Assembly (NCBI RefSeq): GCF_003704095.1
Contig: NW_020846747.1
Location: 434,001-498,000, forward strand
DNA from: Pocillopora damicornis
Lineage: Eukaryota
Length of the DNA stretch: 64,000 nucleotides
Reading direction: 5' to 3'
Part shown: positions 1-64,000 of the stretch, in pieces
How the letters are laid out: every line of letters starts with the position of its first letter
How positions within the stretch are numbered: the first letter of the stretch is position 1
Translations under genes and position numbers: made by a program
Notes under the pieces: generated by a model
What the model was told of the DNA's origin: nothing
The model's database searches: none
The model's input: only the letters and a program-made list of their open reading frames with translations

Positions 1-449
1 CTTATAAGACACTCGAGATGCTTCAAGCCACTTCCGTACATGCGCAGTGCTGAGTGAGCAATCTTTCGCAGAAGGATCATTGATTGCGTGAAGTCGGCGC
101 AGATGATATTTCTGCCTCCTCGGGACAAGTAGTCTCCAACAAAGGTCACGGGTCGCCCTGAAAATTCATCTCTCCTAGCGAGCAGCGCTTCACGGGCCAG
201 ATCTATTGAGTTGATAACGACACACCGCTGACCGCCGGGCAGGTAGAGCGTATAGATCTTACCATACTCCTCAGCTAGCTCAGTCATGGCCAAGTGACCT
301 GGTTTTCCTGCTAAACGGGGCATGTTGCCAATCAGGGGATACGGCCTGGGGCCAGGAGCCAGCTTCTTGGATTTCTGCGCATGGGCGCGGTGGACAAAGA
401 AAGCGATCGTTGTCACACAAACGAAAACAAATGCGATTTCTAGAATCAT
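1..449 (-). CDS. Cytochrome P450 (clan 2, CYP17/CYP1-like), N-terminal part; runs off the window edge
   Basis: Manual translation from ATG at 449: MILEIAFVFVCVTTIAFFVHRAHAQKSKKLAPGPRPYPLIGN...YGKIYTLYLPGGQRCVVINSIDLAREALL...FSGRP...LRKIAHSALRMYGSGLK. It has a membrane anchor and proline hinge and is a close paralog of the 28803-30317 protein. A splice acceptor (TTGCAG) lies just upstream of the ATG. Not in the ORF track. Confidence 0.93.
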   Translation of the reverse strand, partial: MILEIAFVFVCVTTIAFFVHRAHAQKSKKLAPGPRPYPLIGNMPRLAGKPGHLAMTELAEEYGKIYTLYLPGGQRCVVINSIDLAREALLARRDEFSGRPVTFVGDYLSRGGRNIICADFTQSMILLRKIAHSALRMYGSGLKHLECLI

Positions 450-3258
450 CTTTCAGATTTCTGCAACAGAAGATTACAAATCGATTATTGTCAATCACAC
501 TTGTTGCTTCTTAAAAATTACTAGGTAGCTTTTAACCTGTCCAGAAAATATTTAACAAAACTTATGATATCCGCTGGGAGCAAATTTATCAGAGTTATAG
601 GCTTCTTCGGCAGATTTTCATTCATTAAACCGCTGGAAATTGGAAAGCTCAAAAAGGCGGGAATGTTAAGAGCGAAAGAGAGTCGGTATTTGGCGGCCGT
701 ATTTCTATGCAACCCCAGTCCCTCGCGCTTCACTCTCTATTTCCTGCGCATTTTTGTTGTGAAACTAAAATTATCCTTCGTTGCTCCAATGAACTGTGTA
801 ATTGTATGCATTCAATACTCGTCGCGATAATCTGTTATGATCTAACGAGAGCTTAAAATGTTTACAGCTATTAAGGTCAGAGGTGTACCATTATGAGCTA
901 AATATGAATTCCAAACTCGAATAATGTGAATTTTTTCCGTATTGGCACGCGACCTCCGTAGAGGAGTGTTATTATTGAGTTATATTTAGTAACCTCGATT
1001 AGTTATCAAAACGGCGCCTCATCCAGTCGACCTTCGAGATACTGTTTCAGAAACTGTTTATCTTTCAACATGGAAGATATCTGCTAAATATATTGACAGT
1101 GAAAACACCGTATTTGATATAACATGAATTCCTAACCTTTTTGGAGTTTATTTATAAGCCAATGCAATTCGCGGTTAGATTACATTTTAAGGCCACTTAA
1201 CCGATTATAGAACGTCAAGAAAAATTGCAACTGTCTGGAGGATGCACTAAGTATTTCTCGAGTACCACGACATTTTAATTGCCTCGTTACATTGATCTTT
1301 GGAAAATGGCAAAACAAACAAAACATCCTGGCCTTTACAAACTGGGTCATCATGAAAATCATGTCGAAACAATTGTATCCACATTCCCGAAACAATACCA
1401 ACGGACGATTTTGACGGCACACAATCCACTTAAGTTGCTATTGTTTCTTTTCTTGTCTTTCTTGGTCTTCGGACCCACTTCATTCGATTTTTATCTTTTA
1501 AGAGATCATTTTAAGGGGCTATTTATAAAGGTAAAAGCGCGTTCAAAACAAAAACACGCTGAAGAGTTCGCCGGTCATTCTGTCACGCACTGATCACGTT
1601 CTACCTGCACCACGTGGCCTCTCACCAGCCAATGGCAGACAGTATGGTGTCTATGGACGTATGGCACGATAACGGAGGAATCCGTTCGCTGATTTTTATT
1701 CCCGACCCCTGATCTGTATCGATAATAAAATCACGTGCATAGCCACGCGCTCTCGGATCAAACTACAGAGTTCACATCATCACGCCGGTATTACGTAACG
1801 TATTTCAGCTGTTACTTAACGGTACTAATCGGGTTTAGTTTGACCAAACCTAAAATTGTTCGTTTCGGTAAATCACGTTTTCCACAGCGTTGTGCTAAAC
1901 AACACAAACAATTTCATTGGTGGTTAGACGATCGACATCGATGGATTATGTCCAGTAGGTTCAAGATGCTTGATGAAAAAGGAAAAAAAAAAGTATGAAA
2001 TTTAGTTTGTTTTCAAGTACAGTCTCAATCTATCACTTTGAGCCAAACACATCAATTCAAATTTAAAAAAAAATAAAAAGGAAAAGAATATTGGAGGAGA
2101 ATTAAGGCGAATCAACAACTAAAATTAAGCCAGGACACTAAATAAACTCTGCGCGGACTGCGCAGAGTTTAAGATGCCTTTGCTTTCATCTAGCAGTATG
2201 ATGATAAGGTTTGTACGATATAGTTTGAATCTTTCTATTTCGGAAAAGATTTCGCCGCCAAAACATGTGTTAGAATATCGACGGAGCAACATACAGCAAG
2301 ATCTTAGAGATATTACAAAGCTGAAGTTTCAAGCTATATTACGAGCGCTAAAAAGTTTTTCAACTTTAACGATTTTCCGAGAATCGCATATCATTTTAAA
2401 ACTCTTATTAAATGCAATTTTCTAGTTACTCTTTCTTTTACGTCAGATTGTGTACAATAGCTGTACTTCCCTGTTTGAGAAAGCTAAGAACGAAACGAAG
2501 ATATTGAATCTACGCAATTAACTATATTTTAAACATAACACGCTTGGGAAAAGCGCAAAATTAAAGAAATGAACGCAAAATTGAACAAAATGAACGCAAT
2601 GCTGTCTATATTTCTTAATCTACTATTCGCAATTTGGAAGCTAGGTTTTTTAAGTATGTAAATAGGGAAATGTAATCATTACATTGTGTAAACACATTGA
2701 TCGAGAATTTTCGAACGGTTCTTAGCCTTGGGAGCCGACAAAATACACGGAACGTTGAGGACATGCACATGGAATTTGTAACGAATGGCTCAGATTTTTG
2801 AAAAAATAATTACAGTATTTGAAAATAAAATGCTAAGTTTAGTTCAATTGATCCGCTACCCAAGGTAAGAGGGGCGTTTACAAAGCGAAACTGAACTATA
2901 TAGGTACTACAACAAAAAAAAAACCCGCCGAAGTAAAGTTATGTTTGATTGCTCTTTTCACACGTTGGAAGTTACTTCTAATCCTTTCAAAAAGAATCAA
3001 AATTATTTTAGATAAAAGATGTAAATCCGCAAAATTCTTTGGCATACGAAGTTAAGTTTGATCAGGCGATAACTAAATTACCTGAACTCAGCCGGGTTAG
3101 GTCACAGAATTCGTCAGGACTTTTTATACGGTCACGCTAAAAGTTTGCGATAAGGTTGTCCAGCAAAGATGATGTTTGCATAAAATTTTAGCGAGCATAC
3201 CTTATTTGTTTATAGAAATCGCTGTGGCTTTTCTTCTCGTTTGCTGGATGGAATCGTT

Positions 3259-3324
3259 ACTCACTGTTCGTTCTCGTAGTGAGTGTCTGACCACAGAACA
3301 GACAAGAAAGTATCTCCTTATATA
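3259..3324 (-). promoter_or_regulatory. Candidate TATA promoter and non-coding first exon for the P450 at 1-449
   Basis: Minus strand: TATATAA (3324-3318), Inr-like TCAGA about 35 nt downstream, then donor ACA|GTGAGT at 3265/3264. A second TATAAAA (3128) with CAG|GTAATT donor (3082) lies immediately downstream. Confidence 0.5.
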
Positions 3325-6300
3325 GACGCTGTCTACGTGACAACGTATACGTTCCTAGAATGTTTACACGCGTATAATTATGGCTGTCTCGGCTGAGGAT
3401 AAAATTAGAAACTCCGATCTCCGCGTAGCGTGAAATCTCATTTTATCAAAAGAATGGCGACGTTTGATTAATTATGTCATTTAAATTTTAAACGCCCACC
3501 TGCAGGCGGATTCGAGAGTCTCTGGCAAAATCACGCTGCTGTAGCAATGCTGTAACAAAATGCGTTTCAACTCGCAAAGTAAGCAGATTGCAAAATGAAA
3601 GCATTTTTGAAAGCTCCACGTGTTGAAATCACTTGAAATCTAATCATAACATACACGGTGATGTTTGGCAACGAGTCACGTTTTTTGTTCCACTTGAAAA
3701 ATCAACGAAGGTACATCAGCATATTCTCTAGACAGCCCTGATTTATTTTAGTTTTTGTCTAAATATGTTTGTTTGATACCATGGCAATAAGTCGAGCTCT
3801 CGAAAAGCTAATATTTGCTCATATTCCCTGTATTACGTGTTAATTTGGAGAGGAGGTTTCAAAGCCGTTGCATTAAGTTGCAAAGTGAATATTTCGATGC
3901 ACGAACGCGTTCTTGCGCACGAGACATTTTGTCATAGGTGGCTGGGCCGGTTGCGGTTTATAAGAGACGTCTAATTTGTTTTGAAGTTTAGAGTACACAC
4001 CCATTAATCACTGTTTTTCTTGGATATCTGTGAACACATATTTAGTGTCTAGAATAGAAGCGAGACTGGCAAAACGCATGAGCGCAACATCCCGGGACCA
4101 AGATAGATAACCCTGCGAGATCCGTAAGGAGAGCGAAGGTCAAGTCACGCGAAGCTTGTTGTTTTCCTTCTTTTCCGCAATCCACGTGTTGGGAGGTCGG
4201 GATCACGTTTGATTCTCCCATTGCTCTACATGCATGACTGTGTAGTAGAACGTAAACAAATTACAAGCGTTGCTCAGCTCACGTAGATCAAAGAAAAGCT
4301 GTTTGCTGAGCGTTGACAAAGAAACCTCGCGTGTCTTTGTCCTAAAGGGGCATCTGTAAGCCATGCTGAGACTTTAAGCACAGCTGTCTTTATTACTGAG
4401 GCATTGGAATTTCGCTTGAAAATAGTACATTTCTTTCTTTTATATGTTATCTTTAAGTGTGAAATAACACAATACATACCGCCTTTCTACAAGCTACATA
4501 CTTTTAGACCACGATAAGTTTTAAATATTTGCATACATAGCTTTCACACGCTCACATAACGTGCTTCATAATACGGTAAGCAAAATGTAAGAAAAAGCGA
4601 TTAAATTATACTTAGCGCAAGTCGAACAAAACCTTATGACCTTTGTAGCGCATAGAACTATCCACTAACCAAATGCTGGCGTTAAAAATAGCGTGGATTT
4701 CTAGCCATTAGACATGCAATCTCAAGGTGATTACAATGGAGAGACTACTTGACTGGAATATCTTTGATGGACTGATATTGTTACAAGTTAATCAGTCTGG
4801 GTAGAACCAAAGCACGTACAGTTTATTCGAGTCATTATCTGTCCAGGGTAAGCCAAAATTATGAGGTAAACCCCATGTCCGTAACAAGGAAAACACGTCC
4901 CACAAAGCGGTTACATGAGGACGCCTAACTTTTCCTTGTTTTACTGGCATCCAAGCCTACGCACTGAATCTTAAATTACCAGCAGAGTGGTTTTCATGGA
5001 AACTTAGCCGATCCTAGAAATAACAAACTTCATGGGCTCTTAAAGTAGAGTGTTATACAATGTCTTCGTTCTAAAGTGTTTTCAATTTAAGGGCAAAACT
5101 ACTTAGTTATGCCAGTGGAATACGACCACCTTTTCCAAGTTTAGATATTGTGCGCTTAAAATGACGGCAAAGTCAGGTGTTGGGTGAAAATTCCCGGAAA
5201 AATGGCATTTGAGAAAGGGGAAAGGGTTTTTTTTGTTTATGCTTAGTACCTATTTTAGTTTGTCAAGTCGTAACAAACAGTTTTGATGAGTTCAAAGTTG
5301 AGCGCGTGCTAAAATGTCCGAATTGCGCCAAAACATACAAACGTTGGCAACAGTGTTTTCTCTCTCGTCCGTTGTTTTCTCTTAATTAATCAACTTTTAA
5401 ACCATAATAAAACCCAGTTTATAGCGTATCAAGGACTTTGAGAGAGCCATTGAAATACAGCCAAACTTGAGGTTTTTCGCTTCACATGTATAACAAGTGA
5501 AAGGCGTCAAGAGTAACCATTACGTGGCGAAACCCTGACAAGGAAGTGATAGAAGAGACAAAAAGCTACGCGAAGAAGGAATTAGTTCTTTTGACGTAGA
5601 GGTGTTATTTTTAGATAGGAAAGAGTTGAAAACGTGAGAAGGAATCATGGATCTGAACCTATTTACCCTCAGTGGAGCACTATCACGTTTTAGTCACTTT
5701 ACATGTACGTGTTTCAACAAAGTAAAAAACTAAATGACCTTGTTTCCAACCTGGCAAAAGCAAAATACAAATTGGATCATTTGAAATAGTACTTAAGACA
5801 AACTAACACAACAGGTCCAAAACTGAGAAAGGGTCAGAAAAACAACGAGATCGTTTTTCACTGTATAAATTTTTGTTTGTCAAGATTATTTTCGTGAAAA
5901 TTTTTGACATATTTCCGCGTTCGTTTCTAACCCAAGGTTAAGATTTTTCGGCTCAGCTGGGATGATTTTAGAGTACTAATAAACACGTCACGTTTAAAAA
6001 TCAAACAATTCGTAAAAAAGTCACGAAGTTGCTGAACTAACCTAGTTTTATCCCTAGGGAATGATAACTCAAATGAATTTTTCTGTGGTAACTTTCAATA
6101 AACGCAAACCTTAGAGAAGAAATTAATATTTCCACAGTTCGTGTCCTCTTTATCAACGATCAGTTGTCATGTACCTAACCTGATCATTTAGATAATTAAC
6201 TAAACTCATTTGTTACTGAAGCATCAAAAGGTCTCTTTCGTTTATTCTCTTTCAAAAATTTTTACAAAAAAACCAAACATTTGGGCCTGAAACAATATTT

Positions 6301-8599
6301 CTGAAATTAGGTCTATCAGAAAGTTTTGACCTTTCCATGTTACGTGCGTGCTTCACACAGGTACGTAATGCATGCAAATGTATATTTGGAAATTTTAGAC
6401 AGTCTGTGAAGCACGGTTCTTCACTAAAAGAAAGCACTCTTAAAAACTACCCCCGGAAAATGAAATGAAAAAGTCTTGATACGTGGCAATTTATGATTTT
6501 TAAAATGATTGCCCAGTTTAATATTGAAATCGACAAAAGCGAGCTTAGTTGTCTGAAGAATTTCTGTCTATCTTAGAAATAGATGATAATTTGAGTTATT
6601 TATCATATCGTTTCCCTTTTATCTTATTTTCATGCACGAATTTTTAGAGGTTTTTCATTTTATGTCCAGATTTTTAAGCTTAGAGACTGTTTACTTGAGA
6701 AATAAGTGAAAAGCAAATATTGTTTAGCTTAGGGTTAATGTCTGAGCATGGGTTATGTAATCTAATTCCTAGAATCTTAGAGAATTTGATACTGCCTCCA
6801 AATACTGTTAGAAGTCTTTTTCCAGAGCATTTCATTGTAGACCCTAACGACTATTGGCGATAAATACGTTCGCTTTTACAACCTAAAAGCATCAAAGGCT
6901 AGTTTATGAAGCGTTACAGGCCCGATTTTTAAAACAAACTGATGAAAAATGCATTGATCGCATTGTCAGTGTTAACAAATGTTACCTTTGACACTGGATT
7001 GCCGCAAAAGACGCACCGCCAAGAATGTATGTAAGAATGTGTGAAAGCATAATCAGTCAATCGTTAAGCATGCAAGAAGTAAGCTCTTTTCTCAGGAGAG
7101 AGCAGAAGATATATTTCGAATAATAACCACATTTAGGATTCGGGCCAAATTTTACTTCCTAGTCTAACACTATTAGTGTAAGGCGCTGATCATAACTGAC
7201 TGACTCCCAATGATTCCCCCAATATATCATATTCCTCACTGAGACAAAAAAAGTAAAACTCTGAAACAAGAATCAAACGCTATACACTTGTCTTTGATTA
7301 CTATTGGCATAAAAATCTCACGATATTTTCGCCTCTTTGGAAAACTTTAAACTTACCAAACTCATATAACTATATTTCAAGGCTCTTAAAACCCTTGATT
7401 TTTTTCTCAGTGAATAAGTGCTGGGGCATTAAATCGTTATATTCGCCTCCGAAATGAAGTTCTGTCCTTACGGGTGCACCTCGGAAAAACCTTTTAGCGA
7501 GTTCTGGGCATGACTCGACAAAACGTGTTTTCCTCTCCATAATTTTCATTATGTTATATTTAACCCTTCGTCATATACATGATATTGATCTGTGACATTT
7601 TAAATTTTTTGGGGCGTGCGCAAAGTCCAAGAAGAACAATTTTTACTATCGTCAGTCTGGTCACGTAATTCGTTTGGCTATAACACCGTGAACAAATTTT
7701 GAAAAATCAATTGCTTCAACTTTTTGAAAATTATATTTGCAATTCGCCTGAAATCTTCTCCAACCAAATTCCTTGTAAGCAAATTCTTGCTTCTTTCCTT
7801 TCCTCTTATTCTGTTCTCAAAAGTTAAAAACAATTTACCTGGCAGCGATTCAAAGTAAACTCTTCAGTGCCCTGACATGGTATATCAAATTTGGTATATT
7901 CAGATATTTTGCTGCTCCGAACGCCATTAAGCGGAAAAGTGTCTAAATCAAACCGCAAATAAATATCTACAAGCACGAAAATTAGATATATTTAAGAAAA
8001 GACGCCCACTTCAACGCAAATTATAACGTTTGAACGCGAAAGATAGTGGCAGAGTTTTTAGGAAGCACAATAATAGATTGTTAATACGTTATTTGCGGTC
8101 AGGCGTGCGTCAATGACATCAGCAGTCAGTAAGCATGGGTAACCATGTTTTACGCAGGTGGGCCTTAAGTATTCCATAATACCCAATGATAAGGATTCAA
8201 ATCAGAGCGGCGTTCTGCAAAGCATCGCACTGATGTTATTATAAACCATCTAACAAAGCTCGCTTGCACATGTGAATGGGGCAGACCGAAGAAGGCAGTC
8301 AAAATGTATCTCCTTCTCCAATTGATGGTGGTTTGTTTTGTACATTTTGAACATCTAGTCTAAGTTTTTGAGGTTTGTAACTTGCAGTCTCCGATAGTCG
8401 TATAAATTCGTTTTTCCGTCTCTTTCGAGTTGAATTGAAAGTATTTAGTCCAACTTTTGGATTGTACAAGAACTCACTCGGTATACCGTGAAGTAGCTAG
8501 CATTGTGTCACCAGAATTTTTGGTCAGTAGTTTCCCGCCACGAATGTTCTGCTGAGCTGGCAACCCAAGGCGAAATTAGCGAGAAGTATTTTAGGAGCA

Positions 8600-8760
8600 A
8601 TTTTTAGCTGAGTGTAGAAAGAAATCCGGGATAGCTTCGTTTAGCTTTACTTCGTGTCACCATCGGTCCAAAAAAATCGAGTCTATTTCTCAACCAATCA
8701 GGTGCAAAACTAAGGCCAATGGCGACTTAGTCACCCGCGTGTTCCCGCGCTTCAGGAAAT
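8600..8760. repeat. Dispersed repeat (CCAATCA-containing family)
   Basis: Reverse-complement similarity to 59515-59665; a more degenerate copy lies near 41830-42060. Confidence 0.65.
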
Positions 8761-9826
8761 TATCTTGTTTTACGTTCTTCTTTAATTTCACAATGGCTTT
8801 TTGAAATATTTCCTTTATAAGGATTGACTATTGGGATTTGTTTATCTTTTGGTTAAGATTTTACCACGGTCAATTATTATAAAGCTTTTTAATTAAACCA
8901 TGGGTTTCCCACTGCTAGCTAGTGAAAGCTCTGTAATTAAACCATGGGTTTCCCACAGCTACAACGTGAGAAAAAAGACCATAAAATCATAGTTAGATGA
9001 AATACGAAAAATCCAAACTGGTGAAACTAAATCATGAAGAAACGAGGATGCTCAAAGGTATAGGATATTGACACAGATGATGAGTCACAAAACTTGCAAA
9101 GTGGTGCCTAAATTTACGTCAAGATGCACGAAATTTCGACCCAATTTCTTGAGGCCAGAAATGAGCTTGGGACGCAGTCAAGTGTATACAGCCACGCGGT
9201 AAATCGCGAACTCATACACGGTGGTTTTCCTTTAATAATCTTTCACTTCAATTCACTGCGAGTCTACGAGTTTTGTCGCCGACATCGAAAAATCCGTGTA
9301 TTTTGTTTCTGAAGCTTAAGAAATTAATTCCTGGTAGAATGAGTTTTTCAGGAACCCTTCAACACTAGGAGTTTCCTTAGTATAATTGTAGAAAAGCCGC
9401 TTAGTTTTTCTTCGCACTTCCGTGCGAATTTTGCAATGAAATCTTCGCGCAAGAACGATTCGAACTGCTTCTCGCCAGCTAATTATTATAAGAGCTTAAA
9501 TATTTTAAGTTCTTCACTTTTTGGTTCATCATTGCCTTTTATGGTTCTCTTTTTTTCATTTATAGCTGAACCAATGTTTGTAACCTCCTTAAGTTTACTG
9601 TAACTTTGCACAGCACGGAACAGTTCGATTGAAAATTAAAGATCGTGTCTCACAAAGCTTATTTAAGCTGATTACCATACGATGAATGTACCTACAGCTA
9701 GAAAGCTTTGCTGCATTATCGTGGCTCAGGCTAAATTCCTCTTAAACAGATGCCTTAACCCCTTTGACGCATACTGTTAGCAAAGATCGCGAGGCAAAAA
9801 TTAATTAATCACTAAGATTGATTCAG

Positions 9827-9903
9827 ACTTACCTGAACTGAGTGCGCTTGATACGAAAACGTTGCAACTCTGACTGTTTTGATCAGAGATGCTCATATTT
9901 ATA
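9827..9903 (-). promoter_or_regulatory. Candidate distal TATA promoter and non-coding first exon
   Basis: Minus strand: TATAAAT (9903-9897), Inr-like TCAGA about 30 nt downstream, and a perfect donor CAG|GTAAGT at 9833/9832. Confidence 0.55.
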
Positions 9904-12900
9904 CACTCATAATGGAGATACTTATCAAAAAGCCCACTTAAAATGTAACGTTTTTAGTTTATTAGATAACGTCAGGCTTCCCAAAGGACGATGAGAAGCT
10001 ATGAGGCGATTTACGTTCGCTGAAGTTTTACCGCGATTGTTCACAAACCTCACAATACGTTTGCGGACAGGACCACCGCTATGAAGTAATTAAATGAATT
10101 GTGCTTGAATCATTATTGCATGACTACATAGCTGAGCTTGGCTTGTGATCAAAAAATTACGCAAGAGCTTTTAATTCGCCGATCACTCAGCTTCACTTGA
10201 AAACTGTGCGCCAGCTTGGCTCAATTGAAAGTTCCGGCAATAAATCAAACCGCTCCAAAACAGTTACAAATGATTGTGTTTAGACACGCGACTTGCGGCT
10301 CTTTACCATTTTAAGCGAGCGAACATGAAATTAGACACAAATGGAAATTGGGCATAATTTGCGGTTTTATTTTCTTCCATCGTATTGAGAGGGAAGTTCT
10401 TGGCGGGTGCACCTCAACTCTAAAACTTGAATCGGAACTCACGAACACGACATATTTTTGAGCAAACGAGATCATAAATCAAGACAGAATCTTCTTTCCA
10501 GTTTCCGTCAGAGAGATGATAACGTGAGAATTCCAATTTCAAGCCCCTCTTTCTGTTATTATTTTGATGTAGAACAAAGCAGTATGTATGAAAGACAAAG
10601 TAAAGTCACAACAGTTTAGATGTGTTTTTCTTTTCGAGGCTTGGCTTTTAAGACTTGGAAAGGGACAATTGCAACCCTTCAAAACCCAAGATTGCTTGAG
10701 GTAGAGACGAATTTTAATCTGGACAAAGTTAAAAGTTGGTACAGAATTTTTTAAGATAAATGACTTAATCTCAGTGTATTGTAACAATTTTAAGATGTGT
10801 GTTAGCTGCACTTATTCAATGAAGATGATTAATAGAAGAGAAAGGAAGAAGGTAAAAGCTAGAATTTTAGTTTATTTGAAATAGAGGAATCAAAGACGAG
10901 TAACACTACTAAAATTTGAGAAGCCCAAAATTTGGACTTTGTCACATTCTGTACGCACCAATGAACGCGCTCATGCTGTTGTAGATAACACTAGAAAATT
11001 ACCTTGCGGTTTTTAATTTGTTTACCACGTTCACATTGGCAACATTTATTTTCGTTGAAAACTAAAGACTACATCTGAAGATACATATGTAGAAATTTAA
11101 ACTTTTGCAGCTGGGGAATTTAAAACACACTTGATGCAAGGTGAAAACTCTTTCACTGAAAACTGACTGGGTAGACATTTAACGAGTAGCCAGAATTTAA
11201 TTGCATGTATGACGAAGCAGTATTTGTAAACGAGGCGGAAATAGCGGCAGGGGAGAATCAAACTCGATACAGATGTACGCAGAAGAACTCTGGATAAATT
11301 GAAGTGCGAAAGCTACTTACCGGAGGATAAGGAAGGGGAAGTGTTTTTTTCCGGTTTTCTTTGAGGTCTGGTGTCTTGTAATCTGTTCTCATAAGGAAAT
11401 AATAACTTGAACATCTCAACTAAAAAGTCTAGCCTTTCTTTGTCCCACTGCTAAATGTTCTTATGGATGAGAGGAAATTGCGGTTTGGGTTTATTACGTC
11501 GTCAAATATTGTATTAAGACAAAGCGTCGATTAGAGAGAGAGCCATCTTTTCAAACACAATGAAGTTGTGTTCTTTCAAACTTCAACATGAAATACCATC
11601 AGATTTGCCTGCAAGACGCATGGCAGTTATTCTGTAAGACACTTGATTTATCGAGCCACGAAAACATTTTTAGCGCCTCGATTATAAGATTATACTGTTT
11701 TTTTTAAGCTCCGTAGTGCACGTGGAGAGGCAAAGATGAATCGGATATTATACGGGGTGTTAAATGACCCCGAAGAAAATTCTTGCACGTTTGGGTGGTC
11801 TGATAAGTGTGAGTTTGTTTAAGGTATTTTCCTTATCCTTTTACCCTTAGGACCGATTTATCTTTAAAACCCTATTTATCTTGTCGCCGGTGTCATGTTT
11901 TTATAGCGGGAAACTTCCACGTGCAAAGGATTGAATTTGCTCTCGCAAGGTCATACGACTATTTATTTACCCGGCATGTCAAAGATCGCTTTGGCACGTC
12001 AAAATCGTTTCAAAGAGCGAAAACTGACTTCAAGAAACTACTTCTAATCCTCAGAGTGTTTTGGTAACCTGTTGCTAAGGCGTGGGTTGATTTCCAGAGA
12101 AGTATGATTCACGTCAATAAAATCAAAAAGCGTAGGCCAATTTCATGGCCAATTTTTATGCCGAAAACAGAAGAACTCTTGTTCATAGTGGTATTTAGAG
12201 AGTTCGTGGAAATATTTCAAAACTGCACTCCAGTTATTTGAATTGGATCACTTTCAATCGGAAAACTAATATGCAGAGGTATTTTTGGAAACGTGTGGCC
12301 ACTTTCTTTGCAATTTTGTACGTGACCCCTTAGGAAGTTGTTATCTCCAGCATGTAAACCGCATTTCTGTTATGTCTGGGTTTTTGCGGGACACTTAAAT
12401 ACTAACAGCTGGAGCGTGTAATTGTCTGCTAGACTCAAACGGACACGCTCCGCGTCTTTCATCAAAAGTGATCCGAACTAAATGTTAAAATGGTTGCGTA
12501 TGTTTTGAAAATGTTTTAATCTCGCGGGTTACAAATCTGGCGCCCATTTTGAGCTGAGCCGTGAATATTTATTTTGGCATATGTCTTGGAATGATTTTGG
12601 CTTGCTGCTGTTCATACTTAGAACGTTTGTCGCGTAATTGTGACATGTGAACTCAAAAAATAAGAAGAAAAAAAAAAGAGTTAGCGATAACAAAAATAAA
12701 CTCTCGCCAAGCCGCTAAGATCACGCTACTTCACGTGAGCTAATTAACGCATGAGTTCCTCAGTGCTTCGTTCTCACGGAAGTTGAGAATATTGCGAAAG
12801 ATTTTGCAGGTGTTTTGCCAATTTCATGAAAGCTGTCTTTGTTATATGAACAAATCGGCGCGATCTAACACTTGACTGTAAATCTCGAAGTATTTTTATC

Positions 12901-15900
12901 ACCGGCACGTGTGTTATGGACCATAGACCTTCAAGGTGAAAGCGCTTTTGTGTTCCTTTGTATCATCTCACATTGTTGCTTTTGAGAATGATCAGAATGC
13001 AAATTAAATCTGCTTTTTTTTTTTGCACACCGCAAACACAAAAACGAGTTCATGTAACAGCCACAAATGGGCCTCCTAGTGATATCAAACATCAAAGAAT
13101 TGCAACTGTACGTTGAAATTTCGCGGCAATTTACCACAATTTAACGCAAAACATGAATTAGGGGTTTCCGCGCTTTTCTTTAACTTTCTGGGAAAAGAGG
13201 TCTCCCTAATTAAAACAGATTAAATCGAATCGACCCTCAAACCATCCAACTCCAGAATTTTTTTTAGTTCGAATAAGATTTGTTGTAGACCATGTTATGT
13301 TTGAGTTTGTGTAAGAAACACTCTTTACGTACAGAGCCTCAGTTTGGTTAATTTGCCAGAAACTGAGAGTCCGAGTTGCACCCGGAGGTTGGGTCCTAGC
13401 AGTACACCCCACTTGAATCCCCCTTTCCCAGGGAGGTTTTAAAACCTTAGATGAATACGTTCAACTTAGTCATAGCTTTCCCTAAGCACCTCTGAAAATT
13501 TAACTTCAATATGCGACCGACATCGTTCTTAGGCGACCGACAAAAAGAATTGATAACATCCTTATCGTGTTGAAACACTATTGAGCGAAAACCTTCAATT
13601 TTTATTTAGCGAAATATGCAAGCATCATTGCTCATGGATTTCGCGCGAAAAGAAGTCATTGTAAAAATGCAAAACAGAGGAGCGAAGTTACGGTTTGAGT
13701 TAGGATTCGTTTTTCTTCTTTCGGTCGTCTTTGTTTACTGATTGGTTTATTTTAAATTCTTCAAATTGAGGAAACGTTATAAGCAACAAAACGCTGTGGT
13801 CTGAGATCGATTCTCCTAAACTGTTCACACACGCGCACTTTTATTAGTCAATTAGTTGCTTCGTGAGAATTTAAACTTGCACGAATTAGTAGTTTCCGGC
13901 CAAGTTTTGTAAGTTCTTAAAACTGGTGTGCGCCAAGCGGTTTTACATTTGACAGAAGAAAGTCTCAAATACTTAATTCAGGAAATAAACTTCGCGCGAA
14001 ATCTGGTGAAAAAAAAAAGCAAATATCTTGTTTGGGTGGCTTGCGCTAAGCAAGCTGGAAATTGTCTATCAAACGATTGCTATATTTGAATATAGAGGTA
14101 AGTTTCTAAAGTACCTGTGATATATGCTGTATCATGATTAGTGGGGGGTATGACTAGACAATTTGGTGTTATCACCTGAGTTGATGATACAAATTGGTCT
14201 CCGGAAAACAGTCTCTATAGCGAACGTTCGAGCGTTAGCCCCTCTTCAGAAAGAATTACTTCGGCGATTCTAATTTACTACTTGAGTAACTTTGAGCATG
14301 TTTTCATTACTGATTCCTCTTCGCTGTCAATCTATCCTCAATTCTATGAACTTCTTACCTCACTACCGCAATCTCAAATCGAGAGACTTCAAAGCCGACC
14401 AAGCTTTCGCCAACTTGACTGATCAAGGTCGTGAGTCAACTAAACGCGGCAACTTATGTGCCGGCTTTTATAGAGAAAATATAGCTATTTATAGACTTGT
14501 TTTTGAGCCGAATTGCACAGCCAAGTCCTTTATTGCCACCATTTTTTTAGACACTAGTTTTAAAGATACATGTTAGATAAAATAGGACGGGGAAAATAGT
14601 ACATAGCTAAGCTTCTTTCGATAAGTATAATTCTTTTCTCGATCTCCTGCGCGACATTTCAAATCACAAATTTAAAAACCTCATGATCAAAAATCACTGA
14701 AGTACAGCGAATCCAATTTCCATAGTTTACTTCTCATACAAGTGCCACAAAAGCTGTTCCTAAAAATAATTCCAATAACACCCACCATCATGGAAAAAAC
14801 AAAGAGTAAATAAGGCTATAAAGGATTAAAAGTTATAAAAAGATCGCGTAAAATTTGATTATTGCTATTAATCAGCGCTTAATTTAGCGAGAATGGTGAA
14901 GAGGGGTGCGTGTGCTCTAAGAGGGTTAAACCCGTTTTATCTGTTGTGTTTCCTTAAATAGACTCAATTTAATTAAATATTGGAATGATTCAATTGTTCA
15001 CGCTTCCAGTTCTGACCAAGTTCAAAATTCTTGAAGGTCACCTTTCACGTTGAAAACTTCTCGAATGAAGTTTGTGATGGACTAATTTCCGGCAAATATA
15101 ACGTGCATTTAAAACAATTATTGCTGAGGGAAATTGGCGCTTAAGAGAGTAATATCGAATTTTGCTTTTGAATAACTTGCGAGAAATATAGCAAGCTGAT
15201 ACATGAAAGAGTTTCAAATGAGTGTTTCCAAACAAGGTTAGCATTTATATTTCTTTAAGAGAAACATGCATCAACACAATCGCACTGATGCCCCGTTTAT
15301 CATAAACGCATAATAGAGCAAAAAAAAACACACAATATCAGGCAATCGATTTCCAGAGAGATCTCATAAACAAAAGTCGATTTATCCTGTGAAATGTAGC
15401 TTCCGAGCAGGCTGTCGTTAAGGACCATTCAGCCAAGAAGCCATTAGCAGTCAAGAAGGCTAGACCGAGGAGACGTCGATTAAAAAAATGAATTTCTATC
15501 TTTAGATGGCTGGATGTGTTTATTGTGTCTTACGACGCCACACCTGAACTTCAGCATAACGTATTTAATTAAGCAGCTTTGAGTTACAAATGGAAATTAA
15601 ATTAATTTGCAGTCACAGACGACGCATGTTTTGGTGATTTCACGTTGTTGTTTTGCAAAGGTACAAAGCTATAAAACGCACGTGCTGAGCTTTTGTTCTA
15701 CCCATTAGAACTTTTAATTTGCCACGTCCTCGTTGCTGTCGTCGTCGTGGTTCGCTTAAGGTCCTAAATGTTATTAGAGCTGCCGGACGCGCGTTTTAAC
15801 GCCGCTGGAAGTCCGGGAGAGGTTTTGCCGGTGGTCAAACAGTACAAGACCTCATACTTTCGCGCGGGCGAGGAAATGCTCAGACCGAAGCGTTCATAAT

Positions 15901-16157
15901 AAGAACCTACTCGTAGGCTTTGTGAAATGACTTCTTAACGGGAAATGGAACAAATAAGCGCGCGAAGACGAAAATAGGCCCGGGAAGTGAGGCGAGTAGA
16001 GAGGGATCTGGTGATTGAGAACGTGATATGGACAGGCCTACGCAACTCCTTACAAGCCATTCTAGTATCACCTGCTCAAACGAAGATTTTTGGAATAGTG
16101 CCAACATCATTGAACGGAAGCCTCTTCCTGCCCTGATCTGAAGTTTGTCTCCAGTAT

Positions 16158-17499
16158 CTCTCTTGATGAAACAAAGTTTATAGGACCTTGGTGTCAAAAA
16201 TTCTTCGCGTAAAGGATTCTGGCACCTTCAAATCTGGCTGAGTATAGCCTGGGGGAAAATCGAGTTTGATCTTCTGTAGAACGCCAGCGAAAAAGGGGAA
16301 ATTTCAATTTTAGCCACCGACTCGCCTACACATCCCCGAGGACCGCCACCAAACGGAAAGAAACTAAAGGTGACCGGGCAAATGAGGTTTCCCTCGTCGT
16401 CCAAGAAGCGTCTGATCAAACGTGTCTTGGTCCTTCCAATGTTTCGGGTCATGAACATCCCTGAGGTCGAAATCACTTAGGAATTTTCTGGGATGTCTTA
16501 GTCTCTAAGTGTTGTGTCGCTGAGCACTCGATGAGGAAAAGTGACGAAGACGCGTGAGCTATTGCGCATGATCTCCATCGTGGTGGCTTTCAGATATGGT
16601 AAACTTCTTTTGTCCTGCAAACAAGGCTGATGGTTAAGGCCTATGACGTCATCCAACTCCCTGTGTATTTCAGCTTGGACATCTAGCAAGGACGCTAAAT
16701 AAAGAAGTGACCAGATCAAAACTCTGTGCTTGTATTTGTCCCAGCAAGTAAGAGATCTGACAACGTGTACATGGCGAATGGTTCCTTCTTCGCACGTCTG
16801 TCTGTGTTCGTGGATGCAAGGCCAGAGAAGCTTCTTTGTTAGATCGTAGCCGAACTTTTAAGGCGTTTGTGAATGCTCAGCGGAAGATATTTCATGAATG
16901 AAAATGTAGCGAGCCAACTTGTACAAGATGCATAGCTAGTCTCCTCAACCGGCTTGTCGAATTTCCTCAAGAACTCGTTCTCCTCAATGAAGTGTTTGTT
17001 AAAAAAACGAGAAGACAATGTTCTTTACTCATCGAAGAATACTCTTCCTTGGATTAGTAGGGACACCTTATGACTCGCTTAAGAAACCGAACAGCTCATC
17101 GACTTCACGTTGGGATTTTTCTTCCAGATTTTGCACGCCGCTTCCAATCATTCAAAAAGCTGAATGAGATATCTTTCGTAACAGCTTCCAGCAACGGCCC
17201 AAAGAATCGAACATTTTGTGTTCCAGCTAGTGAAGATGTTTCCTTTGCGAACGAGGGCATCCCAAGATAACTCGATATCATATAATAACAAAAAAATTTT
17301 TACCTAGGCATGAAATCATGTAAAAACTCACCGTATTGTCTTGCCAGGCTCCTGATGATCACGGGGTTGAGCTCCTTCATCTCCAAGGTAAAGGGCACGG
17401 TTCAGGAGGAAAGTGGTACTTTCGCTCAGACCAGTGACGCATCACTGTAAGATACAGTAGACTTGAAATGATGAAGATAATCAGTGCTTTCCAAAGCAT
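16158..17499 (-). pseudogene. Cytochrome P450 pseudogene, paralog of 24516-26015
   Basis: Starts MLWKALIIFIISSLLYL..W..RKYHFPP at ATG 17499. Fragments WSLLYLAS..DVQAEIHRELDDVIG, EIMR, FPFGGGPRGCVGES and LTPRSYKL lie in different frames, with stops, frameshifts and internal deletions. Confidence 0.92.
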
Positions 17500-20339
17500 G
17501 GCAACAAGATTAATTCATGTAGCTGAAAGAGAAATAAAAATAAAGTGTCCGGTTAATTTTTTATGTTTATTTTTGTATGTTTGTCTTTTTTTAGCTGTTA
17601 TTCAGTGAAAAGAATTACTTTCCTTCAGTTCTCTAATATGAAATAATACTCCTTTACGAAGGCTATAATGTACTAATAGTTTGACTCATTTTACTTAAGT
17701 TTCCGAGGAAGCCATTCTTTTTAAATGACAAGTTTGTTCTTGGAGTAATAAGGACAAGACAAAAAACGCTGATTATATGGAAAAACGCTTTTCTGCCGTA
17801 TGAATGCAGCAATCAAACCTTGGGCATGCGAAAGGGGATCAATTTGGCCGCCCGCGCGGCCATTTCCCGCGCAAAATTTCAAAGACAAGCATATGAGAAA
17901 AACGGAAAACAAACAAAACGCTTATAAAAACCTGCTAATGGAAAGTGAGTGGAGAAAAGGAAAACTCAAGAATTATCGAAGACAAAGCTTAGTATTCAAA
18001 TACAAGTATCCTGTTGATTTACCAGTCTGTTTTGTAAGAGGGTGAAAGGGTTTTTTTCTCGCGATGCGAGATTAGGTGTTTTTAATTTTGGTGACCGAAG
18101 AAAACACAAAACTAAAACCTCGTGAACTGTGAAAATTTTCTTTTTTCGTGGTACGAAAACCATAATTTTTTTAATCCGATTTTTCGTAATGCGTTACATC
18201 TACTTCTTGATGACCGCGATGGCTTGTGTGGTTCTTTGCACTCGAGCGAGAAACTTGGCTCTGACAGCCTGAAAGGACGCCACCCAGTCTATACAACGTT
18301 AGTACATGCGTGCTCGTTTGAATTCTGTTTATTACCTACTTTCCTGCATGTACAAGGGTTTGAAGACATGATAACATTTTTGTAAGGCTCTTTAATTTTG
18401 ATAATAATCCGGAAAAATTCAAAAGCATCAAACTGAAAGTAACGATCAACCAACATGCCACCGTTGATAGTGCTTTGCGCATTCGTCTCACGTACGATCT
18501 TAACGCGTTTCTTGGAAGCTTCGAATTGATCGACGCATTACCAATATGAATTTCAACCATCTCGTAACGTAAAAATTTGCTCCCGCGAAGCACAAATCAC
18601 AGCAATTCGCGAAACCCAAGCCAGCAAGATTTTTGAGCTAGTCGGTACATAGTAGATGAATAGAAAATATAATTATGTAAGATTTGCCTCCAAGGTCAAA
18701 CATAATTCGCGAATGTGAATTTTTCCATGAGAGACTACTCCTCTGGAAATTTGAAAATTAAATCAAACGAGCAGACAAAGTTATCCAAAATACCTTGACC
18801 TGAAGATCTTTTAACACAAGAGCGTGCTGTAATGAAGTAGTGTAGGGTGGGGGAAGGGGGGTACCTTACCTCGATGAGTCAAAAAAGTTTAAAACTGAAT
18901 TGGGGAAGCGGTCAATCTCTACTTGCGCTGAATTCGATAAGTTTCTTTCGCAAATGTGCCGACTGACATCCTTGGAAAACGCCGCGGAAAGCATTAGACA
19001 AATGCGAATTCGAGAGGAACGTTTTAGATCTGTCTTCAGGTGATATCCAAGACTTCTTTTAAAATAGGGTGAAATTAACTATACTGGCTGATGTAATTTG
19101 AGGCAGATTTCAATAGTCAGAGTGTCGATCATATATAATGCTGCTACCACAATGAACAAACTTCTAAAAAAGTTCCTTGATGTTACTGTTCAACAAAAGA
19201 CAAATTCTGTAGCCTGAGAACTGTCAACAGCTGTCTGTATTGCTTACCTGCACTGAGGTAATTTTATCCAGATTAATTATACGTTCTGAAGTTTTTTAGC
19301 AAGTTTGACCTGTTTTAAGAGATGGTGGGAATGGAAGGGGAGGTTGAGGGTCCTAGGAGCTTTTATATTATATTGAGTTATTACCTTAAAAACGATATCT
19401 AAATTCTGAGCATAATTTTCGGCATAATGCCATTTTTTTCGGGGGTGACGTTCTAAACCATAATTCTCAAGCTTTCGAGGATAATATAGATGACCCCAGT
19501 TCTTGCGACTATCGTGTCAAAAATTTGCATTTCAGCACGCGTGATATTGCACATGCTTCTTCTTATCAGCTAATCATAACCGACAATTTATCATTATTAA
19601 ATAAAATTCTGAGAGAGACTGCACTTCTAAGAACTTAAGTTTCACCGTCATAATAACTTGAAATCCATACACTTATGTCGATTCCGACAGAAGTTATGTA
19701 ATTTCAAATCCTTCCATCAATTTGGCGTCAACTTAAATAAGTTTAGAGAGCATATTTAGAGATCAATAATAACCATGTCAGATTTCAGATACAAATTCAC
19801 TCACCTCGTAGTTAAAAAAGGATAGCATATAGTATCTCGGCGAACAGATGCGTGTTGAATGCTCGCTCGAGTTTACTCGATCGGTCCCTGATCACTTGCT
19901 CAGTGCACGGATTCAAGAATCTGTTTACAGTTGTTGTTTACTAGCAAATGACAAGTCTCTTGTGAACAACGGTATGTTAACTACGTGATTATATGGATAA
20001 TGTGATTTCCCTTTCTGATAAAATTAGGATGACACGTGAACAAGAGTGAGGTTACCACGTGGGCATGTGTAATTCGCAATCTGATTGCGTTGCATCATGG
20101 TCGTAAAAGGAAAAATGAAGTCATTTGCATCCTGTTGCGGTCGAGTGAACATCTTTGGTGGCAGCGAGAATAGCATCAATATGTAAGAGGGATGTTGCCG
20201 TTCCTTTGAAAGTTGTAAAAGCGTACGCGTCGACAGGCCTGTGCGACTCCCGCCATTCCTCCGTGTCGAATTCGTCCTTAGGAGGCAACTGACGAGAATC
20301 AGGAAGAATCGAATCTGCAGTCTGCCTTAGAAAGAAAAT

Positions 20340-20680
20340 TAAACAAATGGAAGCAGTTACACACAGACGATGGCTGTAAGAATAATATCAAAGTTAGAAA
20401 TTACATTCCCAGACGCGAGTTACTTGACAGGGAATCAACCCTTGACATTCAAACACATAACAAAGAGACAGACACCTCCTAATACACAAAGCTCTTTTTC
20501 GTGTTAGGGGTAAATGAAGATTCTTGAAAGGAGAAGTGCCTCCTAAGAACGAATTCATCAAGCTCCATGTTTGATAAAAATGTACAGAGTTTCAAAATAC
20601 GCTTAAAGAATAGAAGATACCCAAATGAAGTTTTGAGAAACGTATCTCTGGAGTTATTTCTCTAGTAGAGAAAGGTTACT
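20340..20680 (+). mobile_element. Degenerate Penelope-like retroelement reverse transcriptase fragment
   Basis: Broken translation LDIQTHNKETDTS*YT ... FLKGE ... LLRTNSSSSMFDKNVQSFKIRLKNRRYP resembles the C-terminal RT/thumb region of Penelope-like elements. Confidence 0.6.
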
Positions 20681-20749
20681 TAAAACGGTATAATTTTAAC
20701 GGAATGTTCAGTTAAAATCTGCCACGTAAAATGGAGTCTGGAAGCGCAT

Positions 20750-21210
20750 TCAAATCTAGCTGGGTTGATCCTTCTGAAAAAGGCCAGCTAAAAAGAGGAA
20801 ATTTGAATTTTAGCCGACAACTGGCCTATACATCCCCGAGGACCGCCACTAAACGGAATGGAACCAAAGGTAACTGTGTAAACGAAGTTTCCGTCGTCGT
20901 CCAAGAACTGCGTTAAGTCAAAAGTGTCTAGGTCTTTCCAATGTTTTGGGTCTTGATGAACAACCATGAAGTCGAAAATCACTTGAGAATTTTCTGGGAC
21001 GTCGTACCTTCCAAGTGTTGTGTCGCTGAACACTCGATGAGGCCGAGTGGCGTAAACCCGAGAGCTATGGCGCGATATCTCCATCGTGGTGGTCTCTAGA
21101 TATGGTAAACTGCCTTTGTCCTGCAAGCGAGGCTGACAGTTAGAGTCTATGACGTCATCCAGCTGACTATGTATCTTCCCTTGGACATTTAAGAAGGAGG
21201 TTAGACACGT
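20750..21210 (-). pseudogene. Cytochrome P450 pseudogene, 3' fragment only
   Basis: VQGKIHSQLDDVI..LPYLETTTMEISRH..HQDPKHWKD..PFSGGPRGCIGQ aligns with the C-terminal third of the 24516-26015 protein. Similarity stops abruptly at the foldback element at 21214. Confidence 0.9.
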
Positions 21211-21213
21211 CAC

Positions 21214-22976
21214 GCGCCACTCGGTCAGGTTGATGAATGAACGGCAAAGCCTTTACGATTCTCAATACAAGTTGTTTGTAGGAGCTTTCTCGAATTAGGG
21301 CGGCTAAAACACTAAACAATCCGTATCGCTGACATACAGTGAGGTTCAAACTTTCCTAGACGGGGAAGAAAACCAATATACTAAAAGAAAAACCGAAAGT
21401 TACGTATTCAGTGGCTTTGGTGTTAGCATTTCTCTCGTCTGAGAATGAAAATCGACAACTGGAAGATTTGCCACTAGCCGATTTTGGCCGTTTACCTGAA
21501 AGACTTCTTCTGTCGGTAAGGACAAAGTCAATAGATAAGAATTTTGTAAATTGAAAATTACGACCATTGCTGTTCTTGTAATCATCATTCAACGCACTTT
21601 TGCATCTTAGGAGTTAGCGCCAACGCACTCTACGATTGTTATTCGAGGTTTGTCGATTCATTTCTTTTCATTCGTAAATGAAGTCGGCTTTTCTTCTCAA
21701 TAAAGGGCTATTGTATTTATATGATAAACAAAATAGTACATGGTTGCTTGTAGATATGGAATTTCTCTTNNNNNNNNNNNNNNNNNNNNNNNNNNNNNNN
21801 NNNNNNNNNNNNNNNNNNNNNNNNNNNNNNNNNNNNNNNNNNNNNNNNNNNNNNNNNNNNNNNNNNNNNACAAACAGATCGACTAACAACAGACGGATCG
21901 AAACCGACCAATGACTGTTAACAAACTCTATACGAGTCTTCCAGCCAATCACATCACGGCTAAACAGACCAATCACGTTCAACAANNNNNNNNNNNNNNN
22001 NNNNNNNNNNNNNNNNNNNNNNNNNNNNNNNNNNNNNNNNNNNNNNNNNNNNNNNNNNNNNNNNNNNNNNNNNNNNNNNNNNNNNNNNNNNNNNNNNNNN
22101 NNNNNNNNNNNNNNNNNNNNNNNNNNNNNNNNNNNNNNNNNNNNNNNNNNNNNNNNNNNNNNNNNNNNNNNNNNNNNNNNNNNNNNNNNNNNNNNNNNNN
22201 NNNNNNNNNNNNNNNNNNNNNNNNNNNNNNNNNNNNNNNNNNNNNNNNNNNNNNNNNNNNNNNNNNNNNNNNNNNNNNNNNNNNNNNNNNNNNNNNNNNN
22301 NNNNNNNNNNNNNNNNNNNNNNNNNNNNNNNNNNNNNNNNNNNNNNNNNNNNNNNNNNNNNNNNNNNNNNNNNNNNNNNNNNNNNNNNNNNNNNNNNNNN
22401 NNNNNNNNNNNNNNNNNNNNNNNNAAATCACGATTGAGCACAGCGAACGAGTGAGATGACGAGTTGAACACGAGAAGAGAAGTTCCATATCTACGCACGC
22501 CCATGTATTATTTTGTTTATCAGATAAACAATAGCCCTTTACTTGGAAGAAAGNNNNNNNNNNNNNNNNNNNNNNNNNNNNNNNNNNNNNNNNNNNNNNN
22601 NNNNNNNNNNNNNNNNNNNNNNNNNNNNNNNNNNNNNNNNNNNNNNNNNNNNNNNNNNNNNNNNNNNNNNNNNNNNNNNNNNNNNNNNNNNNNNNNNNNN
22701 NNNNNNNNNNNNNNNNNNNNNNNNNNNNNNNNNNNGTTTATTTTCCTTCTCAGACGAGAGAAATGCTAACACCAAAGCCACTGAATACCCAATTTTCGGT
22801 TTTTATTTTAGTATATTGGTTTTCTTCCCTTTCTAGGAAAGTTTGAACCTCATTCTCTGCCAGCGNNNNNNNNNNNNNNNNNNNNNNNNNNNNNNNNNNN
22901 NNNNNNNNNNNNNNNNNNCTTGTATTGAGAATCGTGAAGGCTTTGCCTTTCATTCATCAACCTGACCGAGTGGCGC
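21214..22976. mobile_element. Long inverted-repeat (foldback-type) non-autonomous element, partly in N gaps
   Basis: 21214-21450 is the reverse complement of 22740-22976 (GCGCCACTCGGTCAGGTTGATGAATGAA... vs ...TTCATTCATCAACCTGACCGAGTGGCGC). An inner inverted pair lies at about 21690-21769 and 22475-22553. Confidence 0.8.
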
Positions 22977-24515
22977 TATGTAAGCAGCTGATTGGTTATA
23001 TCAACACTCGTGAAAAAAACGATATTTTTTCACGTGTGTTGTTACAGCTTTTCTCAGGGCCGGAAATCCTTGTAGAACACCGCAGTTTATATGATAAATA
23101 TAGTTATCAATAGCAGTGCCAAGTATTTACAGTAACAACAGGTAAGTGCAGTCGAACCTGTATAAAGCGGCANNNNNNNNNNNNNNNCTCCCCTTAATTA
23201 CAGTCATTTCCATCTCTATTCAGCAGTCGTGGTCACCTTTGATTGAGTTCCAACGGCCTGTATGCGCTTCTTCCACCTGTACTGAACAGTCACTTAAAGC
23301 ATGGGTGACCGCTTCGTGCAACTTTAACCGTAGATACATGCAAGTAAAATATGATACAGCGTATTAAAAATCATTACCCGCAGATCGAGGTAAAAAAAGT
23401 CTGCGTTGAACTTGAAATACAAGTATTTTATGGAAGAGATAAATACCGAAAACGGAGGTATTAATCCATATACATCCCGAGAGCCTTAGGGCCGAGGGAT
23501 GTCTATGGATTAATAACGACGTTGTTAACGACGATTGTCGACGTCGATTTGTTGACGATTGTCTGACTTATTTCATGATATTATNNNNNNNNNNNNNNNN
23601 NNNNNNNNNNNNNNNNNNNNNNNNNTCACACTTTCGTCGGATTAAAGCAGATACAATGAAAGCAACCTGATTTGTGCGTTCCTCACAGGACTGTGAAAAG
23701 TTGTTGCGAATTCCTCCGTGATAAGCGCTAGACTTTTTTGTACTTTGACATTTTGTCGAGTCCNNNNNNNNNNNNNNNNNNNNNNNNNNNNNNNNNNNNN
23801 NNNNNNNNNNNNNNNNNNNNNNNNNNNNNNNNNNTGTTTTCCAACGACTCATTTCTCTGCTTTTGTGCTGTCATTATGGACAGCATGTATAGCGACGAGG
23901 AACTTTTTCTTACTCAAAATAGTTTTTGGGAAGAAACATCACAACATAATTTTAGTGTTGATTCTGTTTTGGACGGCCTAGTAGCGAGTGATGAGCCTGC
24001 TCCACGAAATTCGTGTGCGGAAGAATNNNNNNNNNNNNNNNNNNNNNNNNNNNNNNNNNNNNNNNNNNNNNNNNNNNNNNNNNNNNNNNNNNNNNNNNNN
24101 NNNNNNNNNNNNNNNNNNNNNNNNNNNNNNNNNNNNNNNNNNNNNNNNNNNNNNNNNNNNNNNNNNNNNNNNNNNNNNNNNNNNNNNNNNNNNNNNNNNN
24201 NNNNCAGGAGCTCGTGGTCCCGTCTGCTCTCGATCGAGCCATATTCAGTACTGATTCTACTATTCATCAAACCTCACAAGGACTCGATAAATAAAAACTA
24301 CTTACTTCCCGAGCCAGTTCTTTTGTAATTGATCATTGACCTANNNNNNNNNNNNNNNNNNNNNNNNNNNNNNNNNNNNNNNNNNNNNNNNNNNNNNNNN
24401 NNNNNNNNNNNNNNNNNNNNNNNNNNNNNNNNNNNNNNNNNNNTTGATTTATCACAATTTTGCTATCACCGTTTATGTTGCTATCGCCAGTTACAAGCTG
24501 AGCCAAAGTTGCATT

Positions 24516-26015
24516 TCATTGTCTCTCAGTCACAGACAGTTTATAGGGACTGGGTGTCAAGACATCCCGTGGTATCGGGTCCACTGGTGGTTCCAAATCT
24601 GGCTGGGAGGAGTCTGGGGGAAACTCAAATTTAAAACGCTGAAGAAGGCCAGCTAGAAATAAAAACGACTCTATTCTAGCCAAGGACTGACCCACACAAC
24701 CACGAGGACCGCCACCAAATGGAATGAAACTGAGGGTGGCCGGGCAAATGAAGTTACGTTCCTCGTCCAAGAAACGCGTTGGGTCAAATGCGTCAGGCTC
24801 CTTCCAATGTTTCGGGTCGTGATGAATAGCTCTGAGGTCGAAAATCACTTGAGAATTCTCTGGAATGTCGTGATTTCCAAGGGTTGTGTCGCTTCGCACT
24901 CGATGAGGGATGCTAACGTGGGCAAAAGAGCTATGACGTATGATCTCCGAGATGGTGGCCTCCAAATATGGCAAACTGCCTCTATCTTGCATGCGAGGTA
25001 GACGGTCGCGGCCTATGACGTCATCGAGCTGCTGATGTATCTTCGCTTGGACATCTGGGAAGGACGCCAAATAAAGAAGAGACCAGGTCAAAAACTCTGT
25101 GGTTGTGTCTGAGCCAGCGATAGCGAGATCTGACAGCGTTTCCATAATCAAAGTGTCATTCAACATGCCTCTCACTTTGGAATCTTCCCTTTCCGCCTGG
25201 TACTTTGCCTTAAAAAGGGCATCTGTGATGTCCCGGATGACACCCTCTTCATACGTCTGTTTGTGCTTTTGGACGAAAGGCCAGAGAAGTTTTTTTTTCA
25301 GGCTGTAGACACTTTGAATGCGTTTATGAATGCTCAGCGGAAGATATTTCATGAAAGGAAACATGTCAAGCAACGTACCAACTCCAAGAAGACGCATGCA
25401 ATCTTCGTTCAACTTTTGGAATTCTTCCAGATGCTCGTCCTCAGCCGTGAAACGCGTGTCAAAAAGGCACGAAAATAACACATTTGTCACTCCGAGGGCG
25501 AGACGTTTCTTTGGATTGAAAGGGACACCTTGTGACTCTCTTAGATGAAAGCATATATCAGCCACCTCACGTTGAACTTTTTCCTCCAGGTTTTGCACAC
25601 CGCTTCCAAACATTCGAAGAGCTGAATGGGTGACTTTTCGTAACAGCTTCCAGCGCGGTCCATAATCACTGAAAACGATGGATGCTCCTCCTGGTTGTAG
25701 GCCTTCATTGATAAAAAATTTTGCCCTTCCTGCGAATATGTTTCCTCTGCGAATAAGGGCATCCCACGCCAACTCAATATCAGTAACAAAAAACATCTTC
25801 TGCCTCATTACTGTCATCATGTAAATCTTACCATATTGTCTCCCGAACTTTTGCATGGTCACGTGGTTGAATTTTGCCATGTCTAGCAGGTTACCGATCA
25901 GAGGTAACCGGCGCGGTCCTGGGGGAAAGCAGTACTTTCGTTTTGACCAGCGGCTCACCGCAAAAAGATACACCACACTGGAAATTGCAACGAGAATCAA
26001 TGCTTCCCAATACAT
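24516..26015 (-). CDS. Cytochrome P450 (clan 2, CYP17/CYP1-like), intact, intronless CDS, 499 aa
   Basis: N-terminal anchor, PPGP hinge, WKLLR (WxxxR), AGSDTT I-helix, EIIR (ExxR), FDPTRF (PERF variant) and heme motif FGGGPRGCVG. Confidence 0.97.
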   Translation of the reverse strand: MYWEALILVAISSVVYLFAVSRWSKRKYCFPPGPRRLPLIGNLLDMAKFNHVTMQKFGRQYGKIYMMTVMRQKMFFVTDIELAWDALIRRGNIFAGRAKFFINEGLQPGGASIVFSDYGPRWKLLRKVTHSALRMFGSGVQNLEEKVQREVADICFHLRESQGVPFNPKKRLALGVTNVLFSCLFDTRFTAEDEHLEEFQKLNEDCMRLLGVGTLLDMFPFMKYLPLSIHKRIQSVYSLKKKLLWPFVQKHKQTYEEGVIRDITDALFKAKYQAEREDSKVRGMLNDTLIMETLSDLAIAGSDTTTEFLTWSLLYLASFPDVQAKIHQQLDDVIGRDRLPRMQDRGSLPYLEATISEIIRHSSFAHVSIPHRVRSDTTLGNHDIPENSQVIFDLRAIHHDPKHWKEPDAFDPTRFLDEERNFICPATLSFIPFGGGPRGCVGQSLARIESFLFLAGLLQRFKFEFPPDSSQPDLEPPVDPIPRDVLTPSPYKLSVTERQ

Positions 26016-26564
26016 GTCAGTAGTATTATTTCAGCTGAAATTGAAAGATTTTCAAAATTTTCAAATCACAGAGCGGTAGAAGAGAAGTATAAAAGTACAG
26101 TCGACTCTTGCCCTGCAGACACCCCGCCACTGCGGATAGGAGCCAGACCCCCGGCGAAAAGCTCAAAGAAATGACTGAAACAACTCCCGTTATTACGGAC
26201 TCTCCTCATTACAAAAATGCGGACACTTTCATGCCACCCCAGTCGTGAAATTTCACTTATTTTTTTCTCGTTATAGATCATTCTTGCTCATTCCTTGTTT
26301 CGGTAAAAACAAGTCGAGTTAATTTTCCCAGGTAAACGATGTGTCTAGATGTCCAGCAGCCAGACAGGTTTTTGACAAGACTCCATATCCGGTAGTCGAA
26401 AATATTTAGTTATTTCAAGTCATACTATCAAATACATTTTAAGATAGCTGGACGCGCCACGATTTCCACCGCAGAACTGCGAGCTTTGCATAAGCTCGGC
26501 GCTTTGTGTTCATTAAGACTGACTTAGTTTCTAAATCAGTGACTTAGAGGCTTGTTGCAAGCTC

Positions 26565-26980
26565 ACAAATACTCCGTGTTCGGCAGTCGACAGTTTTCCT
26601 CAATTTCAAGTTTTACTGCGCAATTAAGTTCGAATTATAATACGCAAGACCGTTTTGTTTACGTCACTAATAAATTCACGATTCACTTGTTGTTTTCACA
26701 AATGTAAATCGGGTACAACTGTTTGCCGCAAGCTTCCAGACACGAACAAACAAAACAATTTCCGTGTCCGGCAGTCGAATGTTTTCCTCAATTTTAAGCT
26801 TTCCTCTCGACAGACTCGAAACACACCTTATTGGGCAATGCTATTATTGCTTACGTTGGTAATAAATTTGCGATTGCCGCTTTTCAGTATTACGAATGTA
26901 AATGGTAATTACTTCAGGACACGATTTCACAAATACTCCGAGTCCAGTTGTCAAATGTTTTCCTCGAAATTAAGGAATTT
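26565..26980 (+). repeat. Three imperfect tandem copies, period about 180 bp
   Basis: CACAAATACTCCGTGTTCGGCAGTCGA..GTTTTCCTCAATTT recurs near 26566, 26755 and 26927. Confidence 0.6.
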
Positions 26981-27177
26981 AAACTATTCCATACTATGTA
27001 ATTGATTTATTATAACCATTGAAATGTACGAGATTTTCTATTTTTTGAAAGCGTTTATCGCTATTTCGCAAAGAGACAAATTTCGTCGTGGGCGTATATT
27101 TGACTCCATTGACCTTTAGAGCGTAACTTGGTACTAAATGTCATATAATGCAACAATTCAGTGACAATTTTCATCAT

Positions 27178-27580
27178 GCTTACCTTTCACGGAGACTTAA
27201 TGGCTGAATTGGAGACAAAAAGTCTCGCTTTGGGCTGCTTTCGCACAGTCTGGAACGATTGAGCGCAAAGTACTAACAATTTGATATGCGAGACATGTAT
27301 CAATCACGCATTGGTCATGTCGTTCACCGCTGGGAATAAATAAGAACGTTATTGTTTCCCTGGCCTCGCAGCGCAAACGGGTCACGACGGGCACATGCAA
27401 CGAATTCTACCTCTCCCTACTCCTCATAATAAGTGTCCGCCGTGTGATAACAAACGGCTTGACGCAACACCAGGCCCAACACTGATTAGGGTCGCGGTTG
27501 CGCGACGGAACACTTACGTAATGATCTAGATAATAACTGCTAAGGACACCTACCGATTAGTAGAGAGCCAAAAGGTGAGG
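27178..27580. promoter_or_regulatory. Candidate bidirectional promoter between the divergent P450 genes
   Basis: Minus-strand donor AAG|GTAAGC at 27184/27183 and plus-strand donor AAG|GTGAGG at 27574/27575 flank a CpG-rich 400 bp. Both genes have an acceptor just upstream of their ATG. Confidence 0.45.
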
Positions 27581-28802
27581 TATACCGTCTTTACTCTTTT
27601 TATAACCATAAACAACATTATCTCTGCTGAGAATAACTGCAAGGGTCATTGACTGACCATGGGGACGAACAATGAACTGTTTACGTGCACTCTGCGGTGA
27701 CAAGACCAAGTTTCGCTCATCGCCGCTAAACGATGTCAATATTTTTTGATGATCTGGGGTTGAACTTTCCCCCCATAACCTTCGAAAAAAATAGATACTA
27801 GCCATTAAAAAGAAATGATGAATATTTGACCACAAAGCTTAAAGAAATTTGGATGGTTAATCACGGTTGTGGTTATTCTTCTCTATGTAGTCGTGACTAA
27901 TGATCGCGTGTCGTTGCTAAAACAAATCAGGCGTTTTGAAGATCGAACTAAGTGGCTCTATGGGAAAGTGATGCGAAATAGAAATCACTCGTAACACTAG
28001 AGCAAATCCTTTGATCTCATGAAAGAGCACATTTTATTTTTTGATGCGAATTGATGCTAAAATTCTAGTTACTATTGAGGACGTGAGTTGTTAGAGCCGA
28101 GATTCCATTCCTTCTTTTATTGGAACGGTTTACGTCATTAGTGACTTAGTTGCCATGGTAAATTGCTCCACTCAGGGGTAAAGCTAACCTCTCCCCTCCC
28201 CCTCCCCCGCAGAGTAGAGAAAAAAAACTGCAAGACTGTAAAGCATTGAACGCATCAGATAATCAAACAATGCGCAAACAGGAACTTATGCGATCAATTT
28301 AAATGAAAAAAGAATTTAATAGGACCCTGGAATGAGTCTGACACGAACTTGTTCATTCTAATTTTGTATTGCGTGACGGATATCGTGCGTTACGGTATTA
28401 TGCTATCATGTCATTTGATCGTTTCGTTTCAAATTTGATTGACAGCCTTAGCCACGCCTTTTGTTCTGGTATATGTTTTTTGACGATCTATGAAATAAAA
28501 TGTTTAAACGAAACTTTGGCCTTTGTACGAATTATCACATGCTGCATTGCAGAAGAAACTCTCCAGTTCATAGCTGGCTGAGTAAAAAAAATTAAACGAT
28601 AACATTTCATATTTAAAATAAAGGAACGATAATAGCTGCGAATAGAAAAGGTAAACCGAGACTGTAAAAGAAAAAGTCAGGTCCTACGCGCGCGCTTGAA
28701 CCAATGCATACTTACTCTGTTGTATGTTAGTCCCAACAAAACTCAAGTAGATCTTTCTTCATTATTGTATGCTTTTGTTCTCATTTGTCTTGCAGTTCCA
28801 AC

Positions 28803-30317
28803 ATGATCTTGGAGGCCGTTATCTCCATTTTTCTCCTCTCATTGGGGTGGTGGTTCTTTCTTGCCCCTGCGACGCCCAAAAATCTTCCCCCGGGTCCCCG
28901 TCCGTACCCTGTGATAGGCAATTTGACTCAGTTGGTAGGAAAATCGATTCACTTGGCCGTGACTGACCTCGCAAAGGAATATGGGAAGATCCTCACGCTA
29001 TACTTACCGGGAGGTCAGCGGTGTATCCTAATAAATTCCGTAGACCTAGCCCGTGAGGCCTTGCTGATCAAGAAGGATGATTTCGCTGGGAGGCCTCGAA
29101 CATTCATCGGAGATTTTCTCACACGAGAAGCTAAGGACATTTTCTTTGCGGATTTCTCAAAAACCATGATTTTGCAACGGAAGCTGGTTCATTCTGCTCT
29201 ACGCATGTACGGAAGCGGTCTCAAACAGCTAGAGGTGAGGATCTGCGATGAAGCAGGACGAATGTTAGATCGACTCTCCGCTCATCAAGGAAATGCGATC
29301 GATCCCAAAGATGACATCAGCCTAATGGTTTTAAACGTGATTTGCGCTGTTACTTATGGAGAAAGTTATGCACTCGACGACGATGAATTCCAGCGAATTA
29401 TAAAGTATAACGATCACTTCATTCGCCTTTTCAAAGGTTTTAACATTCTCGAAATGCTTCCATGGCTGCGGTTTTTTCCAATTGAAGAAAGTCGAATCCT
29501 TAGAGAGGCAAAAGAATTAAGAGACGCAGTCTTAGATACCAAGTACCACGAACACAAAAAGAAGTTTGAAGAAAGTGCGAACAAAAAAGACATAAAAATC
29601 CAAGATTTGACCGATGCGCTCTTAAAAGCTTTTTACGAAGCGCAAGAAGAAGACGGAAAAATTTCGCAGGTACTGACGGAGGACCATTTGGTAATGATAA
29701 TAAATGACGTATTCAACGCTGGCATTCAGTCCACTATAGCGACGTTGCTATGGTTACTAGCTTACATGGTTAATTACCCAGATATCCAATCGCGCGTCCA
29801 TGCAGAATTGGATGATGTCATTGGTCGTGATCGAAAACCGCGACTCGAAGATCGAGGTCGTCTTCCTTATTTGGAAAGTACCGTGGCAGAAGTGCTGCGT
29901 ATTGCAACCACCACCCCCTTATCGATCCCTCACAAGTCAACACGGAAGAGTTCGCTGGGGGGATATGACATCCCCAAGGATACAATGATGATGACAAATC
30001 TATGGGCGATTCATCACGATCCAAAGGAATGGGAAGATCCGGACGTGTTTAAACCCGAACGGTTTCTTGATGTTGAAGGAAACTTCTCGGTTTCAGGCCC
30101 CAATGGTTATCGAAGTTACCTGCCTTTCAGCGCCGGAAGAAGAGTGTGTTTAGGCGAGTCGCTGGCCAAGATAGAGCTGTTTCTAGTTACGTCCAGGCTT
30201 CTGCATCAGTTCAAGTTCGAGCCAGCACCAGAGACACAGCTTCCCGAGCTTTCTGGTATCGTGGGAGTCGTGCTTGTTCCCGAATCTTACAAAATTTGCA
30301 TAAAGAACCGGCACTAA
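28803..30317 (+). CDS. Cytochrome P450 (clan 2, CYP17/CYP1-like), intact, intronless CDS, 504 aa
   Basis: ATG at 28803 (MILEAVISIFLL..) follows acceptor TTGCAG; the ORF track begins 6 codons early at a non-ATG codon. Motifs: LPPGPRP, AGIQST I-helix, EVLR, FKPERF and heme motif FSAGRRVCLG. Confidence 0.97.
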   Translation: MILEAVISIFLLSLGWWFFLAPATPKNLPPGPRPYPVIGNLTQLVGKSIHLAVTDLAKEYGKILTLYLPGGQRCILINSVDLAREALLIKKDDFAGRPRTFIGDFLTREAKDIFFADFSKTMILQRKLVHSALRMYGSGLKQLEVRICDEAGRMLDRLSAHQGNAIDPKDDISLMVLNVICAVTYGESYALDDDEFQRIIKYNDHFIRLFKGFNILEMLPWLRFFPIEESRILREAKELRDAVLDTKYHEHKKKFEESANKKDIKIQDLTDALLKAFYEAQEEDGKISQVLTEDHLVMIINDVFNAGIQSTIATLLWLLAYMVNYPDIQSRVHAELDDVIGRDRKPRLEDRGRLPYLESTVAEVLRIATTTPLSIPHKSTRKSSLGGYDIPKDTMMMTNLWAIHHDPKEWEDPDVFKPERFLDVEGNFSVSGPNGYRSYLPFSAGRRVCLGESLAKIELFLVTSRLLHQFKFEPAPETQLPELSGIVGVVLVPESYKICIKNRH

Positions 30318-30797
30318 CTGACTTTGGTCAACCATGTTATAATACCTTGCCAATAGAACTGCAAGAACAAATTTCGCGTAACCTGGGTCATTGTAGCAAG
30401 AACTATTTGGTTTGTTTTTTTACTGGACCTTAATCACCACTTTTAACAAAAGGCTTAGTGTTACGTTATATGTTCACGTTGAGGGCATAGAGTAATAATT
30501 TAACCCTCTACACCCTGACATTAGTATGTATATTATCCATGCAGTTTTTATACATGATACTGAAACATGGAGCCTTTGTTTAGCAATCAAGTGCTTCTTT
30601 TATTAGCGATAATCTCCTTCATTTATTACCTTAATGTTTGATTTAGCAGGGATATCGTAGGAAAAAAATTAGATGCTTGTAAGGTTCATTGAAGTGTATC
30701 TTTTCTCTACATGTTTCTGATACTTTTGTACAGTGCAAACAAAGGTATTTATATCCACTTGGGTAAGATAAAGTAAGACACTCCTCTTGAAAAATAC

Positions 30798-32258
30798 TTA
30801 TACTGAACACAGTGCTATGTCAAGGGAGAGAGCATTCAGAACGCACTTAAAAAATACGAGTGTTGCAAAGACGAAACTCGAAATATAAAAAGCTTGGAAA
30901 AGAGTATGTCTCGTAGTAGATTCGTCAATAATTGTGAGAAGCTCATTATAAGCTCCTCCAGATTGCTTGGCTAAGGGTAAAATATGCCCTCTTATGTCTT
31001 GAATGTAACTGATATACTCCTTTTTATTTCGTGAAAGATCATCTAGAAGGCCTTGCACGTGATTAAGCTCTGCTTTCGAAAGGTCACGCAACAGATTCCA
31101 ATGACTAATGAAGTAATGGGACAAGAATTTTTTGCTGTAAACCTCCCTCAGTTTGTTCACCATAAGTTCAAACAATGCGCCTAAGCGGTGATTGGCGAGG
31201 TCATGGTAATCAAGGCCGTTATCTGTCTCGGCAAGCCAAAGGAAAATTGTCTTTAAATAGTACGACGCTAAAATCTTTTTGTTTCCCAGTCTTGGTTTCA
31301 GATGTTTCTTGTAAGCATACCTCAACATGATGTAACACAGTTTCAAAGCGTGTTTGTCACTATGATACTGGAACAATATTCTCTCAGCTTTAGAGAATGA
31401 AAACCTCCAATCTAACTGGGAATTTTCAGAGGAACCTGATGGTTTGTATACCAAATGACAGCCACCTTTAGCAATTTTTTGTATCATTCCAGTGCTTAGA
31501 AGCCGGAAATCTCTGCTTTCTCGATTCAGCCATTCTACTGCGCTCCGAGGCCAACCAGAGAAACTCAAGGCGACAGCAATATCAATGACTCCCATGTAAC
31601 CATACCTTTGTGCATGAATTTCTTTTGCTCTCAATGTTATAGCCGGTTCATTCTGTATGACGTCGAAGTCGCCATCGTTAAAATTCTCTTGCGTGGCTCG
31701 AAGGAAATGACTGTAAATTGCACTTGCACTTACAAATTGCTGATTTGCTTTCTTCAAAACTTGGAATAATTCTGATCGTGAGTTTTTTATCCGTTGTACC
31801 ATTTCTTGCATTTGCACCCACACAAACCCAACAGGAGTACGGCTAACGTCAATGTCGTCTTCGCTAACACTCAGAATCTTTGGTGAAACCATTACATCGA
31901 TGTCTTGTTCGCTTCCTGTCACATCCACTGAGAAAAAGCCATAGCCCTCCATAACGCTACCACATTTCTCGATTGAGTATAAATCGTCATCTTTTCCCAT
32001 CACAGATGGAAGTAAGTCGAAATCCTCTCGGTAAAGATTCGATGCCAGTTGCTTTTGAATGAATTCATCGACTTTATAAGCCTTTCTGAGGCGGCTGTTC
32101 AAGGGATGTTCTGTAAATCGCTTGTACGCGAGCAACGCGATAAAGATGCATGCTCCACTGAACACAGACACATTTAAAACGTCAGTAAAGCTCAGGCGAC
32201 GAACAGTTGTCCCGTCCATGTCCAAGTTCTTCTCTTGTCGAGAAACACTAAGGAACAT
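30798..32258 (-). CDS. Mab21-domain nucleotidyltransferase / cGAS-like receptor (cGLR), intronless, with putative N- and C-terminal hydrophobic helices
   Basis: GSVMEG...DIDVM catalytic signature, third Asp in IDIAVAL, WPRSAVEW, GCHLVYK, WRFSFSKAE, SYYLKTIFLW and LSHYFISHWNLL, all typical of the Mab21/cGLR family. The start could be any of the first three Met codons. Confidence 0.9.
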   Translation of the reverse strand: MFLSVSRQEKNLDMDGTTVRRLSFTDVLNVSVFSGACIFIALLAYKRFTEHPLNSRLRKAYKVDEFIQKQLASNLYREDFDLLPSVMGKDDDLYSIEKCGSVMEGYGFFSVDVTGSEQDIDVMVSPKILSVSEDDIDVSRTPVGFVWVQMQEMVQRIKNSRSELFQVLKKANQQFVSASAIYSHFLRATQENFNDGDFDVIQNEPAITLRAKEIHAQRYGYMGVIDIAVALSFSGWPRSAVEWLNRESRDFRLLSTGMIQKIAKGGCHLVYKPSGSSENSQLDWRFSFSKAERILFQYHSDKHALKLCYIMLRYAYKKHLKPRLGNKKILASYYLKTIFLWLAETDNGLDYHDLANHRLGALFELMVNKLREVYSKKFLSHYFISHWNLLRDLSKAELNHVQGLLDDLSRNKKEYISYIQDIRGHILPLAKQSGGAYNELLTIIDESTTRHTLFQAFYISSFVFATLVFFKCVLNALSLDIALCSV

Positions 32259-33446
32259 TCACAAGATACTCTTGACGTACAGCTCTTACTTTCACTTCGG
32301 CTATGTTTATGTTATAAACCCGCAGTGGCCTGGGACTACTTCATACTCCGCGTTTAATGGCTAATGCAGGCGCAATCCAACACCTATAGCGATTGGTATG
32401 AAAGGAAAGTCTCTCTTCTTCTTTTAAAAACCTTCATCGCAATTTTGGATTATTCTTTTCGTGAGGCAGCTGATTTTGTAGAAATGTGCCCAGAAGCTGA
32501 CAGGTTCTTCGATTTTCCATTTGGGTATAGCTTGCACCGGCTATTAAACAGAAAAGTTTACAAACATCACTTAAATCTTTACGATTAATTTGTTCGTTTT
32601 TGCTGAGCGTGTGAGGTAGTTGGCGATGCTAAGACTGGCTGCCAGCTGAGAACTCTTGATATAAGTCACCAATTAGCATATAAAGGTTGTTTTTAAATTA
32701 AAACAGGCCACTTGGTTTACCTGAAAGCGAAGAACAACGTCGAAGAAAGTCGGGCATGAAAATTATTTTACAGAGCGTTATTCATGCAACAACAAAAAGT
32801 GAATTAAATTTTTTAAAAGATGGTAAAGTTTGCTTAGACGCCAAAAAATTTCAGTGAAAAATTGTAAAAGATATCAGAAATTATATATCTCAATAGAAAA
32901 ATGTATTTAAGCCAACAAATCGCTGATAGACACTGTAGTTTGAGAAATACAGAGTTTTAACCAAGAAATCATGCTTGCAGACGATTGGAAATAAAAGCTT
33001 AAAAAATGACTTGTTTGCAATATTGCCCTCAATGATTAAAATTTATTATGGCGATGCCATGGAGAAAAGAAATAAAAGAGGGTAGAGTGAAAAACGATTT
33101 ATATGGCGAATGAAAACCATATGCAAGATGTTGATTTTATTAACAGGAACCAAACGTGCCAGCCATATCTGATGAGCTTCATTTGCGTATGCTAATTTTA
33201 AAGTTTCTTTGTTTCGTTGATGTTTTGAAGGGTGAATCATTTTCTTTCTCGAGTTGGTTGTTTTTATGGTTTTCATTAAGCCTCTCGCGTAGGCAGGCGA
33301 TAGAGATTAAGCTGTTCCTTTTTCGAATATCGTGTGAATCCTTGAGAAGGCTGTGACTTGTTCAAAAAGCGGGCGAGCAGATGGAGGGAATTTCGAGAGC
33401 TCTGTGAAGAAACAAGTTTATTTTTGAGGAAAAACACCTGGGCCTG

Positions 33447-36400
33447 ATGGATGAGAGGTGAAGAGGAATTAGCATTTTTAAAATTTCGTTTTCAAAGTCT
33501 TGGAAAATGCCATACAGTTGCACTTTTATATTTCTGTGTGTTTTAACTTTTTATGCCAACAAATTCACCGCTTAGATGAGCAACCGCATTGGGTATCCAA
33601 AGACATGCTGACAATACTATAAACATTCTCGATGTTGAACTTAAAAAACGATAATACTTTCCCGAATTAATGTTTCGTACAATTTTTAACGAATTCGCAT
33701 AGTTGAGCGACTGCATTGAATATCCAAACATGCTAACAATACATCCTGCAACAATACTGTAAACATTCGCGTTGTCAAACTTTGAATGTATGGTAACTGG
33801 CAGGGGATGAATAAGGAAAAAAGTTTTAAAAAATTCGAGCCTGACCTANNNNNNNNNNNNNNNNNNNNNNNNNNNNNNNNNNNNNNNNNNNNNNNNNNNN
33901 NNNNNNNNNNNNNNNNNNNNNNNNNNNNNNNNNNNNNNNNNNNNNNNNTATGTCACGGTTCAACAAGAGAAATTCTGTAGCCTGAGTACTGTCAACAATG
34001 AGCCTCCTTTTTATGTCTTTCATGTAATAAAGGCATGCTGCAAATCAAAACTATATCTTTAAAGTTAAGTGCGTCGTGTTTAGCACTTAGATTCTAAAAT
34101 GAATGCGCTTTTCATTTTTACTTGTTGTCCCTTTTCAAGTGTCCTTCGTCACTCATTGGCTAAAATGTTGACAGGGGTCACGTGGCAAGTCAATATAGTC
34201 GTCCTGGTCTTGATTGAAGTGATCATCAACCTCGTCCTCATGCTGATGGAATTTAATGTTATCAAAGGTAATAAATGTTCTATTTATGATCGTAATAGGA
34301 CTGTATGGAGTCCTATTTGAATCCATAAATGAAGGGAAGAATAACAGACGACCTGCAAGGATCATATCCTCGCTTGGGATTTAACGACAGCAAAGGCGGA
34401 GGCTTGATTTATAATCACGCGTATGATTACGAACAGAATTGGACGACACAAAGTAATTAAGTATTATCAACTGAGTTGATAACGTGAATGAGCCACTGTA
34501 AAGAGTTTCAAGGCTGACGTTTCGAGCGTTAGCCCTTCGTCAGAGCGAGCGTAGGCCTTCTCGAAACGTCAGCCTTGAAACTCTTTACGGTGATCAATTT
34601 ACGTTATAAAATCAGTCGATAATACTTAATTCCCCTGTTCTACTCTCCCACCGAAGCAGCACCACAATTTCTTCAGAAACTAACCCCCTTTATTCATTGG
34701 ACGACACTAAGTCTAACTAAGTTTTTCTTTACCAAAAAATTTGCCTGTCGAAGAAAATGACGCTCAAAAATGACTTCTTAAAACATAGTCCAATTACAAG
34801 AATTACATGTAAACTGTCTTATTCGAGCTTAACTCGAGCAGTTAACAAACTAACCACGTTTAGGAAAACTATATAGTTTAATTTCGATCAGTGAGTCATT
34901 CTGCTGAGACCTAGGAAAGTTGTAGAAATTTTTTTATCTTTCTGAGCTTATCAGTTTACACACAAAAATTGGATCAATATCAGTATCTGGGCAACTGCCC
35001 ACCTACCCCTCCCCTAACTCAACAACAGTCACTTGACAACAAGTTAAGGTTAATGTTGGGTTAGGGAGGGATAGGTGGGCAGTTGCCCAGATATTGATAT
35101 TGATCCAAAAATTATTGGAGATATCATTTTAATAATGTATAACTACGGAGCTGGATAAAATTCTAGGTTCCTTCGTTTCCATTGAGAGTCTCAGCGTACT
35201 TACGATTTCGCACGAAGCTTAGGTCGAAGGGGATTCAACCGGGACATTCCCATGTTACTAAAGACGTAATTAATCCCAGGGGTATTCGAGGGCAATCCCT
35301 AAGATCGGCATGACATCCACACTGACGGATAGACGATACAGAAAATAAGAGGCTCTGTTCCTTCTTTAGACGAAACTCACGTGTCCCGGTATCTGCTTCA
35401 TTTTGTTGGCTTGTCCATCCTCGCCATCTTCGTGTTTGAGGTAAGCCTCAGCAGAGTTGTTTTTGAGTTTAAAAGTAGAAATAAGAAATAATAGGCATCT
35501 AGGGTATCGTGGACACCTTGTTGTTTCGTCAGATTACGCACAAGACTGGAAATTACTTGTTTAATATGTCTCAAGCGCGTCACGAAGATCCAACAAACCT
35601 TCGAGCCAATTCTGAACTTGGGATCGACTCACACATCTAACCCTGTTCCTGGCAAATTATGCATTCAATTTTGCTTAAAACTGGGAATTGACTGCTGCTC
35701 GATGGTATTTCAATAATTGTACGAGTTTCCACTTGCAGTTCTAGCGACCAACGAGGTAAAAAAATTATCGGCTAAAGATAGCAGAGTAGCGAGCGATTTT
35801 TAAGCCGGTCACTGAGAGTTAAGAATTTACAACTCTGTATCACTGGTTGAATTCACAAATTTGAATCTCAGGAGAAGTATACTTGGAGGTGTGCTTCTGA
35901 TCTCCAACATAGCGATAATCAATTAACGCATTGATAAAGAGTGACCTCCATTCTTCGCATTTGCTCATTTCTGTAGGTTTTTCTCAAGTTTTATGCAATG
36001 GGATGTGAGTACTTTATGAAAGAGAAACTGGAGGTGAGAAAATCCCTTTAACAACTACTGTGTTTAGACCTCAGCAAAAGCTGTTCTCTTCAGCGATTTA
36101 AACATACACTTTAGCTCATTTTAAACCTCATTTTCTTGTCTACAGTTATTTGATGCATTTATCGTGGTATCGGCGTTTGTAATCGAAATAGTGTTAAGGT
36201 GAGTGTGTGCAAATACGAGTATTCAAATCCTGTGTGCGGTATGTTTAATAAGTGAATCTGTCCAGCGTCCATTCTCCTCAAAGGAGTGAATAACTTTGAT
36301 CTGCACAATCTTTTTCTTTTCGAAGGAGAGGGGGGAGGAGGGGGAGGGGGGGCTTTGACCCTACACAAGTTTCATTATAATCCGGAACCCCGTCAACGTG

Positions 36401-37297
36401 AAATTCTCCATAGTGCAAAATAATTGCTTTTGAGTGGAGCCTGTTTAAATCCGGAATTTAACCAAAATTTTGGTTGATCCGTGATCAACAGTATTGTTCA
36501 AATGTACAATTTTTTCTCGTTCACTTTTCTCCTTCCAATCTTTTCTGTGAAATTTAAAAGAGCCTGTTCCCTTTTTCGTTAATTAATTCTTTATTTATTT
36601 TATTTTTCGATGTTTGTTGTTTTTTTCTTCAGCGTCATCCGTGCAAAGAAGGCATGGAAAGGCTTTGCTTTCATCATAGTTCTTCGGTTGTGGAGAGTTT
36701 TAAGGGTCATTGTCAGTAAGTATTGAGTGATGATTTTTATAAAGCTTGGATTGTAGTAGACATTCGCAACTATATATGTGTTGCTGATAATTCCCCTCAA
36801 GCCAGCGGAACAAACACAGAAAAATTATCAGCGACATTTGCCGAAGAGAACTATTGGGGTAAACTATCCATTAAAATTTCAAATTTCTTCAACAATTTCA
36901 CACAAATTGAAATTTCATCCTTTACTGATTTTCCTTGCCAATGGCCAATCCAGAGATATGAGTTGTTGTGAGGCTACTCTTTAAACTCGTCCCCGGAGCT
37001 TTCTCGGCCAGTATTTAAGATGGCGGCTACCTAGAAAAAATGGCCGCAATCTGTGAAAGACTTTTGCTAAGTTACCCTGATTGTTAGACCGATGCGAGTG
37101 AGAGAGTTATCCAAAACTTCTCAAGTCCTTGTCACCTAACCTTCAGTTTACATGATTCCTTTCTATCCTCAGTGGTATTCACCTTCAAAGAGGAATTGTA
37201 TGAGTTGATTGAAGATGACGTCGACGCTCCCAAACAAGAAATCAAAGACGAGGAAAACAAAGAGGCTGGGAAAAGTAAAGATGAACCAAAACACTGA
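33447..37297 (+). CDS. HVCN1: Voltage-gated proton channel Hv1-like (voltage-sensor-only) protein, spliced, about 175 aa
   Basis: Phase-consistent GT-AG exons: 34140-34267 (S1 WQVNIVVLVLIEVIINLVLMLMEFNVI), 35370-35440 (S2 LHFVGLSILAIFVFE), 35977-36033 (VFLKFYAMGCEYFMKEKLE), 36146-36198 (S3 LFDAFIVVSAFVIEIVL), 36633-36715 (S4 FIIVLRLWRVLRVI) and 37173-37297 (stop). The first coding exon is uncertain; the candidate is 33447-33457, and an N gap lies at 33849-33948. Confidence 0.88.
34513..34546 (-). ncRNA. Minimal type I hammerhead ribozyme-like motif inside a dispersed palindromic repeat
   Basis: Minus strand GCT-CTGACGA-AGGGCTAACGCTC-GAAAC-GTC-AGC: CUGANGA and GAAA core, GUC cleavage triplet, GCU/AGC stem I. 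It overlaps the left arm and loop of a hairpin with arms 34494-34526 and 34560-34592. Confidence 0.6.
34971..35106. mobile_element. Palindromic MITE
   Basis: GGATCAATATCAGTATCTGGGCAACTGCCCACCTA... and ...TAGGTGGGCAGTTGCCCAGATATTGATATTGATCC are terminal inverted repeats, with AAAAATT directly flanking both ends. A degenerate relative lies at about 39030-39140. Confidence 0.85.
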
Positions 37298-38282
37298 GGA
37301 GTTACAATTGAATTCAAACGGAAAAAAGTTGAAAATATAAGTGAAATAAACTTTCGCACTGCTACCGATTACCTTTGGGTGCTTTTCAATCAATTGCTGT
37401 AATACAGCCTGCTCCGTGTGTTCAATTGGTAAAACGAAGCGAAATAATAAACGGCGCAATAGTAGCCCTCTTCCGCTTCTAAGGCGCTTGGTTTTTCTAT
37501 ACTGAACCTCCAGAACAGGCAAGCTACGAACGAGACTATTCAAAACATCCAGTTGGAGCAAGGCGGGAAAATAACTATTATCAACTGAGTTTATAATGTA
37601 TCTTGGGCACCGTAGTAGATTATAGAGCTGAAGTTTCCAGTGTTAGCCCTGCGTCAGAGCAAAGTGAATGAGGATGCACACTTGATTTACCTACATTTAA
37701 ATTTTATTTCTGCATACACAGATACGTGTTTATGGTAAATCTTATTCGAACTAGACAACTACGTGATTTTAAAGGAGCAAAAGGAAAACATGCAAGTAAA
37801 AATTCATTTATTGATCCAAAATATCAATTTGAACAGCTAACACTACTTCTGCAATCTCTATATACATCTATCATTGGGTAAATCAATATGGCCGAGTTTC
37901 TTTCGTCCAATTAAAACAGAGAGATTATATATGCCATTTGCGAGTCGCTTTTCTTTACAACAGCCAGCGTCGCCACGAAAAATGGATTATGGTATGTTTA
38001 ACAGCAAAACGTAACGCTTGCAAAGTCGTTCGTTACCACTTTCATAGATTCCAGTTCTTCTCCCAGTGGATTCACCCTGATTGTGATACGCAAACTCTAC
38101 ACCCTCCAATTAACCTGAGAAGCACGGTAACATCCTTCTTTTTCAGGAAAGCAGCATTACATAATGACTTTCCGACCATTTCAGTGAATCACTCTCACCT
38201 TCGAAACGTGTACAGTGAGCCTTAATGCCCATGTATTCATGATCATCTCTTCAGCGCCAATTTTTCAATTTTCCGCAAGCGG

Positions 38283-41200
38283 TTATTTCTTCCCCCTTCT
38301 CCGGGCCGCTGTGCGAACCCTTGATCTTGCCGTCAAGTTGCTGCCTGCCCCTTGCGGAGTGCTCGGCGCCCCAAATGCTGGTGCAGGTGTGGGTGCGGCA
38401 AAACGACTTCCCGACGCACCACCTGGGGCGAAGTTGAAACCCCCACTGGGCGCAGGTGTCGCGGGCACAGCTATGAAAAAAAAAGGATGGTGAAAAAATT
38501 ACAATAGATTTCTACACGACTGCGAATTTTAATGGAGCTCAGAAAATTAGGGGTTAAAATTACAATGCGACTTTCTACTACTTAATATAAAACTCCTTTC
38601 TCCATGCAATCAAGGGGGAGGAAATTACTGGCATGAACTGAAGTGGGGAGGGTGAGGGGGAGGGGGGTAAGGTACTTTTCCCCAAACCCCCGTAGCTTCA
38701 TCTGGGGCTCTGCCGGCTGTGAAAAATCAAAGGGTGGGAACCCCGGAAGTCCTGATATACTTACCCGCAGGTGGAGCTGTTGCTTGGCCAAACTGCCCGA
38801 AGCTACTGTTACCCGCTGAAGAGCCTGGAAAAAAAAAAGGCAATGAAAATTCAGTGAAACAGGGTAAGTGAAATTGCATTCGAAGTTATGGAAATTCAGA
38901 AGACGAAGAGAAGGTTTAAGAGCAGATGACCAGACAATGAAAGGAAACGTCTTTAAAACCATGCCAACTTTTGACAGAGTTTCGCTTAAAAAAAAGAACA
39001 TAAGGAAACTAACTAACAAAAGCACAATCATTCTCTGAATGAGAAACTGCGCACCTGCCCCTCCCCTAACACAACAATAACCCTAACTTGTTATCAGCTG
39101 ATTATTTTGGGTTGGGGGAGGGGTAGCAACGCATTTGCTCACATGTTAGCATTGATAAAATTTTCCACTATTCCCAGATCTTACCAAATTGAAATCCTCC
39201 TGTTTTGTTCGCAGCGCCACTGAAATTAAAACCCCCGGGTGTTGGGTTATTTGCCGTCGCATTTGCATTGAAACTAAATCCACTAGAAGCCGCAGCATTC
39301 TGGGAAGGCGCTGCTCCAAAGGTGTTCTGGGCACCGGCACTGTTTCCAAACCCATTGAAAGGGGACTTGGAAGCGTTTTGCGACGTATTTGCAGCAAAAG
39401 TGAACGGAGATGATTTCTGGCTAGGAGCTTGTCCAAAAGCACCTTGGGTAGTTTTTTGGTTTGGCTGAGTTCCAAAGTTAAACTGTGTCGATTGGGTACC
39501 AAAAGCATTTTGGGCACTACTTTGATTTGGATTCGGTCCAAATACATTTTGATTCGCCTGGTTTCCGAAAATATTTTGTGTTGTTTTCTGCTGTGAACCA
39601 AAAGTATTTTGCAAATGCTGAGCACCCAAACCACTTTGAGGAGTCTTTTGACTTGCGTTTAGAGAACTGTTCGCGTTTTGCGCTCCAAACGTATTTGAAG
39701 AAGCTGGCTGGTTTTGCTGTTGCACTCCAAAGGCACCATGGGTAGGATTCGCTCCAAACGCACTCTGGGAAGCATTCTGGCCAAATGTGTTCTGGGTAAA
39801 CGGACTTTGTGTGAAACCTGAAGTTTGAGGAGTGTTTTGTGAAGGCTTGCCCCCAAAGCCATTCGCACCGAAGGCAGAACCAAACGAAGTTTGACCTTGT
39901 TGTCCTGTTACAGGTTGCATGTTACTTACACCAAACGTGCCTTTGTTTTGGGTTGTTGATGCAAGGGAATTCTGAGGCGCCGTGGCACTCTGCCCAAATA
40001 CATTTGTCGATGGAATCGCAGTTAGAGTAGAGCTATTTTGCGTAGTTTCGGTTCGTTTTCCAAACGGACTTTGCAATGAAGCAGCTACATTGCCACTTGC
40101 CAACGACCCAGAAGTTTGGGAAGTATTTTGTCCTAAAAAGAAAGTACTTGAAGAATTCACAGAGGTCGTAACCTGAGTATTTTGTGTTGACTTCTCACCA
40201 AAGACAATCTTTGTACTATTTGAAGCTGAAGAATTGAACCGTGATTGCCCATTGGTTGAAGCGTTGGACGGCGGCATCCCAGATACGCTCGACGAAGAAA
40301 CTGTGGAGAAACTAAACCCAGCTTTTTGGGAAGAAGTATTATTTGTGTTCAAAGTTGGTGGGTTAGTTGTTGCCGGCTTAGCGAAGGGCGACGCCCCAGA
40401 TGAGGGAAATGACGAAAGCTGGAATCCTGAGGAAACTGGTCCTGTTGTAACAGTCGAACTTTGCGCTGGGTTTGCTTGTGACTGGACAGGAGCAATTGAT
40501 GAGCTTGTGGGAGCAGCCTTTCCCTGTTGTGAAGTAGGAATTTTTATTCCTTCACCTGTCAATGCCGTAGACAGCCCGGGTGTACCTGACGGTTTAGAAC
40601 ACAAATCAACTCCTGGTCGCTGTTGGGACAGTAACGCACGCAAAGTAGAACTTTGGGATTGCGTAGCAGTGCCACTGCCGTGCATTACGGGATTGGAACT
40701 AGAAACACTTGATGAAGGGACCTGCTGATCACTTGTGGTCCTTCGAGGATCTCCCAAACCAAGGGTTGGGGCGATAAGGCTCTGGGCAGTAGTGGTAGTT
40801 ATTGTCCCTCTGCTTGTCACAACACCTGCAGTAGGGACCTTGAATAACGAAGCTGAGGTCGAAGTAGCCGCAGCTGAAGAAACCGTTGTCGTATCTGACA
40901 AAAGAACATAAACGAGAATCCTAACTCATGGCATTTATTCCACTTACTTTTGCGGAATTTTCGTTTAAAGAAAAGAAGGAGCACTATCTTGAGTTGAGGT
41001 CGTTAAGTTTCTCGTGTAAGGAGTGGAGAAGAAATTTGTCATTTAACGAGGGAAAACCAGCGATCGACACCTCGTCACGCACAGGGTGTTGGTGACAAAG
41101 GAGCGAGTCATGTGTGTGACTTGTGAGAAGCAAAATAACTCGTACGTTAACGGTGGAAGTGGAGAAGATACCATGGTTTCCATGAACAGTCTCGCTTTAA

Positions 41201-41367
41201 AATGGGAATAGCTAGGTTATGCTGTTCTTTAAAAAGAAAATCTGGTTATTGAAAACACTTCACTGAGACGTTTGTATCCATCCATACTCGTTCTAATCCC
41301 TTTTAAAGAAACGGTCTCCAGCTTTGCAGTAACCTCTGTGAGAAGCCCTCACGGAGGAGGGGGGGGA

Positions 41368-41403
<36 letters not shown>

Positions 41404-44400
41404 TGTCAATGCCCAAGGGTTTCAAAGGTAGAGGGGAGCTTATTAAAAGGAGAGGCTTAATAGATGGGGCTTATTAGAGCGTTTTCAAGAGTTGTGATTA
41501 TTCGCCAAGACAAAAAAAAAATGCATGGTTAGAGTCTTTTTACCTGGTTTCTCTTTATCTTTCGCTTCACTTTCATCATCATCATCATCACTGCCACCCA
41601 GCAGCTCATTCACCCGCTCCCAGGCTAACTTGCGATCGATCTTCAACTGCTCCTGGTTGATTTTTCTCGACACAGTTCTTCTTTGGGGCTAAAAATACGC
41701 GAAAAAACTGTTAAAGTAAACCAAACGCGGGAAAACACGTGTGCTGACCTCACGACTTCACTTCTGATACAGATTGCCAGAGCAGAAAGAGTGCCAAATA
41801 TTTCTGACTTTCAACCCAATTACAAACCGCATACCGACTGGTTCTTAAGGGCGGGAAATAACTGTTATTATAGCGAGGTTTGCAGCGGTGTTACTTGAAT
41901 TCAATCTCAATTGTTTGAGAAAGTGGCGCAAGTATTTGTAAACCAATCGAACGATTTACATTGTACACGGGTCATTTTATGCCAAGAGCGGGAAAAGTTG
42001 TCTAAACGAGTCCAAAGCCTGTTGGTTTTGTTTGGTTGGTAAACTATGTTTAAATTAATCACTAAGCATAACAGAACAAAACCACAGCGCTTTTAATATT
42101 TATCTAAGCACTTCGGTTAAAAAATGCTCCTAAAAAGACTTTAAAGTAAACCTCACCATCTCAGATTCTTCATTAGAAGCACAATAAACTGGTACAGCCC
42201 TTCTTCTTGAATCGTCTTTGGATGCAAATCTTGGGACTGTAAATCGTTTCTGTACATTTGTTGCCGGAGGTTTAAGTACCGAGCTGACATCTTCATTCAC
42301 GTACTCAGTCTTTCCTCTACAAGAGAGATTAACGGTTGAAATGAGCGCCAGTTGGTAAGCCTCCGCCCCCCACCCCCCCGAAAAAAAAAAAGCAGAAAAA
42401 ATTATGTTTGCAAAGACATGTAACCTGCGACAACGTGGCCATATGAGGCCATTTTAACAATGTTGTTAAAAAATTTATGTTTATTAATTAGTGATACAAC
42501 CAGTTAAGGCGTCTACCAACCGTTTAACTTCTTCTTTATCTGTCAGTGGTTCTGACTCCTTAGTCTTCCTTGACTTGCTCTCATTTTTGTCATCCTTTAT
42601 GGAGCAAAATTATAATCACATTTATTGAATAAAACAGCAAGAGCAACGTAAGAAAAGGCGCTCAAAAATGAAGGAAAAAGTGTATTTACCCTATGGCTAG
42701 CCAACGAGTTGGCTGTCATTTTAAGCCCTGCAGCACGAACGTTTTATCGCCCGTGTGAAACTTTGAGGCCTTACGCAAGGCGAGCCGGTGGGAGGTCTAC
42801 AAGGGGTCTGGCACTGATAATTATCGTCCCAGACCCCTCGTGGACCTTTCCCGCGCTCAAATCGCTCGCGGGCTCAAAACGCACGGCCACTCATATCGCA
42901 GCGCTATTGAAAGCCTACTCAGAAGCTACCGTGTACTTTATGGATATGATTTCCACTTACATTAGTTTTTGTTGCATCTCTTTCTGCGGTTGCTTCTTTT
43001 CTTTTTCGTGAGGCAGATTCATTTTGTGTCTCATTGTGTTCAGTCTCCATGGACTTGTAACCATTATCCAAAATCTTACTTCTCTCTTTAGAGGAGTCAA
43101 CTTCGTCTTCTCCTGAATTTTCTACACTTTCTGTTATGTCTTCACTCTAAGATTGATCGGTAAAAAGTTAATAATGGGCTTACAGAAAATGACAGAAGCC
43201 TTTAAGACAAACTACACTCGTCTACATGTATGCTTAATTTCACCAAAGGGGTAATTTGACATGTAGCCTTGGTCTTACATACATATACATTGCCAGTGCT
43301 TGCTGGATTTTCATGAGATTTATTCAAAAGAAAAATGAAATGATGTTACCTGCCATGGACTTACATTTTACCAAGCAAAGGGGCACACCTCTGTCTGAGG
43401 TACTGGCTAGACACAATGGTAGCCCTTGAATCCACCTTCACTTTGCGCAAGGCAGCAGTTGACATGCATGTAAAGCAATTAGGGAATACCATGCTCCAGC
43501 TGTACCCTTCCTGGTTGGGGATCCACTACAAGAATCCCCAACGATCCACTGTTACCCATTTATACTTTTCGGCAAAAAAAGGCAATATGAAAGAAATGTG
43601 TCTTTTGTTTCCCAAGAACACAACACAAATTACCTAAAAGACACCACTCAAATACAGAACTCATAAATCGGAGTATGGCTTCTGAACATCTCGAACAGTA
43701 ACTGAAGCAACAAAAATCAGGGACGACTGATCTTTGATATAGCACAACTGTTTCACTTACACTTGGTGGTTCTTTTTCAGTTTCCATAATTTTCCTCTTC
43801 TGTGTAACAGCTTCCACATAACTTTCATTCTGCACATTGTCAGAAGAATCACTTGCACTATCATCTACAACTCTGCTTTTCTTCTTAGAGCCCCCATCAG
43901 CTGCTTTTTCAGTTCTTTCTGCGATTGCTACTCGTTTGCGGCCTTTGAGAAGAGGACTGCTAAATGGGTAAGATTCTGCTGGCTTGGTATCTCTCCTAAA
44001 AATAAAAAGATATGTTCAAATTTATTACTTGCTGGGTCTAGTGGGGGGAGGGGTGTCAGTTCAGAGTTGTCACAAAATCATAGCTAACAAAAATCAACTG
44101 GCTTCATAATGTTAATTGGTCACCAGAGTAAATTTCTAAAACTGGCATTTCTTGCATTAGCCCTTGTCAGAGCAAATAGAGACATCTTTTTTTGCATGTG
44201 GTATACATACAGAAAGATTGAGATAAGTTGTTGGTGGGAACATGGAAATGAGAAAAAAAACATGAATAAATTGGCTAAATGAAAAGCATTTGGTCTAGCT
44301 GGAGGGATGAAGAGTGCTGAAATTTTTTCTCTGGAGTTGTGCCCCTTCTGAACTGCCTAGATAAGGGGAAAGGCTCTGTCTTTCTGTATATAGACCACAC

Positions 44401-47136
44401 AAAACCTACAATTTCTCTATTTGCTCTCACGAGGTGCTAACACTTGGAACGTCAGTTTAAGAAACTCCAGCCAATTTACATTACAAATACAGTTGATGAA
44501 ACAAAATAATGTTACCTTAACCCTCACCAAAACAGCATCACAGTTTCTTTAGAAACTTACCCCTTTTCGAAGAAATGTAGTTTGTAAACCCTTAGACCCT
44601 TACAGGTGACTAGCATCTAATTTCTCCTTTCAAAATCACCCTTCAATCAAACATTAAGGTCATGAGAATACAAGAAATGATCACCAACTAAAGAAGCTTT
44701 TGATTGTTACACAAATTCTCCTTGTCAGCACCTTAGGAAATGTATAGAGAACAGTATGGAGAATATGCCTACTGATGTTTGGGTGTAACGGGTGAATGTT
44801 GTATACATTGTACAGTTTACCACACACCTTTTAGATGGTCTTGACACTTCTTCCTCCCCTTCATCAAAAACAGCAAAACTTCTTTTCCTGCTCTCTTTGA
44901 GTGCAGAGAGGACAGTGACTCTGCTACATGGGTTCTCATCAACTCCTGCTCTCTTTAAGGGACTGTTGGATCTACAGTAAACATCAACAAACATACTTTG
45001 GAAAACATTTACATAGACTCCAAGCCGTACAATGAAACAATCTGCCCTCATTATTCCTATTTCAAACCATCAATTGAAATTCATACTTAAGTTAAGTATA
45101 CAGTTAGTAATTGTATGAGAAGTAGTGGTCTATTGTTCAGCGCACAGGATTCTAAGTCAAGTGGTCCAGATTCGAGACCTGGCTGGGTCAATGTGTTGTG
45201 TAAGATATTTATCACCACACTGTGTCTCTCTCTTTTCAGGACTAAAAATAGGTACCAGCCAATTTCCAGGGAAGCCTGATAAAATGCTGGGGGGTAACCT
45301 TGCAATGGAATGGTACCCATCCCATCCAGGAAAGAGTAGTAATACTTCACTTCATGTTACTTGGAAACCAAGGACAAGCTCCAGCTGGATGGGCCATTAG
45401 CCTCAAGTACAGACCTCACCTTTTACCTGATACCAGTTAGTGATGACAGGGTTGTCATTAGAAACCAGTAAGGGAGTATAATATCCTCAGTCCTTTTAAG
45501 ACCATGATTGTTGTCCAGTCTGGGGCTTGAACACTTAACTTCCCATATACAATCCAGTGCTCCACAACATAAGCGAACCAGATGGCAGTTAATTGAGCTA
45601 GGCAGATCATCTGGCCAGAGCTTATTACAGATTCAACAGAATGAAATGACTATCACAGGGTTTGTATGCTTTTACAGAAACAAATTTCCTAAAATTTTCC
45701 AGAACATTTCCAAGACTTTTCCAGGACTTTGACTGATTTTTCCAGGAATCCGAGTTTCACCTTCAAACCTTTCATTCTCAAGATTTCACAATCAATTCTC
45801 TTTACAGTCTACATGCATTTATTATATTGCTAATTCTGAAAACTTTATTGCTTGAGTCAAGCAGATATTCAGGACCTGTAGAGTCTTTTTCCAGGACTTT
45901 CCAGTCCTGGAAAATATCAAAATAAAATTTTGGGACTTTCCAGGTTTTCCAGGACCTGTGTTAAGGACCCTTCATATGAATCTAAGTAGCAGCAAAATTA
46001 TTGCACTGAAATTACTTCCAACACTTGACCTGTGCATAGAACCACCTGATAAGGAAAACTGATCACTTACAATGTGAATGTCCTGTTAACTGTGACATCT
46101 GGTGAAGCTATTTTAACAGTGGATGGCCTCTGCAGTGCAGGATTCAAGAGACTAAAATTGTGCGGCTTACGGTGATATCCAAGGGCACTTCCTCGCCCTG
46201 AATACAGAGTTCCATTCATATCTCTGCTGTTCCAGGCTTTTCTTGTGTGAAAAGGTGTTGTGGAACTAAAAGTATAAATCAGTTTGATATGACTAATAAA
46301 TATTTTGCTTCGTGCACCAAAAGAATTACAAAAACATTGACTATCAAATCTGGCACTCGGGTAGGGCACAAAATTTTGGGCCAACGTCTGGGGATTGATG
46401 TTGAAGCTTTAAGTGATTGATGCATGACAGACCAATATTTGCAAGCAGCTATTTTTCGGTCAAAAAGCGGGCTTTTAAAAAATGAAAAGAAAAAGGAAAG
46501 TGCATTCAGCGATAGAGGTTGTTACTGACCACGAAAGGGAAAACAAAGATATGTACCCGATGACAAAAAGGCTGAATATTGCGCAAGTATATATTTGTAC
46601 TATCTTCTCTAACATACAAAAAAAATATAGCGTGAAAAAGCCAGGGAGGTCTCAGCTGCAAACTCTAGATTTCCTTTTCTTTCATTTTACTATCAAGCTT
46701 TTTCCTTAATAAGAGCATGGTTTACTTTGTCGAATGGCGAGTTTAAAAGGTTCGATTAAGACCTTTCGCTACTAACAGATACAACAAAAAAATCTCACCT
46801 CATGTTGAAACTAAGCCTTTTGGTGACAGACATTAAAGGTGTGGGTGATCGCAGCGAATATCTGTCTGTGGGTAAACCAGTGAACTCCAAGTCTTGAAGC
46901 ACCGGAAAATCATCCCTAGATTTCTCTTGAAACGTCAAATCTAGATCTGGTTCGCTGTCAACCTCTTCGTGAACTCGCCGAATTTTTCTATTTCCATGCC
47001 TTCCGAAGTTATATGCGTAGATCAGAAACGAAAAAACAAGAAGAAGGCTCCAAAATAAGCCGAAGAACGACCATAAAATTAAAATTACCAAGCCAAGTAT
47101 GGCTAGAACACGGAGTTCACTTCTTGTCAAGGCCAT
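38283..47136 (-). CDS. POM121: POM121-like transmembrane FG-repeat nucleoporin, 11 exons, about 1144 aa
   Basis: Phase-consistent exons: 47136-46799, 46265-46071, 44971-44828, 43995-43761, 43146-42961, 42594-42521, 42316-42157, 41688-41544, 40894-39185, 38824-38765, 38470-38283. Features: N-terminal membrane segment, STVKIASPD and NPCSRVTVLSALKESRKR motifs, basic NLS-like clusters, a long S/T/Q/N-rich FG region and basic C-terminus ARSRVRTAARRRGKK. Minus-strand AATAAA at 37812-37807. Confidence 0.88.
41369..41400 (+). repeat. Poly-G tract in a POM121 intron
   Basis: About 32 consecutive G preceded by GGAGGAGGGGGGGG. Confidence 0.9.
44586..44796 (+). mobile_element. About 210 bp MITE-like repeat with (T)TAACCC...GGGTTAA-type ends
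   Basis: Related copies at about 30500-30690 (opposite orientation) and 60353-60556 share the CTAATTTCTCCT..ATATC and ATACTGATGT motifs. Confidence 0.7.
45117..45405 (+). mobile_element. tRNA-derived SINE
   Basis: tRNA-like head with A-box-like (AGTGGTCTATTGTT) and B-box-like (GATTCGAGACC) motifs, followed by a body shared with 48870-49020. Confidence 0.65.
45655..45960 (+). repeat. MITE-like element with internal TTTCCAGGAC repeats
   Basis: Begins CAGGG; TTTTCCAGGAC(T) or close variants recur about 8 times. Confidence 0.55.
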
Positions 47137-47799
47137 TTCCACTTAGAAGCGAACATCTGAGTAACAATTCTGACTAGCAGAACTTCAAAATGTCGGTCGT
47201 GAAATCGTCATTGCGCATGGCATAATAAGAAGGCGCCATTTTTTAAACCTACCTCGTTTTCATGGTGACAAAATTTCTTCGTCAGGGGAATAGGTCGATA
47301 TCCCGGTAATGCCTTCTGTTTTTTTAATCGATTACCACTACATAAGATAAATGGCCTATGAAACGCAAATGCCGGTATTGGCCAGTCGTAACACCTTGCC
47401 CAAAGTCATTCAAATTCATGTTAATCTGATCATTACAAGATGAGTTACGCGTTAAAGTAATATTTTGGTAGATAATTGGGTTCGCACCTCACAAACGCGA
47501 AACGATAATATATTTTTATTTTCAAGAATTTTATATTAAGATGATAACATGCAATCAACACCTTGGCAATAGCATTAGGAAGCGTCTACTTTTCCTCAAA
47601 ATTAAGGGATTTCAAAACTGTCAAATCCCATTAATTCGATCAAAAGAAAAAAATCAACTATTAACACAACCGTCGCACTTAGGAGATTTTCTTTGCCACA
47701 AAATTTAAAGCTTCACAAACAACACTCAACACTTTGCTCAGCTTTGAAGTGATCACCAACTCTACAGAGCTTCGTCACATTTAAGAAGGACTCATCAGG

Positions 47800-48370
47800 A
47801 TGAAAGTTTCTTTAAAGTTTTTCCCAAGTTTCCTTGTTTTTTCCTTGCTTCTGGTTTCATTTTGTTGCGTTGAAGGGCAAAAGAAAGACAGCAATGGAGC
47901 GCAATTCAAGCGTAACAACGAACGCATTCCACGGCAATGCATGCGGATAATCTGGGCAAGGCATAGAAAAGCTAAATGCTCTTCTGTGAAGAGAAGGCTA
48001 AGAAAATTACAAGCAGTGGTAAGTAAGTTCTGTCGACGACCTTGATTTAAAGAGTAAAGAGTAAATCAATTCTGTTCTAAATAAGAATCAAGGCGGACAC
48101 CGCTATTCCTAACCAGGTGAAGAACATATATCGTATAATAAGTTTTATCTACAGAAAAGACGTTTCTGATATCAATGCCCAAAAGGGAATGTATCTGCTT
48201 AATTACAACTCATTAAACAAAGAAATAAATATGTAGCTAAACCTTAAGTTTCTATCGGATGTCGCCCCCTGAAAATTCAAGAAAAATTGTTTCAAAAATT
48301 TTAACGAAAAAAATTGAAAAAAAATTATTTGTTTTATTTTTCATTTTTTTTGTAGCAAATTCACTCATGA
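47800..48370 (+). CDS. Small secreted prepropeptide 1 (two-Cys cationic peptide precursor)
   Basis: Signal peptide MKVSLKFFPSFLVFSLLLVSFCCVEG, then KR, core QCMRIIWARHRKAKCSSV and KRR. Exon 1 is 47800-48018 with donor GTAAGT. The likely exon 2 is 48356-48370 (QIHS*); an alternative acceptor is at 48490. Confidence 0.7.
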
Positions 48371-48869
48371 ATCGCACATCTAAGGTTTTGTCAATCATAG
48401 AACAATTTTAAAAAGAATCTTCCAGTTTAACATGACAAAAGAAAGGACAAGTTTCTAAAACGGAATTTAATTTGTTTTGGTAATGCTAGATGAACAAGCC
48501 TCCTATTGAAGATTCACACGGAGGAGGAGGAGGAGAATTCCAAAGAGCGGGAGCACTGCTTAAACAAGCGAAGAGAAGGAGAGCAGGAATAAATAATATG
48601 TAATGTTTGTATAAAACAAACAGAGAGGATCGATTATAATGAGAGTTGGAAAAATTTGGGAATCAGAAATTACTTGAATATGAAAGCAAACTCAAGTTTG
48701 TTATTTGAGTAACATGAAATCTAACGTATAAAACTTAACAAAATTGATTATGAATCAATGTTGATGTCCAATAAACTTCTTCAAATTCGCCCATTGTTCT
48801 TCAATTCAATGTGTATGTCTTGTGCCATAACTGAGATCAGGGTACGACATCAATGTTTCGTCTCAGCTG

Positions 48870-49020
48870 TTGGAGGCCGTGGTGGCCTGATGCCTAGAGC
48901 AGATTTCGCATTTATCGAGAGGTCCTGGGTTAGAGCCTTAGCAAGGTGCTTTTGTCATGCTCTTGGGCAAGACACTTTTCTCGCAAAATGTCTCTCTCCA
49001 CTCAGGTGTATAAATGGGTG
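48870..49020 (+). mobile_element. tRNA-derived SINE, 3'-truncated
   Basis: TGGAGGCCGTGGTGGCCTGATG head, B-box-like GGTTAGAGCC, and body CTTGGGCAAGACACTT...TCTCTCTCCACTCAGGTGTATAAATGGGT. Confidence 0.7.
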
Positions 49021-62600: not shown

Positions 62601-63524
62601 AGATATACTTAAGAAACTTCTACCCGGCGACTTAAAGATCGTGGCAATCCATCAAATTTTGCCAACTTATTATCCGTGATGCTCCGCTTTCTCTTCTGTA
62701 TGTGTTCGATATCGGTCCCATAAGTTATCTTGTTTTTGTTTTGTTTTGTTGTTGTTGTTTTTTCTACGATAGTTAATCTGTCTGTTGTGATCACCGCCTA
62801 GTCTGAGCTCATCTGAAGCTGTCATTGAAATATACATTCTAAACCTGACCGATTGCCTTTGTTCTCTTGGCCGCGCCGTTAAATTCTCCGCGTTTTTCCG
62901 TCAAAGCAGGTGTATGTATGACGCTTTTCAGCACGTAAAGAACGGACCTTTTCCTTACTAACCACTAGACGCCAAACTGTTGTACGTCACTTTTTTTTGG
63001 CAATGTAGCCGCTAAGACAGGAGGATAGAATTTGGAACTCTTTTGGTTTTCCACTGTTATCACAGGCAACCGCATTCTGAATCATCACGATTTTCATAAA
63101 ATAGCAGGATTAATGGAACCTGTACTTTCAACTGGTTGTTAAATAGTAGCACAGTTGAGTTCCCCGTTTCATGAAAGTCTGGTTCACTCATTCCTCAGCA
63201 AATGTAAAACATTAAGGCGTTTACTGAAGCAACTACAATTAAGTTCTTGCCGAAAATAAAGCGGGTACGTTTTAAATACCATGAAGCCTTTCAGGTTCTT
63301 TGACCATTTGAAAACGGAGTGAAACCAGAGCAGATATATGTATTTTATCATTCATTTATTTTGAGCCGTTATGGAACATGATTTGGTGGGGTTTATCAAA
63401 TCAATCATAGTTATTTTAACTTCGGTTATGCCATGAAATGACGAAAGGTTCTTGGCATTAAAATTACGCAAATGCAATTTATGTCAAAGAAGTCTCAAAA
63501 ATATCATTTTTTTTTTCATCTCTA

Positions 63525-63887
63525 CCTTCGTCTTCTTTTATGAGTAAAAAAGGTGCTTTTTTCCTCCATCGCACTTCCGGATCGCTCAGACTGTTTTCCT
63601 TTTTTCCACAAAGGGGCGCAAAGTTTGTTTTCGCAGTTTCACTTCCGGTTTTTATAGCTGTCGAACTTCCGAAGTTGTTACAGAAGGCTATTATCCAACA
63701 AATCACGGACGTTAAACTGTTTGCATATCCGCCTAAACAACACGACCATTTTTCCACTCATGGTATAAATACGACTTTCCACCAGATAATCCAACATCAC
63801 AACGTTTTGCACCTAGAGGCCGTGTCAAACGCAGAACAACCAGTGCACAATGACCGTCACGAAGATATATATCCTTTACTTCTTCAT
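63525..63887 (-). pseudogene. Possible decayed secreted Cys-loop peptide precursor
   Basis: One frame from ATG 63887: MKK*RIYIFVTVIVHWLFCV*HGL*...LL*QLRKFDSYKNRK*NCENKLCAPLWKKGKQ. It has a signal-like hydrophobic start and a basic site before a C-x4-C peptide followed by GK, with five in-frame stops. Confidence 0.3.
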
Positions 63888-64000
63888 CGCCACGCTTCTT
63901 CTCGATTCCGTGAAGAAATCTGAATGTTCCTCTGATAAATGGATTTTTTCTGGAAAGATGGCAGCTGGCTTCTCCACTCAAAAACGTCCCAAACGAAGCC

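What the first reader, a model, noticed from the sequence alone, without database searches (positions are those of the whole stretch)
33447..37297. Hidden Hv1-like proton channel with Glu at the selectivity-filter position and a non-canonical C-terminus
Seen: six short exons splice in phase into S1-S4 with the Hv signature RLWRVLR. By manual alignment to human Hv1, D112 is E (codon 34216-34218), E119 is L, D185 is E and N214 is V, while H140, F150, E153 and D174 are kept. The tail is only about 40 aa, acidic and proline-interrupted, and does not look like the dimerising coiled coil. Established: an acidic residue at position 112 is required for proton selectivity and Asp is the norm. Inference: a divergent, possibly monomeric Hv paralog with altered gating, relevant to pH control if the host is a calcifying coral.
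Basis: partly seen in the sequence, partly recalled or inferred. Interest (0 to 1): 0.75.

Follow-up and report, generated by a model that had tools for sequence, protein, structure and literature searches.

The report
Coral second proton-channel gene (HvCN1.2)
This is an intact, expressed coral gene for the second, sea-anemone-and-coral-specific voltage-gated proton channel paralog that was already described in 2021, so it is real but not new, although nobody has yet recorded its currents.

Summary
All are bounded by AG/GT and in phase, and contigs from 4 of 4 polyA RNA runs (3 studies) splice them the same way. The start ATG at 33447 is also used. However, transcripts carry about 111 more letters between 33457 and 34140 that lie on neither readable side of the N gap (33849-33948). 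One 37-codon N-terminal exon is therefore missing from the assembly, and the protein has about 212 residues, not about 175.

The residue calls hold: D112E, E119L, D123E, D185E, H193K and N214V, with H140, F150, E153, D174 and RLWRVLR kept.

This pattern is exactly that of HvCN1.2, the Hexacorallia-only paralog published by Capasso et al. 2021 (PMC7941709). [quoted passage not shown] The same genome also holds the canonical paralog (Asp filter, RIVNG, coiled-coil exon) on another contig.

A natural Glu filter is known and proton-selective in a stick insect.

The short acidic tail without a heptad coiled coil is conserved in 16 of 16 clade members. That contradicts a remark in the 2021 paper and is the only partly fresh point. 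It does not show a monomer.

No electrophysiology of this clade was found in print. The verdict is already known, with moderate-to-low interest.

The parts
33447..33457 (+). Coding part of the start exon (ATG plus 8 bases, donor GT at 33458-33459). The 5' UTR runs upstream past 33300.
   Evidence: An in-frame stop lies at 33405-33407 and this is the first ATG after it. RNA contigs cover 33300-33457 and end at this donor in 4 of 4 runs. Orthologs P0016 and P0015 start with the same first residues.
33849..33948 (.). Assembly gap. It most likely hides a coding exon of about 111 nt (37 codons of the N-terminus).
   Evidence: The joint 33457>34138/34139 carries 109-110 letters that lie nowhere on the stretch, in X1, X2 and X11. 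tblastn of the 41-residue N-terminus of P0016, P0015 and P0006 finds nothing in the readable window. The letters were not read or filled.
34140..34267 (+). S1 exon.
34216..34218 (+). GAA codon, giving Glu at the position of human Asp112 (the selectivity filter).
   Evidence: Exon alignment to 3wkv_A. Glu in 16 of 16 clade members and in 14 of 14 hits.
35370..35440 (+). Exon for the S1-S2 loop and first part of S2 (His140, Phe150, Glu153).
35977..36033 (+). Exon for the end of S2 and the S2-S3 loop (Lys157, Glu171).
36146..36198 (+). S3 exon (Asp174; Glu at the Asp185 position).
36633..36715 (+). Exon for the S3-S4 loop and S4 (Lys at the His193 position; RLWRVLR; Val at the Asn214 position).
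37173..37297 (+). Last coding exon. It holds the end of S4, the conserved F-K-E-E-L-Y-E-L-I-E-D-D motif, an acidic Pro-interrupted tail and the stop codon.
   Evidence: The motif is invariant at F, Y, E, L and I in 16 of 16 members.
37298..37500 (+). 3' UTR, at least to 37500.
   Evidence: RNA contigs run on from 37173 to 37500 and beyond in 4 of 4 runs (table 8).

Best explanation

Shown:
- It is an intact gene of eight coding exons. One of those exons is lost in the assembly gap.
- It is transcribed and spliced as modelled.
- It encodes a protein of about 212 residues consisting only of a voltage-sensor domain (S1-S4).
- That domain has the Hv S4 signature R-L-W-R-x-x-R, the charge-transfer centre (Phe150, Glu153, Asp174) and an acidic residue at the filter site.

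Inferred:
- It works as a depolarisation-activated, proton-selective pathway through the sensor itself, with Glu pairing with S4 arginines as Asp112 does in Hv1.
- Only His140 of the four Zn2+ ligands is kept, so it should be less sensitive to Zn2+.
- Its short tail cannot form the long dimerising coiled coil, so any dimer would have to rest on the transmembrane contacts. Gating would then probably be faster and less cooperative than in the canonical paralog.
For: Gene structure and expression are.

Searched alone against all solved structures, the S1 exon hits only Hv1 (3wkv_A, E 0.11). The S4 exon hits only 3wkv_A and 5oqk_A (E 4 and 4.6).

The natural near-identical protein P0016 (212 aa) aligns to the window exon by exon at 77-98% identity per piece; the lower values come from pieces that run past exon ends, and within the six exons I count four residue differences by eye. 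Its relatives carry Pfam Ion_trans over the S1-S4 part only, in 16 of 16.

Ortholog P0011 hits Hv1 structures at E 6e-18 and 2.5e-17. The next best hits are Cav at 2e-9 and VSP at 2e-3.

The key-site table gives, for all 16 clade members: E112, L119, E185, H140, F150, D174, R205, W207, R208 and R211.

The pattern equals that printed for spiHvCN1.2: E112, E119L, D123E, H193K, with R205, R208, R211, H140, E153 and D174 kept (PMC7941709).

In the tree the clade of 16 forms one branch with support 100/97.

The same genome has the canonical paralog on contig C3972, with introns at about the same five places. No second HvCN1.2-type locus was found.

The D112E mutant and natural Glu channels keep proton selectivity (PMC10377628, passages; PMC7941709, section 13).
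Against: No current has been recorded for any member of this clade. The searches found only the 2021 paper.

The clade sits on a long stem (1.12 changes per column). Its place relative to the canonical Hv clade is unresolved.

Asn214 is replaced by hydrophobic or small residues in 16 of 16 members, and Asp185 by Glu in 16 of 16. The effects of these changes on conduction are unknown.

TMEM266, the closest vertebrate relative of Hv1, senses voltage but conducts no protons (PMC6392501), so homology alone does not prove conduction.

Each exon on its own gave no Pfam hit and only weak E-values against solved structures.

The window's own joined protein was never searched, by rule. P0016 stands in for it.
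Confidence: 0.8

Rival explanations
1. It is a voltage sensor that no longer conducts protons. It would be a TMEM266-like sensing module that regulates something else through its conserved N-terminus or acidic tail.
For: The stem is long and several pore-lining sites have changed in 16 of 16 members (E112, L119, E185, no Asn214). The cytoplasmic motifs are strongly conserved, which suggests partner binding. NCBI calls the Actinia ortholog 'transmembrane protein 266-like'. TMEM266 shows that such sensors exist (PMC6392501).
Against: The sites that distinguish TMEM266 are not present here. TMEM266 has non-polar V111 in S1 and M185 in S3; this protein has Glu at both. It also lacks the extra Lys before R3, the coiled coil and the roughly 250 further residues. 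TMEM266 is reported from vertebrates only. An acidic filter residue plus Trp207 and three Arg are the set that conducts in every Hv tested, according to the review.
Confidence: 0.15
2. The short protein of about 175 residues that the reader modelled (start exon joined directly to the S1 exon) is a real isoform.
For: The skip keeps the frame, because the hidden exon is about 111 nt. The Nematostella ortholog named isoform X2 (P0011, 179 aa) lacks this N-terminal stretch.
Against: None of the 4 RNA runs shows a direct 33457>34140 joint. Three of 4 show the joint with 109-110 letters between. Contigs drop rare variants, so a minor isoform cannot be excluded.
Confidence: 0.1
3. It is a channel of an internal acidic compartment rather than of the plasma membrane. 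The invariant Y-E-L-I plus acidic cluster just after S4 would act as a tyrosine-type sorting signal.
For: Y, E, L and I are invariant in 16 of 16 members and are followed by an acidic run. There is no coiled coil. Expression is enriched in the oral, symbiont-rich fraction in Stylophora (PMC7941709). That Y-x-x-hydrophobic is a sorting consensus is recalled knowledge and comes from no call.
Against: The motif may simply be the amphipathic continuation of the S4 helix. No localisation data exist. The clade also occurs in Nematostella, which by my recall has no algal symbionts.
Confidence: 0.12

Closest known systems
spiHvCN1.2 of Stylophora pistillata and the HvCN1.2 group of Hexacorallia (Capasso et al. 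2021, PMC7941709)
   Same: The diagnostic residue pattern is the same: E112, E119L, D123E, H193K, with R205, R208, R211, H140, E153 and D174 kept. It coexists with a canonical HvCN1.1 gene in the same genome. Named relatives come only from stony corals and sea anemones.
   Different: It comes from another coral genome. The paper lists a C-terminal coiled coil among the hallmarks of both paralogs, whereas my heptad test finds none in 16 of 16 members.
Canonical Hv1/HVCN1 (human Hv1; coral AmHv1, PMC8346283)
   Same: It is a voltage-sensor-only protein with RxWRxxR, Phe150, Glu153, Asp174, His140 and an acidic filter residue. The intron places match those of the canonical paralog of this genome.
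   Different: It has Glu rather than Asp at positions 112 and 185. It has Leu at 119 and no Asn214-Gly215. The N-terminus is 41 residues long. The acidic tail is 42-52 residues with a Pro 19-27 residues after R3, in place of a heptad coiled coil.
EtHv1 of the stick insect Extatosoma tiaratum, and other natural Glu-filter Hv channels (PMC10377628)
   Same: They have a natural Glu at the filter site. EtHv1 is proton selective.
   Different: They arose independently in insects, horseshoe crab and Balamuthia. The review does not describe these channels as lacking the coiled coil.
kHv1 (Karlodinium) and Phaeodactylum Hv
   Same: No coiled coil is predicted at the C-terminus (PMC10377628).
   Different: They are unicellular protists with an Asp filter. 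[quoted passage not shown]
TMEM266 (HVRP1)
   Same: It has an Hv1-like S1-S4 domain. NCBI's name for the Actinia ortholog points to it.
   Different: TMEM266 has non-polar residues at the S1 and S3 acidic sites, an extra Lys in S4, a coiled coil and about 250 more residues. It is reported from vertebrates only and conducts no protons.

Membership tests
Voltage-gated proton channel family (Hv/HVCN1) | Voltage-sensor domain S1-S4 only, with no pore domain and no enzyme domain | tested here: met
   The stop codon comes 44 residues after the third S4 arginine. Pfam Ion_trans matches only profile positions 6-108 of 241 in P0016, and it is the only family matched by all 16 members.
Voltage-gated proton channel family (Hv/HVCN1) | S4 signature RxWRxxR with the Trp | tested here: met
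   RLWRVLR is in exon 36633-36715. It is present in 16 of 16 clade members and in 37 of 40 canonical rows; two fungal rows have Lys and one has Met at R3.
Voltage-gated proton channel family (Hv/HVCN1) | Acidic residue in mid-S1 (human Asp112) | tested here: met
   Glu at codon 34216-34218. Asp is the norm, in 38 of 40 canonical rows, and Glu is found in 16 of 16 clade members.
Voltage-gated proton channel family (Hv/HVCN1) | Charge-transfer centre Phe150, Glu153, Asp174 | tested here: met
Voltage-gated proton channel family (Hv/HVCN1) | Closest solved structures are Hv1 | tested here: met
   The S1 and S4 exons hit only 3wkv_A and 5oqk_A (weak E-values). Ortholog P0011 hits them at E 6e-18 and 2.5e-17, at least 8 orders of magnitude ahead of any other chain.
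Voltage-gated proton channel family (Hv/HVCN1) | C-terminal dimerising coiled coil | tested here: not met
   The Pro-free run after the end of S4 is 11-19 residues in 16 of 16 members, against 33-74 in 39 canonical rows. A heptad a/d score of at least 0.6 in 21-residue windows is reached by 0 of 16 members against 36 of 39 canonical rows (my own crude measure). The Pfam coiled-coil model PF16799 was no use as a control: it was matched by 0 of 20 invertebrate canonical rows. The feature is usual for the family but not universal.
Voltage-gated proton channel family (Hv/HVCN1) | Voltage- and delta-pH-gated proton-selective current | not testable with these tools
   This needs patch clamp. None was found in print for this clade.
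HvCN1.2 (Hexacorallia paralog, Capasso 2021) | Residue pattern E112, L119, E123, K193 with H140, E153, D174 and R205/R208/R211 kept | tested here: met
   compared with the text read.
HvCN1.2 (Hexacorallia paralog, Capasso 2021) | Forms one clade apart from canonical Hv, alongside a canonical paralog in the same genome | tested here: met
   The clade of 16 has support 100/97, with P0016 standing in for the window. The canonical gene is on C3972. The window is the only HvCN1.2-type locus found.
TMEM266 | Non-polar residues at the S1 (V111) and S3 (M185) sites, Lys before R3, a coiled coil and about 250 further residues | tested here: not met
   This protein has Glu at both sites, Leu before R3, and ends 44 residues after R3 (compared with PMC6392501). 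No TMEM266 sequence could be obtained for a tree.
Voltage-sensing phosphatase (VSP/TPTE) | Phosphatase domain after S4, no S4 Trp, no S1 acidic filter residue | tested here: not met
   There is no room for a domain after S4. Trp and Glu are both present. VSP chains score E 2e-3 and TPTE2 8e-4, against 6e-18 for Hv1.

The most novel reading that the evidence does not exclude
HvCN1.2 would be the first animal proton-channel clade built without the dimerising coiled coil. It also carries a doubly lengthened acidic pair (Glu112 and Glu185) and a hydrophobic residue in place of Asn214. Together with its invariant Y-E-L-I acidic tail and juxtamembrane Cys-Cys, it could be a fast, non-cooperative, Zn-insensitive proton pathway. 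It might be targeted to an internal acidic compartment such as the symbiosome or a cnidarian-specific organelle, rather than being a plasma-membrane acid extruder.
Probability: 0.15. Interest if true: 0.7.

Novelty: already known. Interest (0 to 1): 0.3.

Why it matters
Corals must move protons for calcification, symbiosis and pH homeostasis. Only the canonical coral Hv1 has been recorded electrically.

The second paralog is conserved across stony corals and sea anemones. Across 16 members, 43 alignment columns are invariant. It has a natural Glu filter, a degraded Zn2+ site and no coiled coil. It is therefore a ready-made natural experiment on selectivity, Zn2+ block and subunit cooperativity.

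For this scan, the main value is a corrected gene model, with an exon lost in an assembly gap, and the demonstration that the finding repeats published work.

Tried and rejected
Pfam on single exons gave nothing, because the pieces are too short.

My first six translate calls used coordinates one base off for five exons (wrong frames). I corrected them.

Pfam PF16799 was meant as a formal coiled-coil test. It failed as a control, matching 0 of 20 invertebrate canonical Hv rows, so I wrote a crude heptad measure instead. One search stopped with an error at the last row, P0086, and repeats it in full.

I retried neither.

No TMEM266 or VSP sequence could be brought into the tree.

Scleractinian HvCN1.1 proteins did not appear. 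I used the canonical locus of the own genome, exon by exon, instead.

The idea of a mis-spliced or dead gene was rejected on the RNA contigs. The idea of a link to calcification was rejected on the published distribution and oral enrichment.

The supplementary files of PMC7941709 (transcript table, coiled-coil or topology predictions) and of PMC10377628 (alignments) were closed. They may hold the exon count, the N-terminus and a coiled-coil prediction for spiHvCN1.2.
Full report
**What is in the sequence**

On the + strand, six short open pieces lie at 34140-34267, 35370-35440, 35977-36033, 36146-36198, 36633-36715 and 37173-37297. Each is preceded by AG and followed by GT, and the last ends in TGA at 37295-37297. 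Their phases fit one reading frame.

Translated one at a time, they give S1, S2 (two exons), S3, the S3-S4 loop with S4 (RLWRVLR), and a 40-codon acidic tail.

My first translate calls (3-7) were one base off. One search gives the right frames.

**Gap test, done first**

The N gap at 33849-33948 lies between a small start exon and the S1 exon. The start exon has its ATG at 33447, an in-frame stop upstream at 33405-33407 and a GT donor at 33458.

I laid Logan contigs of four polyA RNA runs from three studies on 33300-37500.
- In X1 and X2 the joint from 33457 to 34138 carries 109 letters that lie on neither side.
- In X11 the joint from 33457 to 34139 carries 110 such letters.
- In X6 the contigs break inside that stretch.
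- None of the 4 runs joins 33457 directly to 34140.

Counting the one or two letters that the aligner could place on either side, the transcript holds about 111 letters (37 codons) absent from the readable sequence.

Orthologous proteins from other corals (P0016, P0015, P0006) have a 41-residue N-terminus. Only its first residues (the start exon) and its last are encoded in the readable window. tblastn with word size 2 finds the rest nowhere in the 64 kb.

The two sides of the gap are therefore not continuous. One in-frame coding exon is missing at or near the gap.

Summing the exons gives 11+111+128+71+57+53+83+125 = 639 nt. That is 212 residues plus a stop, the same length as P0016. I did not read, fetch or fill the missing letters.

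**Splicing and expression**

The joints 34267>35370, 35440>35977, 36198>36633 and 36715>37173 are seen as GT..AG skips in 4 of 4 runs. The joint 36033>36146 is seen in 3 of 4, with a one-letter variant in X11.

The pieces on the S1 exon carry no differing letters in X1, X2 and X6, so these transcripts come from this species or a very close one. X11 carries A>G at 34193, which turns Asn into Ser, the residue found in P0016.

Contigs cannot give expression levels, starts or ends.

**What it is**

Following the rule to search a spliced model exon by exon, I never joined the exons.
- Alone, the S1 exon (42 residues) hits one chain among all solved structures: the mouse Hv1 chimera 3wkv_A (E 0.11).
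- The S4 exon (27 residues) hits only 3wkv_A and human Hv1 5oqk_A (E 4 and 4.6). These scores are weak singly but agree and are colinear.
- Pfam finds nothing on single exons.

A full scan of 1.84 billion representative proteins with the S1 exon gave 14 hits at E up to 0.001. All 14 have Glu at the filter site. Most are unspliced ORF fragments.

Two of those hits were spliced proteins, P0011 (179 aa) and P0006 (214 aa); P0005 (177 aa) looks like an unspliced ORF. Word searches started from P0011 and from an alignment. These returned:
- P0016 (212 aa, from a 917-nt Logan contig), which aligns to the window exon by exon at 77-98% identity per piece. The lower values come from pieces that run past exon ends, and within the six exons I count four residue differences by eye.
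- Named orthologs: "voltage-gated hydrogen channel 1" of Desmophyllum pertusum, Nematostella vectensis (isoform X2) and Exaiptasia diaphana.
- A hypothetical protein of Oculina patagonica, an unnamed product of Porites lobata, and "transmembrane protein 266-like isoform X2" of Actinia tenebrosa.

All 16 full-length members carry Pfam Ion_trans over the S1-S4 part only. P0011 hits Hv1 structures at E 6e-18 and 2.5e-17. Cav channels follow at 2e-9 and voltage-sensing phosphatases at about 1e-3.

**Key sites**

Human numbering was taken from the alignment printed and anchored on a reptile Hv1. The table covers 16 clade members and 40 canonical Hv rows.

| Position (human) | Clade (16 rows) | Canonical (40 rows) |
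|---|---|---|
| 112 | Glu 16/16 | Asp 38/40; the two lamprey rows have Glu |
| 119 | Leu 16/16 | Glu 32/40 |
| 123 | Glu 12/16 | Asp 35/40 |
| 185 | Glu 16/16 | Asp 37/40 |
| 193 | Lys 14/16 | varied; Asp 15/40, His 2/40 |
| 214 | Asn 0/16 | Asn 35/40 |

His140, Phe150, Lys157, Glu171, Asp174, Arg205, Trp207, Arg208 and Arg211 are kept in 16 of 16 clade members. The window's own exons show the same residues, with Val at position 214.

**Already published**

Capasso et al. 2021 (BMC Mol Cell Biol, PMC7941709; I read the abstract, sections 7 and 13, and passages of 8 and 14) report the following.
- spiHvCN1.2 carries E112, E119L, D123E and H193K, and keeps R205, R208, R211, H140, E153 and D174.
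- It shares 35% identity with spiHvCN1.1.
- The authors argue that Glu keeps proton specificity and that Zn2+ sensitivity should be lower.

That is the pattern seen here.

A 2023 review (PMC10377628, passages) adds three points. A natural Glu filter exists in stick and gladiator insects, in large Limulus channels and in Balamuthia. EtHv1 with Glu is proton selective. The review mentions only Acropora Hv1 for corals.

Full-text searches for "HvCN1.2" and for "voltage-gated proton channel" with "Hexacorallia" find only the 2021 paper. I therefore found no recording of this clade's currents in that library.

**Paralogy within this genome**

A search of the window's own assembly with the canonical Nematostella Hv1 (P0112) finds a separate gene on contig C3972. 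It has an Asp filter, a Glu and an Asp at the next two sites, RLWRVTRIVNG, and a heptad-rich last exon.

Judged by the ends of the tblastn pieces (within a residue or two), its five introns inside the sensor lie at the same places as those of the window's gene. That fits an old duplication of an intron-bearing gene.

A search with P0011 finds HvCN1.2-type exons only in the window.

**Tree**

The tree has 57 rows, 226 columns, the LG+C20+F+G4 model and bacterial Nav-type channels as outgroup.
- The 16 HvCN1.2 rows form one branch (100/97) on a stem of 1.12.
- Inside it, the stony corals form one group (100/99). Nematostella branches next (100/92) and the other two anemones (Exaiptasia and Actinia, 100/89) lie outside that, so the anemones do not form one group.
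- The other Hv rows, including fungi, form a group of 37 (90/86).
- The order of these two groups and a mollusc big-loop pair is unresolved, and long-branch effects are likely.

On features, TMEM266 is excluded. Papp et al. 2019 (PMC6392501, passages) describe non-polar V111 and M185, a Lys before R3, a coiled coil, about 250 more residues, a vertebrate-only distribution and no proton current. VSP is excluded by the stop 44 residues after R3 and by the scores.

**The tail**

After the third arginine the clade has 42-52 residues, against a median of 82 in 39 canonical rows.

Leaving out the eight residues that still belong to S4, the Pro-free run is 11-19 residues in 16 of 16 members, against 33-74 in canonical rows.

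My crude heptad score is the fraction of a/d positions that are Leu, Ile, Val or Met in the best Pro-free window. It reaches 0.6 in 21-residue windows in 0 of 16 members, against 36 of 39 canonical rows.

It disagrees with Capasso et al., who list the coiled coil among the hallmarks of both paralogs.

The 2023 review names only two protist channels as lacking a predicted coil.

A missing coil does not make a monomer. Human and coral Hv1 without the C-terminus still give FRET and native-gel dimers (PMC13546843, passages).

The tail is not junk. F, Y, E, L and I of the F-K-E-E-x-Y-E-L-I motif are invariant in 16 of 16 members. By recalled knowledge, Y-x-x-hydrophobic followed by an acidic cluster resembles a sorting signal. 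That is an idea only.

**How it most likely works**

Shown: this is an intact, expressed gene coding only for a voltage-sensor domain, and it has the full Hv signature.

Inferred: depolarisation moves S4, and Glu112 pairs with an S4 arginine to form the proton-selective constriction, as Asp112 does. Glu at this site is compatible with selectivity in the mutants and natural channels reported in the papers above.

Also inferred: Zn2+ block is weak, since only one of four ligands is kept, and gating is less cooperative because there is no coil. The hydrophobic residue at position 214 and Glu at 185 may change conductance or voltage range in ways I cannot predict.

I give 0.9 that this is the HvCN1.2 ortholog and about 0.65 that it is a proton-selective voltage-gated channel. 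The stated 0.8 is for the explanation as a whole.

**Verdict**

The gene family member, its Glu filter and its altered Zn2+ site are in print, and orthologs are annotated. The conserved lack of a coiled coil in an animal Hv clade, and the lack of any recording, keep some interest for channel specialists.

Noticed in passing
window 34448-34638 and 34969-35108 (intron after the S1 exon): There are two hairpin-type inverted repeats, with arms of 79 nt (85% complementary) and 45 nt (96%). RNA-run contigs pile up on them to word depths in the thousands, with many loose ends. They look like high-copy MITE-like elements that are transcribed elsewhere in the genome.
   Followed up: partly
G000:C3972:21034-24664 (L005 3041-6664): This is the canonical Hv1 paralog of the same genome. 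It has an Asp filter, RLWRVTRIVNG and a heptad-rich last exon, and its five introns lie at about the same places as in the window's gene.
   Followed up: partly
proteins P0158 (Lampetra fluviatilis) and P0166 (Lethenteron reissneri): The lamprey Hv1-like proteins have Glu at the filter site, Asn at the His140 site and His at the Lys157 site. This is a vertebrate case of a natural Glu filter, and it does not appear in the passages I read of the 2023 review.
   Followed up: no
protein P0011 (Nematostella vectensis isoform X2): This ortholog lacks the N-terminal stretch that the exon hidden in the gap encodes in corals. That part may be alternatively spliced in some species.
   Followed up: no
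window 37173-37500 and beyond: RNA contigs of 5314 nt (X2) and 4461 nt (X6) run on for more than 3.5 kb past 37500 (table 8). This is either a very long 3' UTR or contigs merged with the convergent FG-repeat, nucleoporin-like ORF on the minus strand at 39168-40901.
   Followed up: no
window 28785-30317 (+) and 30798-32258 (-): The neighbours are single-exon ORFs. One is a cytochrome-P450-like protein of 510 aa. The other is a 486-aa ORF that another note of this scan calls cGAS-like. The latter's 5' end lies about 1.2 kb upstream of the proton-channel start codon, so the two genes are divergent.
   Followed up: no
window 34193: Run X11 reads G where the window has A. This turns Asn into Ser in S1, the residue of P0016 and P0001. 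It is a polymorphism or a sister species in that sample.
   Followed up: no
alignment A3, N-terminal region of the orthologs: A conserved basic stretch and a Cys-Cys pair sit directly before S1 in the coral orthologs. By recall, this could be a juxtamembrane palmitoylation site. In this window that part is encoded by the exon lost in the gap.
   Followed up: no
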